64,000 nt of DNA from Gammaproteobacteria bacterium (GCA_965243395.1 CBDEUS010000002.1:640001-704000); one strand, 5' to 3'; positions 1 through 64,000 are shown, counted from the first letter of the stretch. Notes: generated by a model from the letters alone, not told the origin. Translations and numbers: made by a program.

Positions 1-881
1 TATAATTGTTTTACAAGTTTGAGCATACTTTCTTCTAATACGAGTTGTACGCTTGCAGCTATATCAGCGTGCTTGGTATTACCATTCTGATATAGGATGG
101 GTTGTTGAGGTTTGCGTTCATCGCCTAATAATTTTGTAATTTTAGGACCAAAACTTTTATCCGGGTCAAAAGGGTATCTAAAAGCAGAAACATCAAGTTC
201 AAAACTTCCATCATTAGAAAATTCCAGCAAAGACCGAATTTGATCTTGATAAGTTGGTTTGCCATAACCAGCAAGGCCCATTACTTTTTGTTCTCCTTCG
301 TTAACCTGAAATCCAAGAAATGCAGTAATCGAAGAATATAAAAGGCCAAGTGAATGTGGAAAATGTAGTTCAGAGATGATTTTTAAATAATTTTCTGACC
401 CCTTGCCAAAAGTGGTTGTCGCCCATTCGCCAACACCATCAACGGTTAAAATAGCAGCATCTTCGTAAGGTGAAGGAAAGTAGGCGCTGGCTGCATGAGA
501 TTGATGATGTTCCGTGAAAAGAATTTTTTTTGGCGCGACTCCAAGTTCGTTCGCAATACGATTTTTTAACCAAAGCCTATCACCAAGCCATAAAAACATT
601 GCTCTACTGAATGCTTTTGAAGAGCGGGGAAAATGTTTTAAATGAGTAACCAGTATTCTTTCAAATTTACGCAATGGTTTTTCATAAAAAACGATCCAGT
701 CGATTTCATTTATCGAGACACATCCTTCTTGCAAACAGAAATTAATCGCATTAATTGGAAATGATGGATCATTTTTTATTTGTGTGAATCTTTCTTCTTG
801 CGCAGCTGCTACAGGAAACCCATCTCTAATTAGTGCAGCAGCGGCATCGTGATAAAAAGCAGATATGCCCAAGATATCCAA
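1..881 (-). CDS. Carbamoyltransferase, NodU/CmcH/SxtI family; N-terminal part, runs off the window start
   Basis: Not in the ORF track because it is truncated. Manual translation from TTG at 881 gives (M)DILGISAFYHDAAAALIRDG..AAAQEERF..EHHQSHAASAY..ILTVDGVGEW..FPHSLGLLY..EQKVMGLAGYG, the Carbam_trans_N motifs. Confidence 0.92.
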   Translation of the reverse strand, partial: MDILGISAFYHDAAAALIRDGFPVAAAQEERFTQIKNDPSFPINAINFCLQEGCVSINEIDWIVFYEKPLRKFERILVTHLKHFPRSSKAFSRAMFLWLGDRLWLKNRIANELGVAPKKILFTEHHQSHAASAYFPSPYEDAAILTVDGVGEWATTTFGKGSENYLKIISELHFPHSLGLLYSSITAFLGFQVNEGEQKVMGLAGYGKPTYQDQIRSLLEFSNDGSFELDVSAFRYPFDPDKSFGPKITKLLGDERKPQQPILYQNGNTKHADIAASVQLVLEESMLKLVKQL

Positions 882-898
882 TGTATTACAACTTAACT

Positions 899-1681
899 TT
901 AGTATTGAGATTGACCTTGTTTAAGGTCTTGGCTCAATTTTTGCGGGCACTGCCAGCCTTTTTTTGAGCGACTTAATTTTGATGAAATTGCAAAAGGGAC
1001 GACTATTGTAAAGTAAAGAATATAGAGAATGAGATGCCCTATTTTTTCACCTATTTTTGAACTTTTGCGTTTAATACTATTTAAAATGCGTGCTTTTTTT
1101 GCAAAAGACAAAGCTTTTTTTACTTGCTTGGATTTGCCTTGATTTTTCCATTCAGCGAGAAATTTACCTGTATACGAAACATGATAGCGTTCATCTTTTA
1201 ATATTCTTTCAAAAATTTTAAATGTTTCAGGATCATCATGTAATAATTTATGATGTTTGCTGAATATTTTTTCAGCTTTTGCTTCAGCGACATTCAGCAT
1301 AGCAACATAAGTAATTTCACCTAATTTTTCATAATTTTCACCTGAAAAAAAGTCATGCGAATTTAACTCAGTTGAAGTTTTGATTCTTGATAAGTTATAA
1401 AGTTTATCTGGCTTTTTATAAATACTCGATGTGTTTGGTTGCAGTTTCCTTAATTTATGTGCTTGTGCGCTAAATAGATGACCATGTTCTAACTCATCTT
1501 TAGCGTGACGCTCTAAATGTTTTCGCAGCTTAGGATTGTCAACATATGGTAGCGCACTGAGTATAGATTTTCCTGCATCCATCTCTGTTTGAGCAAAGCT
1601 TTCTAAGGTTTGAATTTTCCGTTCGGGATTAGACCATGCTCTGCGGTGGCGCGCGTAAAACATTAAATTTGAAATAGTCAT
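899..1681 (-). CDS. Ferritin-like diiron four-helix protein with a C-terminal membrane tail (SxtJ-like)
   Basis: E..DELEH and E..DERYH diiron-carboxylate pattern. The tail IGEKIGHLILYILYFTIVVPF resembles SxtJ-type partners of carbamoyltransferases. Ends 17 nt upstream of the carbamoyltransferase start. Confidence 0.6.
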   Translation of the reverse strand: MTISNLMFYARHRRAWSNPERKIQTLESFAQTEMDAGKSILSALPYVDNPKLRKHLERHAKDELEHGHLFSAQAHKLRKLQPNTSSIYKKPDKLYNLSRIKTSTELNSHDFFSGENYEKLGEITYVAMLNVAEAKAEKIFSKHHKLLHDDPETFKIFERILKDERYHVSYTGKFLAEWKNQGKSKQVKKALSFAKKARILNSIKRKSSKIGEKIGHLILYILYFTIVVPFAISSKLSRSKKGWQCPQKLSQDLKQGQSQY

Positions 1682-1741
1682 TAAGAAATTTATAGTAATT
1701 GGTTTCTATAGTTAGAAGACCTTGAAAATAGAATTCTTATT

Positions 1742-2710
1742 TCATATAATTTTGCTTAATAATTTTTTCATATTGTTTTTTTCTTTTGTGTATGTAAATA
1801 GGCTAGATTTGGCTTTACATGCTTTTTCAAGCTTATTTAAGAACTTGCTATCAGATTCAGCTTTCAGTAACAGCTTACGCAGGCTCTGGGTATCGCCGTA
1901 AGGATAATAACCAGGGTAATTTTTTCCTAGTAAACCAACTGATCCGGCAATATCCGAGGCAATTACCGGCATTCCTGCCACACATGCTTCTGAAATAACG
2001 TTCGCACCGCCTTCCATTTTTGAACTTAATACCATTACATCAGCATGGGCATATTGTTGACGAATTTTCCAATGAGGGACTTCGCCATACCAGTGATAAC
2101 GCTCATTGGAAGTTGCTTCTTTTTCTGCGCGCTTGGCCCAAGCCGAGGTATGGGCTTTTCCAAATTGCAGAATTCTAATCCGAGATTCATTAGGTAATTT
2201 TCGTACTGCATAAGCTGCACGTAATGGATCTTTTTCTTCTCTCAAGTGTCCTATCACACACGCATCAAAGTACTTTTTGTTTTTATTGATAGATCTTCTT
2301 ACGGAATTAGCTGATTGATAAATCACATTTACTTTTTTTCGATAAGTCTTGGGGATTGCCAAATGCGCTAAGTCATGCAGTGAAATTAATGCATCGGCAT
2401 TTTTTATAGAGCGTAGTGTGGGTTTTGGATGTGAGTGAATAAATCTGTATAAGTCAGTACCTGTTAAAGCAACAATTAGCGGTTTTTCTGGGTAATGTTT
2501 ACTAAACGTATATATTGAATTCGCACTGCGCCATGCATGCAGTGCAAGCATTAAGTCTGATTTATTACATAGATGTCGTATATCGTCCTGACTATTTTTA
2601 ACCAAAACCTTATGCCCTAGATCGGTTAATATATTTTTCCAACGCACAGCGGTAACACGATTACCTGCACGAGCACTTGGTAAAGCTGGAGTAATGAGAA
2701 GTATTTTCAT
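1742..2710 (-). CDS. senB: Selenosugar synthase SenB (TIGR04348-type GT-B glycosyltransferase)
   Basis: N-terminal ITPA..GNRVTAVRW, ALHA.RS, LTGTDLY, GHLREEKDP and MEGGANVISEA motifs; divergent from an EgtB-like gene. Confidence 0.85.
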   Translation of the reverse strand: MKILLITPALPSARAGNRVTAVRWKNILTDLGHKVLVKNSQDDIRHLCNKSDLMLALHAWRSANSIYTFSKHYPEKPLIVALTGTDLYRFIHSHPKPTLRSIKNADALISLHDLAHLAIPKTYRKKVNVIYQSANSVRRSINKNKKYFDACVIGHLREEKDPLRAAYAVRKLPNESRIRILQFGKAHTSAWAKRAEKEATSNERYHWYGEVPHWKIRQQYAHADVMVLSSKMEGGANVISEACVAGMPVIASDIAGSVGLLGKNYPGYYPYGDTQSLRKLLLKAESDSKFLNKLEKACKAKSSLFTYTKEKNNMKKLLSKII

Positions 2711-2777
2711 AGATGTAAAATAGTTAGCACTATTGTAAGGTTATAAAAATCGTATAATTTAAACTTCACTACTTGTA

Positions 2778-4097
2778 ATGAATTATAACAGCGCTACCGC
2801 CGAGAGTATTTCCTCTGCGCTATTAGATGCACGCTCCAGGACCTTGGATTTAGTTTCCGGGCTAAGTGATGAACAGCTTATGGGCAAAATTTTGCCTACG
2901 ATCAACCCATTAAGATGGGAGATAGCTCATGCCGCTTATTTCCATGAAATTTGGGTATTACGTCATTTGGGCAAGCAAGCTGCTGTACGTGATGATGCAG
3001 ACGCACTATTTGATTCCATCGGTATTCAACATGATGATCGCTGGAGTTTGCCATTACCCAGTTTGCAAGACACTTTCGAATACATGAATAATGTATTAAT
3101 GCACGAGTTGGAATTGTTGAGAAATATCGAACTGAATAATTATGCTAAGTATTTTTATTTATTAGCTCTATTCCATGAGGACATGCATAACGAAGCATTT
3201 ATTTATACACGCCAAACGCTTTCTTACCCCAGACCAAATTTTGTTGAAGAAGATAATTTAAGTAATGATGTTAAAGAAAATAATGCAACAATAAACTACG
3301 AAGATATCCCAATCCCTGGTGGAAGATTTACATTGGGTGCTGAGCGTAACGAAGAATTCATTTTTGATAATGAAAAATGGCAGCACGAAGTGGAGGTGGC
3401 ACCGTTCAAGATTGCTAAATACGCAGTAAGCAACGAGCAGTATTTGGAATTTGTAGAAGCAAATGGTTATTTACAAGAGAAGTATTGGAATGAGCAGAGT
3501 TGGCAGTGGCGTCAGAAAAGCAATCTACTGCATCCCATATATTGGAAAAAAGATACAGATAGAAGGTGGTACGTAAGGAAATTTGATCATTGGCAGCCTA
3601 TACATTTAAATCATGCTGTCATACACGTCAGTTGGCATGAGGCTCAAGCATTTTGCAAATGGGCTCAGCGTCGTTTACCGACTGAACAGGAATGGGAATT
3701 TGCTGCAGCATGTAATCCTAGTTCAACAAAGAATAATTATTTTCATAAAAATTTATATCCATGCGGAGATGAACTTAATTCCACGCATATGAATTTAGAT
3801 TGTCAGCATTCAGGTACGATTGATATAACAGATTATGCTGAAAGTGATAGTGCCTTTGGATGTAGGCAAATGTTTGGCAATGTTTGGGAATGGACTACAT
3901 CCACGTTTAATCCTTATCCAGGTTTTTCACCGGATTGGTATACAGAATATTCTCGTCCTTTGTTTGGTGAAACCAAAGTATTACGTGGTGGAGCATGGAC
4001 AACAAGAAGTCGAATGATGCGTAATACACTCCGTAATTATTATGGGCCTGATCGAAATGACGTATTTGCAGGTTTTCGTACCTGTGCACTGAATTAA
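2778..4097 (+). CDS. senA: Selenoneine synthase SenA (EgtB/OvoA-like non-haem Fe enzyme; DinB + FGE-sulfatase domains)
   Basis: NPLRWEIAH, iron motif FHEDMHNE, FDNEK, RLPTEQEWE, GNVWEW, RNDVFAGFRTC; adjacent to senB. Confidence 0.82.
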   Translation: MNYNSATAESISSALLDARSRTLDLVSGLSDEQLMGKILPTINPLRWEIAHAAYFHEIWVLRHLGKQAAVRDDADALFDSIGIQHDDRWSLPLPSLQDTFEYMNNVLMHELELLRNIELNNYAKYFYLLALFHEDMHNEAFIYTRQTLSYPRPNFVEEDNLSNDVKENNATINYEDIPIPGGRFTLGAERNEEFIFDNEKWQHEVEVAPFKIAKYAVSNEQYLEFVEANGYLQEKYWNEQSWQWRQKSNLLHPIYWKKDTDRRWYVRKFDHWQPIHLNHAVIHVSWHEAQAFCKWAQRRLPTEQEWEFAAACNPSSTKNNYFHKNLYPCGDELNSTHMNLDCQHSGTIDITDYAESDSAFGCRQMFGNVWEWTTSTFNPYPGFSPDWYTEYSRPLFGETKVLRGGAWTTRSRMMRNTLRNYYGPDRNDVFAGFRTCALN

Positions 4098-4121
4098 ACA
4101 CTCTACAAAAGTAAATAGTTA

Positions 4122-4919
4122 ATGAAATGGTGGGGTAAATTACTCGGCGGCGCGTTGGGTTACGCGTTGGGAGATTTTATTGGTTTGATCATTGGTGCGA
4201 TATTAGGACACCAGCTTGATCGAAGAAATAATTCTTTAAGTGGTATTAGATTTGATCGAGGATCTCAAGAGCGCACTCAAGCTGCATTTTTTAATGCAAC
4301 ATTTTCTGTATTAGGTCATATCTCAAAAGCGGATGGAAGAGTCTCTCCAGAAGAAATTCAGCTAGCAGAACAAGTTATGCAACAGATGCGCTTAAGTAAA
4401 GAACAGCGTTCGGCAGCCATAGATTTGTTTAATCAAGGCAAGCAAGCCGATTTTAATTTGGATGAAGCGTTAGTTGAATTCCGTGATAGATGTAAAGGTA
4501 AAATTGCATTGATACAGATGTTTGTTGAAATCCAATTACAAGCGGCTTATGCAGATGGCACTAAAAATAGCGGTGAAGAAAAAGTCTTAAAACATATTTG
4601 TAGGGTATTAGGCTACCCTGAAGCACTTCTAGCGCAGCTTGAGTCTATGTTATTTGCAAGTAGGCGTAGCCGTCAGTCTTATGGGTCAAGTCAAGCCTAT
4701 ACATCTTCATCTGCGTTGGAGGATGCATATAAGATTATTGGTGTAGATAAATCTGCCAGTGATGCTGAAGTAAAAAAAGCTTATCGTAGGCTAATGAGTC
4801 AAAATCATCCTGATAAGTTGATTGCTAAAGGGCTGCCTGAAGAAATGATCGAGATTGCCACGAATAAAACACAAGAAATTCAAAAAGCTTATGACTTGAT
4901 ATCAGAAAGTAGAAGTTAG
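4122..4919 (+). CDS. djlA: Co-chaperone DjlA
   Basis: MKWWGKLLGG N-terminal anchor, TerB-like KADGRVS domain, C-terminal J domain with HPD motif. Confidence 0.93.
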   Translation: MKWWGKLLGGALGYALGDFIGLIIGAILGHQLDRRNNSLSGIRFDRGSQERTQAAFFNATFSVLGHISKADGRVSPEEIQLAEQVMQQMRLSKEQRSAAIDLFNQGKQADFNLDEALVEFRDRCKGKIALIQMFVEIQLQAAYADGTKNSGEEKVLKHICRVLGYPEALLAQLESMLFASRRSRQSYGSSQAYTSSSALEDAYKIIGVDKSASDAEVKKAYRRLMSQNHPDKLIAKGLPEEMIEIATNKTQEIQKAYDLISESRS

Positions 4920-5139
4920 TCTGTTAATAAAGATTATTCTAAGAAAGATTTTAATTTTTCTGATCTTGATCTGTCGTTCGGATAGTTGTAGTAGACAACT
5001 AGGCAATTACCTTGTAAAAGTTGTCGGTTATCAAAATGTTCACAATGCAAAGCGTGGTATTATTTCTTAATTAGACTAAACAATCCCACCGTAGCACCAC
5101 ATAAGTGTGTAAACCTGCCTTTATTGAAGGGGCTTATAA

Positions 5140-5964
5140 ATGAACATTTCGGAATATTTTCCTAAAGAAGAATTTGCGCAACGTTGTGTATTTGTAACGG
5201 GTGGCGGTAGTGGTATCAATCTAGGAATTGCAAAGTGCTATGCGGCTGTTGGTGCAAAAGTTGCGATATGCGGTCGCGATGAAAATAAACTTGATCATGC
5301 AAAAAATGAACTAGAGGAATTAGGCGCTAAAACACATGCTGTTGTAGCTGATGTTAGAGATTTTGATGCCATGCAAGATGCTTGTGATGAAATCCAAATT
5401 GCGCTCGGGAAAATTTCAGATTTAGTGTGCGGTGCTGCAGGTAATTTTCTTTGTCCCGCGAATGAAATGAGTGCTAATGCATTTCGCACAGTAGTAGACA
5501 TTGATTTAATGGGTAGTTTTAATGCAAGTCGCGCTGCATTTGAACAACTTAAAGAAACAAAAGGAAGCGTATTAATGGTCTCTGCAGGGCAGGCCTATAT
5601 GCCTTATTCATATCAAGTGCATGCAGGTGCGGCTAAAGCAGGTGTAGAAATGTTGGCAAAAAATTTAGCACTTGAATGGGGGCAATTTGGGATAAGAGTG
5701 AATAGTGTTGTCCCAGGGCCTATTGAGGATACTGAAGGAGTTAAGCGGCTCACAAATGAAACGCAAAAACAAATGTTGTTGCAATCCATTCCATTAAAGC
5801 GTCTGGGTCAGGCTGAAGAAATTGGTCAGGTTGCAGTGTTTTTATCTTCTAAAATGGCGGCCTATATTACCGGCACACAAGTGGTTTGCGATGGAGGAAT
5901 GAACTTAGCTGGTTCAGCATTGTTTAACATGGCAGTTGACCAGGGAGGAAAAACGAACCGCTAA
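5140..5964 (+). CDS. SDR oxidoreductase, 2,4-dienoyl-CoA reductase-like
   Basis: TGGGSGIN, GAAGNF, NAFRTVVDIDL, HAGAAKAG, PGPI, DGG motifs. Confidence 0.85.
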   Translation: MNISEYFPKEEFAQRCVFVTGGGSGINLGIAKCYAAVGAKVAICGRDENKLDHAKNELEELGAKTHAVVADVRDFDAMQDACDEIQIALGKISDLVCGAAGNFLCPANEMSANAFRTVVDIDLMGSFNASRAAFEQLKETKGSVLMVSAGQAYMPYSYQVHAGAAKAGVEMLAKNLALEWGQFGIRVNSVVPGPIEDTEGVKRLTNETQKQMLLQSIPLKRLGQAEEIGQVAVFLSSKMAAYITGTQVVCDGGMNLAGSALFNMAVDQGGKTNR

Positions 5965-5978
5965 ATTGTTTTTTGTTT

Positions 5979-7022
5979 TCACTTAACTGAGTCGGGATGA
6001 TACTCCGTTTCAAACATGGCCCATACCGCTAAAAAGAATGCAGCAATTATAGGTCCAATTACAAAACCCGATAAACCAAAGAGACCCAATCCACCTAGAG
6101 TACTCAATAGTATTAAGTAGTCAGGCATTTTAGTATCACGACCCACTAAAATAGGGCGTAAGACATTATCAATCATGCCAATAATCAATGCGCCGACCAC
6201 TAATAAGATTACACCTTTGATAATTTCCCCGTTTGCAAAAAATATAATTGCGGCAGGTCCCCATACTAAAGCTGATCCTACAGCGGGTAAAATCGATAAG
6301 CCGATCATTACCACACCCCAAAATACAGCAGATTCTATACCAAGGAGGGCGAACATAATTCCACCCAAGGTTCCCTGGATAATACCAACCACTAAAGTAC
6401 CTTTAACCGTAGCTCTAGAAACTTCGGCAAACTTAGATAGTAAGTGGCGCTCTGCGTCATCGCCTATAGGCAGTACTCGTATGATAAGTTCGACTAAATT
6501 TTTGCCATCACGCAGAAAGAAAAATAATAAGTACAGCATTAAAAAAAATAGTATTGTAAAAGTTACTGCGTTTTGACCAATATTGAGTAAATTTGTCGCG
6601 ACCCACTGACTTGTATTTAATGCGGTATCTGAAAATCCTTCTTTGAGTTTTTCAAAATCAATTCCAACTTTACCGAGTAAATCACTCACTACGGGTAAAC
6701 TACTTTGTACCCATGCAATGGGTTTAGAAAAATCATAAACCCCATCACGAATATCGCTATATAGGTCAGCGCCTTCATTAACAACAGCTATAGAAAGTGT
6801 AGTTGCAGGTACTACTACTGTAATCAAGATCAATAACAGAGTTAACAATGCACTTATATTATTTCTATTCTTAAGTTTTTTTAGAATGAATTTGTGTAAT
6901 GGTGCAAAAATGATTGCAAAAGTTATTGCCCATAGAATCGGCTCAAAAAATGGTTTAAGAATAAAAATAAAGGCTAGTGTTGCAGCTACTAAGAGCGTGA
7001 AAAAGAAGATGTGCTTAATCAA
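5979..7022 (-). CDS. AI-2E family transporter
   Basis: Multi-TM protein with FFFLRDG, DNVLRPILVG and GFVIGP motifs. Confidence 0.9.
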   Translation of the reverse strand: MIKHIFFFTLLVAATLAFIFILKPFFEPILWAITFAIIFAPLHKFILKKLKNRNNISALLTLLLILITVVVPATTLSIAVVNEGADLYSDIRDGVYDFSKPIAWVQSSLPVVSDLLGKVGIDFEKLKEGFSDTALNTSQWVATNLLNIGQNAVTFTILFFLMLYLLFFFLRDGKNLVELIIRVLPIGDDAERHLLSKFAEVSRATVKGTLVVGIIQGTLGGIMFALLGIESAVFWGVVMIGLSILPAVGSALVWGPAAIIFFANGEIIKGVILLVVGALIIGMIDNVLRPILVGRDTKMPDYLILLSTLGGLGLFGLSGFVIGPIIAAFFLAVWAMFETEYHPDSVK

Positions 7023-7033
7023 AATAGAAACTT

Positions 7034-10000
7034 TTATATCGTTGCGTTTTCAGTTTGACTATAGTTTGTTTGCTTGCCACCTAATTGTAGCAGACTAGGT
7101 AGTAAGATCAGTGTAAATGCAGTGCTTACCAGCATTCCTCCAACAATGACGCCGGCTAGCCCTTTATATAATTCAGTTCCTGCCCCTGGAATGACCAATA
7201 GAGGTAACATACCAAAAATACTGGTTAGAGTGCTCATGAGAATAGGTCGTAGACGTATGCGTACAGATTCTCTTACTGCATCATGACGCGATTTACCTTC
7301 ACGCTCCGCCACACGCGCTTGATGGACCAATAAGATAGCATTGTTTACAACCAGTCCCAATAAAATTATGAAACCAAGCATGGTTAATAAATCTGCCGGT
7401 AATTTTAAAATTTGTAACATTAGAACACCGCCAACGGTAGCCAATGGTAAAGCTAAAATAACAAGCAGACTATCTGTAAAGGATCGAAATAACGCACTGA
7501 TTAAGAGATACAGAATGACCACTGCAAGAATAAAACTACTCGTAAAACTTTTTATAGCAGTTTCTAATTTATCCGCAGATCCACTAAGACGAATTTCTCC
7601 ATCCTCCGGTAATTGCGATTCCATCAAAGGCACAATTTCTTGTTGAATTTTTTCTATAGCAATTTCCAAAGGCATATCTTCTGGAGGGCGCACTTCCAAG
7701 GTTACGGTTCGTCTTCGATCTAGGCGACGAATTCGGTCGGGGCCTGCAGTGCGTTTAATTTCTACTAATTCACTCACAGGTAGTACACCCCCATTAGGCG
7801 TGTACATTGGAATTGCGGCGAGTTCTTCCGGAGTCTCCCAAGGTTGTACTCGAGTGATAATGTCTAGTTTTTCTTCACCATTAAAATATTCGCCTACAAA
7901 TAAACCTTGTCCTAATAAGCGCGTTACATTCGCCATAGTTTCGCGATCCCAACCTGCTTCAATCAGACGATTCTCATTGGGTAAAAGCTGTAATTCGGGT
8001 TCAGCTAATTGAAGTCCTGGTCTTGGTCGTGCGCGTACACCTTCAAATACTGTTGGAATTTTGAAAAATCCAATTCGCGCCGCGCGCAATAAGCTATCAA
8101 TATTACTGCCTTGAATATTAATATCGATTTCTGTGCGTCCACCTACACCACTAAACAAAGAAGCTTTTTGTACAACTGCAAAGGTATCCGGGAACCCACG
8201 AATGGAATTATTTACAACCTCAAGTGTTGCATCTACGTCTTTTTTGTTCGCATTTTCTGCACGTGCACCTAAAAACATAGAATTAGGGTTCGCAACGAAA
8301 AAGTAATGTTTTAATTTTGGTTCTTTAGTTCCATCAATATAGGGTTGCATTCGTTTAGCGATAATATTACCCATTTCTTTTTCGATATGGTCAGTATTTA
8401 CACCAGGCGGAGGTATGACAATGCCAAATACTAAATTGCGGTTTCCAGAGGGTAGATAATCAGTTTTTGGGGCAGCTAAAAATGTCAACAATACTGAAAC
8501 TGTAACTAACCCAAAAATCCAAAAATATCGTTTTGTAGGTGTCGAGGTAATTGCCATAATAGAATTCGTGGCTTTGTCCCACCATGGCTCATGTTCATCT
8601 TTTAAATCTAGATCGCTAGTAAATTTATACATTGCAGTTGGAATGATGAGACTAGCCACAATAAGTGAAGCCGCTATTGCAGCAGAAATAGCGATGGCTA
8701 AGTCAGAAAATAATTGACCGCTTTGATCTTTTAAAAAGATTATTGGTAGAAATATTGCAACCGTAGTTAGTGTTGATGCTAAAAGTGCTGGCCACACCTG
8801 TCGTGTACCATCAATTGCTGCTTGATAAGCCGATGCACCTCGTTCTCGCAAACGCACAATATTTTCCAAAACGATTATCGCAGCGTCCATCACCATTCCC
8901 ACCGCAAAAGCCATGCCTGCAAGCGAGATAACATTCATGGTGCGGCCAGCAACATTCATCATCATGAATGTTGTAAATAAGCATAAAGGAATTGTAATAG
9001 TTATTATTAAAGTTGCTCGAAGCTTTCTTAGAAACCACCATAAAATTCCTACCGCGAGTAAAATTCCCAGTGCCAAGTTATTTCGAAGCAGCTCAATAGC
9101 ACTTTCGATGTATACTGTCTCATCGTAAACTTGTTCAATGTTTAAATTGGCGCGTTTAAAAGGGCCTTGTTCAATTTCTTTTACTGCGATACGTAAATCA
9201 CTCATGGTTTCCAATACGTTCACGCCAGTTTCCCGATAAGCATTTACAGCAATAGATTGACTACCTTTTGTGATTACAAAGTTATTGCGGTCTACTGTAC
9301 GTACTTCAACATCAGCAATATCACGTAAGGCAATTGGTTTACCGTCGCGCCATTCGAGTATGAGTTCGCTAAGCTCTTTGGGACTTAATGCTCCTGTGTA
9401 ACGCAAAGTGTAACGACGCTTACCAACATCCGCGGTTCCACCTGAGACATCTTCATTTCCTCCTGCAAGACGAGCAGCTTTGGGTAATTCAATATTTAAA
9501 CCGGCTGCTTTGTAAGGGTCTACAGTAATGCGTACTTCATACTCATTTCCACCCCGTACTTCAGATAATGCAACTCCAGACACACGTTCGAAACGAGTTT
9601 GCACAACTTCTTCAACAAAATCACGATAGGTTTCGATCGCGCGTGGATTATCTTCATTTGGTTTGATAATAAACCACGCAATCGGACGGCCACGTCCCCC
9701 TGCGGTACTTAGAACGGGCTCGTCGGCATCTTCAGGATAAGTTGGTACTCGATTTAAACGATTAATTACTTCAATTAAGGCGCGATTTAAATCGTAGTCC
9801 ACTTCAAAAGTAATGGTAATCTTGCCATGACCTCTGCTCGCTTCAGAAAGTAACTCTTTCATGCCTGGTAGACCACGTAATTGTTTTTCTTGTGGCTCTA
9901 TAATTTCTGATTCAACTTCTTCTGGTGCAGCGGCACGCCAATCTGTTTTGATGACGATTTCAGGTTGTTCGACTTCTGGAGTGAGCTGGATGGGTAAGCT

Positions 10001-10090
10001 AAAGACAGCAAGTACACCAAAAATTAAGACAAGTAGGCATGCAACTAATGTTGCTACAGGATTACTAAGTGCAAGTTTGAGTAAGCTCAT
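7034..10090 (-). CDS. RND efflux permease (AcrB/AcrD/AcrF family)
   Basis: 1018 aa; GMVMDAAIIVLENI, GLVVNNAILL, RLRPILMSTLT. Confidence 0.93.
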   Translation of the reverse strand: MSLLKLALSNPVATLVACLLVLIFGVLAVFSLPIQLTPEVEQPEIVIKTDWRAAAPEEVESEIIEPQEKQLRGLPGMKELLSEASRGHGKITITFEVDYDLNRALIEVINRLNRVPTYPEDADEPVLSTAGGRGRPIAWFIIKPNEDNPRAIETYRDFVEEVVQTRFERVSGVALSEVRGGNEYEVRITVDPYKAAGLNIELPKAARLAGGNEDVSGGTADVGKRRYTLRYTGALSPKELSELILEWRDGKPIALRDIADVEVRTVDRNNFVITKGSQSIAVNAYRETGVNVLETMSDLRIAVKEIEQGPFKRANLNIEQVYDETVYIESAIELLRNNLALGILLAVGILWWFLRKLRATLIITITIPLCLFTTFMMMNVAGRTMNVISLAGMAFAVGMVMDAAIIVLENIVRLRERGASAYQAAIDGTRQVWPALLASTLTTVAIFLPIIFLKDQSGQLFSDLAIAISAAIAASLIVASLIIPTAMYKFTSDLDLKDEHEPWWDKATNSIMAITSTPTKRYFWIFGLVTVSVLLTFLAAPKTDYLPSGNRNLVFGIVIPPPGVNTDHIEKEMGNIIAKRMQPYIDGTKEPKLKHYFFVANPNSMFLGARAENANKKDVDATLEVVNNSIRGFPDTFAVVQKASLFSGVGGRTEIDINIQGSNIDSLLRAARIGFFKIPTVFEGVRARPRPGLQLAEPELQLLPNENRLIEAGWDRETMANVTRLLGQGLFVGEYFNGEEKLDIITRVQPWETPEELAAIPMYTPNGGVLPVSELVEIKRTAGPDRIRRLDRRRTVTLEVRPPEDMPLEIAIEKIQQEIVPLMESQLPEDGEIRLSGSADKLETAIKSFTSSFILAVVILYLLISALFRSFTDSLLVILALPLATVGGVLMLQILKLPADLLTMLGFIILLGLVVNNAILLVHQARVAEREGKSRHDAVRESVRIRLRPILMSTLTSIFGMLPLLVIPGAGTELYKGLAGVIVGGMLVSTAFTLILLPSLLQLGGKQTNYSQTENATI

Positions 10091-11142
10091 GAATCCGCTT
10101 GCAGCGGTTTGATAGTGACTTGCATACCAGGTTGTAGGTTTTCACCACCCCGTGTTACGACTTTATCACCTGCTTGGATGTTGCCGATGATTTCAATAAG
10201 ATCGTTTTCAGCAATACCTATGTCAATATTGATTCTTTCCGCAATAGATTCAGAGTTTATGCGAAATATATAAGTTCCTTCGCGACGCAAAATCAATGCG
10301 TCACGTGGTACTAAAATTGTTTCACGTTCGTGCGCAGTAGGTATTGCAATTCGTAATAAATTACCAGCACTCAAGTTTTCATTTGAAGTATCAACACGTA
10401 TTTCATATAAACGTGATACATCTCCTCCAACAGGAACTATTGCTCGAACTTTTCCTTCACCGACAGATTTACCATGATTGTATTTTAAAGGTGTTCCGAT
10501 GGTTACAAACTGCAACGCACTTGCAGGAATATGGGTTTGAATTTCAAGATTGCTGGAACTTACAAACCTTACAATGGTATCTCCATCATTTGCCCATTCC
10601 CCTGATTGTAATAATCGTTCAGAGATCACGCCATCAAAAGGTGCAGTAACATTAGTTCGTCGCAAACGCTCTTCCGCTTGTACCAAGCGAGCACGCGCAG
10701 AAGCCATATTGCTTTTAGCTACAGCTTGATCGGATATAGCTTGATCAAGTTGATTACGCGCAACATTATTATTAGCCAGTAATTTAGTAAATCGTTTTAC
10801 TTCTTTAGAATGTAAATCGTATTTCGCTTTTTCACTCTGAATAATTGCTTTTTCTTCGATGACTTGCTGTTTAATAAATACATCATCTAATTTGACAACA
10901 GATTCGCCTGCTTGAATACGATCACCCACATCGGCTACCCAGGTAATGCGTCCAGCAAGCTCGGCAGATAAGTTTGCATCGTCACGACTGATTACAGTCG
11001 CAGAATAAAGTGCAGTAGGCGCAATAGTTTTTTGTACAGCTTGATCGACTACAACAATAGCGGGAGGAGGGCCTTTTCGTTCTTCAGCATGACTGAATGA
11101 CACGAAGATAAGGGGGATTACAACTAAGAATAAGCGATTCAT
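10087..11142 (-). CDS. RND periplasmic adaptor (MFP)
   Basis: Signal peptide, lipoyl-like halves, APFDGV, helical hairpin; 4-nt overlap with the permease. Confidence 0.92.
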   Translation of the reverse strand: MNRLFLVVIPLIFVSFSHAEERKGPPPAIVVVDQAVQKTIAPTALYSATVISRDDANLSAELAGRITWVADVGDRIQAGESVVKLDDVFIKQQVIEEKAIIQSEKAKYDLHSKEVKRFTKLLANNNVARNQLDQAISDQAVAKSNMASARARLVQAEERLRRTNVTAPFDGVISERLLQSGEWANDGDTIVRFVSSSNLEIQTHIPASALQFVTIGTPLKYNHGKSVGEGKVRAIVPVGGDVSRLYEIRVDTSNENLSAGNLLRIAIPTAHERETILVPRDALILRREGTYIFRINSESIAERINIDIGIAENDLIEIIGNIQAGDKVVTRGGENLQPGMQVTIKPLQADS

Positions 11143-11243
11143 AAGCTAGATTGTATATGAAGAATTTCTCTTATTTCATAGTCTCTAAAGAATATTTTTA
11201 CTCTCTAGAATGCAATATAAAAAGTAGGGATTATTACTTTAGG

Positions 11244-12206
11244 TTAATTTAATGCACCTCCACAACTACTACCTTGACCGGCTGTGCATCCATAACAATG
11301 ATCGGCAACTGCAATCTCATTTTTTTCAAGGTTTACATCCATTAATTCAGACAAGTGTGTACGTATTTGGTTCTTATGTGGCAACGATAATCCCAACATT
11401 TGATTAAAATCACAGTCGAACACATAGCCTTGCCAATCTACGCTTATCATTGAACGACACATCACGGACTCTAAATTCTTTGCACTGTACGCGTCACGTA
11501 AAAGCTGCATATATTCTTCAAATTTACCTTTACTAATCAACATACTGCCAAATCTTTGTATGGGCATATTGGTGATAGTAAAAAGCTCATCGAAGCTAAT
11601 TTCAAATTTCTCAGCTAAGAATTTAGTGTAATCTTTTTTTAAACTTTGCTGTTCAGGAGGTAGCTGAGGTCCTTGAGGGTTATATACAAGAGTTAACTTT
11701 AAATTATTTGTTCCTTTTCCATAACCTAATGCATTAAGTTTTTTCAGCCCTCGTATACTTTTTTCAAATACTCCTTTACCGCGCTGTTTATCAACATTTT
11801 CTTCAAGATAGCAAGGTAAAGAAGCCACAATTTCAACTTCATGCTGGGCTAAAAATTCGGCCGTATCTTCTTGGTTAGGTTCTTCTAATACAGTTAAGTT
11901 ACAACGATCCATTACATGGCAATCCATGGCTCGTGCAGATTTAACTATTTCTCTAAATTGTGGGTGTAACTCGGGAGCACCACCTGTAAGGTCTAAGGTG
12001 TGTATATTTTGTGCATTTATATAATCAAAAATTACTGAAATATTTTCAGTTGTCATCATCTCTTTACGATTAGGCCCAGCATTCACATGGCAGTGCGTGC
12101 AAGTTTGATTGCACTTATACCCTAAATTAACTTGTAGAGTTTCTACTTTATTGCGAGTGATCGCAGGAAAATCTGTTTTTTCTAGTAAATGTAATGTTTC
12201 ACGCAT
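11244..12206 (-). CDS. arsS: Radical SAM protein, ArsS / DUF3641 Cys-rich type
   Basis: CNQTCTHCH, DLTGGAPE, DCDFNQM and C-terminal HCYGCTAGQGSSCGG (Cys, not Sec). The family call is firm; the function is not. Confidence 0.8.
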   Translation of the reverse strand: MRETLHLLEKTDFPAITRNKVETLQVNLGYKCNQTCTHCHVNAGPNRKEMMTTENISVIFDYINAQNIHTLDLTGGAPELHPQFREIVKSARAMDCHVMDRCNLTVLEEPNQEDTAEFLAQHEVEIVASLPCYLEENVDKQRGKGVFEKSIRGLKKLNALGYGKGTNNLKLTLVYNPQGPQLPPEQQSLKKDYTKFLAEKFEISFDELFTITNMPIQRFGSMLISKGKFEEYMQLLRDAYSAKNLESVMCRSMISVDWQGYVFDCDFNQMLGLSLPHKNQIRTHLSELMDVNLEKNEIAVADHCYGCTAGQGSSCGGALN

Positions 12207-12221
12207 AAATTAATTTTCTGA

Positions 12222-14351
12222 TTAGTGACGCTGAAAAGCGTGAAATTTTTGTATCCAGTTTAATACGCGTTCTGGTGCGTGTGCTCGTTTCCACTCGCCT
12301 GCGGCATACTTATTTGCTTCTGCGAGAGTGGGATAAATATGAATAGTGCCTAAAATTTTATTCAATCCTAGACCATGTTTCATCGCAGCTACATATTCGC
12401 TGATTAGATCGCCTGCATGGTCACCTACAATAGTAACGCCTAAAATTTTATCCTTCCCGGGTTTGGTGAGAACTTTGACGACACCATGTGCCTCACCGTC
12501 AGCAATTGCACGATCCAGTTCAGCAATATCAAATCGAGTGACTTCGTATTCAATATTATCATTTTTTGCTTGAGTTTCATTTATTCCTACATGTGCAACT
12601 TCAGGTTCTGTAAACGTACACCAGGGGATTACAGAATAATCAACGCGGAACTTTTTAAAAGCCCCGAACAAAGAATTAACACTTGTGTACCATGCTTGAT
12701 GTGCCGCAGTGTGAGTAAGCTGATAAGGCCCTGTTACATCGCCACATGCATAAATATTAGGATAGTTTGTTTGTAAATACTCATTAACTTCAAGGGTGCC
12801 GTTTTTGCGCAGTTCTAGGTTTAAATTTTCTTTCCAAACATCACTGCCTCTTGCTTTGCGGCCGACCGCTACCAGTAAAGTGTCAAATGGTAAAAGTAAT
12901 TCATTACCACCATTTGTACATACAAGGGTATTCACACCATCTTTAATTCTGACTTCACTGGCAGTGTGATGAGTTAATAGATTGATACCATCATTTATTA
13001 AGCTCTGTTCAACCATTTCCGCAATTTCTGGATCTTCCATCAACATAATTCGCGGCGCCATTTCAACTAAACTAACATTTGCCCCAAGTCGAGCAAAACA
13101 TTGTGCGAGCTCACATCCAATCGGACCGCCGCCCAGTACCACCATATTTTTAGGCAGCTCTTGTAAACCCCAGATAGTGTCTGAAGTATAGTAAGTAACT
13201 TGATCTAAACCAGGTATAGGAGGAACAAAAGGTTCGGCACCTGTTGCTAAAATAATGTTTTTACTAGTAAACGATTTACCATTTACTTCAACTGTCCAAG
13301 GATCTTTTAGTTTTGCTTCACCTTGTAAACACTCCACTCCTAAACCTGTGTAACGTTCAACTGAATCGTGGGGTTCAATATCTTTAATTACGTTTTGAAC
13401 ACGATTCATAATATCCTTAAAATCAAAATCTACCTCAGCTGTTTTAAATCCATATTTTTCAGCTTGTTTCGCTTGAGAAACAAATTTCGCAGAACGAATT
13501 AATGCTTTAGAAGGTACGCAACCAGTATTTAAGCAGTCGCCCCCCATTTTATGTCTTTCGATCAGTACAACTTTTGCTTTAACGGCCGCTGCAATATATG
13601 AGGAAACTAAACCGGCTGATCCTGCCCCGATGACGGCTAGGTTGTAGTCAAAACTTTTGGGTTTATTGAACCCTTTATAGACACGTTGTGATTTAAGGAA
13701 ATTGATTATAAATTTTGCAACCCATGGGAAAATAGCCAATAAAATAAACGCGCCCCAAATCTTAGGAGTTAAGATGCCGCTTACAGATTCAAGACTTGCA
13801 AGTTGAGTACCAACATTTACAAAAATAATTGTGCCTGCAAGCATCCCAAAAAAACTTGTCAAGACATATGTGATCGTGCGCATGGGAGTGAGCCCCATTA
13901 ATACATTGATCACAAAGAATGGGAAAATAGGTATTAATCTAAGTGTTAGTAAATAAAATGCTCCGTCTTTTTCTACACCAGCATTAATAGTCCTTAATTT
14001 GTCGGCGTATTTTTCTTGGAGACTATTTCCCAATAAATAGCGGGCTAACCAAAATGCGATGGTTGCACCAATCGTAGCTCCAAAAATTACTAGAACTGTT
14101 CCTAATAATAGTCCAAATATCGCACCTGCGAGCAAAGATAAAATGCTTGCCCCTGGGATTGAAAAGCTTGTGACTAATACATAAATTACAAAATATATTG
14201 CAATACTTTGTATAGGGTTAGCTTGATAAAAATCTGATATTGCTTGCTGTTTAGATTTTATATATGCAAAATCTAAATACTGGTTTAAGTCAAAAATAAA
14301 AACACAGGCGACTAGTACAGCAATTATTAATAAGATAATTATTTTTTTCAT
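12222..14351 (-). CDS. TVP38/DedA (SNARE-associated) domain fused to a pyridine nucleotide-disulfide oxidoreductase (LpdA/MerA-like)
   Basis: N-terminal TM domain with LRLIPIFPFF; GAGSAG, GGDCLNTGCVPSK, GGGPIG and HIYPT motifs. Confidence 0.9.
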   Translation of the reverse strand: MKKIIILLIIAVLVACVFIFDLNQYLDFAYIKSKQQAISDFYQANPIQSIAIYFVIYVLVTSFSIPGASILSLLAGAIFGLLLGTVLVIFGATIGATIAFWLARYLLGNSLQEKYADKLRTINAGVEKDGAFYLLTLRLIPIFPFFVINVLMGLTPMRTITYVLTSFFGMLAGTIIFVNVGTQLASLESVSGILTPKIWGAFILLAIFPWVAKFIINFLKSQRVYKGFNKPKSFDYNLAVIGAGSAGLVSSYIAAAVKAKVVLIERHKMGGDCLNTGCVPSKALIRSAKFVSQAKQAEKYGFKTAEVDFDFKDIMNRVQNVIKDIEPHDSVERYTGLGVECLQGEAKLKDPWTVEVNGKSFTSKNIILATGAEPFVPPIPGLDQVTYYTSDTIWGLQELPKNMVVLGGGPIGCELAQCFARLGANVSLVEMAPRIMLMEDPEIAEMVEQSLINDGINLLTHHTASEVRIKDGVNTLVCTNGGNELLLPFDTLLVAVGRKARGSDVWKENLNLELRKNGTLEVNEYLQTNYPNIYACGDVTGPYQLTHTAAHQAWYTSVNSLFGAFKKFRVDYSVIPWCTFTEPEVAHVGINETQAKNDNIEYEVTRFDIAELDRAIADGEAHGVVKVLTKPGKDKILGVTIVGDHAGDLISEYVAAMKHGLGLNKILGTIHIYPTLAEANKYAAGEWKRAHAPERVLNWIQKFHAFQRH

Positions 14352-14443
14352 TTTAATTTAGTTCCTCTAAATATATGGCTAGTTCGCTGCTTTGCTTATA
14401 GCTACAATATATTTATACAATCTTCCTTCACTAGTTATAAAAA

Positions 14444-15334
14444 ATGCGTATCGCTACATGTAAATATAATCACCAAGAACACCTGGCGGTCATACAAGAT
14501 GACTCTGTATTTCTTCCAGCAATGAGTAATAATTGGCCTGCTGAGATCAATAGCATGCTACAAATGATCGATTCTGGCGAGGAATCCTTACAGCAGCTAA
14601 GCAAACTTGTTGCAGAATCTGATCAGAAAGAATGGCTGGGACTTTCGCAAATCGAGCTAATCTCGCCCATACCAAGGCCCCGACAGAATATTATGTGCCT
14701 AGGCTGGAACTATATAGAACATGTTCAGGAGACTAGTGGTAAGACTCTGGAAGCGCCAAAATTACCTAAATACCCCATCATTTTTACTAAAGCCGCTTCC
14801 AGTATGAACGGCCCATATTCAGATATTCCAGTCGATTTAGAGGTTTCTAATAAAATGGACTGGGAGGTGGAATTGGCGGTAGTTATTGGTAAGAAAGGTC
14901 AAGGAATCGCCAAAGAAAATGCACTGGATCACGTATTTGGTTATTCGATAATTAATGATATCTCTGCGCGGGATTTTCAAAAACGCCATAAACAATTTTT
15001 TGTTGGTAAAAGTTTTACCGGCGCGTGCCCTATGGGCCCTTGGATTGTTACAAAAGATGAAATTACCGATCCACAAAACTTAAATTTAAAAAGCTGGGTA
15101 AATAACGAACTTAAACAGGATTCAAATACTCAGTATCAAATTTTTGATGTTGCAACTGTTATCGAAGCGCTTTCAAAAGGCATGGAGTTAGAAGCGGGTG
15201 ATATTATTGCAACAGGCACACCTAGTGGCGTGGGTTATGTACGCAACCCGCCTGAATATTTAATGCCGGGTGACGTAGTGGAATGTGAAGTAGAAGGAAT
15301 AGGAAAAATTTCTAACCCGATTATCACAAAATAA
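14444..15334 (+). CDS. Fumarylacetoacetate hydrolase family protein
   Basis: CLGWNY.EH, DWEVEL, NDISARD, GDIIATGTPSGVG. Confidence 0.92.
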   Translation: MRIATCKYNHQEHLAVIQDDSVFLPAMSNNWPAEINSMLQMIDSGEESLQQLSKLVAESDQKEWLGLSQIELISPIPRPRQNIMCLGWNYIEHVQETSGKTLEAPKLPKYPIIFTKAASSMNGPYSDIPVDLEVSNKMDWEVELAVVIGKKGQGIAKENALDHVFGYSIINDISARDFQKRHKQFFVGKSFTGACPMGPWIVTKDEITDPQNLNLKSWVNNELKQDSNTQYQIFDVATVIEALSKGMELEAGDIIATGTPSGVGYVRNPPEYLMPGDVVECEVEGIGKISNPIITK

Positions 15335-15336
15335 AT

Positions 15337-16158
15337 TTACTCCAGCATTTCGCTAATAGCTTGCTGTAAGCCATTTACATAAGTATTTATGGAAAACAAA
15401 AAACCATTACCATGTCCACCCTGTAACGTTATAAATTTTTTAGGTTCATTTGCCGCAGCAAAGTTGCGCTGGCTGTGCTCAAAAGGAATGACTTCATCAT
15501 TTTTGCTATGCGCAATAACAACTGGGGAGTGAATATCCTTTAATTTATCTAGTGTTTCATATTCATGTTTCACAATTAAGCTTGTTGGCATAAATGGATA
15601 ATGTATTGCAGAAACTTCCGTCATGGAAGTAAAAGTAGATTCCAGTATTAACATTGCAGGCTGAACTTTTTTTGCGAGTTCGGCTGCCGCTCCACCTCCT
15701 AAGGACCGTCCTGCAATAATTATTTGATCCGAACTTAAATTTTTTTCTTCAATTAAATACTGCCAAGCGGTATCGGCATCGATATAGATTCCATGCTCAC
15801 TAGGTTTTCCGGTACTTTTGCCAAAGCCACGATAATCAAGAATTAATATATTCAGATTAAGTTGATTGAAAATTTTAATGGTTTCTAATCGATGCGAAAT
15901 ATTTCCCGCATTACCATGTAAAAATAAAACAGTTTTAGCTGTATGGTTTTGAGTGGGAATATACCAAGCATGTATCTGCTCATTATCTTTAGTATTTAAT
16001 TTTAGGCTTTCATAATCAAGCCCAATGTCACTAGGGGTAGCCACCAATTCACGTGTGGGCATATGTGGAGCATAGATAAATAACGCTTGAGCAAAATAAA
16101 TTGCTATGATTGCAGCTAGATAAAATAGTGCAATGGCTAATAAAATCTTAATAAACAT
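15337..16158 (-). CDS. Alpha/beta hydrolase (ABHD13/Bem46-like)
   Basis: HGNAGNI, DYRGFGKS, GRSLGG, D..IP, GGH. Confidence 0.9.
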   Translation of the reverse strand: MFIKILLAIALFYLAAIIAIYFAQALFIYAPHMPTRELVATPSDIGLDYESLKLNTKDNEQIHAWYIPTQNHTAKTVLFLHGNAGNISHRLETIKIFNQLNLNILILDYRGFGKSTGKPSEHGIYIDADTAWQYLIEEKNLSSDQIIIAGRSLGGGAAAELAKKVQPAMLILESTFTSMTEVSAIHYPFMPTSLIVKHEYETLDKLKDIHSPVVIAHSKNDEVIPFEHSQRNFAAANEPKKFITLQGGHGNGFLFSINTYVNGLQQAISEMLE

Positions 16159-16340
16159 TAGTTGGTAAAAGGTATGCTAATTCATCATTTTCAAAAATTT
16201 TTCAAAAAAGATCATTCTTGTGCGAGCTGTTGATCTTACTAAGAAAGAGGCCTTGTTTGTAATTTATGAGTGCTAGACGTGGCTAGATAGTTTTAAACGG
16301 TCAATTTTTGTTATTTATTAGACTATGGTAATAATATGGT

Positions 16341-16930
16341 ATGGATATTAAGAGACGTGTAAGTGAGATTTTTTCGCAGGAAGCACAAGCGATTTCATCT
16401 ATACCCATCAATGATGAATTTGAGCGTGCAGTACAATTATTACAAGGATGCAAAGGTAAAGTTCTGACTACAGGGATGGGCAAAGCCGGACACATCGCAC
16501 ATAAGTTCTCTGCAACTTTATGTTCGACTGGAACTCCCGCATCTTTCCTTCATCCAGGTGAAGCGGCACATGGAGATTTAGGTATCATGAAGAAAATGAT
16601 GCCATCGTTGCATTTTCTACCAGTGGTAAAACTAGAGAAGTTTTGGATACCTTGGCAGCAGGGCGTGGTTTAGGTTTGCATACGGTTATTGGTATTACTT
16701 CTCACCCAGATTCTGAACTTCGCGAACTCAGTGATGCGGTTTTAGATATGGGCGTTATTAAAGAAGCTTGTCAGACTGGCCTAACGCCTACTTCTAGTAT
16801 GGCAGTGATGCTTGCGATCAGCGATGCTATTGCTTTACTACTTATGGAATTAAACGGATTTGGTGCAGAAGACTTTGGCAAGCGCCACCATGGTGGTTAC
16901 TTAGGGAAAAGAGCTCGCGAAACAAGCTAA
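16341..16930 (+). pseudogene. SIS-domain sugar-phosphate isomerase (KdsD/GutQ-like, no CBS domains), split by a 1-nt frameshift near 16590
   Basis: First half has TGMGKAGHIA..HPGEAAHGDLG. After one missing base the frame continues ENDAIVAFSTSGKTREV..GLTPTSS..HHGGYLG. Could be a pseudogene or a sequencing error. Confidence 0.85.
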
Positions 16931-17004
16931 TCTTTCTAGCAATAATTCATGCTAGGATATTCTCATCTTTAGCAAGTTAGCTGCCTGGCTGATGGGAGTC
17001 TACT

Positions 17005-17571
17005 ATGTTACGTAAAATTTTCTTTTTACTTATACTCGTTATTATCTCAAGTTTTTCAGCAGCCTATTCTGCGGATTCAGACAAAGTTGTTATTGCAGAA
17101 ACTACAACCTGTGCAGATCAAACACTACAGTTAAATGGTTTTGGGACACGAAAAAAATTATTCATAAAACTTTATGTCGCGGCACTATATGTGCAAGAAA
17201 AGGTAACGGATGCAAATCAGTTTCTGGAAATGGAAAAAGCATCTTGCATGCGTTTGCATATCACATCTTCTAAAATTACTTCAGAAAAGATGATCAAAGC
17301 CACGCGTGAAGGATTTGAGAAATCTACTAAAGGAAATACTGCTCCAATAGAAGGGGAAATTGAAACGTTTTTAGCTTGGCTTAAACAACCGATTAAAAAA
17401 GGGGATGTTTTGGAATTTGCATTTGTCCCGCATAATGCTACTCATGTTCTCAAAAATGGTAGCGTACTAGGAGTTATTGAAAGCAAAGAATTTTCTTCTG
17501 CATTGTTTGGAATTTGGATAGGAGAAATGCCGGCACAGAAAGATTTGAAAAATAAATTATTAGGTAATTAG
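17005..17571 (+). CDS. Chalcone isomerase-like periplasmic protein
   Basis: Signal peptide, LNGFGTRKKLFIKLYVAALY, FGIWIG..P..DLK..LLG. Confidence 0.85.
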   Translation: MLRKIFFLLILVIISSFSAAYSADSDKVVIAETTTCADQTLQLNGFGTRKKLFIKLYVAALYVQEKVTDANQFLEMEKASCMRLHITSSKITSEKMIKATREGFEKSTKGNTAPIEGEIETFLAWLKQPIKKGDVLEFAFVPHNATHVLKNGSVLGVIESKEFSSALFGIWIGEMPAQKDLKNKLLGN

Positions 17572-17575
17572 TAAC

Positions 17576-18073
17576 ATGAGGCGTACATTAACTTTAGTAC
17601 GCCATGCTAAATCTAGCTGGAAGCATGCCGAACTCAGCGATTTTGAGCGACCTTTAAATAGTAGGGGTTTGAAGAACGCGCCCGAAATGGGAAAACGACT
17701 AGCTAAATGTAAATATACAGTAGATAGCATAATTTCTAGTCCGGCCGTGCGTGCAATTACAACTGCGGAACTTATTGCTGGCGAGCTTAATTATAATATC
17801 CAAAAAATAGAACAAAACATGCAAATCTATGAAGCAAGTGTAGATATGCTTATAGATTTAGTAACCGCTTTAGATGATAATTTATTTAGAGTAATGCTGG
17901 TTGGTCATAATCCTGGTTTTACAGTTTTATGTAACTACCTATCAGATGCTGACATAGATAATATGCCGACTTGCTCTATAGCGCAGATTGAGTTTGATGT
18001 GGATCAATGGGATTTTGTATCAGCCCATTCTGGTGCATTGTTAGAATTTGATTACCCTAAAAAATACTCATAA
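17576..18073 (+). CDS. sixA: Histidine phosphatase family protein (SixA-like)
   Basis: RHAKSSW, D.ERPL..RG, SSPA.RA..T, VGHNP. Confidence 0.85.
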   Translation: MRRTLTLVRHAKSSWKHAELSDFERPLNSRGLKNAPEMGKRLAKCKYTVDSIISSPAVRAITTAELIAGELNYNIQKIEQNMQIYEASVDMLIDLVTALDDNLFRVMLVGHNPGFTVLCNYLSDADIDNMPTCSIAQIEFDVDQWDFVSAHSGALLEFDYPKKYS

Positions 18074-18097
18074 CTATGATGCTAAATAAAAAAAATA

Positions 18098-18829
18098 ATG
18101 CCTCGATCAATAAAGCCAAAATTTACTGAGTTTGATTTACCCGCAGGACGCATTATCGCTAAAAAATATGAAGTTCTCTCTAAATTAGGAGGGGGTTTTG
18201 AAGGTGAGGTGTATAAGATACGCGAACTGAGTACAGGAATTGAACGTGCCGCTAAACTTTTTTATCCCAACCGTAATGAAAAAGACCGCGCAGTAAAATT
18301 TAATGCACAAAAATTACATAAGCTAAGACAGTGTCCTATACTAATTCAATATCATACTAAGGAGAATTTTGTTTTTAAACGCATACCTGTAACGGTTTTA
18401 ATTTCAGAATACGTTGAAGGTCAACTGCTTTCAGAATTTATTAAATCTTTTCCAGGAAAACGTTTAACTCCTTTTCAAGCTTTACATCTGTTATATGCAC
18501 TTACTAAAGGTATCGAGTGCATTCATAGTTTAAATGAATATCATGGCGATCTTCATTCAGATAATATTATCGTTAATAAATTTGGACTGGAATTTGATTT
18601 GAAGCTGGTCGATTTATTTTCTGCAAAGGAATCTAAACGCGAAAGCCGAAGATTTGATATTTTGACTTTGATTCAAGTGTTTCATGAATCACTTGGCGGT
18701 GCAAAACACTATGCCAAACATCCAGATGCGATTAAATATATCTGCTGCGGGCTGAAATCAAATCTGATTTTGAAAAAATTCAAAACCGCAGGACAGTTAA
18801 GAAGACATATCGAAAGCATGGATTGGTAA
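18098..18829 (+). CDS. Hanks-type Ser/Thr protein kinase domain protein (stand-alone, cytoplasmic)
   Basis: LGGGFEGEVY loop, AAK lysine, EYVEG, HGDLHSDN, KLVDL. Confidence 0.8.
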   Translation: MPRSIKPKFTEFDLPAGRIIAKKYEVLSKLGGGFEGEVYKIRELSTGIERAAKLFYPNRNEKDRAVKFNAQKLHKLRQCPILIQYHTKENFVFKRIPVTVLISEYVEGQLLSEFIKSFPGKRLTPFQALHLLYALTKGIECIHSLNEYHGDLHSDNIIVNKFGLEFDLKLVDLFSAKESKRESRRFDILTLIQVFHESLGGAKHYAKHPDAIKYICCGLKSNLILKKFKTAGQLRRHIESMDW

Positions 18830-19015
18830 GAACATCGATGACGCGAACAGAATAGAGTCAAGTGATATAAAGTAATGCACCAGTTGGATAATTCAAGGTA
18901 TGACTTCAAAATGACTGATTTCGACCCAAATCGGAAATTTGGTAATTTAGAATAATGACTTCTAAGAGTAAAGATTTGCTGAATAGAAGCTTGCAAAGTT
19001 AAAGCTAGGTTTATC

Positions 19016-19498
19016 ATGAGCTCGTCTACACAAAAAGTAGAAAATATATATCAGCTAGTATATGTGAGCACTGCTACAGCTCCATTTGAAATAGAGGATA
19101 TAGCCGCAATAGAAAATGTTTCTGTTAGAAACAATAAAGTGCTGGGTTTGACTGGGTTATTAACTTATTGTGATTGTAAATTTATGCAATTCTTGGAGGG
19201 TGAAAAAACCTATGTTGAAAAGTTGTTTGCTAAGATTAAAAAAGATACGAGACATCATTCCATCGATATAATGCGTGAAGGTTATATCTCAGAACGCCAA
19301 TATACTGGCTGGTCTATGAGATATACAGACATTGATGATATTCAGCTGCATGAAGGATTTGTTCATAAAAAACTATTCGAAAATCTGACACCTTCGCTTG
19401 CTCCATATGATAAAGCTAAAGAGTCCCTTGCGTTACTTGTTTCTTTTAAAAGCTCTTGTCGTGATCAAATTTATAAAAAAGCGTTAAGTTCCAAATAG
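19016..19498 (+). CDS. BLUF blue-light sensor domain protein
   Basis: YQLVYVS, N..LGLTGLL, FMQFLEG, KI..D.RH, WSM; the Tyr/Gln/Trp/Met photocycle residues are present. Confidence 0.9.
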   Translation: MSSSTQKVENIYQLVYVSTATAPFEIEDIAAIENVSVRNNKVLGLTGLLTYCDCKFMQFLEGEKTYVEKLFAKIKKDTRHHSIDIMREGYISERQYTGWSMRYTDIDDIQLHEGFVHKKLFENLTPSLAPYDKAKESLALLVSFKSSCRDQIYKKALSSK

Positions 19499-19607
19499 AA
19501 TTTTATATTGATTGCTTTCGGCTCGAAGCAGACATTCCGAATTTGTAAAAGTTTGAATTAGAAGCAACATCCCTGTTGTAACACTTATTCGCACACCCAT
19601 GTGCTCA

Positions 19608-19685
19608 CTACTTATAAGGTTTTAAATTTTCCCAAAATATGTAGATGAGTATCAACAGCATGATTAAGTAAACAAGATCGTACAT
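19608..19685 (-). CDS. Putative 25-aa single-TM small protein (MYDLVYLIMLLILIYIFWENLKPYK)
   Basis: Strong SD (AAGAGGGG) before ATG, hydrophobic core, and a perfect FNR box plus -10 upstream. Confidence 0.5.
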   Translation of the reverse strand: MYDLVYLIMLLILIYIFWENLKPYK

Positions 19686-19744
19686 AGCAACCCCTCTTAG
19701 AGTTTATGCACAATAGAAACTACTTGATTTACATATAATGCTGA

Positions 19745-19758
19745 TTGATTTAAATCAA
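19745..19758 (-). promoter_or_regulatory. FNR box TTGAT-TTAA-ATCAA (perfect consensus)
   Basis: Exact TTGAT-N4-ATCAA; minus-strand TAGTTT hexamer at 19722-19717, 22 nt away (class II geometry). Confidence 0.75.
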
Positions 19759-19775
19759 ATATCTATATTAATTTA

Positions 19776-19886
19776 TTAGGCAATAAGAAAGTTTACAAAT
19801 ACTGTAATAACAGCCGCTAAAATAAATACAACCAAAAATGCGGTAATTATCGGATTAGAGTGACTTTCTATATATTTTGTACTCAT
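19776..19886 (-). CDS. Putative 36-aa single-TM small protein (MSTKYIESHSNPIITAFLVVFILAAVITVFVNFLIA)
   Basis: AAGG SD, long hydrophobic helix, own FNR-like promoter upstream. Confidence 0.5.
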   Translation of the reverse strand: MSTKYIESHSNPIITAFLVVFILAAVITVFVNFLIA

Positions 19887-19984
19887 GATTTACCTTTTAC
19901 TGATAATTAATCAAACTTTTTTATATAACTTAATTGCAATAAGTTATTAACTAAAAATAGTAGTAATCTTTTTATATAAAGGTA

Positions 19985-19998
19985 TTGTTCTAGATCAG
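19985..19998 (-). promoter_or_regulatory. FNR-like box (minus strand CTGAT-CTAG-AACAA)
   Basis: Minus-strand TACTAT -10 hexamer at 19962-19957, 22 nt downstream. Confidence 0.6.
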
Positions 19999-20033
19999 TT
20001 AGATATAAAAAAACTTTTATTTTTTTATGAAAG

Positions 20034-20525
20034 TTATTTCGAGCTTGGAACTTCTTGAATAGAATTTAGAAATAATAGTAATTCAAATATTTTCCCTCTT
20101 ACTAATGTGTTCGCGTGTTCTGGGCTAACTTCGTACCAGGATTCTTCCGTATACCGATCACCCCAAATAGGCATTAGTCGAGGGCCATGAGATTTTACTA
20201 ACTCTCTCCCATCTATGATCATATAGGTCTCTAGAAAGGGAAAATCACCGTTATTTTCCTTTGCAAGTTTAGTCAGATCGGATGGTTTGAAAACCAATGC
20301 AAATGCATAGGGTCCATTACCTCGACCATTATCTCCATGACACAATGCACATCTTTGTTGAAATTCTCGAGCACCTGCTGAAACTGCATCTGTAGGCTCA
20401 GAGGCAAAAGAAAAAGTGAATAATCCAAAAAATATGTAAATAATTGTATAAATACAAAAACTTTTCACCTTGGCTACAAGAAAGGGGTGAATGAAAAAAT
20501 TATACTTATCTATCAAGCACATCAT
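20034..20525 (-). CDS. Monohaem c-type cytochrome; true start possibly GTG at 20468
   Basis: Signal-like segment, CALCHG, PSDLT, HG...MPIWG (Met axial ligand). Confidence 0.85.
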   Translation of the reverse strand: MMCLIDKYNFFIHPFLVAKVKSFCIYTIIYIFFGLFTFSFASEPTDAVSAGAREFQQRCALCHGDNGRGNGPYAFALVFKPSDLTKLAKENNGDFPFLETYMIIDGRELVKSHGPRLMPIWGDRYTEESWYEVSPEHANTLVRGKIFELLLFLNSIQEVPSSK

Positions 20526-20874
20526 CTCGATGAGTTTCTATTGCATCAATTACTTTTGTAGTGAGGCTTTTCCCAACATCAAGGTCTGATAAAGACTTTT
20601 TTACGCATTCCATCATTGCGTCAACGTGCTCATCACTTAGACCTTTTTCCACCGCACCTTTATGTGCGCGACGCATGTCCTTACCAATATAAAGTGAAGG
20701 GCCACCAAATATATAGGTTAAAAATGCGGACATTTTTCTTTTTTGTTTTTCAACGTCTATATTTTCAAAAAAGCTATTGATACGGTCATCATCAAGTATG
20801 TGTACATATAAGTAATGAGAGGCTTTTTCCACAGTTTCTTTGCCACCTAACTCTTCATATAGTGATTGATCCAT
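20506..20874 (-). CDS. Group I truncated haemoglobin (GlbN-like)
   Basis: SLYEELGG, D.RI..FF, FLT..FGGP..Y.GKDM..AH. Confidence 0.9.
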   Translation of the reverse strand: MDQSLYEELGGKETVEKASHYLYVHILDDDRINSFFENIDVEKQKRKMSAFLTYIFGGPSLYIGKDMRRAHKGAVEKGLSDEHVDAMMECVKKSLSDLDVGKSLTTKVIDAIETHRDDVLDR

Positions 20875-20935
20875 GTTGATCCTTTTTTCTTGAGTGTAAG
20901 TTTGAAAATTCTATATATAAGTACACAAATCTATA

Positions 20936-20949
20936 TTGTTCTAAATCAG
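20936..20949 (-). promoter_or_regulatory. FNR-like box (minus strand CTGAT-TTAG-AACAA) upstream of globin-cytochrome c
   Basis: Minus-strand TAGAAT -10 hexamer at 20913-20908, 22 nt downstream. Confidence 0.65.
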
Positions 20950-20968
20950 TAAAAATATAAATTGTTAG

Positions 20969-21643
20969 TTAGAAAGTGCGTCCAATTCCAATAAAATAGA
21001 CCCAAGGGTCTATTTCGATATCAACATCTCTATTTATTCCATTTGTTTTTAGTGTCGCGTCCGCATCAATGTCCGCATACCATACTGCAGCATTAAAAAA
21101 CCATTTGTCGTTTATAGAAATATCAGCACCTACTTGAGCTGCAAGCCCCAAAGAGTCATCTATATCAAGCCGAGTATCACCACCAAGTGCAGTTTCGAGC
21201 GATGAAGATACATCTTCATCGGGGAAGTGTGTGTAGTTGACACCTGCACCGACATAAGGACGGAACTTGCCTGTACCATTAAAATGATATTGAAGTGATA
21301 AGGTAGGTGGGAAAACATCTACATCTGCAATTTTTCCTAGGGCATTTAATCCATCTTTACCGCGTAAATCATGTGTTGCAGGGGTTACACCTAATAACTC
21401 AATTGCAATCTTTGAAGTTAGCATGTAACCAATTGTAAAACCTAATGTAACGTCATTATCAACACCAACCTCAGTGTTGGGAATTCCTTCTACATCGTTA
21501 CTACTATCGTTTGGTTCAATAAGGGCGGGACCTATTCTGGCAAACCAAGTGCCTTTTTCATATGCAAAGCTCGACTGAGTATAAATAACAATGAAAAATA
21601 TGATTATTATTTTAATAAAACTTTTGCGACTGAAGGTTAACAT
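20969..21643 (-). CDS. ompW: Outer membrane protein OmpW
   Basis: Signal peptide, PPTLSLQYHF, RPYVGAGVNYT, IDPWVY..G..F terminus. Confidence 0.92.
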   Translation of the reverse strand: MLTFSRKSFIKIIIIFFIVIYTQSSFAYEKGTWFARIGPALIEPNDSSNDVEGIPNTEVGVDNDVTLGFTIGYMLTSKIAIELLGVTPATHDLRGKDGLNALGKIADVDVFPPTLSLQYHFNGTGKFRPYVGAGVNYTHFPDEDVSSSLETALGGDTRLDIDDSLGLAAQVGADISINDKWFFNAAVWYADIDADATLKTNGINRDVDIEIDPWVYFIGIGRTF

Positions 21644-21737
21644 TTTATTCTTTTAATTTTCTTAATAGATAAATTAATAAATACGTTTTAAAAATCTTAG
21701 TATTATTAAAATCTAGCAAAGTTTAAATTTTGTTTAA

Positions 21738-21751
21738 CTGACTTATGTCAG
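21738..21751 (-). promoter_or_regulatory. FNR-like palindrome CTGAC-TTAT-GTCAG upstream of ompW
   Basis: Perfect 5-4-5 palindrome; minus-strand TAGATT at 21715-21710, 22 nt downstream. Confidence 0.6.
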
Positions 21752-21896
21752 CTCAAAATAAAATGTAGACTTTCTATATAAAAAGGAATAGATTTTTATA
21801 AATATTTATTAACGTTATATGATCAATAAGAATCAACACACAGTTTTTCTAAATTAATATTTATTTAAATTAGAAAAGAGTGGCTATTAGAAATCC

Positions 21897-22280
21897 ATGC
21901 AGTCTATTTATGAAATTACTAAAATAGTTCATATCGCTACTGCATTTTTGTCGATTAGTAGTTTTATTTTAAGAGGAGTTTGGATGATGAAATCTTCCTC
22001 TCTATTGCAGAATCGTTGGGTAAAAGTAGTGCCTCATATTAACGACACGATTCTATTAATTGCAGCAATTATTTTAGTTATAGTCACTGCCCAATATCCG
22101 GGCCCAACGACCTGGATCAACATAAAAATAATTGCTTTAATTATTTATATTATATTGGGAACGATTGCATTGAAACGTGGCAAGACCATGCGCGTGAGAG
22201 TAATAGCCTTTGTTTCAGCAGTTTTGATATTTGTATTTATATTTGATGTGGCGATGAGCAAGACAGTACAACTTTGGTAA
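21897..22280 (+). CDS. SirB2/YchQ family membrane protein
   Basis: K..H....LS...F..RG, PHINDTILL, KIIAL..YI.LG..ALK. Confidence 0.88.
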   Translation: MQSIYEITKIVHIATAFLSISSFILRGVWMMKSSSLLQNRWVKVVPHINDTILLIAAIILVIVTAQYPGPTTWINIKIIALIIYIILGTIALKRGKTMRVRVIAFVSAVLIFVFIFDVAMSKTVQLW

Positions 22281-22294
22281 TTAATTATATAAAG

Positions 22295-23032
22295 TTAATT
22301 CAAGTTATAGTCACCTTCAGCAATCCCGCATAATTTTTCGTGGTTAAGGATAGCTATTTTTTTGCGATCTGCATTAATAAGTTTATTTTCTTTGAATTTG
22401 GAAATTAGTCGGCTGACGGTCTCATCTGCAAGTCCTAAATAGTTGCCGATATCATAGCGACTCATAGTGAGATCAAATTCTTCAGCAGAATAGCCACGCG
22501 CTTTAAAACGACCCGATAGATTAATTAAAAAAGTTGCTAATTTTTGTTCAGCATTTCTTCTGGCTAGCAAAAGCAGCATCGTATGATCTTTTGTAATTTC
22601 ATCACTGATTAGACTTAATAATTGTTGTTGCAACCCTGGAATTTTCACGCATAAAACATTTAATTCATCAATGGGTAGTTCACAAATAGTAGCAGTATCT
22701 AAAGCCACTCCAGAGCAGCTATGTATATGATTATCAAGGCCATCCAAACCCAATATTTCACCTGGTAAGTGGAAGCCTAAAACCTGTTCTTCACCATTTT
22801 TAGCAGTAGTGAAAGTTTTTACTGAGCCAGATCGCACCGCATAAATACAGCCAGAACTCTCACCCTGGTTAAAAATTCGCTCATTTTTTTGTAGTAGTCT
22901 TCGTTGTTTAATGACGTCATCTAAAGAATTTAGATCGTTGTTGTTTAAACCTCTTGGCAGGCATAACTCCACTAAAGAGCAATTTTTGCAAGATGCCTTA
23001 AGTGATTTGAAATTGACTTTTTGCTCTTCCAT
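22295..23032 (-). CDS. fnr: FNR/Anr oxygen-sensing Crp-family regulator
   Basis: N-terminal CKNCSLVELC plus a central Cys (4Fe-4S ligands), GFHLPGE..GLD, HTH SRYDIGNYLGLADETVSR. Confidence 0.92.
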   Translation of the reverse strand: MEEQKVNFKSLKASCKNCSLVELCLPRGLNNNDLNSLDDVIKQRRLLQKNERIFNQGESSGCIYAVRSGSVKTFTTAKNGEEQVLGFHLPGEILGLDGLDNHIHSCSGVALDTATICELPIDELNVLCVKIPGLQQQLLSLISDEITKDHTMLLLLARRNAEQKLATFLINLSGRFKARGYSAEEFDLTMSRYDIGNYLGLADETVSRLISKFKENKLINADRKKIAILNHEKLCGIAEGDYNLN

Positions 23033-23146
23033 GTTTGAGATTATTCCAATCTATAATTTGTTCTATTTAAATCATGTGCTTGCAATTACTTGATTTGTTC
23101 AATATTGCAACACATTGATCTAGCTGCTTGCGCATCTCTGCGAATA

Positions 23147-23160
23147 CTGATCTGGATCAG
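23147..23160. promoter_or_regulatory. Palindrome CTGAT-CTGG-ATCAG (FNR-type site) in the fnr/GST divergent region
   Basis: Perfect 5-4-5 palindrome exactly 60 bp from a second copy. Confidence 0.65.
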
Positions 23161-23206
23161 TAAATAACTCAATTTTCCCTGAGATCAATAATACCCCTTA
23201 TTTTTC

Positions 23207-23220
23207 CTGATGTGGATCAG
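23207..23220 (+). promoter_or_regulatory. Palindrome CTGAT-GTGG-ATCAG (FNR-type site) for the GST-GST-AlkB-like operon
   Basis: Perfect 5-4-5 palindrome; TATTCT -10 hexamer at 23242-23247, 21 nt downstream. Confidence 0.7.
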
Positions 23221-23374
23221 AATCTAGAGACGTTATCTCAGTATTCTTGCTGAACAGTTAGCAAGGTACTTGTTGCATCAATATATTCCATAGTTTGTAT
23301 GTGGGGAAATAAGACGCCAATTAGCAAGTATCTGGGTAGGCCAAATCAGAAACAATTTTACGGAGACCAAAATT

Positions 23375-23962
23375 ATGGGTTTATTCAGTAAGTCAAAACC
23401 GAAAGAAAGTGAAAAAACAAAACTACTATGCATTCAGGGCGATGCTTCGTCATATAAGTGTCTTTTCCTGGCTTCCTTTAGAAAGTTACCGGTTGAAGTT
23501 GAATGGGGTGAGCCATCCACACTCGACGACAAAATGTCTGAATCTCTAAATATGTCAAATTTACATCGCTATCCGTGTATTGAAGATGGAGATTTCACAA
23601 TTTGTGGTGAAAGTGCAGTTCTTACTTATCTAAACATTAAAGGACGCACGCCTACCATCCATCCAAGAAAAGCAAGAGTACTTGCAATGCAACAATACTG
23701 GATACAAGTTTTAGCAACTAAATGTGAAGGTGAAAACATTCCTGCAGTATTAAATGAATTAGAAAAAACACTGGAAGGAAATAAATATATTGTTGGCGAA
23801 CTTTCACTAGCAGATTTTCATTGGGCGGCAACATTTAAGGCTCTGGAAGAAGTTGGTAACGCGCCAGACATTTCAAACTATAAAAATATTAGTAACTGGT
23901 ATGCACATATGAAGAGCGAAATTCCAAGCTTTGATGTAAGTAGTGAGAAAGTTGCGGCATAA
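23375..23962 (+). CDS. Glutathione S-transferase-fold protein (divergent)
   Basis: YP.IEDGDF.I.GESAVL.YL (GST-N) and LE..L....YIVGELSLADF (GST-C). Confidence 0.8.
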   Translation: MGLFSKSKPKESEKTKLLCIQGDASSYKCLFLASFRKLPVEVEWGEPSTLDDKMSESLNMSNLHRYPCIEDGDFTICGESAVLTYLNIKGRTPTIHPRKARVLAMQQYWIQVLATKCEGENIPAVLNELEKTLEGNKYIVGELSLADFHWAATFKALEEVGNAPDISNYKNISNWYAHMKSEIPSFDVSSEKVAA

Positions 23963-24004
23963 AGTTTTTATTTAAGATTTATTTTATTACATAGGAATTA
24001 AGTT

Positions 24005-24799
24005 ATGACTGATTTATTTGAACAAATGGCTGAAAAGTCCGGGGGCCAAAGTAATGCGGGTTACGGCGCATCTGGTGAAATGAAAAAAACACAATATGTA
24101 TTAGAACTGATAGGGTCTCCTGCAGATGCAGACACATTAAAGTGTGTAATTACTGCAGCTGAGCAAGGAATGGAAATGAATTGTTACAGCATGGTTACTG
24201 ACAAAACAGATGATTTTGATCAACAAATTTCAGAATTATCACCTTTGTCAATTACTCCATGTTTAAAGGAAGCAGATTTTTATACATGTGGAAGTAGTGC
24301 AATAACCGCTTTTGCCGACGCTAGAGGTCTAGGCTATGCACTTACTCCGCGCAATGCGTCACTCGCGGCAATGCAAGAGTATTGGGTGGATATTGCAGTA
24401 ACAAATGTTGCGCCTTTAGTTGAACAAATTGTTGATGAAGTATTTGTCAAAAAATATGGTGATGCATCATACACATCTGATCAAAACTCCATTGATTCTG
24501 CTGGAGAGGGATTAAAAATATTTTTTGATGCTTTAGATCAACAACTTCAAAACAATAAATATATTGTGTGTGATAAATACACCTGGGCAGATCTTCATTG
24601 GACTGCCTATGCACATCTTTTAGATGTGGCGGGTTGTAGTGCATTGATAAACGAACGTGCACATGTCAAACAATGGTTTGACCGTATCAAAACACGTAAA
24701 GCACAGTGCGGACAGGATGAAATTGCCTATGAAATATTACCAAGTGTTGAAGAAACTCAACAAGGCAAAATCAAGTCTGTCGTCATTAGTGATTTTTAA
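24005..24799 (+). CDS. Glutathione S-transferase-fold protein (divergent)
   Basis: SPL..TPCL.E.DF...GS.AI..F, LDQQL.N.KYIV.D.YTWADL, V.QWFDRI..R. Confidence 0.8.
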   Translation: MTDLFEQMAEKSGGQSNAGYGASGEMKKTQYVLELIGSPADADTLKCVITAAEQGMEMNCYSMVTDKTDDFDQQISELSPLSITPCLKEADFYTCGSSAITAFADARGLGYALTPRNASLAAMQEYWVDIAVTNVAPLVEQIVDEVFVKKYGDASYTSDQNSIDSAGEGLKIFFDALDQQLQNNKYIVCDKYTWADLHWTAYAHLLDVAGCSALINERAHVKQWFDRIKTRKAQCGQDEIAYEILPSVEETQQGKIKSVVISDF

Positions 24800-24847
24800 T
24801 AACAAAAATAATTATTAATATTTAAATCTAAGTAGTGGGAGTAAAAA

Positions 24848-26032
24848 ATGCATAAATTTTTAGTAAATTTTCGATATTTAGAAACGCCGATACTAATTTT
24901 CATGACACTAGTGGGATTAGTAATTGGGGGTCCTTGGGTATGGACCGGAGTCGTATTACTAATTGCTTCAGTCATTATCGACTGGGCAACCAGTGCAATG
25001 AAATCTGTGCAGTGCGGCCCTGCGGGTAGAGACGAGGATGGTGACTTATATGGAGTTGCTTCATTTTTAAAAGTCATGATGTGGATACAGTACCCAATAT
25101 TTGTCATGCTCCAGTTAGCACTTGTCTGGCGAGTTTATGAATACGCCAATGGTGTTTCTTTTGGGCCAGATGAAATTTTAGGGATTACTATTCACCATGG
25201 TCTTACAACATGGGGGATGGTAGGTGCAACCATTTCTGCAGGCATTTATTTAGGCCTTGGGATTATGTTTGGACATGAGCTCGCTCATACTAAGGGTCCA
25301 ACATTTGTCCTAGCTCGTTGGATGATGGCATTAAGTGGTATTGCACATTTCTGTTATGCGCATGTGTACAACCATCATTTAGAATTAGGTTGTGAAGATG
25401 ATCCTGCTACATCACCACGCGGCCGTAATATCTATAAACATTATCTACTCTCTCACTTTGGACAATCACGTTTTCTTTATGTGATGGAGCGCCAACGTCT
25501 TAAGAAGAAAGGCGTACCTTTTATCTCATGGCAAAATCGATGGATTCGTGGATATGCAATGAGTTTACCAACCATCTTTGTATTTTGGTTTGCGGCCGGA
25601 TGGATTGGCTTAGCTGTAATGGTAGGGTCTTGGGTAATTTCTGCATTTGAATTAGAAGTACTCAACTACCTAGAGCACTATGGATTGATTCGCGAAAAAG
25701 GTCAGCCTATTGATTATCACCATTCGTGGGACGTTGGCGATTCTCCATTCACGCAATGGGGTTTCATTGAGATCGGTCGCCAAGCAGATCACCATGACCG
25801 AGGTGAAACCCATTTCTGGGAACTAGAAGATTGCGGAGCTCCTGATACCGGGTATGGCTACTATGCAATGCTTGCGTTACTTCTTGTACCACCGGCATGG
25901 GAACGATTTATCAAACCGCGTCTTGCCGACTGGGATGAAAACAGAGCAAGCGAAGGTGAGCGTAAAATTGCTGCGCGGATGAATTATCTTGCGGGCTGGC
26001 ATGATATGCCGCTATGTGACAAACCTAAATAA
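24848..26032 (+). CDS. Membrane non-haem diiron enzyme, AlkB/XylM (alkane monooxygenase/desaturase) superfamily
   Basis: TM helices; HELAH, HVYNHH, DPATSPRG, NYLEHYGL, HHSW and RQADHH (third His box variant). Substrate unknown. Confidence 0.85.
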   Translation: MHKFLVNFRYLETPILIFMTLVGLVIGGPWVWTGVVLLIASVIIDWATSAMKSVQCGPAGRDEDGDLYGVASFLKVMMWIQYPIFVMLQLALVWRVYEYANGVSFGPDEILGITIHHGLTTWGMVGATISAGIYLGLGIMFGHELAHTKGPTFVLARWMMALSGIAHFCYAHVYNHHLELGCEDDPATSPRGRNIYKHYLLSHFGQSRFLYVMERQRLKKKGVPFISWQNRWIRGYAMSLPTIFVFWFAAGWIGLAVMVGSWVISAFELEVLNYLEHYGLIREKGQPIDYHHSWDVGDSPFTQWGFIEIGRQADHHDRGETHFWELEDCGAPDTGYGYYAMLALLLVPPAWERFIKPRLADWDENRASEGERKIAARMNYLAGWHDMPLCDKPK

Positions 26033-26067
26033 AAAATATTTAACGAATCAAATACGAGGTAATAATC

Positions 26068-26280
26068 ATGTCAAGAGTTCAACTAGCTATACTTGCAATC
26101 GCAGCTTTTACAGGTGTTTCGGGTTTCATTCTTTATTCACTTGGAATTGGAGACCATCATTTTAATCCGCTTTGGGCGCTTGGAACTTCAATTGTCTTTT
26201 TAATTATTTTATTAATTGATGTTTGGATGTTCTTTGCTATTTCAGGTGAAGATGCCTTCAAGTGGGATCCTGAAACATAA
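26068..26280 (+). CDS. Small two-TM hypothetical protein
   Basis: GAGG SD, two hydrophobic helices, last gene before a terminator. Confidence 0.7.
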   Translation: MSRVQLAILAIAAFTGVSGFILYSLGIGDHHFNPLWALGTSIVFLIILLIDVWMFFAISGEDAFKWDPET

Positions 26281-26300
26281 AAAAACGTTAACACTAAAAC

Positions 26301-26334
26301 AAAAAACCGCAGTTATATTGACTGCGGTTTTTTT
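26301..26334 (+). terminator. Rho-independent terminator
   Basis: AAAAAACCGCAGT..ACTGCGG-TTTTTTT hairpin with U tract. Confidence 0.85.
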
Positions 26335-26422
26335 ATCTAAAATAAAAATTTTAATTGTATAAATTAATGATATCCCGATTTAGAAAAATCAAATAGTACC
26401 TTCCGGTCAAATACATATTTAT

Positions 26423-26436
26423 CTGTTTTAGATCAA
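26423..26436 (+). promoter_or_regulatory. FNR-like box CTGTT-TTAG-ATCAA upstream of the Yip1-cco operon
   Basis: CATACT hexamer at 26459-26464, 22 nt downstream; cco operons are classic FNR targets. Confidence 0.6.
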
Positions 26437-26540
26437 TACACCAAAATATTTTTCATTACATACTGTATATGTATGAAAGCTCCTCCTTTTAATTAGACGA
26501 ACCAATTTAACATGTATACAAGATGTAAATATTTTACAGA

Positions 26541-27182
26541 TTGCTTAAGGAAATGATTAACGCTCCTATGAAAAATACATTGCCTTCATGTTTGTTGGTT
26601 CGTCTATTTTTTCAACCTACACGAATTTTTACCGAATTAGCAGAACTTACACCATCATCATCGTTAGTGTTTTTTAAAGCTGCATTATGGTTAGGCTTAT
26701 TGCCTCCTATATTCGCTTATTTTGGAACAAGCATATTTGGTTGGAGGTTGGGAACAGTAGAACCAATTTTTCTTCAAAAAGAAATTTTACTCAGCATTAG
26801 TGTTGCATATTTTTGTGTTTTGTTAATTGGATTTTTAACTTCTGCATTAGTTTCTCAATGGATGTCAAAAACATATGGTGCGCGGGAATCGTTTGGAACT
26901 CATTTTGCATTGGTCACAATTGTAGGTGCACCCTTAGCAGTGGGAAGTATGATTCATTTGTATCCGGACGTGTTCATAAACATTCTTGTATTTGTTCCCA
27001 TAGTACTTTGGAGCATGTATCTACTTTATCGCGGCTTACCTATTGTTCTTTGTACCACGCCTGAGCGCGGCATGTTAATGGCTTCCTCATTAATTGGTTA
27101 TTTGTTAGTAGCTTTTGTTAGTTTACTAGGGATAACAGTTGTACTTTGGATTAATGGCCTAGGTCCGAGTATGGGTGTGTAG
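26541..27182 (+). CDS. Yip1/DUF1282 family membrane protein
   Basis: FFQP...[16 protein letters not shown].....E.G motifs; multi-TM. Confidence 0.8.
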
Positions 27183-27184
27183 GC

Positions 27185-28627
27185 ATGGTTGATCCTGCAA
27201 AGAATTTATCTGTAGAAATTTATAGTGATCGCATGGTTACTGTGCTTGTGATGTTTTCAATTTTTTGGTCTGTAGTGGGAATGCTGGCCGGTGTTTATGC
27301 TGCTGCACAATTGATTTGGCCAGTACTAAATTTCGATCTTCCATGGCTGTCTTTTGGAAGGCTAAGAACTTTTCACACTAACGTAGTGATTTTTGGTTTT
27401 GGTGTCTCTGCGTTAATGGGAACGGCCTATTACAGTGTGCAACGCACCTGTCATGTACGTCTTTTCTCCCCTAACCTTGCTTGGTTTACCTGTTGGGCAT
27501 GGCAAATCGCGATATTGATTGGCGGTTTATCTTTATTAGCTGGCTATAACACTTCAAAAGAATATGCGGAACTTGAGTGGCCTTTAGACATTGCAATTAC
27601 TTTGGTCTGGGTATGCTTTGGTATTGTATTTTTTGGAACAATTGCCAAACGAAAAATTAAACAAATTTATATTTCAAATTGGTTTTATGGTGCATTGATA
27701 ATAGTCATTGCCATGTTGCACATAGTAAACAATTTAGAAGTACCGGTTACTTTAACTAAATCCTATTCACTTTATGCCGGCGCACAAGATGCCATTGTGC
27801 AATGGTGGTATGGCCATAATGCTGTAGGCTTTTTATTAACTGGTGGCTTTCTTGGAATGATGTACTACTTTCTTCCTAAACAAGCAGAAAGACCGATATG
27901 GAGTTATAAACTTTCTATAGTGGCATTTTGGGCTTTTACTTATAGTTACATTTGGGCGGGTCCGCACCACCTTCATTTCAATGCCATACCTGATTGGGTC
28001 CAAAACTTGGGAATGCTAATGAGCATACTTTTGCTCGCACCATCCTGGGCATCAATGATTAATGGAATTATGACAGTGAGTACTGCGTGGGAAAAGTTAC
28101 GTAGTGATCCTGCACTAAAGTTTATCGTTCTTGCATTAGCCTTTTATGGATTAGCTACGTTTGAAGGACCGATGTTGGCAATAAAAAGTGTAAACATTAT
28201 TAGTCACTTTACTGAATGGACTGTTGGTCATGTACATTCAGGTGCACTTGGTTGGAATGCCTTGATTACATTTGGCACTTTTTATTTTCTTGTACCGAGA
28301 TTGGTCGGCGCAAAACTTTATAGTGTGCGTTTGGCAAATATACATTTCTGGCTCGCATTAGCAGGAACCATACTCTATATCGTTGCTTTATGGGGTGCGG
28401 GTGTCTCGCAGGGTGTGTTATGGCTCAGCTTGGATGAATTAGGTGAGCTTCGTTATAGCTTTACAGAAATCATGGCTGCGATGAATCCATATTATTTACT
28501 TAGATTTATTGCCGGTTTGATATTTCTAATTGGCGCATTGCTAATGTATTACAACTTTTTTAAAACAATAATCGGTAGGCGCACTATTGCAGTTAGACCT
28601 CCAGTCATTGCCGAGGCTGTAGCATGA
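27185..28627 (+). CDS. ccoN: cbb3-type cytochrome c oxidase subunit I
   Basis: [41 protein letters not shown]. Confidence 0.97.
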
Positions 28628-29250
28628 ATGCTTATCAACTCCATCAAATACTTGAAAAGAATATTGGTTTATTAGTATTTGGAATTTTATTTGTTTCTGC
28701 TATTGGTGGATTGGTTCAGGTACTGCCAAGCTTGTTCCAAGAATCTTTACAAACAGCCACTGAGAATACAAAAGTGTATCAACCGCTCGAATTAGTGGGG
28801 CGTGATATATATATAAGAGAAGCTTGCAGCACATGCCATTCACAACAAATTCGTCCATTAGTTGCTGAAGTACAACGATATGGTGCTTTTTCCCGAGCTG
28901 GAGAGTTTGTATACGATCGCCCATTTTTATGGGGTTCAAAAAGAACCGGTCCGGACTTACATAGAATTGGTGGCAAATATTCGGATGCCTGGCATCGCAT
29001 GCATTTAATCAATCCACGTGCTGTTGTACCTAACTCTATTATGCCAGCGTACCCATGGTTGGCCGATCGTTTGGCAAATCAAAATCAAGATATTGAAAAG
29101 AAACTTCGTGTACTACAAATGCTTGGTCATCCTTACACAGATGAAGAAATTTCATCTTCGAGTTCCAAGCTGGAAGGATATACAGAAATGGATGCACTCA
29201 TTGCTTATTTACAGGTATTGGGAACAGCATACTCAGGAGAAAAATCGTAA
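28624..29250 (+). CDS. ccoO: cbb3-type oxidase subunit II
   Basis: [35 protein letters not shown]. Confidence 0.97.
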
Positions 29251-29393
29251 TGGCTTATTTTATTTTTATCGGTGATATGTTCGTGATGGCATTCATGATT
29301 GGTGTTGTAGTGTGGGTATCAATGAAATCTTCGGATAAATCTACGAGTGAAGCTGCACGTATACCATTAGAAGACGAGGATACCGATGGCTGA
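29250..29393 (+). CDS. ccoQ: cbb3-type oxidase subunit CcoQ (47 aa, not in ORF track)
   Basis: [34 protein letters not shown]; single TM plus the typical AA.IP..D tail; overlaps the ccoO stop and ccoP start. Confidence 0.8.
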   Translation: MAYFIFIGDMFVMAFMIGVVVWVSMKSSDKSTSEAARIPLEDEDTDG

Positions 29394-30273
29394 TATGCCG
29401 ACAGACTTTTGGGCAGGATGGATTATCGTACTCACCATCGTTAGTTTGATGGGATTTGTTTGGTTGGTGTATAGCATTTACTTTTTAGCTAACAAACAAA
29501 AACAAGAAGAATCACCTATTTGGGATGAAACACTCTCAGAGGACGCACACCCAGCCCCTATGTGGTGGTTTTGGTTAACGTTAATTGCATTAGTTTTAAC
29601 GGTTGTATATTTAATTTTATATCCTGGTCTAGGATCTTTTAGTGGAACTTTAAAATGGTCCCAACATGGAAGACTTGATCACAGCATGAGCCACTATCAT
29701 AAAAATTTTTCCCCTAAACGAAATTACGTTCTCAACCGATCAATTTCTGAATTGCAGGCCAACCATGCAGTCATGCAATCTGCACAAAGAATTTTTGTAC
29801 AAAATTGTGCTGCATGTCATGGAGTTAATGGACAGGGACAAGCATCTATGTTTCCTAACTTAAAAGATAATGATTGGCAGTGGGGGGGTGGTGAAGAAGC
29901 CATCACTCAGACAATTAAACATGGTCGACGAGCAATAATGGTTGGTTGGAAAGATGCTATTGGAGATGAAGGTGTGTCACAGGTAATTAGTTATGTAAAG
30001 GCGTTATCAAGTAATGATCATAACAATGATCAAGGTAAAGAAATTTTTCAGAAAAATTGTGCTGCATGCCATGGTTTGCAAGGAGAGGGTAACCCTGTTC
30101 TGGGCGCACCAAATTTAACTGATGATATATGGTTATATGGTGATTCTGATAACGCGCTAATTCAAACCATCGCATATGGTCGTGAAGGAGTAATGCCTTC
30201 ATTTGAAAATCGATTAGACGATATTCAGATTCGCATGCTTACTGCACTTCTAATGCAAGTTGATAAACATTAA
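29386..30273 (+). CDS. ccoP: cbb3-type oxidase subunit III
   Basis: P.P.WW, YPGLG, two CAACHG haem motifs, PNL.D..W. Confidence 0.96.
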   Translation: MADMPTDFWAGWIIVLTIVSLMGFVWLVYSIYFLANKQKQEESPIWDETLSEDAHPAPMWWFWLTLIALVLTVVYLILYPGLGSFSGTLKWSQHGRLDHSMSHYHKNFSPKRNYVLNRSISELQANHAVMQSAQRIFVQNCAACHGVNGQGQASMFPNLKDNDWQWGGGEEAITQTIKHGRRAIMVGWKDAIGDEGVSQVISYVKALSSNDHNNDQGKEIFQKNCAACHGLQGEGNPVLGAPNLTDDIWLYGDSDNALIQTIAYGREGVMPSFENRLDDIQIRMLTALLMQVDKH

Positions 30274-31663
30274 TCCTGTAAATTATTTTATGAAAAAAAT
30301 GAACATGAAAACAAAAAGTGCTGCATTATTTTTACTATTGTTGCCGATAATAGCTGATGCAACGAACGGGTATTTTGCGCATGGTATTGGTATAAAAAAT
30401 CGAGCACTTGCAGGTGCCGGAGTCGCTTTTCCACAAGATGCCTTGGCAAGTGCTACAAACCCTGCGGGTATGGCTTTTATTGGAAATCGTTTTGATATCG
30501 GAGCGGTTTTGTTTCGACCAGATCGGGGTTATTCGGCACGAACAAGCCTTGCTAATGGAAATGGCGGAGCATTCACTATCGGACCTGATTCAGAAGATAG
30601 TGGAGACGCATCATTTTTAATCCCAAATTTTGGTATTAACTATATGTTGACAGAGAATGATGCAATTGGATTATCCATTTATGGTAATGGTGGTTTAAAT
30701 ACGTCTTATCAAGGCGGAAGTGCTTCATTTGATCCCACAGGAATGGGCGGAGCAGCTTCAACTTTTCCTGGTACATTTGGTGCGGGTACGGCTGGTGTGG
30801 ATCTGTTCCAAATATTTTTTAATTTTTCTTATGCGCATAAATTTTCTGAAAACTTTTCTATAGGCTTGAGTCCTATTTTTGTCGTACAGGGATTTCGCAG
30901 TAATGGTTTAGATACCTTTGCACCGTTTACAAAAACTTTTGCAGAAAATGGTGGAATGATAATGCCTGATAGCTTAACCGATAATGGCCAAGATTATTCT
31001 TATGGGGGTGGTGTGCAAGTTGGTTTATTAGCTAAAGATGTAATTGGCACAACTGACTTCGGTTTTTCTTATCGTTCAAAAATGTATATGGATGAGTTTG
31101 ACGATTATTCTGATTTATTTGCTGAAGACGGCGATTTTGATGTTCCGCCAACACTCTGGACGGGAATTGCAATTGAGTTAACGAAAAAATTAACTTTTGT
31201 CGCTGATTATCAAAAAATATGGTACGAAGACGTGGATGCGATTAGTAACGACGTTCAAAATTTATTTTCCTGTCCGACGGCTGGTTTGGGCGGCACTGAT
31301 GTTGATAGTTGCTTAGGCGGGAATACCGGGGGTGGTTTTGGTTGGGATGATATCGATATCATCAAACTAGGTCTTCAATGGCAAACTCACCCTGATGTCA
31401 CTATGCGCTTTGGTTATAGTCATTCAGATAACCCAATTGATGATGATCAAGTGCTTTTCAATATACTGGCCCCGGGTGTAGTCGAAGATCACATTACGAT
31501 TGGCGCTACAATAGAGACGAAGAATATGGGTGAAATCAACATCGAGGCGATGCATGCTTTACATAACTCCGTTAAAGGTGCGAATGCTTTTGATCCCACA
31601 CAGGAAATTCGCATAGGTATGCACCAGTTTGAATTAGGCCTCAGCTGGTCAAAGGAATTTTGA
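30260..31663 (+). CDS. FadL/TodX (OmpP1) family outer-membrane channel for hydrophobic compounds; start probably ATG 30305
   Basis: Signal peptide followed by TNGYFAHG, NPAGM hatch motif, GNGGLNT.Y, FNILAPGV, C-terminal Phe. Confidence 0.88.
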   Translation: MININPVNYFMKKMNMKTKSAALFLLLLPIIADATNGYFAHGIGIKNRALAGAGVAFPQDALASATNPAGMAFIGNRFDIGAVLFRPDRGYSARTSLANGNGGAFTIGPDSEDSGDASFLIPNFGINYMLTENDAIGLSIYGNGGLNTSYQGGSASFDPTGMGGAASTFPGTFGAGTAGVDLFQIFFNFSYAHKFSENFSIGLSPIFVVQGFRSNGLDTFAPFTKTFAENGGMIMPDSLTDNGQDYSYGGGVQVGLLAKDVIGTTDFGFSYRSKMYMDEFDDYSDLFAEDGDFDVPPTLWTGIAIELTKKLTFVADYQKIWYEDVDAISNDVQNLFSCPTAGLGGTDVDSCLGGNTGGGFGWDDIDIIKLGLQWQTHPDVTMRFGYSHSDNPIDDDQVLFNILAPGVVEDHITIGATIETKNMGEINIEAMHALHNSVKGANAFDPTQEIRIGMHQFELGLSWSKEF

Positions 31664-31671
31664 GGTGAATT

Positions 31672-32079
31672 ATGAATAACGAAAACACAGATATGTATTA
31701 CATAGTTGAATCAAAAAAAAATTTTGATCAAGTTGTTAAAGATTTAGAAGAAGCTATAAAAAATAATGGTTTCGGCATTTTACATATTCATAACTTAGGC
31801 AGTACATTACGAAGCAAAGGTGTTGCATTTAAAGAAGAATGTAAAATATTTGAAGTATGTAACCCCCTTGAAGCGGCCAAGGTTTTATCAGCCGATATGC
31901 GTTTAAATATGGCATTGCCTTGCCGTATTTCGGTATATACCGAGCACACTTCTACAAAAATTGGTTTTATCAGGCCAGAAAAGATTTTATCTGCGCTTTC
32001 CCACAACAAAATTCTTGAAGATACAGCAAAAGAAGTGGAAGAAGAGATTATACAAATGTTAGAAGAAGCAAAAGCTTGA
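31672..32079 (+). CDS. DUF302 domain protein
   Basis: GF.IL.IH, EVCNP..A, LPCRISVY. Confidence 0.88.
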   Translation: MNNENTDMYYIVESKKNFDQVVKDLEEAIKNNGFGILHIHNLGSTLRSKGVAFKEECKIFEVCNPLEAAKVLSADMRLNMALPCRISVYTEHTSTKIGFIRPEKILSALSHNKILEDTAKEVEEEIIQMLEEAKA

Positions 32080-32091
32080 ACACTTTTTGAA

Positions 32092-32649
32092 GTGTTGGAG
32101 GTTATAGATATGAAACCCATTCTAGATAAATTACATACAGACCATAAAAATTTTATGAAATTACTAAAATTTTTAGAACAACAATTACAAATATTAATGG
32201 ACTGCGGCCACTCTGATTTTGAGCTTACGCTTGATGCAATAAGGTATATGAAAGAGTATCCGGATCTAATTCACCATCCTTTAGAGAATGTAGTTTTTAA
32301 ATATTTTCTTGAGCATCATAAAGAAGTTTATGATGAACTTACTGCATTGCTACATGAACATGAAGAAATGCCTGCTCTTACAGAAAAACTATTAGAGATG
32401 CTTCAAAATACATTGTCTGGTGTTCCACAAGAAAGAGAACGATTATGTAGTTATTTAAAAGAATATATTGCTAAACAAATTGAGCATATGAATCGTGAAG
32501 AAGCTCAAGTATATCCAGTGATAAATTCAACACTTACAGATAAAGAATGGTCGGAAATTAAAAGTGATTTGGAAAATGTTGACGATCCCTTATTTGGGAG
32601 AAATATTAAAAAGTCATATCAAGCCTTATTACAAAAGGTAGTTGGCTAA
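32092..32649 (+). CDS. Hemerythrin-like domain protein
   Basis: LHTDH, HHPLE, LLHEH, EHMNREE..VYP. Confidence 0.85.
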   Translation: MLEVIDMKPILDKLHTDHKNFMKLLKFLEQQLQILMDCGHSDFELTLDAIRYMKEYPDLIHHPLENVVFKYFLEHHKEVYDELTALLHEHEEMPALTEKLLEMLQNTLSGVPQERERLCSYLKEYIAKQIEHMNREEAQVYPVINSTLTDKEWSEIKSDLENVDDPLFGRNIKKSYQALLQKVVG

Positions 32650-32693
32650 ATTACAAGCTGCTTTGCATATTAAACTATTCAACTTTGATCAGA

Positions 32694-32720
32694 TGCAACT
32701 TTCGGGTTGCAACTTTTTTT
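32694..32720 (+). terminator. Probable terminator of the cco-FadL operon
   Basis: TGCAACT-TTCG-GGTTGCA hairpin (UUCG loop) followed by a T run, between convergent genes. Confidence 0.6.
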
Positions 32721-32735
32721 CACACATCCATATGT

Positions 32736-33479
32736 TTACCAATAGCTTTCGGTTGTAATATGTCCGGGTGATCTACGTAAGTTTTTCTTTAAACCTTTTT
32801 CATTAAGTGCATTGCGTGTATCCGTTAACATATCCGGATTTCCACACATCATTACTTGAGACCATTCAGGTGATATCTGCAAATTGACCTTTTCTTCTAA
32901 ACTTCCATTCTCAATAGCAGCAGGAATACGTCCAGGTAATGCAAAATCGGTTTCTTCTCTGCTTACAAACGGAATCATTTTGAATTTCTGTTTAAATTTG
33001 TTCTCAAAAGTTGCGATTGTATCCTGGTAGGTTAGTTCTTTTGCGAACCGTACCGCGTGCACTAAAACAATGTTTTCAAAACGTTGCCATACTTCTTCTG
33101 ATTTAAGAATGGATAAAAATGGGCCGAGTGCCGTTCCTGTTGAAAGCATCCACATATCACGTCCTTCAGGTACCTCGTTTAAGGTAAAAAAACCATTAGG
33201 ACGTTTATCGATAAAAATAGGATCACCAGCACGAAGCTCAGCCAGTCTAGGTGACAAAGGTCCTTCGGAAACTGTGATTGAATAAAACTCTAAAAGTGAT
33301 TCATGTGGAGCATTTACAAATGAGTAAGGCCGTCCCACGATTTGATCATCTATTTGTAAACCCAATCTTCCGTACTGACCTGCTACAAATGGTTCAATCT
33401 TAGCTTCAATGCGAAGAGAATAAAGCAGTTCAGTCCAATGCTTATTCTCAATTACTTTCCCTTCTACCCAATTACTCAT
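32736..33479 (-). CDS. fpr: Ferredoxin(flavodoxin)-NADP+ reductase
   Basis: MSNWVEG, RPYS, GPLSPRL, STGTALGPF, MCGNP.M, E.YW terminus. Confidence 0.93.
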   Translation of the reverse strand: MSNWVEGKVIENKHWTELLYSLRIEAKIEPFVAGQYGRLGLQIDDQIVGRPYSFVNAPHESLLEFYSITVSEGPLSPRLAELRAGDPIFIDKRPNGFFTLNEVPEGRDMWMLSTGTALGPFLSILKSEEVWQRFENIVLVHAVRFAKELTYQDTIATFENKFKQKFKMIPFVSREETDFALPGRIPAAIENGSLEEKVNLQISPEWSQVMMCGNPDMLTDTRNALNEKGLKKNLRRSPGHITTESYW

Positions 33480-33626
33480 ATGAGTCAGCTTTAAAAAATC
33501 GTAGCGTTAAAACAGGATCACGCAACATAGTGCTGCAGTTACTAAAAAGCAACTATTCATGCATAGATATAAACCTATTATTGCTCGGTGTGTGCTGTAC
33601 TTAAGTGTAATATGAAAATTAATTAA

Positions 33627-34265
33627 TTACTTACTTACAGGCATGTTTGACTCAGGAGGTTTACCATTAAACCGATCTACAAAAAACTGAATGATACGTT
33701 TAATTCCACGCCAAAGTTTTGGTAGAAGCCAGATTATTAGCAAGATGAAAGCTGCAAGTAATGCAATGAAGATGTATGGATGCTCAATTGCAGCCCATAT
33801 TCCCGCAAACACAGCAATATCTTCCAGTAATGATGCAGTCCAATTGCTAACAGGTTCTGGTGAAGTATTAATCATCACGCGACTACCTGCTTTAGCAAAA
33901 TGAGTACCAGCAGCGATGCTACCGCCGACTATTGCTGCTGCTAATTCGGCAGCCGGAGATACATCACCTATTGCTCCGGCAGCAAGTAATGCACCTGCGG
34001 GAATGCGTACAAAAGTGTGTAAAGTATCCCAGCCTGTATCTACACCAGGTACTTTGTCGGCAAAAAATTCAACACCATACATCAAGGCTGCAGCCGCTAT
34101 AACTAGGGGGTCGCCAATGATTTGCAGGTCAGTTGGTAAGTCTACATAGCCCGTGTTCGACATAATGCCGAGCGCCAGTAATGTGCCATATAGATTTATA
34201 CCACTTGCCCAGGCTACTCCCATGGTGAGAGCTATGGTTTGTACCAGTGTTGAATATTCTTCCAT
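33627..34265 (-). CDS. DUF4126 domain membrane protein
   Basis: AWASGINLY, EFFADKVPGVD..WD, NTSPEP.SNW.AS..ED. Confidence 0.85.
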   Translation of the reverse strand: MEEYSTLVQTIALTMGVAWASGINLYGTLLALGIMSNTGYVDLPTDLQIIGDPLVIAAAALMYGVEFFADKVPGVDTGWDTLHTFVRIPAGALLAAGAIGDVSPAAELAAAIVGGSIAAGTHFAKAGSRVMINTSPEPVSNWTASLLEDIAVFAGIWAAIEHPYIFIALLAAFILLIIWLLPKLWRGIKRIIQFFVDRFNGKPPESNMPVSK

Positions 34266-34449
34266 TATTAACCCTTACCTTGTTTCAGCTAGTTACTTAT
34301 TAAGACTGCAAAAAATCAAATTAGTGCCTTAGCTTACAAAAGCTTAGCGTAAATTCCTGTTAACAATAAAGGTAAATTTTTCAAGGTTAATCTTGAATTC
34401 CTTCTATGAAGACCCCATATTTTAAGTTTATGCAAATGAAGATGTTAAT

Positions 34450-34782
34450 TTAATAAGGTGTCAGACAAATTTGTATACGGTTATTTTCAATACGAACAGG
34501 ATAGCGTTGTAGGGCTTCTGTTGCGGGCTCTTCCATTGGTTTGCCAGTGCGTACATTAAAACGACTTCCGTGTAAGGTGCAACTTATCAATTCACCTTTT
34601 AGACAGCCAAGTGATAATGAAGAATCTTCGTGGGTACACATATCATCAACAGCATATAGCTTACCTTCAACATTAACCAGTAAGATGTCCCCTATCTCAG
34701 TATTAATTTTTTTTGTTGCGCCAATAGGCAAGTTATTCGTTGACATAATGTCAATAAAAGTAAGTTCATCATTCATGAGCAA
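34450..34782 (-). CDS. Rieske [2Fe-2S] ferredoxin (oxygenase ferredoxin type)
   Basis: CTHE..SL..G and C.LHGSRF...TG motifs. Confidence 0.9.
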   Translation of the reverse strand: MLMNDELTFIDIMSTNNLPIGATKKINTEIGDILLVNVEGKLYAVDDMCTHEDSSLSLGCLKGELISCTLHGSRFNVRTGKPMEEPATEALQRYPVRIENNRIQICLTPY

Positions 34783-34811
34783 TAAATTAAAAAGAGTTAA
34801 CGTATCTAATC

Positions 34812-35051
34812 ATGCCGTACTTTATATATAAAATCACTTCCGGTTCTGCAGGAGCAATTAAGAGTCTTGAACTTATTGATCAGTATGATGCATTTAAACC
34901 TGCTAAAAAATATATACGTGAAAAACGGCCTGAAGTTGAAACGGATAGCCGTACTACTTTAAAAATGATATTTGCGGAAACAGAGTTTGAAGCCGAGCAA
35001 CGTCTAAGTACACCACGTGAAGCACCTATTTTACGTGAATGGGAAAAATAA
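34812..35051 (+). CDS. Hypothetical protein (79 aa)
   Basis: Coherent ORF, first of a co-oriented run, protein-like composition. Confidence 0.65.
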   Translation: MPYFIYKITSGSAGAIKSLELIDQYDAFKPAKKYIREKRPEVETDSRTTLKMIFAETEFEAEQRLSTPREAPILREWEK

Positions 35052-35077
35052 ATTTGCAGCATTCATGGTTATAAATT

Positions 35078-35533
35078 GTGGATGAGCAACAGTATAGAAA
35101 CACCTATAGCAGTATAAATCCTCAACGCTGCGTATTTGAAAAAGCAATTAACTCTCGCGTTTGTAATTGTAATCGATCACAACGTTTTAATTTAGCAGAT
35201 CGCGAGGGAGTTGCATGTAAATCTGAATTTGCGCTTAAACGCTGTAACAAATTACTTCGTTCCTTACATGAAAATGCACGTTTTGCTTTACAACGTCTTG
35301 ATATCAATCAATTAGGCCATGCACAAGAAATTAAAATACAAAATGGTGGTTTGATCGGGCTGCAGAAAGAGATGGGGAACACAAAAGAAGAAAAAGTAAT
35401 TGATATCGATACAGTCATCGAAAAGGCTGAAAATCAATATGGTAGCGTTGAGAAATTTCCCTATTCGCAAATTATGCAAGTAGTCAGTGCATATCAGATC
35501 CGTACGAAAAAAATTAAGCGAGGAAAATCATAA
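35078..35533 (+). CDS. Hypothetical Cys-rich protein
   Basis: C-x10-CxC..C..C pattern; operon-like spacing. Confidence 0.65.
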   Translation: MDEQQYRNTYSSINPQRCVFEKAINSRVCNCNRSQRFNLADREGVACKSEFALKRCNKLLRSLHENARFALQRLDINQLGHAQEIKIQNGGLIGLQKEMGNTKEEKVIDIDTVIEKAENQYGSVEKFPYSQIMQVVSAYQIRTKKIKRGKS

Positions 35534-35541
35534 AATACGTT

Positions 35542-36135
35542 ATGGCACGCGTAACAAAATTAGATAATTTACTAAATGAAGTTAGAGCTTGTCGTATCTG
35601 TGAAACTGAGCTGCCATTAGGACCCAATCCTATTTTACGCGCTAAGCGCAGTGCTAAAATACTTATTGTGGGTCAAGCACCTGGGGTAAAAGTGCATGAA
35701 TCTGGGATACCATGGAATGATCCCAGCGGTAAACGTTTGCGTGAATGGATGAAGGTTGATGAACAAACTTTCTATGATCCAGCTAAGGTTGCTATCATTC
35801 CTATGGGGTTTTGCTATCCTGGTAAAGGGTCATCGGGTGATTTGCCACCGCGTGAAGAATGTGCACCCATGTGGCATAAAAAGTTATTGACACATTTACC
35901 AAATATAAAGACGACACTACTTATTGGCCAGTATGCGCAGAAGTATTATTTGAGTGACAGTAAAAGCGCTAGCGTTACAGAGACTGTAATGAACTGGAAG
36001 CACTACATGCCTGACTATTTTCCATTACCACATCCTTCCCCCCGAAATACATTGTGGCTGAAGAAAAACTCTTGGTTTGAACAAAAAACTATTCCTCAGT
36101 TGCGAAAGTACTTACGTGCGGCGTTGAAAGAGTAG
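35542..36135 (+). CDS. Uracil-DNA glycosylase family protein
   Basis: CRIC, GQAPG, WND.SG..LR.W, PLPHPSPRN. Confidence 0.9.
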   Translation: MARVTKLDNLLNEVRACRICETELPLGPNPILRAKRSAKILIVGQAPGVKVHESGIPWNDPSGKRLREWMKVDEQTFYDPAKVAIIPMGFCYPGKGSSGDLPPREECAPMWHKKLLTHLPNIKTTLLIGQYAQKYYLSDSKSASVTETVMNWKHYMPDYFPLPHPSPRNTLWLKKNSWFEQKTIPQLRKYLRAALKE

Positions 36136-36137
36136 CT

Positions 36138-36542
36138 TTGTTTAAGGAGTTAGTTATGACAGAAAATGAAACTCAAGCAGAACATTCTCAAATACTAAGT
36201 ACTGGAATTAAGAATTATGAAAATTTAAAAGACATCACGACACTTGTGTATCTTTTACAGGCCATTGCATTTGTTGGATTTACACCTGTAATAGGCGTAA
36301 TTATTAATTATTTCAAAAAAAGCGAAGTGACTGGGTCCATTCTTGAAAGCCACTTTCGTTGGCAGATTAGAACTTTTTGGTGGGGCCTATTGTGGTTTAG
36401 CCTGGCAAGTTTTTTAATTTTTACTTGGATCGGTATGCCCATTGGTTATCCTATGCTTGCTATTTTGTTTGTTTGGTGGGCTTACCGCGTGGTAAGAGGT
36501 TGGCTCAGGCTAAATAAAGGTCGCCCCATGTATACGTCTTAA
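36138..36542 (+). CDS. DUF4870-type membrane protein
   Basis: VY.LQA, SHFRWQIRTFW, YRVVRGW..L. Confidence 0.8.
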   Translation: MFKELVMTENETQAEHSQILSTGIKNYENLKDITTLVYLLQAIAFVGFTPVIGVIINYFKKSEVTGSILESHFRWQIRTFWWGLLWFSLASFLIFTWIGMPIGYPMLAILFVWWAYRVVRGWLRLNKGRPMYTS

Positions 36543-36703
36543 TAGACCTACCGTTTATCCTGTACTTGATAATAATACCTATACAAAACATGTACTTATA
36601 GAATTTTTAAGAATCTATCTATATCGGTATATTATAAAACTCTAATATATTGATTATCATTAACTCATTAAAGTTTTAAACATATTTTTTTGAGGTAATG
36701 AAC

Positions 36704-36844
36704 ATGGAAGACATTAAAATTAAAAATCACATGAGTGAAATATACGGTTCAATTAATGATTACACCGTTTCACTTTGGGTTGAAACTGCAGGATTAGTTG
36801 CATTTTTGTCTGTCGTTTTTTGGGCAACAATTATATTATTCTAA
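36704..36844 (+). CDS. Putative 46-aa C-terminally anchored small protein
   Basis: GAGG SD; MEDIKIKNHMSEIYGSINDYTVSLWVETAGLVAFLSVVFWATIILF; followed by its own terminator. Confidence 0.55.
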   Translation: MEDIKIKNHMSEIYGSINDYTVSLWVETAGLVAFLSVVFWATIILF

Positions 36845-36881
36845 AATTCAAAGGAAGAAACTACATACACGGATAGTTTAG

Positions 36882-36918
36882 GCCAGTAGTGGTGTTTTCA
36901 TCACTACTGGCTTTTTTT
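36882..36918 (+). terminator. Rho-independent terminator
   Basis: GCCAGTAGTGGTG-TTTT-CATCACTACTGGC-TTTTTTT. Confidence 0.85.
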
Positions 36919-37054
36919 ATTGCCTTTCAGGCCATTTGAGGAGCTAACATTTTTCAAAAAATCATTATTTTTATTTGGAACTAGCCATTATTTAGAAGCT
37001 CTAAATTCAAGCTACTAAGCATAAGAATTTAACAACAAATTTAGCTACAAGAAT

Positions 37055-37864
37055 ATGAAGTTCCTCAAGACTATTCTTTGCCTGCTGACATTTACTTCAT
37101 CGTCCTTCGTTCACGCTGATACTGTTCTACTGTTGCATGGATATTTGGGCTCCAGTTATGAGTGGCAGCGTGCAGGGATCGTTACACAACTTGATTCTGC
37201 AGGTTGGCAAGATGCAGGTGTGTTATCGATTAAACAAGACCGTGTAATAGCGGATCAAATACATCCTTCGTCAGTACGACGCACATACAGACTAGAGTTA
37301 GTAAGCGATGAATCTATTGATTCTCAGGCAGGACAGCTAGAACGTTACATCGAATATATCCGTCATAAACACACAGACGAACAAATTATTTTAGTCGGCC
37401 ATTCTGCTGGTGGTGTAGTTGCACGTTTATATATGGTGAAAAACCCAAGAGAAGATATTAGTGCACTAATTACCATAGCAAGCCCACACTTAGGGACTAA
37501 AAATGCGGAATATGCTCAAGCCATATCTGAAAATTTATTAGTGTGGGTGGAAGGTATTCCTGGAATGGGAAAATTATACCGTTCTCAAGGATTATTTTTT
37601 GATTTGATTCCAAATCGTTCAGATAATTTAATAGGGTGGTTAAACTATCAAGAACACCCGCAAGCACGTTATTACTCTATTGTAAGAAATGAAACAGATG
37701 GTGCTGTACAAGATTTTGTTGTGCCTAGTTGGAGTCAAGATATGAATCAGGTATTTGCATTACGAGGAAGAAGCACAAGCTATACAGTTGATAGCATGCA
37801 TAGTTTAACATCCGAGGACGCAGAGATTTTAACGATTATTCTTTTCGATCTTTATACAGTCTAA
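37055..37864 (+). CDS. Secreted alpha/beta hydrolase (lipase/PGAP1-like)
   Basis: Signal peptide, LLHGY, GHSAGG nucleophile elbow, IASPHLG. Confidence 0.85.
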   Translation: MKFLKTILCLLTFTSSSFVHADTVLLLHGYLGSSYEWQRAGIVTQLDSAGWQDAGVLSIKQDRVIADQIHPSSVRRTYRLELVSDESIDSQAGQLERYIEYIRHKHTDEQIILVGHSAGGVVARLYMVKNPREDISALITIASPHLGTKNAEYAQAISENLLVWVEGIPGMGKLYRSQGLFFDLIPNRSDNLIGWLNYQEHPQARYYSIVRNETDGAVQDFVVPSWSQDMNQVFALRGRSTSYTVDSMHSLTSEDAEILTIILFDLYTV

Positions 37865-38410
37865 ATGCATTCAAAGCATTCAAAAAAAATATTAATTAGA
37901 ATTTATTTATTAATTAGCATTTATTTAGGGGTTACATTAATCATTTCTGCATGTGTTGCGCCTAGTGTAAATATAAAAAAAGACACTACGAATATACATG
38001 CATCAAAGGCCAGTTCGATTCAACATCAATTTTTAAATGCTGTTAACAATGTTAGATCAAAATCAAGGAAATGCGGCCAAGAAAAATTTCCTGCTGCACC
38101 TGCTCTTCGATTAAATAATGAATTAAATCGTGCTGCTTATAAGCATTCTTTAGATATGTACGAAAATCAGTTTTTAGATCACATAAGCTCTAACGGTGAT
38201 ACCTTGGTCGAACGGATGCAGCAAGTAGATTATTTATGGCGTGCTGTAGGAGAAAATATTGCACACAATCAAAAAAGCATAAATCAAGTAATCGATGATT
38301 GGTTAAGCAGCCCTGGCCATTGCAGTAATTTGATGTCCGACCAATTTACGGAGACAGGTGTAGCTCAAGTGAAGTATTACTGGACTCAGGTATATGCTAC
38401 ACCCGAATAA
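37865..38410 (+). CDS. CAP/SCP domain lipoprotein
   Basis: N.VRS..R.CG, AA.KHS.DM, GENIA, W..SPGHC.N.M, YWTQ. Confidence 0.9.
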   Translation: MHSKHSKKILIRIYLLISIYLGVTLIISACVAPSVNIKKDTTNIHASKASSIQHQFLNAVNNVRSKSRKCGQEKFPAAPALRLNNELNRAAYKHSLDMYENQFLDHISSNGDTLVERMQQVDYLWRAVGENIAHNQKSINQVIDDWLSSPGHCSNLMSDQFTETGVAQVKYYWTQVYATPE

Positions 38411-38728
38411 TTAATCTCGTGCGCGCCCCATGGCATCTTTTGCAATTTCATTTGCATAGAATTCACGTATCTGTTCTACGGGTTCTATACGGTTTGCGCC
38501 TGAACCGGTTAAACATTGATCTTTTCTATCTACCGCCCACATAACATAAGCCGTAAATCCTACAAAGTCTTCAGGAAACTGATCTTTATGTGGGATACCG
38601 GTATGTTCCACACGGTCACCTTTTAATTCTTTTTTGATTCGTGCTAACTCATCTTTAAGATCATTTACATCTTCACCATCCCATTGGCCAACTACTTCGC
38701 CTTTTCTACTTATAATATCGTTTGACAT
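38411..38728 (-). CDS. Hypothetical protein (105 aa)
   Basis: AGGA SD, coherent acidic ORF convergent with the CAP gene. Confidence 0.7.
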   Translation of the reverse strand: MSNDIISRKGEVVGQWDGEDVNDLKDELARIKKELKGDRVEHTGIPHKDQFPEDFVGFTAYVMWAVDRKDQCLTGSGANRIEPVEQIREFYANEIAKDAMGRARD

Positions 38729-39235
38729 AAAAATTCCTGTTAATTAATGAAATTGTTACTAAATTTTGAGCTATGCATCATCACATTTCAAGCACAAAAA
38801 AGACCATCATTTAATTAGTAAAATTGCCTACTATTAGAATGGTTGCTTAATAAGTTAATAAAGCTATCGCTACAGCTAAATTTACAAAATAGTAAAAAAA
38901 CATATTGCAATTCAAATAATCAAAAACACAAATTTATTGAATTTAAATATAGATTTCTATACGGAGGAATTGATAAACAGGTATTAGGTTTATTGATTGT
39001 GTGTGACCACTGACTGTAAAAAATATACCAAATATCGTTTACCTTTATTCACACTATAAATTGTGTAAATGAATGAACCTTATGGTTCTCAAGTTCGAAA
39101 CACAATTAAATTCCTAACTTGCTGCAAATTATTACCAAGTATCGGTTTGCGTCGTACCTTTAGTTAATTCCTTACAGCTAAAAAAGAAAATTACGCCGAT
39201 AGTATTCATACAAACATCCTGGATGACCTGATTGT

Positions 39236-39946
39236 ATGGATACACAAAAATTATTTGTTTTAATTTTGATTTTTCCTCTATTTGGTTTTTCCTCACAATC
39301 TTATTCGTTAATATCTTCCGTAAGAGCAAATCAATTGCACTTACAAGCTGAATTCGGCGATTCAGTTTCTCAACATAAGCTTGCAAATCACTATAACTCT
39401 AAAATTGGAATTTTACGTAAACCGGTGCTTGCAAAAAAATGGTATCGGGCAGCTGCGTTAAATGGGCATATCGAATCACAAAACCATCTTGGATTACTTT
39501 ATCTTGAGTTTAGAAATTATATTGAAGCGAAAGTTTGGTTTGAAAGTGCCGCATCGCATGGCCATGCTCGTGCACATTCAAACTTAGCCGGTATGTACGA
39601 GACAGGAGATGGTGTCTTAATAAATAGAAAAAAAGCTCACTCACTTTACCTAAAGGGTGCCTCTTTGGGAGATGTTCAAGCAATGTATAAGGTGAGTTTA
39701 AATCTCACTTCAGGTGATTTTTTAAAGAAAGATTATTTTAACGGTTGTGTTTGGATTTACCGTGCAGAAAGTTTTCTTAACAAAACAAATGCTAGCAAAA
39801 CATTAGTGCAAGAAATATTAAGCCAAAAACAAAATTGTCAAAAATTACTTTCAAAAACACAAATTATTGATGCACATGAAGCTGCTAGCTATAGTTTTTC
39901 TAAAAATAATGTAAATTTTAAAAAACTGATGAGCTTAACTCATTAA
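39236..39946 (+). CDS. Sel1-repeat (TPR-like) secreted protein
   Basis: Repeated A..WY..AA..G...Q..LG..Y motifs. Confidence 0.85.
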   Translation: MDTQKLFVLILIFPLFGFSSQSYSLISSVRANQLHLQAEFGDSVSQHKLANHYNSKIGILRKPVLAKKWYRAAALNGHIESQNHLGLLYLEFRNYIEAKVWFESAASHGHARAHSNLAGMYETGDGVLINRKKAHSLYLKGASLGDVQAMYKVSLNLTSGDFLKKDYFNGCVWIYRAESFLNKTNASKTLVQEILSQKQNCQKLLSKTQIIDAHEAASYSFSKNNVNFKKLMSLTH

Positions 39947-40730
39947 CTGCTACTAACATTTCTGGATCATCTGTTAGCGCTTGAGAAATACAGCTTGAGC
40001 ATGCAGTAACGGGATTTACACCACTGACAATTAACTTCCCTGCATGTACTAATAAGCGTGTACTTGCACCTTCGTCTAAGCCGCTACCTTTTAAGTTGCG
40101 TGTCATTTGAGCAAACTTAACAAGTTGCCGAGCAGTGTTGTTATCTATTTGAGTTTCTTTTTCAATAATTTTTTGTTCCGTAGCAGCGTTAGGGTAGTCA
40201 AACTCTAATGCTACAAAACGTTGACGTGTACTTTGTTTTAGATCTTTTAATACGCTTTGATATCCAGGGTTATAAGAAATAGCCATGCTAAATTCAGGTG
40301 GGGCTTCAAGTAGTTCGCCAAGTTTTTCCATCGGCATCACACGTCGATCATCACAAAGAGGGTGAATCACGACGGTTGTGTCTTTGCGCGCTTCTACAAT
40401 TTCATCTAAGTAGCAAATACCCCCGGCACGAACCGAGCGCGCCAGTGGGCCATCTACCCATACGGTTTCACCACCGGTAACTAAATAGCGTCCCACAAGA
40501 TCGGAGGCTGTTAAATCATCATGACAAGAAACGGTAATGAGGGGGCGCTTCAACTTCCAGGCCATATACTCCATGAAACGAGTTTTCCCACATCCTGTAG
40601 GACCTTTTAGTAGAACAGGTAATTGATTTGAGTAAGCCGCCTCAAAAACATTAATTTCATCACCCACTGGCTCGTAATATGGCTCATCTTTAACGAAATA
40701 TTCTTCTAATTTGAAGGATTTGGCTTGCAT
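39918..40730 (-). CDS. CbbQ/NirQ/NorQ family MoxR AAA+ ATPase
   Basis: GPTGCGKTRF, YLDEIVEAR.DT, SYNPGYQ..LKDLKQSTRQRF, LDEGASTRLL. Confidence 0.92.
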   Translation of the reverse strand: MQAKSFKLEEYFVKDEPYYEPVGDEINVFEAAYSNQLPVLLKGPTGCGKTRFMEYMAWKLKRPLITVSCHDDLTASDLVGRYLVTGGETVWVDGPLARSVRAGGICYLDEIVEARKDTTVVIHPLCDDRRVMPMEKLGELLEAPPEFSMAISYNPGYQSVLKDLKQSTRQRFVALEFDYPNAATEQKIIEKETQIDNNTARQLVKFAQMTRNLKGSGLDEGASTRLLVHAGKLIVSGVNPVTACSSCISQALTDDPEMLVAVNELSSSVF

Positions 40731-41045
40731 GATAGTTTTACTGTTATTTATCTTTAATACTACTTTGTATCAAATAATCTCGCACACTATTACCGTTAAA
40801 AATACATCAGGAAATTTAACTTACTTATACACGCATAACACTTCTATTCGTACAATACATTGGCCCAAAGTAGGATTCTCAAACGCCTTATAAGATTTCA
40901 TAATAATCAGTGATAAATGAATGACTTATATCGCAGTGATATAAGGGTACTTAAAACCGCTATAACTATATTTATATTGAATTGTTACGGATTAGCTAGC
41001 AGACTTGTCGGCCCAAAAAAATAACTTTAATGGAAATCTTCAGTA

Positions 41046-41897
41046 ATGTTTTCAATTAATCCTTTCGCTGAACTTGCGACATTAATTTCACCTACAATCA
41101 TCCAAGCATACATTGTCCTTATGTTTATTATGGTTGTGTTAGGGACAATCCTCGATATGGCGCATAAGAAAAGCGCCCAGTATTTTTTCCAAAATGCGGA
41201 ACAAGCAAAAAAGAATGCCAAACGTACTCTCAGCTTTGGTAAAAAAGCATCGCTTGCATTAGCTACATTGGCACATGAAGTTGCAACTGCAGGAGAGTTT
41301 GCAAATAAAAATACGGCACGGCGTCTTTCACACAATCTAACAATGTATGGTTTTATACTATTTGTTGTCGCAACTGCGGTTTTGATCTTCAGTTATTCAA
41401 CGAGTACTGCTGCTAGTTTTTGGCCTGTCGTATGGCACATTGGTGCGATTATGCTGTGTCTAGGGGGTTACTGGTTTTGGTTCTTTATCCGTGTAGATGT
41501 CTCATCTGAAGGAGTTAAGTGGTACAACTTCAATGGCCGTGGTGACATCTTTATCGTTGGGTTAATTGCAATGGGTACTTTTGCATTGCTTTGGTCTGGC
41601 ACACTCGCTAGTGGTGGGCTATTGAATATGATTTTCCTTGTATTGTTTATAGCTTCAAGCACAGTTTTATTCTGTTCTGTTTATTGGTCCAAGTTTGCTC
41701 ACATGTTTTTCAAGCCAGCAGCGGCTTTTCAAAAGCGTTGTATCAAAGCGGATGGTTCATATGAGAACCTTCCTGAAGTTGGCGATCTATCTGATCCTGA
41801 AATTCAAGCTAGATATCCGGATATTCCTGAGTATATGGGCAGCAATCCACCTGACATGGGTCTAGGTATTAAGGCAGAAGCCCCAAGACATTACTAA
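41046..41897 (+). CDS. aprM: APS reductase membrane anchor AprM
   Basis: Multi-TM; HKKSA.YFF, H.LTMYGF, WSKFAHMFFKP; directly upstream of aprBA. Confidence 0.9.
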   Translation: MFSINPFAELATLISPTIIQAYIVLMFIMVVLGTILDMAHKKSAQYFFQNAEQAKKNAKRTLSFGKKASLALATLAHEVATAGEFANKNTARRLSHNLTMYGFILFVVATAVLIFSYSTSTAASFWPVVWHIGAIMLCLGGYWFWFFIRVDVSSEGVKWYNFNGRGDIFIVGLIAMGTFALLWSGTLASGGLLNMIFLVLFIASSTVLFCSVYWSKFAHMFFKPAAAFQKRCIKADGSYENLPEVGDLSDPEIQARYPDIPEYMGSNPPDMGLGIKAEAPRHY

Positions 41898-41935
41898 TTT
41901 TTACTTAATTAATCGAAATTTAGAGAGAAAATATT

Positions 41936-42418
41936 ATGCCTACTTTTGTATATATGACGCGTTGCGATGGTTGCGGACATTGCGTTGATATTTGTCCATC
42001 AGACATCATGCATATCGACACGACTACTCGACGTGCTTATAACATTGAGCCAAACATGTGTTGGGAGTGCTACTCCTGTGTGAAAGCTTGTCCTCATAAT
42101 GCGATTGATGTTCGTGGTTATGCAGATTTTGCTCCACTAGGACATTCAGTACGAGTAATTCGTGATGAAGAGAAAGGCGTTATTGCTTGGCGTATCAAAT
42201 CACGCAATGGCAAAAAAGATATGAATCTATTGGCGCCTATCACAACCAAACCTTGGGGTTCAGCAACTCCTCAGTTATCTGAAGTGGAAGCTCCTAGTCA
42301 AGAGATGAAAGACAGTCAATTACTTTTCAACGAACCAAAATATATACGTTTAGATGATGGTGACATTCATACACTTGAATCAAATGGTTTAGAGATGAAA
42401 GAAGGGGTGTACTACTAA
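41936..42418 (+). CDS. aprB: Adenylylsulfate reductase beta subunit
   Basis: MPTFV..CDGCG.CVDICPSDIM, CWECYSCVKACP, RGYADF. Confidence 0.98.
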   Translation: MPTFVYMTRCDGCGHCVDICPSDIMHIDTTTRRAYNIEPNMCWECYSCVKACPHNAIDVRGYADFAPLGHSVRVIRDEEKGVIAWRIKSRNGKKDMNLLAPITTKPWGSATPQLSEVEAPSQEMKDSQLLFNEPKYIRLDDGDIHTLESNGLEMKEGVYY

Positions 42419-44301
42419 TGTCTTATAAAACGATTGTCGAAGACAACATTGATATTCTAGTAGCGGGTGCTGGCATGGCCGGTACGGGTGCTGCATTTGA
42501 AGCGCGGTACTGGGGTCAAGATAAAAAAATAGTCATTGCCGAAAAGGCAAATATCGATCGTTCTGGCGCAGTCGCGCAAGGACTTTATGCTATCAATACA
42601 TACATGGGTACGCGCTTCGGTGAAAATAATCCTGAAGATCACGTGCGCTATGCACGCATCGATTTGATGGGGATAGTTCGCGAAGATTTATTATTTGATA
42701 TGGCCCGTCACGTAGATTCTGCGGTACATCAATTCGAAGAATGGGGTTTACCGTTAATGCGTAATCCCAAGACAGGCGCTTATCAACGTGAAGGTCGATG
42801 GCAGATCATGATTCATGGTGAGTCCTACAAGCCAATCGTTGCAAATGCTGCAAAAAAATCTGCGAGTGAAGTTTTCAATCGTATCTGTGTAACACATTTT
42901 TTAATGGATGAATCAAAAGAAAATCGTGTTGCAGGAGCGGTAGGTTTCAACGTGCGTACTGGTAACTACCATGTATTCAAAGCTAAAACTGTTATTTGTG
43001 CTGCCGGCGGTGCTTCCAATATTTACAAGCCTCGTTCAGTAGGTGAAGGTGCGGGTCGTGTTTGGTATGCGCCATGGTCGTCAGGCTCTGCGTATGGGTT
43101 GATGATTGGTGCGGGTGCCAAGATGACACAAATGGAAAATCGCATTGTGTTGGCGCGTTTCAAAGATGGTTACGGTCCTGTAGGTGCGTATTTTTTGCAC
43201 CTCAAAACGTATACGCAAAACGGCCTTGGCGAAGAGTATGAATCAAAGTGGTGGCCTTCTACTCAGGAATTGGTAGGTAAGGAATACTTAGATCCGGAAG
43301 TTTCGCATAGAACGCATCGTCCTATTCCAACGTGTTTACGCAACCATGCATTTATCTCAGAAGTGAATGCTGGTCGTGGACCTATTCACATGGTTACCAT
43401 GGAAGCCTTCCAAGATCCTCATCTAGAAGAAATTGGTTGGCATAACTTCTTAGGAATGACAGTCGGTCAAGCGGTACTCTGGGCTGCTACTGATGTGGAT
43501 CCTAAGTATGAGAACCCCGAACTTACAACTTCTGAACCTTATGTAATGGGTTCACATGCTACGGGCTGCGGAGCATGGGTTTCTGGTCCTGAAGATCTAT
43601 CTCCCCCCGAGTATTTCTGGGGTTACAACCGTATGACTACTGTTGAAGGGTTATTTGGTGCAGGAGATGCTGCAGGTGGTACACCGCATGCATTCTCATC
43701 GGGTTCTTTTACCGAAGGTCGTTTAGCTGCCAAAGCTGCGTGTAGGTATATCGATGATGGTAAGGCAGAAGGGATCACAGTTTCTCAAGATCAAATTGAT
43801 CGACGTAAAGCTGAGATATATAAACCAATGGAGCACTACAAGATTTACCGCAATGAAATCACAGCAGGTAGTGTTAACCCTAATTACATTAATCCGCGAC
43901 AAGGACTTGATCGCTTGCAAAAGCTAATGGATGAGTATGGTGGTGGTGTAACGGTAAATTACATGACCAATGAAAAATTACTCAACATAGGATTAAAGAA
44001 AATTAAAACTTTGGAAGAAGATCTTGAGAAAATTGCTGCAGAAGATATTCATGAGTTACTTCGCGCATGGGAATTGAAGCATCGAACAATGGCTTCTGAA
44101 GCTGTATTGCAACATACGTTGTTCCGCAAAGAGACACGCTGGCCTGGTTATTATTATCGTGGCGACTTCATGAAAGTAGATGATCAAAACTGGCATGTAT
44201 TAACGGTTTCACGACGTGATCCGGAAACAGGTGAATACACCATGGAGAAAGCGCCATGCTATCACCTGGTCGGTGATGAAGAAAAACAAGCAGCGGCTTA
44301 A
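42418..44301 (+). CDS. aprA: Adenylylsulfate reductase alpha subunit
   Basis: RSGAVAQGL.AINTY, WQIMIHGESYK, RFKDGYGPVGA, FSSGSFTEGR, ETRWPGYY. Confidence 0.98.
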   Translation: MSYKTIVEDNIDILVAGAGMAGTGAAFEARYWGQDKKIVIAEKANIDRSGAVAQGLYAINTYMGTRFGENNPEDHVRYARIDLMGIVREDLLFDMARHVDSAVHQFEEWGLPLMRNPKTGAYQREGRWQIMIHGESYKPIVANAAKKSASEVFNRICVTHFLMDESKENRVAGAVGFNVRTGNYHVFKAKTVICAAGGASNIYKPRSVGEGAGRVWYAPWSSGSAYGLMIGAGAKMTQMENRIVLARFKDGYGPVGAYFLHLKTYTQNGLGEEYESKWWPSTQELVGKEYLDPEVSHRTHRPIPTCLRNHAFISEVNAGRGPIHMVTMEAFQDPHLEEIGWHNFLGMTVGQAVLWAATDVDPKYENPELTTSEPYVMGSHATGCGAWVSGPEDLSPPEYFWGYNRMTTVEGLFGAGDAAGGTPHAFSSGSFTEGRLAAKAACRYIDDGKAEGITVSQDQIDRRKAEIYKPMEHYKIYRNEITAGSVNPNYINPRQGLDRLQKLMDEYGGGVTVNYMTNEKLLNIGLKKIKTLEEDLEKIAAEDIHELLRAWELKHRTMASEAVLQHTLFRKETRWPGYYYRGDFMKVDDQNWHVLTVSRRDPETGEYTMEKAPCYHLVGDEEKQAAA

Positions 44302-44313
44302 AAAAGTAATCAT

Positions 44314-44378
44314 AAGGCCTCTTTTGAGAGGCCTTTTGTTCTGGCAAAAAAAAGATCAACCAAAGTTGATCTTTTTTT
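44314..44378 (+). terminator. Tandem rho-independent terminators after aprA
   Basis: AAGGCCTCT-TTTG-AGAGGCCTTTT followed by AAAGATCAAC-CAAA-GTTGATCTTTTTTT. Confidence 0.8.
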
Positions 44379-44429
44379 ATTTTAGAAGGCGTAAATTTTT
44401 TTATTGCAGAAACTGCTATAGAGAATGAT

Positions 44430-44780
44430 ATGAACATTATTGAAAAAAGCGACGAAGAAATTCTAGAAATTGCGCATCCAATGTGGGATGACCTTATTAA
44501 ATATTCCAACGAAGGTGAGTATGGAAAATTTATTCGTAAATTTTCTTATGATTTGTTGTTTGGTCTTAATGAGGTTGAAGTTGGAAAACAATTCGCTAGA
44601 AGTGAGCTAACCAGAAACTTAAATACTGAATATGACTATCTTGGTCTTATTCGTAGAGGTGAGCATGTAACGGTGTTGTACCGCGTGACGAGTACCAAAA
44701 AAGAAGGTGAGTGGTTAGGACGCATGGTATTGGGTTATGAAAAAGACGAAGTGAGAATTTTCGGCGCATCTGTTTTTTAA
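44430..44780 (+). CDS. Hypothetical protein (116 aa)
   Basis: Coherent ORF; alpha/beta pattern reminiscent of NTF2-like folds (unverified). Confidence 0.7.
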   Translation: MNIIEKSDEEILEIAHPMWDDLIKYSNEGEYGKFIRKFSYDLLFGLNEVEVGKQFARSELTRNLNTEYDYLGLIRRGEHVTVLYRVTSTKKEGEWLGRMVLGYEKDEVRIFGASVF

Positions 44781-44813
44781 TCATTTGACTGTATAAAATT
44801 TTGGATTACAAAC

Positions 44814-45353
44814 ATGAATGAAGTCATTAAAGAGGTTATCACCGAAGGAAAGCTTGTTGAATTAAAATACAAAGTTATCGATTTAAAATCAGAAGCCATT
44901 CTTACAGAAGTAGAATTTCCAATTGGTTATATCCATGGTTTTACAGAAGCGCTTGCTCCACAAGTGACTGCAGAATTGGAGGGGAAAACTGTAGGTGAAA
45001 TAATAGAAGTTCCTATCGACTGTAACAAGATATATGGTCCTAGAGATGAGTCATTGGTTGTTATCGATCATATCGATAATGTTCCTGAAGAGTATCGTGA
45101 GGTAGGTATGTCAATCCTGATGGAGAACGAAAAGGGTGAAACAAAAAGTTTTCTGGTAACCCGTGTTGATGAAAATTCTGTAACTATTGATGGTAATAAC
45201 CCACTTTGTGGTCGTGAAGTAATATTCAAGCTTGAAATTCTAACTGTGCGCGATGCAACCGATGATGAAATTGAAGCGGGTGGCCCCGTAAATGCTGAAC
45301 CAGATATTAGTGAGATCGTAGGGTCAGATCAAAAAGTACAACCACTCAACTAG
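44814..45353 (+). CDS. FKBP-type peptidyl-prolyl isomerase (SlyD-like, no His-rich tail)
   Basis: YIHG, L.GK..G, YG.RDE, IDGNNPLCG....F..E...VRDAT. Confidence 0.85.
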   Translation: MNEVIKEVITEGKLVELKYKVIDLKSEAILTEVEFPIGYIHGFTEALAPQVTAELEGKTVGEIIEVPIDCNKIYGPRDESLVVIDHIDNVPEEYREVGMSILMENEKGETKSFLVTRVDENSVTIDGNNPLCGREVIFKLEILTVRDATDDEIEAGGPVNAEPDISEIVGSDQKVQPLN

Positions 45354-45394
45354 TTTCTCTAAAGTGAATGATGCTGATCTGATGGAGAAACATA

Positions 45395-46504
45395 TTGCCT
45401 CATAATCTTTATGCCGAAACACTTTTAACACCAGGTCTTGGAATACCTATTGCGTGGCGTCATGACAACCGCGCACAGTATTTAATTGAATTGCTTGATC
45501 AGGATTCTCCAGTGCGTGGTGCACTGTCACAAGCCATTGATCGCTATGGCGATACATTCTTTGAATTAGCATCCAATAAAGAAACGCTTATTGAATGGGC
45601 CAATTCGCAAAAGACTTTAGTCGATACCGCAGATGTCAGAGAACTAAGATTGGGTGGGGCTCATGTTTTTCAACAGGCGATTGAACTTTTTCAAGGTCTG
45701 CAAATGGTGGTGGAAAAAGAAGATGACCCAGTGAGGTGGTCTGCAATTCATCACAACATAGGTGATGTGATGGGGTTTATTGGACAGCGCAGTGGCAGCA
45801 CACATTTTCTTGAGCAAGCGGCTATGTCTTATGAACAGGCCTTGGAAGCTCGAAGTTTTGAAGACACACCATTCGAGTGGGCATGTACGCAATATAATCT
45901 TGGGGTCGTGATACAAACACTTGGCCAACTAGAAGATGATCCCAACTTACTCAAACAAGCAGAACAAACCTATAAACAAGCTTCAACTGCATTGAAAAGA
46001 GATGAGCATCCAGATGAATGGGCTGCAACTTTATGCAGTACTGGCAATGTGCTTTTTCTATTAGGTATACATCGACGGGGTCCTCGCACACTAGAACAGG
46101 CTGTGGTTGTAATGCGTAATGCTATGGCGGAACGTACTCCGGATAAATCGTCTTATGCATGGGCTATTACACAAAACAATCTTGCCGCAACGTTACAAGC
46201 TTTAGGTACACATGAAGAAGATATTTCATCTCTAGAAGAATCAATCCCAATCTACGATGCAACACTGAAAGCACTACCTAAAGAAGACGTGCCGATGATA
46301 TGGGCAATGGTTTCTGCGAATCGTGCCTCTGCCATGCATGCTTTGGCCGATGAATCTGATTATGTAGAGTTGGCTATGCGAGCAGAGTCGGAATTTGCAA
46401 GCATTGCTGAATTATTTGCCGAAGCAGAATTAACACGTCATCAGCAACTGGCAGAAGAACGCAGAGATCAGTCAAATGAATTAGTTAAATTACTCCAGGT
46501 CTAA
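45395..46504 (+). CDS. Tetratricopeptide-repeat protein
   Basis: Repeated P..WA.TQ.NLG..L ... L..A...Y..AL units. Confidence 0.85.
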   Translation: MPHNLYAETLLTPGLGIPIAWRHDNRAQYLIELLDQDSPVRGALSQAIDRYGDTFFELASNKETLIEWANSQKTLVDTADVRELRLGGAHVFQQAIELFQGLQMVVEKEDDPVRWSAIHHNIGDVMGFIGQRSGSTHFLEQAAMSYEQALEARSFEDTPFEWACTQYNLGVVIQTLGQLEDDPNLLKQAEQTYKQASTALKRDEHPDEWAATLCSTGNVLFLLGIHRRGPRTLEQAVVVMRNAMAERTPDKSSYAWAITQNNLAATLQALGTHEEDISSLEESIPIYDATLKALPKEDVPMIWAMVSANRASAMHALADESDYVELAMRAESEFASIAELFAEAELTRHQQLAEERRDQSNELVKLLQV

Positions 46505-46514
46505 GATAAGAATT

Positions 46515-47387
46515 ATGATAAAGACCTACTCCCAACGTCTCTTGCCTCCCTATTATGGGCTGGCACAAATTGTAGAGTCTGAACGCGCAAGGGCGATAAC
46601 TGTTGATGGTCAAACCTGGGAAATTCAATTTCTTCGCACCGGTAATGGCAGCCAAAGTAGAAACAATATCTTTAGACGCGCAGTAACTATTAGTGACAGC
46701 GAAATTAAACAAAAAGAACTAGAATCCTTGTTAGAGGGGCAAGAAGTTGATGAGCGTATTCTGGAATTAACAGATTTTCTTGCAGATGTTTCCTTGCCTT
46801 TTCCTGTAGCAGATCGTTATGAATATTGGTTGTTGGATGAAAAACATCAATTACCATTAGCGTTAATTTTTTCAGCTAAAGACCCCGAGCAGATGAATGC
46901 GTATCCTTCTCGTCCAGAATGGACTGCACTACCCGCAGCTGTGATGCCAATAGAATCCACAGAAGAGGAAAAGTCTTATGCAGCAGCGCCTGTAAATTAT
47001 CGCCTAGAAAGACTAGTGGCAGAGAGGGCTGGAGTAAATCCTAAGGCTAAGTGGTTCACGCGAAGTTCAAGTGAAGAATATACGTTTCCTACTTTTATGT
47101 TGTCTGAAAATTGGCAAGAGGAAGAAAGTATCGATTTATGTCAACGTTATCTTTATCGTCAGTCTCCTCGCTTGTTGATGTTGCATGGTTTAAATCAAGA
47201 GCTACGAAGACAGTTAGAAATAAATGCGAAGAGTTTCGCACTAGAAGTGGCACGTTTTTACCCTCTCTATCCTGAAGTAGTTGATCAAACTTTGATGAAT
47301 GCCATACTTGTTGAGGCAAAAATAAGAGGAACGACTGAAGATCAGCCTGCGTTGCACAAACGTAGAGACGGAATACATTATCTATAG
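46515..47387 (+). CDS. Hypothetical protein (290 aa)
   Basis: Long ORF 10 nt after the TPR gene; no recognised motif. Confidence 0.75.
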   Translation: MIKTYSQRLLPPYYGLAQIVESERARAITVDGQTWEIQFLRTGNGSQSRNNIFRRAVTISDSEIKQKELESLLEGQEVDERILELTDFLADVSLPFPVADRYEYWLLDEKHQLPLALIFSAKDPEQMNAYPSRPEWTALPAAVMPIESTEEEKSYAAAPVNYRLERLVAERAGVNPKAKWFTRSSSEEYTFPTFMLSENWQEEESIDLCQRYLYRQSPRLLMLHGLNQELRRQLEINAKSFALEVARFYPLYPEVVDQTLMNAILVEAKIRGTTEDQPALHKRRDGIHYL

Positions 47388-47416
47388 TAAGAATACATAA
47401 AGTAAAAGGATTATTC

Positions 47417-47743
47417 GTGGCGCAATATATTTTCATTTATCTGGGTGGCGAGCATCCCAGCAACCCTGAAGAAGGTAAAAAGCATTTTGAGAAATACCAA
47501 AAATGGTTGCTAAGTCTTGGAGAATCTGTAGTGAGTCCTGCGATTCCTTTTAAAGACACACATACTGTTCATAAAGACGGTAGAACTCAGCAAGGTACTA
47601 CTACATTGATGTCGGGAATGAGTATTTTAAAATTTGAAACTTTGCAGGATGCACTTGCGGCTGCAAAAGCATGTCCATTCCTTGAAATAGGCGGCACGCT
47701 AGAAGTTTCAGAAATGATTGAAATGTCAAGCACAGTGAATTAG
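47417..47743 (+). CDS. YciI-like dimeric alpha/beta-barrel protein
   Basis: W..SLG, SG.SI, A...AK.CP.L..GG.LEV.E. Confidence 0.75.
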   Translation: MAQYIFIYLGGEHPSNPEEGKKHFEKYQKWLLSLGESVVSPAIPFKDTHTVHKDGRTQQGTTTLMSGMSILKFETLQDALAAAKACPFLEIGGTLEVSEMIEMSSTVN

Positions 47744-47750
47744 ATAAACG

Positions 47751-48068
47751 ATGTCACTAAAGATAACTCAAAAACATTTTTTATATGGAAAACGTGAATT
47801 TGAATTAGATGAAGATATCGTAAAAGTTAAAGTAAATAGTTTATTAGATGAAAATAAAGATTTTGAGGTTGAGTTAGCTATGATTAATCCAGAGCCCATA
47901 TTAAGTAAATCTCGCTTGGAGTTTCATAGTCGAGTTAAGTGTCGGCCACTGATTTCTTTATATTTAAACAAACCCAACAAAAAAGAGTTTAATGCATTTG
48001 TTGATGCTATTAAAACTCGAGCAAAAAATGAATTTGATTCATTTGCTGGAATTAATGTTTCTGAATGA
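47751..48068 (+). CDS. Hypothetical protein (paralogue A)
   Basis: Similar over its whole length to the N-terminus of the next ORF. Confidence 0.75.
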   Translation: MSLKITQKHFLYGKREFELDEDIVKVKVNSLLDENKDFEVELAMINPEPILSKSRLEFHSRVKCRPLISLYLNKPNKKEFNAFVDAIKTRAKNEFDSFAGINVSE

Positions 48069-48069
48069 A

Positions 48070-48690
48070 ATGCGCACTAAACTTACTCAAAAACATCTGT
48101 TCAAAGGTACTCGCGTTTTTGAAATTATAGACGATCAAGTTCATATTAAGTCTCGTAAAGAAGAAACACTTAGTGTCATGCTAGCAGTACTTAATCCGGA
48201 ACCTGTTATAACGCACTCTCACCTTGAATTTGTAAGTCGCGTTAACGGTGAGCCATTATTATCATTGTTTTTGTCAAAACCAAACGTCACTGAATTTAAC
48301 GAATTTGTTGCTACGCTCAAACAGAAAGCGCGGGAAGAATACAATGCGATTTCCGGTATTAGTATTACGGGTAAACCCGCAACACTTAATGGTAATTTAT
48401 ATGAAGAGCCACCTGAGTTTGATGATGTGACTCCTGAAGATGTTGGCAAAGATAAACGTATCAATGTTGAAGGTCTTGAGAACGCAATTCATATGTTGGA
48501 AATGTACGTAGATAACGAAGAAATCAAACCACTGATAGCAGCCTTAGAATCGCTCAAACAAGCACCAAAAGATCACTCAAAATTAGTTAGGGTTGCCACT
48601 GTATTCAACGAGCTGGGATCAAGCCAAGGTGCGGTACTCACCTATGCGCCCTATGTCAGTATTATTCTTTCAGATGATCCTTTTGGGTAA
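48070..48690 (+). CDS. Hypothetical protein (paralogue B with extra C-terminal domain); start refined to ATG 48070
   Basis: MRTKLTQKHLFKGTRVFEI matches paralogue A MSLKITQKHFLYGKREFEL; this start lies 1 nt after the upstream stop. Confidence 0.75.
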   Translation: MRTKLTQKHLFKGTRVFEIIDDQVHIKSRKEETLSVMLAVLNPEPVITHSHLEFVSRVNGEPLLSLFLSKPNVTEFNEFVATLKQKAREEYNAISGISITGKPATLNGNLYEEPPEFDDVTPEDVGKDKRINVEGLENAIHMLEMYVDNEEIKPLIAALESLKQAPKDHSKLVRVATVFNELGSSQGAVLTYAPYVSIILSDDPFG

Positions 48691-48837
48691 AGATAATGAT
48701 AAGCGTAGGTAACCTATTGAGTGGAGTCTACCTATAGATATTTTCTTATTATAGATAAATAGAAATAGTCATCTTGAAGAGCTAGTTTGCTAATATTGTC
48801 TGACTAAACAATTTAAATTTTTAGCGGAAGGGAAGTT

Positions 48838-48999
48838 ATGAGCGAGCAACAAAATACCAGACCCAAGGTCCCCGAGGGTGAAACAGAGTATTACAAAACG
48901 CGTCAATTAGAGGTCAATGACAAGGGTTTCGTGGGATATGAAACTATCTGGAAGGATTTTCAGAAAGAAGCTGAATATACAATACCAAAACGACCTTGA
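48838..48999 (+). CDS. Putative 53-aa small protein (not in ORF track)
   Basis: GGAAGGGA SD; MSEQQNTRPKVPEGETEYYKTRQLEVNDKGFVGYETIWKDFQKEAEYTIPKRP; followed by a terminator. Confidence 0.65.
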   Translation: MSEQQNTRPKVPEGETEYYKTRQLEVNDKGFVGYETIWKDFQKEAEYTIPKRP

Positions 49000-49034
49000 G
49001 TATTTATTATTAAAACAGCTTTGCAAATATGTAT

Positions 49035-49063
49035 AAAAAGGCCCTTATTGAAGGGCCTTTTTT
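49035..49063 (+). terminator. Rho-independent terminator
   Basis: AAAAAGGCCCTT-ATTG-AAGGGCCTTTTTT. Confidence 0.85.
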
Positions 49064-49160
49064 GTTTTTCCGTTGCCGTTTATAGCAACTAGTAATTTAG
49101 ATGACTTGGTCTGTTATGTAATTAACGTTATAGTCAATCTTAATGAAGTAACGTAATCCT

Positions 49161-51005
49161 TTGAGATTTATGCAACAAGCATTGGCCAAACAAGACGAAC
49201 ATCCATTAGCGGGTACTAAAATGACCGGCTCGGACATTATTGTGCAAGTGTTGGCACAAGAAGGTACCGATGTGATTTTTGGGTATAGCGGTGGCGCGAT
49301 ACTGCCTACCTATGACGCCGTGTTCCGATTCAATGCGGAAACCAATGAATCAATGCCACTCATTGTTCCTGCCAATGAGCAAGGTGCCGGATTTATGGCA
49401 TCTGGTTATGCGCGGGCAAGTGGTAAGGTTGGTGTGGTAATGGTGACTTCAGGTCCGGGGGCAACCAATACTGTTACTCCGGTACGTGATTGCATGGCGG
49501 ACTCTATTCCGATAGTAGTGATTAGTGGTCAGGTGCCTACACCTGCAATTGGCAGTGATGGTTTCCAAGAAGCGCCGATTGCCAACATTATGGGCGCAGT
49601 CGCCAAGCATATATTTTTGGTTACTGATCCCGAAAAACTTGAATCTACGATACGTACTGCATTTGAAATCGCGCGTACCGGTAGACCAGGGCCAGTAGTG
49701 ATCGATATTCCCAAAGATGTTCAAAATTGGGAAGGCGTTTTTCAGGGCAAAGGTCAATTACCGATACGTGGTTATCGAGAGCGTATTGAAGAAGTCGCTG
49801 AAAATATTTTAACAGACGAAGACTGCAAGTCTTTTTTTGCAGATTTCGAAAAAGCAAAGCAACCGCTTATCTATGCAGGTGGTGGTGTTATCAATGGTGA
49901 TGCATCAGCTGAACTTCGTGCTTTTGCAGATCATTTTAAAATTCCGGTTGTCACGACATTGATGGGAATTGGTGCGTACGACACAACTGAAGACCGTTCT
50001 TTACATATGCTTGGTATGCATGGCACTGCATTTGCTAATTATGCAGTGGATGATTGTGATTTCTTAATTGCCATTGGCGCACGCTTTGATGATCGTGTTG
50101 CGGCTGTACCCGATAAGTTTGCACCTAAGGCAAAATTTATTGCGCACTTTGATATTGATCCGTCTGAAATTCACAAAGTTAAACCTGTGGACTGGCATCA
50201 TGTAGGCTTGTTACCTCAAGCAATGAGTAAATTGCTTGACTATGGCTTAAATAATATTACTGCAAAAGATTATAAAGACTGGCATCAACATATCGGTACA
50301 TTAAAAAGCACCTATGCGATGAACTATGACAAGCAATCTGATCATATACAGCCCTATGCAGTAATTGAAGAATTAAATAAATATGCAAAAGGTGAGGCCG
50401 TTATTAGTACTGGTGTAGGGCAGCATCAAATGTGGGCTGCACAGTATTTTGATTTTAAATCTCCTCGTCTTTGGTTGACCTCTGGAAGTATGGGCACCAT
50501 GGGTTTTGGTTTGCCAGCTGCAATAGGCGCACAATTTGCCAGACCTGATTTGATCGTTATCGATATAGATGGTGATGCCAGTATGCGCATGAATCTGGGT
50601 GAGCTGGAAACTGTCACAACTTATAAGTTACCGATAAAAATTGTTGTGCTGAATAACCTAGGCGACGGCATGGTAAAGCAATGGCAGAAGTTATTTTTTA
50701 AAGGGCGATTGTCAGCAAGTGATAAGTCTTTACATAAAAAAGATTTTATCAAAGCGGCAGAAGCGGATGGTTATGAATATGCAGTGCGTTTAGAAAATAA
50801 AGCTGAGTTGCCAAAAGTAATTAAAGAGTTTATGGAATTTGATGGACCCGCATTTATTGAGGTGATGATTGATCCGGATGCGGGTGTATATCCTATGGTG
50901 GGACCGGGTATGAGTTATAGTCAAATGATTACTGGCGATCATATTCCTACACGAAATGCGGAAGTAGATACGAAAACGGAAGTAGATTCCTCTGAAATGT
51001 TTTGA
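49161..51005 (+). CDS. ilvB: Acetolactate synthase large subunit (ThDP enzyme); start probably ATG 49170
   Basis: FGYSGGAILP, NEQGAGF, TSGPGATN, GARFDDRV, GQHQMW, GTMGFGLP, GDAS..MN..E..NN. Confidence 0.88.
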   Translation: MRFMQQALAKQDEHPLAGTKMTGSDIIVQVLAQEGTDVIFGYSGGAILPTYDAVFRFNAETNESMPLIVPANEQGAGFMASGYARASGKVGVVMVTSGPGATNTVTPVRDCMADSIPIVVISGQVPTPAIGSDGFQEAPIANIMGAVAKHIFLVTDPEKLESTIRTAFEIARTGRPGPVVIDIPKDVQNWEGVFQGKGQLPIRGYRERIEEVAENILTDEDCKSFFADFEKAKQPLIYAGGGVINGDASAELRAFADHFKIPVVTTLMGIGAYDTTEDRSLHMLGMHGTAFANYAVDDCDFLIAIGARFDDRVAAVPDKFAPKAKFIAHFDIDPSEIHKVKPVDWHHVGLLPQAMSKLLDYGLNNITAKDYKDWHQHIGTLKSTYAMNYDKQSDHIQPYAVIEELNKYAKGEAVISTGVGQHQMWAAQYFDFKSPRLWLTSGSMGTMGFGLPAAIGAQFARPDLIVIDIDGDASMRMNLGELETVTTYKLPIKIVVLNNLGDGMVKQWQKLFFKGRLSASDKSLHKKDFIKAAEADGYEYAVRLENKAELPKVIKEFMEFDGPAFIEVMIDPDAGVYPMVGPGMSYSQMITGDHIPTRNAEVDTKTEVDSSEMF

Positions 51006-51187
51006 AAAATTTAGTATTGCTGTTGTTTATCCAGAAGGTAATTTATCCAACAGCGATAGTAATAAAGTTGATACCACAAATTTTAAATGAATAAGACTAT
51101 ACCATTTAAGATTTTCTGCATTTATAGCTGCTTCTTTAATTTGAATTCCTCGAAGTAATCTATATTTGATATGCTCAATTTTCAATA

Positions 51188-51688
51188 GTGAGGGAAGTGA
51201 TGAATAATTTTAATAGTAAGACGATTAAGTACTTCATTATAAGTTTATTTACGATTTTGTTATTAGCCGCATGTTTAAATGATCAAAACAAGTCTACTGA
51301 ATTGAGTGCAGAAGAGATTCAAGAGAGACAACTTAAAGCATATGAAGATGCTGCAGCGGATCCCCGTCAGTTTAAAGCGGACTTGAAGGAAAATTGTCCG
51401 CACTTTGGCAATGCGCTATTAACTACTGCTGAAACCATTCAACTGGGTACACGTGTATTTAATGCAGGTGGTGTGAGCCTTACGAAACGAATTTATGAAG
51501 GTACAGTCTATAAGATATTGTTTACTATAAAAGATGATTGTATGAAATTAAGTGATGCGTTGCAGGCAGGGTTGGCTAAAGCCGCTGAAACCGAAGATCA
51601 CCATGATCAAGCTTGGGCTTTGCGTAATACCTTAGATTTAATTATGGGCGGCCCCCCTCTTAAACCCCCTGGCGCACAAATGAGATAA
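51188..51688 (+). CDS. Hypothetical lipoprotein
   Basis: LLAAC lipobox. Confidence 0.7.
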   Translation: MREVMNNFNSKTIKYFIISLFTILLLAACLNDQNKSTELSAEEIQERQLKAYEDAAADPRQFKADLKENCPHFGNALLTTAETIQLGTRVFNAGGVSLTKRIYEGTVYKILFTIKDDCMKLSDALQAGLAKAAETEDHHDQAWALRNTLDLIMGGPPLKPPGAQMR

Positions 51689-51698
51689 TCGTTATAAG

Positions 51699-52088
51699 TT
51701 GATGTTTAGGTTAGCAGTAATTACTTTGTCTTTATTGTTAGTAGTTCCGCTCTACGCGGGTGAGACTATTGCAAATAATAAAGATAGTTTTGCTAAAGAA
51801 TATGCAACGCTTAAGACCTTGCTGCAAAAAGTTAAGAGCAGAGATTCTGCTGAATTATATAAGCCACAAATAGAGCAAGAATTGGCGCGGCTAAAATCAT
51901 CACAGCTGATTGCGGGTAAAGAGTATGATCAGCTTAATCAAGAAGAAAAAAAACTTTTTATAAAGAAATTTCAAAATAATCAATTTCATTGTGGGGAGGT
52001 TACACAAGTGATGGAAGAGCGAAGAAGGATATTATTAAACCCTGATCTTTACGAAATACTCGGACAATTAGTGCAAAACCTTCCTTAA
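51699..52088 (+). CDS. Hypothetical secreted protein
   Basis: Signal peptide ending LYA; helical composition. Confidence 0.7.
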   Translation: MMFRLAVITLSLLLVVPLYAGETIANNKDSFAKEYATLKTLLQKVKSRDSAELYKPQIEQELARLKSSQLIAGKEYDQLNQEEKKLFIKKFQNNQFHCGEVTQVMEERRRILLNPDLYEILGQLVQNLP

Positions 52089-52110
52089 ATAAATTATATA
52101 TAGTATAGCT

Positions 52111-52740
52111 ATGTTCTATGCACGCAGAGACGCACAAAAATGTCTCGACATACGTGTGTGCCTATCACTACTTTTCCTTGTTTTTTTATTTGTTTTAACT
52201 GGCTGTGCTGCAGTTTTACTAAGTGGGCATTTAAGTTTTAATCATTATGAGCCCAAGTCCGGAACCTTCAAGTGCAAGTTGCCCGGAGGTGCGCTGAGTT
52301 CTAAATTAGAAATTAGTGATCGAAGTAATGATATAGGCGATACAGTAACGTTTAGTTTAAATTTGGGTTTGTTATGGCGTTTGGATCACTTGCTGATCGG
52401 TAAACATAAACTTGCAATGTTAGATAAGTCTGCCAATTCTCCAGAAGCAAGAAGATTGCAACTAGATCGAGCAAAAGAGGATTATTTTAATTTATATTTA
52501 GCTCAAAATACCGATTATGTAGAAGTTAAGTGGGAACAGTTTGATTATGTTGACGATGTAGAAGTGCTATTGGCAAATACATATATAAAATGGGATGAAG
52601 AGGAAGAGGTACGTGAATTATTGTTTTCAATCGATGGTGATTATTTAAATATTATTCACTTTGCGCAGAATTTATCTAGTAATTTACAAACAATCACTTC
52701 TGGAGCAAAAGGTTTTTATAAGAGCTGCGAATTTTTCTAA
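52111..52740 (+). CDS. Hypothetical lipoprotein
   Basis: LTGC lipobox. Confidence 0.7.
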   Translation: MFYARRDAQKCLDIRVCLSLLFLVFLFVLTGCAAVLLSGHLSFNHYEPKSGTFKCKLPGGALSSKLEISDRSNDIGDTVTFSLNLGLLWRLDHLLIGKHKLAMLDKSANSPEARRLQLDRAKEDYFNLYLAQNTDYVEVKWEQFDYVDDVEVLLANTYIKWDEEEEVRELLFSIDGDYLNIIHFAQNLSSNLQTITSGAKGFYKSCEFF

Positions 52741-52758
52741 TTATGTAAATCAGTAGTT

Positions 52759-54303
52759 TTAATTTGCACTGACAGTACGAGTGCTGGCCCAACTTCTTAA
52801 TTGTTCAACTTTTTCTGCCATAACTACTGATAAAGGCTTGGTATTTAACAATTCTTCAAGCAGTTGTATTTGTTTGAGATGAGAATTTTCGGCATGTGCT
52901 GCGTATAGAGCAGAAACGACTGCTTGTTCGATTTCTGCACCTGAAAACCCTTCGCTAATCTGTGACAGTCTATCTAAATCAAAATTATCGGTTACCACAT
53001 CACGCTTGTTTAAATGAATACGAAAAATTTCTTCTCTGGTCTCGCGATCAGGCAAATCAACAAAGAAAATTTCGTCTAGACGGCCTTTGCGAATTAACTC
53101 GGGTGGGAGGGCTTCTATATTATTAGCAGTAATGGCTAAAAACACAGGGTGTTTGCGTTCGGCCATCCAAGTAAGAATAGTGCCTAGAACTCTATCGCTG
53201 GTACCTGTTGTATCGTCTCCGCTACTGATACCTTTTTCTATTTCGTCAATCCATAACACACAAGGCGACATGGTTTCAGCAGTTTTAATGGCATCGCGAA
53301 GATTTTTTTCCGTTTCACCAATAAATTTATTAAACAAGCTACCCATATCTAAACGTAATAAAGGTAAGCCCCATACTCCTGCAATCGCTTTGGCAGTTAA
53401 ACTTTTACCACTGCCTTGAACGCCAATAAGCAGCACACCTTTTGGTCTATCGAGTCCTTTCGGCGGTGATTCTGCAATAAATATTTCTTTACGTTGGCTC
53501 AGCCATTTTTTTAATTTGTTCATTCCGGCCACATCGGAAAATTTTGCGGTATCGTATTCAAATGACAGCCCATTATCACGGCTTAATAAACGATATTTTG
53601 CCGCCATAATTTCAGGTAAATCAGTTGTCGTTAAAGTGCCATCTTCTGCTATTGCTTGACGCGCTAAACGTCGCACATCTTGTTCCGGTAATCCGGTTAA
53701 ATTGCGCGCGAGCAAATCTACAACTTCATCATCTTGAATAACATTTTTATTATTGCTCTTACCTTGCCAACGAATCGCTTCCTGGATAACGATATTTCTC
53801 AATTCTTTTGTTGCCGGCAAACGCAACTCAAAATGTGCAACAAACTTTTCAAGTTCTGCAGGTATTTTTAGGTTGTGGCTTACAAAAACTAATGTATTGG
53901 GTTTTTCTTCATACTGCAGGGCAATTTCTTTAATAGTGCGCACATTAAATGGATCTTCCATGTAAGGATGAAAATCCATAAATAGATAAATGCCTGACTT
54001 TGAACCTCCTCGTATATGTTTAAGCGCTTCTAGTGGTTCCTTGTTAAATGCCTGCGGTTGCATGTTCTCAACATCGATTCTTTGCAGTCCCTCTGTGATA
54101 GCCCACTTATACAACTGACTGGGTAGCTCGTTGACTAACTGCATAAATAATTTCAGCACACGTGCTTCTTCGTGTGTCTCGATAACAATAATCGGTGTTT
54201 TGGATTTGATTAAGACCTTGAGGTCATTTAACTCATACATATTAAGAGTTTTTGTTTGGACTTGGTTTATATGGAACTGTTTGTATTCAGTACGTTTTAT
54301 CAC
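52759..54303 (-). CDS. Ycf46-like AAA ATPase; start probably ATG 54240
   Basis: IETHEE.R, GVQGSGKS, LWIDEIEK, LPPELIRKGRLDEIFFVDLP, GFSGAEIEQ, LRSWA..R. Confidence 0.88.
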   Translation of the reverse strand: MIKRTEYKQFHINQVQTKTLNMYELNDLKVLIKSKTPIIVIETHEEARVLKLFMQLVNELPSQLYKWAITEGLQRIDVENMQPQAFNKEPLEALKHIRGGSKSGIYLFMDFHPYMEDPFNVRTIKEIALQYEEKPNTLVFVSHNLKIPAELEKFVAHFELRLPATKELRNIVIQEAIRWQGKSNNKNVIQDDEVVDLLARNLTGLPEQDVRRLARQAIAEDGTLTTTDLPEIMAAKYRLLSRDNGLSFEYDTAKFSDVAGMNKLKKWLSQRKEIFIAESPPKGLDRPKGVLLIGVQGSGKSLTAKAIAGVWGLPLLRLDMGSLFNKFIGETEKNLRDAIKTAETMSPCVLWIDEIEKGISSGDDTTGTSDRVLGTILTWMAERKHPVFLAITANNIEALPPELIRKGRLDEIFFVDLPDRETREEIFRIHLNKRDVVTDNFDLDRLSQISEGFSGAEIEQAVVSALYAAHAENSHLKQIQLLEELLNTKPLSVVMAEKVEQLRSWASTRTVSAN

Positions 54304-54487
54304 CTAACTCATTAAATATGCAAGAAATCGCATACTCAAGTGTGCGATACGATGGATTACCCGCGTCAATCACTCCATTCAAGCATTCTCTAATGCTACT
54401 TTCTCAGCGAGTATTCAAAAGGCATATGACAGAATCAAAAGAAAATGTTGGAGGAATAAAACAAGCGACGGTAATATCAAAACCACT

Positions 54488-54871
54488 ATGGCTTCTGATT
54501 GTATTTTTTGTCGCAGAGTGGATCTAATTCATCAAGGCGAGTTAACATTTATTAGTGAAGATAAATATCCAGCATCACCTGGACATTTGCTCATCGTTCC
54601 AAACCGACATGTGCCGAATTATTTTGATTGCACTAAAGAAGAGATTGCAGAGCTTTGGCAAGCTGTTCATTTTGCAAAAGAGTTGGTTGAGAAAAAGCAT
54701 AAACCAGATTCCTATAATATTGGAATCAATGTAAGTGAAGCGGCCGGTCAATCTGTGCCACATACACATATACATCTAATTCCCAGATATAAGGGTGATG
54801 TGCCTGACCCTAGAGGTGGGGTGAGAAGTGTGATTCCAAAAAATCGAACTTATACGAGAACAAAGCAATAA
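54488..54871 (+). CDS. HIT family nucleotide hydrolase
   Basis: CIFC, PASPGHLLIVP, GQSVPHTHIHLIPR. Confidence 0.93.
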   Translation: MASDCIFCRRVDLIHQGELTFISEDKYPASPGHLLIVPNRHVPNYFDCTKEEIAELWQAVHFAKELVEKKHKPDSYNIGINVSEAAGQSVPHTHIHLIPRYKGDVPDPRGGVRSVIPKNRTYTRTKQ

Positions 54872-54905
54872 ATTTTGTAATGCTGAATTCATGAAATAGT
54901 TATCC

Positions 54906-55979
54906 ATGACAAATGAATTAAGAGAAATTCGTATAAACCCCATCGTGCCTACAGAATCTGTTCTGGTCTCTACAGCACGAGGCCTTAGACCACGCAAAGA
55001 CGAAAAGCCGCTAGAAATGGGTACGGACTCCAGAATAGCAGAATGCCCATTTTGTAAAGGTAATGAGGATAAAACTCCTCCTACATTAGTTAGTTGGCCA
55101 AATGAAGAAAATTGGTCGATTCGTATTGTAGAAAATTTATTTCCAGTATTAAGTAATCAACAGCAAACACAAAATCTAAGTTTTGGTTTACAACATGTGA
55201 TTGATGGATATGGACGACATGAAGTGGTTATCGATCATGATAATCACTCAATACATATTGATCATATGTCGCAAGAACATATACAGGCATTATTTAGAAT
55301 TTACCGAGATCGAATGCAGTTTCTCTATAGCACTGATGAACGGATTAAATATGTTTTAGTGTTCAAGAATTTTGGTCCCGCGGCAGGCGCTAGTATTGCA
55401 CATACACATAGCCAGATAGTTGCAATGCCTGTCGTTCCTGAAAACGTTGCTAACGAGCTATATCATTCTCATATTCATTTTCAAAAATTTAATCAAAATA
55501 TATTTTCCCACCTGGTAGATGAGGTATTAACCTTTGAAGCAACGATTTATGATCGAGAATCCGGTGAGGTGAGAAGAAAAATTAATGTAGGTCAGTACGT
55601 AATAGAAAAAACTAAACGATTCATTGCGATTAAACCGTTTGCAAGTCGCTTTGAGTGGGAAGTACAAATTTTCCCATTATTTCCGCAAGCAGATTATCTA
55701 GAATGCAGTGACGAAGACTTAGAAGATTTTGCCTTTCTTGTTAAGCGTACAATGAGACGACTAAATAAGGTCATTGGAGGCGCACAATATAATTATTTTC
55801 TTCATTCCATTCCACATGGAGATGAATTCAACAAACATCAAGATAGCTATCTATGGCATTTAGAGATATGCCCTAGAACAAGTATTCCAACTGGATTTGA
55901 ATTAGGTTCAGGTTTGTTTGTAAGTACAGTAAGCCCGGAAGATGCCGCAAAACTCTTACGAGAAGTTGAAATTAATTAA
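54906..55979 (+). CDS. GalT-family nucleotidyltransferase, probably APS:phosphate adenylyltransferase (APAT, ADP sulfurylase)
   Basis: CPFC.GNE, N.FP, G.HEV, FKN.G..AGAS..HTHSQ (HxHxQ), GFELGSG. The family is firm; the APAT assignment is inferred from the apr context. Confidence 0.75.
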   Translation: MTNELREIRINPIVPTESVLVSTARGLRPRKDEKPLEMGTDSRIAECPFCKGNEDKTPPTLVSWPNEENWSIRIVENLFPVLSNQQQTQNLSFGLQHVIDGYGRHEVVIDHDNHSIHIDHMSQEHIQALFRIYRDRMQFLYSTDERIKYVLVFKNFGPAAGASIAHTHSQIVAMPVVPENVANELYHSHIHFQKFNQNIFSHLVDEVLTFEATIYDRESGEVRRKINVGQYVIEKTKRFIAIKPFASRFEWEVQIFPLFPQADYLECSDEDLEDFAFLVKRTMRRLNKVIGGAQYNYFLHSIPHGDEFNKHQDSYLWHLEICPRTSIPTGFELGSGLFVSTVSPEDAAKLLREVEIN

Positions 55980-58900
55980 TGTTCATATGACTTATAGCTC
56001 ACTCTAAAAAATAAACTATATAAGACAGGTACGAGTAACAAGGTTAAAAAGGTTGCAAATAATAATCCGAATATAATGGTGATAGCCATTGGCCGAAACA
56101 TCGCTGTACCGCCCCACCATAAAGGCATCATTCCTAATACTGTGGTCGCCGTGGTTAATAAGATCGGTCGAACACGTTGTTGACAAGCATCGATAATTGC
56201 GTGCCTAACCTCTTTTCCTAATTCTTCAATTTCAATTTTGATGCGGTCAATGAGAACGATGGCATTGTTAATAATAATGCCAGATAATGAAATCAATCCC
56301 AGTAAAGTAAAAAATCCCAACGAAGAGCTCGCTATCAATAACCCTACCGTAACACCGATGATGCCTAGAGGTATGGTTGCAAGAATAATTAATGGTCGCC
56401 TAACCGAGTTAAATTGCGCTACTAACAATAGTAATATGGCCATTCCTGCAATCGGAAGTTTAACCGCGATAGAAGCGTTGCCCTTCTCGGCTTCTTCGGA
56501 TTCCCCGCCTTCTGTGTAGTAATAGTCTCTTGGCCAGGTCTTTTGAGTTTCTTGTAACCAAGGTGACAGTGTTTTATTTACATCATTGGCCGTTGCATCT
56601 GTGCGTATCTTAGCTTTTAAAGTAATGGTCCGATCTCGATCACGGCGTTCAATCATACCCGGCTCAAACACTAAGCGAACATCTGCAACTTGTTTAAGAG
56701 GTACAGAGTTGCCTGTACTTTCTGAATACACACTAGTGCCATCTAATTTGCCAATATCTTGTCGGTCTGCAGCAATGGAACGTAAAGTGATAGGAATTAA
56801 TTTGTCTTCTTCGCGGAACTCGGTCATATCAATTCCGGTTAAACTTGCATTGAGAGAATAGGCGACATCATCGCTGGTCACCCCTGCGCGGCGTGCACGC
56901 TCTTGATCTACTTCAACGAGTAATTTTTTTGTTTGTTTGCCCCAGGTATTTTTTACATGAGTAACATCTTTATTTTCGTACAAATATGTTGTTACTTGAT
57001 CCGCTATTTTATAAAGCTGCTTTATTTCTGGCCCCGAAATGCGAATTTGTATTGGATAGCCAACAGGCGGACCGTTTTCCAACCGGCTCAATCTTAAATT
57101 TAGATCAGGATGGTTTTTCGCAGCGTATTTTTCAATACCTTGAATAATGACTTCTACATCTTTTCCATTTACTGTATTAGCAATAATAAAAGAGTTTGCA
57201 GGATTTTGATTGGGCGGGTTAAGTCCTAAATCTAAACGAGGCCCACCTTCGCCAACAAAGGTTAACCAGTTTTTTATTTTTGCTTCCCCATTACTGGGTT
57301 TATAAAATTCTTTGTAAATAAATTGATCAATATCTTCAATTACTGCTTGATTAGCTTCAATGGAAGTTCCCAATGGCATTTCTATTGCACCATTGAAGAC
57401 TGGATCTTCTGAAGGCTCAATAAAGGCTACCCGAACATAAGCCAAACCTTTAATAGCCGAAAAGAACAGTATTGCAACTAAAACTCCAAATAAAATTTTA
57501 TGTTTCAACACAAGAAGTAAAATATTTCTATATAGAGTGTAAAAATTACTATTAAACGCATGCAGATTCTCGGTACTCGAATTTTGTTTTCTACTTTTTA
57601 GGGATGTGGCTGACAACATGGGGATAAATGTCATTGCTACAAACCAGGAAACTAAAAGAGTAATGGTGACAACATAAAAAATATCTGAGGTATATTCACC
57701 TACCGCAGACTCTGCCAGCGCAATAGGCATAAATGCCGCACTAGTCGTTAAGGAAGAAGTCAATAAAGGCAAAAACAATTCTCGACCTGAGTCTATGGCA
57801 GCATTAATAGCGGTTAGGCCCGAGTCATACTTTACCAATATGGATTCCACCATAACGATAGCGTTGTCCACGAGCAATCCTAAGGAAATTATTAATGCGG
57901 CAAGTGAAATTTGGTTAATGGTAATCCCGAACACCTGCATGACGAATATCGCAATTATCATTGCGGTTGGAATCAGGCTGGCTACTACAACTCCAGTTTT
58001 AAGCCCCAGCATTATTACGATAACCACACATACAATGGCAATGGCTTGCAATAAGCTTTTTACAAACTCATCAACATTGGTTTTAACTAAATTAGCTTGG
58101 AACCAAATTTTTTCTAATTCGATTCCCCAGGGATATAGTGTTCGAATTTCGGGTATGACACGATCCAACTGTTCACCCAGCTTTAAAATATCACCGCCTT
58201 CACGCATCGAAATACCGATGGCAATAGTTGATTGCCCATTCGCGCGCGCCACACTTTCAGGCGGGTCCTCATAGTCTCGATATATGTTTGCTATATCACC
58301 CAAGTAGACCACACTGCCGTTAGGTGTGGGCACTACGGTTTTACGCAAGTCTTCAAGTGTTTCGAAGTTGCCTGTTGGTTCAAGTACTATTCTCTCTCTG
58401 CCAGTTAGAATGTCGCCACCAGATGAAAGAATATTTACCGTACCTAGTAAGGCTGAAAGCTGTTTAGGAGAAATGCCCAGCTCTGTTAATCTGGCATTGT
58501 CATACTCAACAAATATAGATTCTTTTTGAACACCATAAAGATTTACTTTTGCAACATCCGGGAGTTTCAAAATACGATCTCGAATATCATCTGCAACATC
58601 TTTTAATTCGGCGTAGCTATACCCATCGCCAGTAAGTGTATAGACACTTCCGAACACATCACCATATTCGTCATTTACAAAAGGATCACTTGCTCCTTCT
58701 GGAAGTTCTGCTTCAACATCATCCACTTTGCGACGTAAATCATCAAAGATAGGGCGCATTTCGGTGTATGACTCTAAGAAATTAACAGTGATAATGGAGA
58801 TACCATTACGCGATTCACTTTTAATGTAATCGACTTCAGGCATTTCCTGTATTTTCTTTTCAAGCTTATCTGTGACCAATAGTTCCATTCGTTCTGGACT

Positions 58901-59062
58901 AGCACCGGATAAAGTTGTGGTGATGACGGCAGCCCGAATGATAAAGCCAGGGTCTCTAGCTTTAGGTAATTGTTGATAAGCCAAAATGCCGCTTACAATG
59001 AGTAGTGCAATTAATATATAAACGACGCGGTCGAAGCGAAATGCAAATTGAGTGATGTTCAT
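55976..59062 (-). CDS. RND efflux permease
   Basis: 1028 aa; GLLVDNAIV..E, GIIINNAIVL, RVRPILLTT. Confidence 0.93.
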   Translation of the reverse strand: MNITQFAFRFDRVVYILIALLIVSGILAYQQLPKARDPGFIIRAAVITTTLSGASPERMELLVTDKLEKKIQEMPEVDYIKSESRNGISIITVNFLESYTEMRPIFDDLRRKVDDVEAELPEGASDPFVNDEYGDVFGSVYTLTGDGYSYAELKDVADDIRDRILKLPDVAKVNLYGVQKESIFVEYDNARLTELGISPKQLSALLGTVNILSSGGDILTGRERIVLEPTGNFETLEDLRKTVVPTPNGSVVYLGDIANIYRDYEDPPESVARANGQSTIAIGISMREGGDILKLGEQLDRVIPEIRTLYPWGIELEKIWFQANLVKTNVDEFVKSLLQAIAIVCVVIVIMLGLKTGVVVASLIPTAMIIAIFVMQVFGITINQISLAALIISLGLLVDNAIVMVESILVKYDSGLTAINAAIDSGRELFLPLLTSSLTTSAAFMPIALAESAVGEYTSDIFYVVTITLLVSWFVAMTFIPMLSATSLKSRKQNSSTENLHAFNSNFYTLYRNILLLVLKHKILFGVLVAILFFSAIKGLAYVRVAFIEPSEDPVFNGAIEMPLGTSIEANQAVIEDIDQFIYKEFYKPSNGEAKIKNWLTFVGEGGPRLDLGLNPPNQNPANSFIIANTVNGKDVEVIIQGIEKYAAKNHPDLNLRLSRLENGPPVGYPIQIRISGPEIKQLYKIADQVTTYLYENKDVTHVKNTWGKQTKKLLVEVDQERARRAGVTSDDVAYSLNASLTGIDMTEFREEDKLIPITLRSIAADRQDIGKLDGTSVYSESTGNSVPLKQVADVRLVFEPGMIERRDRDRTITLKAKIRTDATANDVNKTLSPWLQETQKTWPRDYYYTEGGESEEAEKGNASIAVKLPIAGMAILLLLVAQFNSVRRPLIILATIPLGIIGVTVGLLIASSSLGFFTLLGLISLSGIIINNAIVLIDRIKIEIEELGKEVRHAIIDACQQRVRPILLTTATTVLGMMPLWWGGTAMFRPMAITIIFGLLFATFLTLLLVPVLYSLFFRVSYKSYEH

Positions 59063-59066
59063 AATG

Positions 59067-60182
59067 TTAGTGGGTCAATACTTCTAAACCTTCTCTAACA
59101 ATATTTACTCCTGCAGTAACAATATGGTCACCCACTTTAATACCTTCTACAATTTCAATGCCTGAGGGTGTCAATTCACCGGTTGTTACAATTTGTTTTT
59201 TAATCAGGCCGACATTTTCTTTACCTGTTTGTTCAACAAGATAAACATAGGTGCCAGAATCATCTTGCCCCACTGCAACTGCTGGAACAATAAAATGTTC
59301 TTGTTGATTTGAATTTTCAAATGTGAAGGATACTTGTGCCGCCAGTCCAGGTCTTAAACCACTAGGCGTATCCGTAAGCGTAACAGTAACCGGGAAAGTT
59401 GTGCTGGCACTTGAAGCCACCCCTACTTCAGTAACCTTACCTGAAAACTTTTGGCCGGGGATAATACTAAATGTAACCACAGCATCCATATCATTTTGAA
59501 TTTGACCGATCACACTTTCCGGAATATCTAGACCTATGTCTAAACGATCTCCACAAGTGACCACTAAGATGGTTTGTCCTGCATTCACATATTCATTTAT
59601 TTCTGCATTTTTTTCTGCAACACCGCATGCTTCTGAAGCATACAAATTCGTGTAAGATACATTTAAGCGTGCGAGTTCTAAGGCTTTTTTTGAAGCTCTA
59701 ACTTGCGCAGCACTGGACTCTGCATTAGAACGGGCGGTATCTAATTGATCTCTTGAAATATTATTATTTTCATATAAACCTTTGATGCGTTCGAAGTTAG
59801 CTTTTGCATTTCTTAGCGTGGCTTCAGCTTGCGCAAGGTTTGCTACGGATTGCTGAGCTTGTAATTGATAATCAGAAGGATCAAGTGTTGCTATGAGTTG
59901 ATCTGCTTGAAGCCTATCACCCACTTTAATCTCAAGTGTTTGGATTGTGCCTGATACTCTAAAGCTTAAATTAGATTGTAAATCAGCTTTGGCGGTGCCT
60001 GAAAAAGTACGAGTTAAGCCATTTTCAGGTGTAGAAACCACCATAGATCGAACTGATCTTAACGCAACATCTTCTTCAGTCGATTCTTTATCTTGTCCGC
60101 AACCCCAAATGTTTACAATAAGGGTGGTAATCAAAAATACTTGAATAATTTGTTTCATGTATTGTTTCCTCAGAACGTACAA
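59067..60182 (-). CDS. RND periplasmic adaptor (lipoprotein)
   Basis: IWGC lipobox-like, LSFRVSG, helical hairpin, LRPG.A. Confidence 0.92.
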   Translation of the reverse strand: MYVLRKQYMKQIIQVFLITTLIVNIWGCGQDKESTEEDVALRSVRSMVVSTPENGLTRTFSGTAKADLQSNLSFRVSGTIQTLEIKVGDRLQADQLIATLDPSDYQLQAQQSVANLAQAEATLRNAKANFERIKGLYENNNISRDQLDTARSNAESSAAQVRASKKALELARLNVSYTNLYASEACGVAEKNAEINEYVNAGQTILVVTCGDRLDIGLDIPESVIGQIQNDMDAVVTFSIIPGQKFSGKVTEVGVASSASTTFPVTVTLTDTPSGLRPGLAAQVSFTFENSNQQEHFIVPAVAVGQDDSGTYVYLVEQTGKENVGLIKKQIVTTGELTPSGIEIVEGIKVGDHIVTAGVNIVREGLEVLTH

Positions 60183-60188
60183 TACGCG

Positions 60189-62558
60189 CTATTTTCTTGT
60201 AGCATAATATTCATTTAGTGCTTGATACCATCGATCAAACCCATCAGTTGTTAAAATTAAATCAAAGTTAGCTACTGCTCGTTGAACTTCAATCCAGTCA
60301 ATCATAAATTGATATTGCGCATCCACAGCATCGAGATTTGCAGCTAATGAGGCGTTTTGAGCATCAATCAAATCAGTAATTGAGACAACTCCCTTAGAAT
60401 AGGAGTCGATTACTAAATCCAAGTTTTCTTTTGCAGCTTTCGCAGCATTGTTACTTAAACGTATTCCGGGATAACTACCACTCGCTTGTTGTAGAGCGAT
60501 TAAAATGCGCGATTCAACTTGTTCATAAATATTTTCTTTATTATAAAGACTTTGTTGTAATTCATTACTAGCACTTGAAACAGCAGATTTTCGTGCACCG
60601 CTTGTAAATAATGGCAAACTTGCTTCAACTCCTACAGTCCAATCTTCATCTTCTAATTGCGATGAGTTACTGCCTACTCCGCTGCGATTAATATTTTGAC
60701 CATATTGTGCATTCAAACTTACGTCGGGTATGTAATAGGCGCGTTTTGCCGCTTTTAATCTTCGTTCATTAGAAGCGACAATAAATTCCGCACTTTTCAG
60801 CTCAGGAGCGTTATCTAACGCGCGTTGTACTTCAAATTCAACAAAAGTATTAAAATTTTGCGGGGTATCGAAAAAACGTTTAAATTTTTCACTGTCTAAA
60901 ATAATTAGCTGTTCAGTAATTCCTTCATCCGTTACCGATATTGGCTCGGCTAAGGGCAAATGTAATATTTGTTTTAAAAGAGTTTGTGCTTGTTCGCGTG
61001 TGGATTCTGCTGTGTACAGATTGCGTCTATCGGTTGCAATCTGACTCTGCCAACGAAGGACATCAGCGCGATCTGATGTACCGATTTTTAAACGTGTTTC
61101 AGCTAATTCAAGGTTTGTTTCCGTTACATCTAGATTTGATCTTATTACCTGCTCTGAAGCCATTGCAGACAATAATTCTAGATATGCAGTAGATGAATTA
61201 CTGATGATATCCAAAATGTTTTGACGTAGATTTTCATCCGCTGCATCTCTTAAAAACTTTGCAACAATAAAACCTGTACGTTGAGTTTCTGAATAAATTG
61301 TTTGCGACAAGTTAATCGAACTATCGGTAGTTTGTTCAACTCCAGAAATTCGTGCTGTGTCTTTGTCAATTTGTCGTGAATTGGCTCCAATACTTAACTG
61401 GGGCAATAATTCAGATCTTGTGCTGATTACATCATCTTCGGCTAATTCAAGATCAAGCCTGTCAATTTGTAGTGAAAGATTGGCATCAATCGCCTGTTGA
61501 ATGGCGCTTACCATATTGAAGGATTCACCTTGATTTTCCATACTTTCACGATAGAGGAGGTCAGCTACTTCAAGTAATTCCCATTTAGGAGAAAAGTCTA
61601 TCTCCTTTGCAGTGCGCATATTAATGGCTAGCTTTTCTGGTTGTTCCAGCGCAACTGCAAGATTCGCAGCATCGGTTCCTATCAAAATACTTTGTGTCAA
61701 TAACGCTATTCTTCTTGCATAGCGAAGAGTGTCCAGATCTCGGCCGCTTGAGGTGGCTAAGATACCCATTCTAAGTTCGTTTCTTCCAGTTAATGAGTAA
61801 CTAGGAATTTTTTTCGAAATTAGTCCCTGCGCAAATCGTTTAAACTCATCATTATTGAAGCGTAGTAAAGGCGGGACATAGATAGCATCTATCTTAGACA
61901 TCTCAACTAGTGCTTCATCAAGATTATTTACAATCGGAATAAGTGTGATGTTAAATCCAAGCTCACTTTGGACTTCACGAGTAACTCCGGTCAGTTGAGG
62001 TAAAGAATCTAAAAATAATTTATCGACTACGATTCCGAGATGTTTGAATTCCACTAATTCATAAAAGTTACGTAAATCATCTCCAACTGTGCGGTTGTCA
62101 CTGATATACACATAATTACGTTTACCACTGACACCGGGAGCTTGATAGGGCAGTTCTTGCAGTTCTCGATCAGCAACGATAGGCGCAATAACAGGCTTGT
62201 TTAAATTTTTGATCCGCGAGGCTTGGTGGCTTGATACTAATCCATTGGCGATAATTAAATCTATTGTCGGATCACTAAGAAGATCAGCGAGTTGATTGTT
62301 AATTTCTGTTGCTTGCCAATTACCATGACGAATTTTATCTTTAGGAAAAAAAACATTAAATTCGCCTGCATTTAAATCTTGTACTTCTTTTATGATTTGA
62401 TCGAGAGGTAAAAATTCACGTTTTACAGGTCCATCTAACACTATTCCTACATTGATTGTTTCTGCAGCGATCGAATGACTGGTACTCGTCAAAAATAAAA
62501 TGAAGTAGACAGAGATTATCCACCACAAACATGTTTTACGGATATCGAGTAAATACAT
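60189..62558 (-). CDS. TolC-family outer membrane factor with an N-terminal periplasmic-binding-like extension
   Basis: C-terminal ~450 aa has two OEP repeats (LLPQL, YY.PDV, LPLF..G, Y.KG...TDLIDAQ); N-terminal ~330 aa resembles ABC substrate-binding proteins (LAINMRTAKEI). Confidence 0.85.
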   Translation of the reverse strand: MYLLDIRKTCLWWIISVYFILFLTSTSHSIAAETINVGIVLDGPVKREFLPLDQIIKEVQDLNAGEFNVFFPKDKIRHGNWQATEINNQLADLLSDPTIDLIIANGLVSSHQASRIKNLNKPVIAPIVADRELQELPYQAPGVSGKRNYVYISDNRTVGDDLRNFYELVEFKHLGIVVDKLFLDSLPQLTGVTREVQSELGFNITLIPIVNNLDEALVEMSKIDAIYVPPLLRFNNDEFKRFAQGLISKKIPSYSLTGRNELRMGILATSSGRDLDTLRYARRIALLTQSILIGTDAANLAVALEQPEKLAINMRTAKEIDFSPKWELLEVADLLYRESMENQGESFNMVSAIQQAIDANLSLQIDRLDLELAEDDVISTRSELLPQLSIGANSRQIDKDTARISGVEQTTDSSINLSQTIYSETQRTGFIVAKFLRDAADENLRQNILDIISNSSTAYLELLSAMASEQVIRSNLDVTETNLELAETRLKIGTSDRADVLRWQSQIATDRRNLYTAESTREQAQTLLKQILHLPLAEPISVTDEGITEQLIILDSEKFKRFFDTPQNFNTFVEFEVQRALDNAPELKSAEFIVASNERRLKAAKRAYYIPDVSLNAQYGQNINRSGVGSNSSQLEDEDWTVGVEASLPLFTSGARKSAVSSASNELQQSLYNKENIYEQVESRILIALQQASGSYPGIRLSNNAAKAAKENLDLVIDSYSKGVVSITDLIDAQNASLAANLDAVDAQYQFMIDWIEVQRAVANFDLILTTDGFDRWYQALNEYYATRK

Positions 62559-62795
62559 TATTTTTATTATGCCTAATAACGATTAAAGAAGTTGTCAAAG
62601 ATTTTGAAAGTATAATGAAACAATGTCTGAACGATGGCAATTGCTGAGCATGATCAAAGTGATTAGAGGATTGCCTTAATTTGGTGCGGGTACCGTGTTT
62701 TTATCAGTTTTAAGAAACACTATTTATAGTCTAAAGCCAATAAAATTACTGATCTGTAGCATTTAATCAAATATCAGATACATTAGAATTTAGTC

Positions 62796-63320
62796 ATGAA
62801 TGACGCAAATCCAGAAGACCAAAATAAGCAAATCGGCAAAGGCATGATTATCATAGCCTGGGTGTTGATTTTTGGCATGCTCGTCTGGTTTTTTGGGATT
62901 TTGGAAACCAACAAACGTAATCCTAATCAAAATGTCGCCACTACGATTTCAACTACTGGTGAAAAAGAAGTCGTATTACAAAGCAGCAGTTATGGTCACT
63001 ATATAGCTAACGGAAAAATAAATAATAAAGAAGTAACGTTTCTGATTGATACCGGTGCGAGCTATGTATCGGTACCGGAAAGGGTCGCCAATAAAATCGG
63101 ACTAAAAAAAGGTGCTCCAATGTTGGTTTCAACAGCTAATGGTACCGTTGAAGTTTATGTAACCATCTTAAGTGAAATCAGCTTGGGAGAAATAAAACTC
63201 TATGATGTAAAAGCGGATATCAATCCACATATGGATGGCGACGAGATCTTATTGGGCATGTCTTTTTTACGTGGCTTATCAGTTACACATGAAGGTGAAC
63301 AACTGACAATCCGACAGTAA
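62796..63320 (+). CDS. Clan AA retropepsin-like aspartic protease (TIGR02281 type)
   Basis: N-terminal TM, GHY...G.IN, FLIDTGAS, TANG, LLGMSFL. Confidence 0.92.
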   Translation: MNDANPEDQNKQIGKGMIIIAWVLIFGMLVWFFGILETNKRNPNQNVATTISTTGEKEVVLQSSSYGHYIANGKINNKEVTFLIDTGASYVSVPERVANKIGLKKGAPMLVSTANGTVEVYVTILSEISLGEIKLYDVKADINPHMDGDEILLGMSFLRGLSVTHEGEQLTIRQ

Positions 63321-63481
63321 GTAATACTGATTTTATTACTACAACTAATCCTATCTTATTGATTTTAAGCACAATTAGTCATTTATAAAATAGATTACTA
63401 TATTGTTTTTAATTCAATTTACTAATTGATAAAAATTGCGCATATTTACTCTTATATCAAGTAGTACTTAAGGGTTTTATT

Positions 63482-63952
63482 ATGAATGCAATAGATATAG
63501 GTATTGAAGAAAAAGATCGAGTGAAGGTTGCAGAAGGGCTCAAGCACTTGCTTGCCGATTCTTACACGTTATATCTACAAACACATAACTTTCATTGGAA
63601 CGTAACAGGCCCACAATTTGCAGAATTGCATGTGATGTTTGAAGAACATTACACAGAATTAGCCACTGCTGTGGATGAAATAGCAGAAAGGATTCGAACT
63701 CTTGATGTTGCAGCTCCTGGTACTTATAAAGAGTTTGCTAAATTAAGCAGTATAGAAGAAGTGGATGGTGTTCCCGCAGCCAATGAAATGGTTGATTTGC
63801 TTAAGAGTGGGCACGAGAAAGTTGTAAAAACATGTCGTACAGTACTAAACGTGGCCCAGGATGCCGATGATGAGTCAACGCTTGCATTAGTGTCCGATCG
63901 CATGCGAATTCATGAAAAAACGGCATGGATGTTACGGGCAATCAATTCTTAA
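63482..63952 (+). CDS. dps: Dps family DNA-protection ferritin
   Basis: [29 protein letters not shown]. Confidence 0.95.
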
Positions 63953-64000
63953 ATCGATAAGAAGGATGAGCTGATTATGATTAAAAATTTAATGACGAAT

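Follow-up and report, generated by a model that had tools for sequence, protein, structure and literature searches.

A four-gene operon beside an FNR paralogue and the possible oxidation of dimethylsulfide by a family of membrane di-iron monooxygenases

A gammaproteobacterial genome (GCA_965243395.1) carries a four-gene operon coding for two GST-like proteins, a XylM/AlkB-type membrane di-iron hydroxylase and a small membrane protein, which we propose, with a probability of about 0.45, to form a membrane monooxygenase isoform used at low oxygen, with dimethylsulfide (DMS) or a similar small methyl-sulfur compound as substrate. The proposal is drawn from the sequence of the window, that is, the whole stretch of 64,000 nucleotides that was analysed (CBDEUS010000002.1:640001-704000), and from related loci and genomes. 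The operon is an isoform of a larger conserved module. The original prediction did not recognise the arrangement as a described pathway, and literature searches indeed returned no published description.

Layout and conservation of the operon

All four genes (Table 1) lie on the plus strand with gaps of 42, 48 and 35 nt, in agreement with the co-oriented genes and 35-48 nt spacing that had been predicted. The operon is flanked by fnr and two CTGAT-N4-ATCAG palindromes on one side and by a hairpin terminator on the other, which confirms the proposed bounds, a CTGAT-box promoter and a strong terminator. Downstream follow a Yip1-domain gene and then ccoN, and hence the operon is located between fnr and the cbb3 genes, as claimed.

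Table 1. Features of the operon and its surroundings, in nucleotide positions of the window
Feature	Position	Strand	Basis
GST-like protein 1, 195 aa	23375-23962	+	Pfam GST_C 30.6 bits
GST-like protein 2, 264 aa	24005-24799	+	Pfam GST_C 33.2 bits
XylM/AlkB-like membrane di-iron monooxygenase, hydroxylase component, 394 aa	24848-26032	+	PF00487 FA_desaturase 91.7 bits
70-aa two-helix membrane protein, predicted hydroxylase subunit	26068-26280	+	ORF; without Pfam or NCBIfam family
Hairpin terminator	26301-26333		13 pairs; A run before, T run after; bidirectional
Distal FNR-type box CTGATCTGGATCAG	23147-23160		palindrome CTGAT-N4-ATCAG
Proximal FNR-type box CTGATGTGGATCAG	23207-23220		palindrome CTGAT-N4-ATCAG
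FNR paralogue	22295-23032	-	NCBIfam Fnr 270.7 bits, cut-off 228
Palindrome CTGACTTATGTCAG between ompW and sirB	21738-21751		95 nt upstream of ompW start
OmpW-family outer-membrane channel	20969-21643	-	Pfam OmpW 182.8 bits
Truncated (bacterial-like) globin	20506-20874	-	Pfam Bac_globin 67.8 bits
c-type cytochrome, last gene of ompW-globin-cytochrome unit	20034-20525	-	weak Pfam Cytochrome_CBB3/Cytochrom_C matches

The genes for the FNR paralogue, both GST-like proteins, the oxygenase and the small membrane protein are kept together in all 11 orthologous loci compared, and the same set was found in 13 colinear and seven rearranged loci, the link between fnr and the operon thus persisting through a rearrangement. 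As the linkage is retained in 11/11 and in 13 + 7 loci, the arrangement is more than a product of chance, and the neighbourhood check suggested in the original prediction has come out in favour of a conserved association with fnr and the GST-like genes.

It had also been noted that a rubredoxin, a XylA-type reductase and alcohol or aldehyde dehydrogenases are absent. Open reading frames and Pfam matches support this for the operon itself, but not for the system as a whole, since a XylA-type reductase and a ferredoxin are encoded in a paralogous cluster elsewhere in the genome and, in other lineages, in the oxygenase gene's own cluster. The reductase is 40% identical to XylA over 349 residues and has a 2Fe-2S + FAD + NAD architecture; the ferredoxin is a 59-aa 4Fe-4S protein (Fer4_19 in Pfam), and the paralogous cluster also codes for a third GST-like protein (GST3) and for a second small membrane protein. 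In 8/17 type A' loci the gene for the XylA-type reductase lies within the same cluster as the oxygenase gene. Three differently regulated isoforms of the oxygenase are present in the genome.

The ompW-globin-cytochrome c unit on the other side of fnr also recurs. OmpW, a member of the family that includes the alkane channel AlkL, scores 201 bits with the NCBIfam OmpW model, below its cut-off of 287. Its gene is syntenic in the genus, and in the seven rearranged loci it immediately precedes the oxygenase gene. Globin homologues are found near the operon in nine loci (types A and rearranged A), and a second type of globin is encoded inside 17 clusters of the oxygenase family elsewhere and, in L140, between the oxygenase and reductase genes. 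The cytochrome gene lies beside the operon in four genus loci, with pieces in a fifth, and we infer that the cytochrome belongs to the system from the CTGA box shared by the unit. A 500-aa protein of locus L135 was considered as a FadL-type porin and rejected, as it lacks a Pfam match and shows only a short, weak match to the Toluene_X protein of the window.

A separate clade of hydroxylases and its partner proteins

The 394-aa protein aligns with XylM over its full length (residues 7-384, 28% identity, E 2e-34), and its best solved relatives are the AlkB chains 8sbb and 8f6t (E about 1e-26), with an aligned core spanning residues 113-385. The motifs HELAH, HVYNHH, NYLEHYGL and QADHH are invariant in 30 sequences of the family. 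AlkB uses a full set of histidine boxes with nine ligands, of which the last has the form HxxHH. The family does not possess this full set, as a glutamine replaces the first histidine of the last box (RQADHH versus RHSDHH in AlkB), and this residue, Q312, is invariant in the same 30 sequences. There is a clear gap around the clade: one full-length representative at the 50% identity level scores 496 bits and the next 194 bits, and among 401 gammaproteobacterial genomes the family members have E-values below 1e-119, whereas all other AlkB/XylM proteins lie above 1e-52. In a quick maximum-likelihood tree the family is monophyletic (SH-aLRT 100, stem 1.01), two plasmid AlkB sequences fall into another clade and the XylM proteins (pWW0, pNL1, Alteromonas) form a separate one (SH-aLRT 100). 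These comparisons give good support for the identity of the 394-aa protein as a di-iron hydroxylase of the XylM/AlkB type that belongs to a separate clade. Placement among the characterised AlkB enzymes with ordinary alkane activity, together with unlinked GST genes, had been named as the result that would speak against a new system; instead, the enzyme falls into neither the AlkB nor the XylM clade of characterised proteins, and the linkage is conserved.

The system resembles xylene monooxygenase XylM/XylA of TOL plasmid pWW0 in its membrane di-iron hydroxylase, in the putative partner reductase encoded in the paralogous cluster and in the presence of a nearby outer-membrane channel gene. It differs in the separate clade and the altered histidine box, in additional components (small membrane subunit, GST-like proteins, globin and 4Fe-4S ferredoxin), and in an operon without reductase or alcohol and aldehyde dehydrogenases, whereas pWW0 and the Alteromonas plasmid carry dehydrogenase genes. 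The xylene monooxygenase operon is controlled by XylR/XylS rather than by an FNR-type regulator. With AlkB and its rubredoxin AlkG (8f6t, 8sbb), the protein shares the fold family and the HELxH, HxxxHH and NYxEHYGL motifs; however, only the core aligns, AlkB branches elsewhere, and the single rubredoxin gene of the genome (PF00301, C2:1132062) is about 468 kb away from the operon.

Homology to AlkB and XylM, the XylA-type reductase, and nearby channels of the OmpW and FadL/TodX types, which alk and xyl clusters have as well, would all suit an oxygenase that hydroxylates or epoxidises short alkanes, alkenes or methyl-aromatics, with the GST-like proteins opening or detoxifying reactive products as in isoprene and styrene degradation. 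More distant relatives are indeed found in classical alkane-type clusters with dehydrogenases. We nevertheless consider such a function unlikely: the conserved neighbours in 100 loci, examined with a query panel without dehydrogenases, included no alcohol or aldehyde dehydrogenase and no acyl-CoA ligase, the clade stands apart from every characterised enzyme, and its carriers are small-genome sulfur oxidisers. A hydrocarbon substrate would also leave the link to methanethiol oxidase described below unexplained, and the residues of the glutathione site that conjugation would require are not conserved.

The last point is based on the GST-like proteins themselves. They belong to a subfamily that, as sequence searches support well, is found only with this system; it has only three members in this genome, of which GST2 scores best (304 bits). 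In line with a two-domain GST fold, a profile built from 45 family sequences aligns across both domains with chains of Phi and Delta class GSTs (E 5e-31 to 1e-20). The position aligned to the catalytic serine of Phi class enzymes, at the start of helix 1, is Asp, Cys, His or Ser, depending on the member; what is conserved is a Lys-Cys pair located one turn further on. Of the Glu-Ser pair that holds the gamma-glutamyl end of glutathione, the glutamate is replaced by a nearly invariant glycine (G96 in GST2), and the residue after it is Ser, Thr or Glu. The predicted absence of a canonical N-terminal catalytic motif thus agrees with the lack of conservation at the catalytic Ser/Cys position and at the Glu-Ser contacts, and the two shared segments noted in both proteins, P.xA...AMQ.YW and AD(F/L)HW.A, are present as PRKARVLAMQQYW and PRNASLAAMQEYW and as ADFHWAA and ADLHWTA, respectively. 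We rejected the view of the AD(F/L)HW segment as an unusual feature, as this stretch aligns with ordinary Phi and Delta class GSTs. Since the glutathione-site residues are not conserved, the glutathione-dependent handling of the product that had been suggested is doubtful, and classical glutathione conjugation appears unlikely. Lacking conserved catalytic Ser/Cys and Glu-Ser contacts, these proteins are the weakest part of the scheme, in which they probably serve to bind a ligand or product or to hand it on. An oxygenase cluster with GST-family genes of its own is likewise found in the degradation of isoprene (IsoA-F with IsoI) and of styrene. There, the oxygenases are soluble enzymes of di-iron or flavin type and the GSTs form glutathione conjugates of epoxides, whereas the enzyme described here is membrane-bound and its GST-like partners lack conserved glutathione-site residues.

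The 70-aa protein, which has no match in Pfam or NCBIfam, is encoded directly after the oxygenase in 40/41 type A/A' loci, and its family has two members in the genome. The structure check proposed for the pair gave a complex score of 0.91 (three runs), compared with 0.00 for the best of three controls; this mark is reached by 58/80 solved complexes and by 2/110 mismatched pairs. The runs agree in at least 95% of contacts and the partner has a pLDDT of 90. On the basis of this model, the 70-aa protein is probably a membrane subunit of the hydroxylase.

The FNR paralogue and its CTGA boxes

The regulator encoded next to the operon is like E. coli FNR in its N-terminal cysteine cluster (Cys-x2-Cys-x5-Cys, SCKNCSLVELC), in the E--SR pattern of its recognition helix (ADETVSR) and in an NCBIfam score above the cut-off. 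It differs from E. coli FNR in an aspartate at the position of Val208, which is present in the window and in 11 genus loci. The operator of E. coli FNR is TTGAT-N4-ATCAA. In its place, the operon has CTGAT-N4-ATCAG twice, with the TGAT-N4-ATCA core retained and the outermost base pair of the half-sites changed from T/A to C/G. A TATTCT hexamer at 23242-23247 would set the centre of the proximal box near -40.5.

The compared loci give good support for a stable association of the operon with the neighbouring FNR paralogue and with CTGA-N6-TCAG boxes: at least one such box lies upstream of the GST1 gene in 11/11 genus loci, and the linkage of fnr is kept across the 13 + 7 loci. The boxes are not numerically enriched in the genome, in which seven CTGAY-N4-RTCAG sites were found versus 7.9 expected; it is their placement that is non-random, as all four intergenic sites, CTGACTTATGTCAG before ompW among them, lie in promoters of this system. 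The genome also contains 38 canonical boxes and a further FNR paralogue (METVSR). In lineages whose adjacent FNR carries Val or Lys at the Asp position, canonical TTGAT boxes are found at the same place; where no fnr is adjacent (L057-L071 and L073-L076), such boxes were not found. One locus (L049), with Asp and ATGAC...GATCAA, does not fit the pattern cleanly, and the covariation of Asp and CTGA is a single evolutionary event. A box precedes the shared reductase unit in 2/3 genus loci and in 0/10 others. No RNA run was listed among the sequencing runs that contain this stretch.

The link to methanethiol oxidase and the possible substrate

Among the 401 gammaproteobacterial genomes, methanethiol oxidase (MtoX) is encoded in 14/16 genomes with the oxygenase family and in 17/385 without it; for SBP56 the numbers are 15/16 and 30/384. 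The 16 genomes span 11 bacterial families, and related genomes among them are not independent. Two family genomes lack MtoX (G123, 80% complete, and G370, 97% complete). The family cluster adjoins mtoX-sco1-mauG in 4/16 loci, which come from three bacterial families, and lies within 20 kb of mtoX in two more genomes. In the genome studied here MtoX scores 762 bits (cut-off 650) and is accompanied by Sco1, MauG and TlpA. The loci adjoining mtoX belong to deeper branches of the family in the quick tree, not to the type A clade of the window, and the isoforms could therefore differ in substrate. The co-occurrence could also reflect the hosts only, as both MtoX and the oxygenase suit sulfur-oxidising or methylotrophic marine bacteria. 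Of the substrates named in the original prediction, organosulfur compounds are best supported, through the MtoX link, whereas sulfane sulfur and an epoxide route found no support.

A known route from DMS to methanethiol and formaldehyde, cited in PMC6548844, is catalysed by DmoAB of Hyphomicrobium sulfonivorans, a soluble flavin-dependent enzyme of the luciferase family. The same reaction is proposed here for an unrelated protein, and no luciferase-type (DmoA-like, PF00296) gene was found in the genome. Three genes for GFA-domain proteins are present in the genome. No class III alcohol dehydrogenase for glutathione-bound formaldehyde scored above the cut-off. The oxygenase family occurs mostly in sulfur oxidisers, some with genomes of 1.1 Mb, and the relatives named among the matches listed in a homologue search with the G036 protein belong to Hyphomicrobium, Thiobacillus, Acidiferrobacterales and Chromatiaceae; none of the 120 matches listed is from Methylophaga. 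For Methylophaga thiooxydans, high induction on DMS is reported of a "fatty acid desaturase" (MDMS009_226), together with a porin and an NAD(P)H flavin reductase, while dmoA is absent and no methyltransferase has been identified in Methylophaga (PMC6548844); the induced desaturase may be linked to the family described here.

The authors of that study interpret the induced gene as serving lipid homeostasis (PMC6548844), and a desaturase or hydroxylase modifying membrane lipids or quinones, which needs O2 and is thus over-produced when oxygen is scarce, with the GST-like proteins as lipid-binding or redox helpers, would agree with the FA_desaturase family assignment in Pfam and with the third oxygenase copy, which adjoins fabA and a gene for a MerR/B12-domain regulator. 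FNR control would also suit an oxygen-limited lipid enzyme. Such a function nonetheless seems improbable to us in view of the NYxEHYGL motif, which is specific to AlkB/XylM, the full-length alignment with XylM and a dedicated XylA-type reductase in place of the usual desaturase donors, as well as the outer-membrane channel and globin in the regulon and the adjacency to mtoX.

The evidence for DMS applies equally to other small volatile or hydrophobic compounds, such as dimethyl disulfide or trisulfide, methanethiol-derived species, dimethylselenide or methyl halides, as it does not distinguish DMS from related compounds; MtoX would then be only a downstream or ecological companion, and the three differently regulated isoforms could reflect different substrates. 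We give this little probability, as nothing favours any particular alternative. DMS is, moreover, an abundant natural precursor of methanethiol, for which the enzyme is still lacking in several degraders according to PMC6548844. A role in the oxidation of sulfane or elemental sulfur with glutathione persulfide as carrier appears most improbable. The carriers are mostly sulfur oxidisers and glutathione synthetase is encoded in the genome, but no gene for a persulfide dioxygenase, rhodanese or TusA-type protein was found among the conserved neighbours examined, relatives occur in the methylotroph Hyphomicrobium, and we know of no sulfane or elemental sulfur chemistry in the AlkB/XylM family.

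For the preferred substrate, DMS or a similar methyl-sulfur compound, the following scheme can be drawn. At low oxygen, the FNR paralogue with an intact iron-sulfur cluster would activate the operon, the ompW-globin-cytochrome c unit and the unit coding for GST3, the reductase and the second small protein. OmpW would admit the small hydrophobic substrate and the globin would help with scarce oxygen, while electrons would pass from NADH to the XylA-type reductase, perhaps also via the 59-aa 4Fe-4S ferredoxin, and on to the hydroxylase. Hydroxylation of a methyl group of DMS would yield methanethiol and formaldehyde, and the methanethiol could be passed to periplasmic MtoX.

Among the biogenic sulfur gases of the ocean, DMS is the main one. 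One 90%-identity cluster of the oxygenase family comprises 2784 sequences, and 201 viral contigs carry a member. We tentatively suggest that the clade as a whole might represent a membrane-bound DMS monooxygenase of marine bacteria, consisting of a XylM-like hydroxylase with its own two-helix subunit, plus the XylA-type reductase and 4Fe-4S ferredoxin, a globin and GST-like partners of a non-canonical kind, which would be present in free-living and symbiotic sulfur oxidisers and, stand-alone, on about 200 viral contigs. The isoforms of the genus would be tuned to oxygen, one of them under an FNR paralogue whose DNA specificity shifted to CTGAT from TTGAT by replacement of Val with Asp in the recognition helix. 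An enzyme family that travels with MtoX provides a concrete gene set for expression and knock-out studies. Irrespective of the substrate, the predicted small membrane subunit, a dedicated GST-like subfamily without the usual glutathione contacts and an FNR paralogue with concerted changes in its recognition helix and its operators would, if true, all be new for AlkB/XylM-type enzymes, and the last of these would be a natural example of a global regulator re-aimed at a private regulon.

The oxygenase family and its predicted small membrane partner

The window's oxygenase aligned to XylM of pWW0 over its whole length with 28% identity and its core matched the solved AlkB chains 8sbb and 8f6t with an E-value of about 1e-26; its enzyme class is secure. 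In a search of 1.84 billion representatives, a single full-length match was present in its 50% cluster (58% identity, 496 bits), whereas the next full-length match had only 33% identity and 194 bits. A similar gap was seen among 401 evenly drawn gammaproteobacterial genomes, 16 of which contain a family member (identity at least 48%, E below 1e-119), while all other AlkB/XylM matches stayed at or below 39% identity with E-values above 1e-52. A quick maximum-likelihood tree was drawn from 62 rows: 15 of the family's own members, the pWW0 XylM, four plasmid proteins (two XylM-like, two AlkB), four close relatives and every third one among the representatives with 340-440 aa. The family came out as monophyletic, with an SH-aLRT of 100 and a stem of 1.01, and lay apart from the XylM and AlkB clades. 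Since searches and tree both yield a separate clade, the enzyme falls outside the characterised AlkB clades, in agreement with the original prediction. The motifs HELAH, HVYNHH and NYLEHYGL are invariant in 30 family sequences, in which a Gln occupies the position of the first His of the last box in AlkB and XylM.

In the 70-aa protein encoded at the end of the operon, two hydrophobic helices are accompanied by a conserved loop of the form G-x-HH-x-x-P-x-W-A-x-G, and a Trp close to the C terminus is invariant. A complex model of this protein and the enzyme had been proposed as a check, and folding the two together with alignments of 30 and 34 rows gave a complex score of 0.91 in all three runs, compared to 0.00 for the best of three controls, which favours binding. 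Solved complexes came up to the mark used for this score in 58 of 80 cases and mismatched pairs in 2 of 110, counts that are rough for our own alignments. Contacts agreed to at least 95% between the runs, the pLDDT of the partner was 90, and in the modelled interface, oxygenase residues 183-255 and 377-381 are in contact with the small protein through its helix 2 and tail. No structure of AlkB or XylM is known to us to include a small subunit of this kind, so that memorisation by the model is an unlikely source of the score, and the modelling supports the predicted binding of the 70-aa protein to the oxygenase.

The window operon as one form of a larger module

Open reading frames, Pfam matches and sequence elements bear out the proposed four-gene operon with its palindromes, terminator-like hairpin and fnr and cbb3 neighbours. 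The four ORFs are separated by 42, 48 and 35 nt, NCBIfam holds no name for any of their products, and they are followed by a 13-pair hairpin between A and T runs, a Yip1-domain gene and ccoNO. Further features in and beyond the window are listed in the table; the gene after the FadL/TodX channel gene encodes a DUF302 protein.

Coordinates of features in the window and, where a contig is named, elsewhere in its own genome (G000)
Feature	Position	Strand	Remarks
BLUF blue-light sensor protein	19016-19498		96.9 bits; few kb from oxygen-regulated genes
Canonical FNR box	19745		between convergent genes
CTGAY-N4-RTCAG site	21738		intergenic, 95 nt before ompW
fnr	22295-23032	divergent from operon	score above curated Fnr cut-off
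Perfect palindrome CTGATCTGGATCAG	23147		upstream of operon
Perfect palindrome CTGATGTGGATCAG	23207		upstream of operon
TATTCT hexamer	23242-23247
Promoter favoured by scan	23258-23287
GST-like protein 1 (GST1)	23375-23962	+	Pfam: GST_C only
GST-like protein 2 (GST2)	24005-24799	+	Pfam: GST_C only
Oxygenase, 394 aa	24848-26032	+	Pfam: FA_desaturase only
70-aa protein	26068-26280	+	Pfam: none
FadL/TodX outer-membrane channel	30260-31663		Toluene_X, 58.7 bits; directly 3' of cbb3 oxidase genes
Canonical TTGATGATGATCAA	31437		within FadL/TodX channel gene
Second FNR paralogue	G000:C1:345611		between cytochrome c genes that are relatives of the one in the window
Third oxygenase copy	G000:C2:722707-723849		L026 5708-6856; outside window

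The window's own genome contains three oxygenase copies. The copy on contig C1 has msrB as a neighbour and is followed by genes for a 59-aa Fer4_19 ferredoxin, a 217-aa GST-like protein (GST3) in which a GST_N domain is recognisable, a reductase of the 2Fe-2S/FAD/NAD type that shares 40% identity with XylA, and a membrane protein of 75 aa; the ferredoxin and reductase genes lie within G000:C1:560675-562809. The absence of a XylA-type reductase noted at first holds for the window operon, but not for the genome. The third copy, the protein of which is the same as that of the C1 copy, stands alone beside a divergent MerR/B12-domain regulator (its B12-binding domain, with 30.6 bits, falls short of the 32.1 cut-off), fabA and a gene for a CDGSH iron-sulfur protein. 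The genome encodes exactly three members of the GST-like subfamily (304, 270 and 240 bits, against 67 for the GST that ranks next) and exactly two of the small membrane protein family.

Sorting 80 loci from public genomes with a tblastn panel revealed several recurrent arrangements. Type A is either colinear (fnr, GST1, GST2, oxygenase, small gene; 13 loci and 3 cut by contig ends) or rearranged (oxygenase, small gene, fnr, GST1, GST2; 7 loci), and type A' lacks fnr and combines the oxygenase and small gene with two to four GST-like genes (17 loci and 1 cut). Twelve loci are arranged as the C1 cluster (type B) and 27 as the third copy (type C). Type A' loci come from Candidatus Thiodiazotropha, Chromatiaceae, Arenicellales and 'Piscirickettsiaceae' MAGs, and 8 of the 17 have a third GST-like gene and a reductase alongside; a truncated globin and a small ferredoxin recur inside many family clusters. 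The modular architecture, of which the window operon is one form, is secure. In the draft genomes G001-G024, the oxygenase has many short matches at contig ends that cover one or the other end of the protein (residues 1-45 or 341-384), and near-identical paralogous copies apparently break the assemblies of this genus. Type B clusters of several genera also share a conserved leader, approximately 30 nt long and with the rough sequence CCTAATGA-N-TTGTCA-TTAGGGGGAGATATG, which extends into the start codon of the gene for the third GST-like protein (L025 6980-7011; same place in L086, L091, L095, L099, L101 and L107) and is possibly a translational control element.

Family members were also found on 201 viral contigs (IMG/VR), with 53-59% identity to the window protein, and the protein-atlas cluster 'xylene monooxygenase hydroxylase component' is labelled 83% viral. 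All 80 viral loci that were kept (L151-L230) contain the oxygenase gene alone, without reductase, GST-like or small genes; in L186, most neighbours match nothing and one matches a phage tail assembly chaperone, phrog_1158. The oxygenase may serve phages as an auxiliary gene here, or the contigs may be host DNA with a wrong viral label.

A profile of 45 GST-like family members matched Phi and Delta class GSTs over both domains (best E 5e-31), with lower scores for LigF and SspA. As predicted, a canonical catalytic motif is lacking: the position of the Phi-class catalytic Ser is variable (Asp, Cys, His or Ser), and the Glu of the Glu-Ser glutathione contact is replaced by a nearly invariant Gly. 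Helix 1 has a conserved Lys-Cys pair instead, and the cis-Pro, P115, W127 and an A-D-x-x-W segment are likewise conserved. Judged from the profile match and these residues, the proteins have a true GST fold, whereas a classical conjugating function is doubtful. The window's own genome can probably make glutathione.

Probable FNR-type control

The genome contains seven CTGAY-N4-RTCAG sites, compared to 7.9 expected from composition; three lie within long ORFs and four are intergenic, namely two before GST1, one before ompW and one in the C1 cluster, 152 nt before the GST3-reductase-small protein unit. For the canonical TTGAT-N4-ATCAA, 38 sites were counted against 7.6 expected. At least one CTGA-N6-TCAG box precedes GST1 in all 11 genus loci that include the upstream region, and more distant lineages (L052, L053, L055, L056 and L072) have canonical or near-canonical boxes before GST1 or the oxygenase gene; no box was found in the loci without adjacent fnr (L057-L071, L073-L076). 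Of the loci with the reductase unit, the window's own genome and L101 have the CTGA box before it, and L095 and 10 loci outside the genus lack it.

In the window and 11 genus loci, the recognition helix of the adjacent FNR has the sequence ADET(V/I)SR; the seven rearranged loci have AVETVSR, L056 has SKETISR, and L049 combines the Asp with a mixed box. The position preceding the Glu corresponds to Val208 of E. coli FNR, a residue implicated in outer half-site base discrimination. Together with the covariation of Asp and box, which counts as one evolutionary event, this role of Val208 would fit an FNR paralogue that has been re-aimed and has a private regulon. The 38 canonical boxes may be served by the second FNR paralogue (METVSR) as a general oxygen regulator. 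The TATTCT hexamer would set the proximal box near -40.5, the usual site for direct activation by FNR, and the promoter favoured by the scan would set it near -80. FNR-type control of the operon is a well supported prediction. At 6219-7968 of L140 (genome G036), just upstream of the oxygenase-globin-reductase-MtoX cluster, a PAS histidine kinase is encoded together with a LuxR-type response regulator, so that the regulators of the family differ between lineages.

Candidate substrate and place of the system

The window's own genome encodes the methanethiol oxidase MtoX, which scores 762 bits against a cut-off of 650, and genes for Sco1, MauG and two TlpA-like proteins come next; a DmoA-type luciferase-family gene was not found in it. 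Among 16 loci from other bacterial families, mtoX-sco1-mauG adjoins the family locus in four (L135, L137, L138 and L140, from three families), with the orders oxygenase, ferredoxin, GST-like protein, reductase, small protein, unassigned 500-aa protein and MtoX in L135 and oxygenase, globin, reductase and MtoX in L140; in two further genomes, mtoX and family genes are at most 20 kb apart. Across the 401 genomes, MtoX is present in 14 of the 16 with a family member and 17 of the 385 without, and Pfam SBP56 in 15 of 16 and 30 of 384, respectively (one genome was left unscored); the 16 represent 11 bacterial families, so that the effective number is smaller, and G165 among the 17 and G165 and G319 among the 30 are flagged as unpublished. 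Relatives of the G036-type protein occur in Hyphomicrobium methylovorum, Hyphomicrobium sp. 1Nfss2.1 and several Thiobacillus MAGs, and both genera are known for the degradation of dimethylsulfide (DMS). For M. thiooxydans on DMS, strong up-regulation is reported for MDMS009_226, annotated as a 'fatty acid desaturase', together with a porin and an NAD(P)H flavin reductase, and neither dmoA nor a methyltransferase candidate was found (PMC6548844); MDMS009_226 may be a member of the family. Lucinid sulfur-oxidising symbionts encode methanethiol oxidase, according to a preprint (10.64898/2025.12.05.692423).

The MtoX association and the outer-membrane channel for small hydrophobic molecules would fit an oxygenase acting on DMS, a reading to which we assign a probability of roughly 0.45. 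The window's type A clade itself is not adjacent to mtoX, and the GST-like proteins and the lack of a glutathione-dependent formaldehyde dehydrogenase in the window's own genome do not fit neatly with DMS; a hydrocarbon, a lipid or another volatile could take its place, each of them an unlikely substrate. Full-text searches of open papers returned no description of this system, consistent with the initial view that the arrangement is not a described pathway. The system is a XylM/XylA-type monooxygenase with new partners and new regulation.
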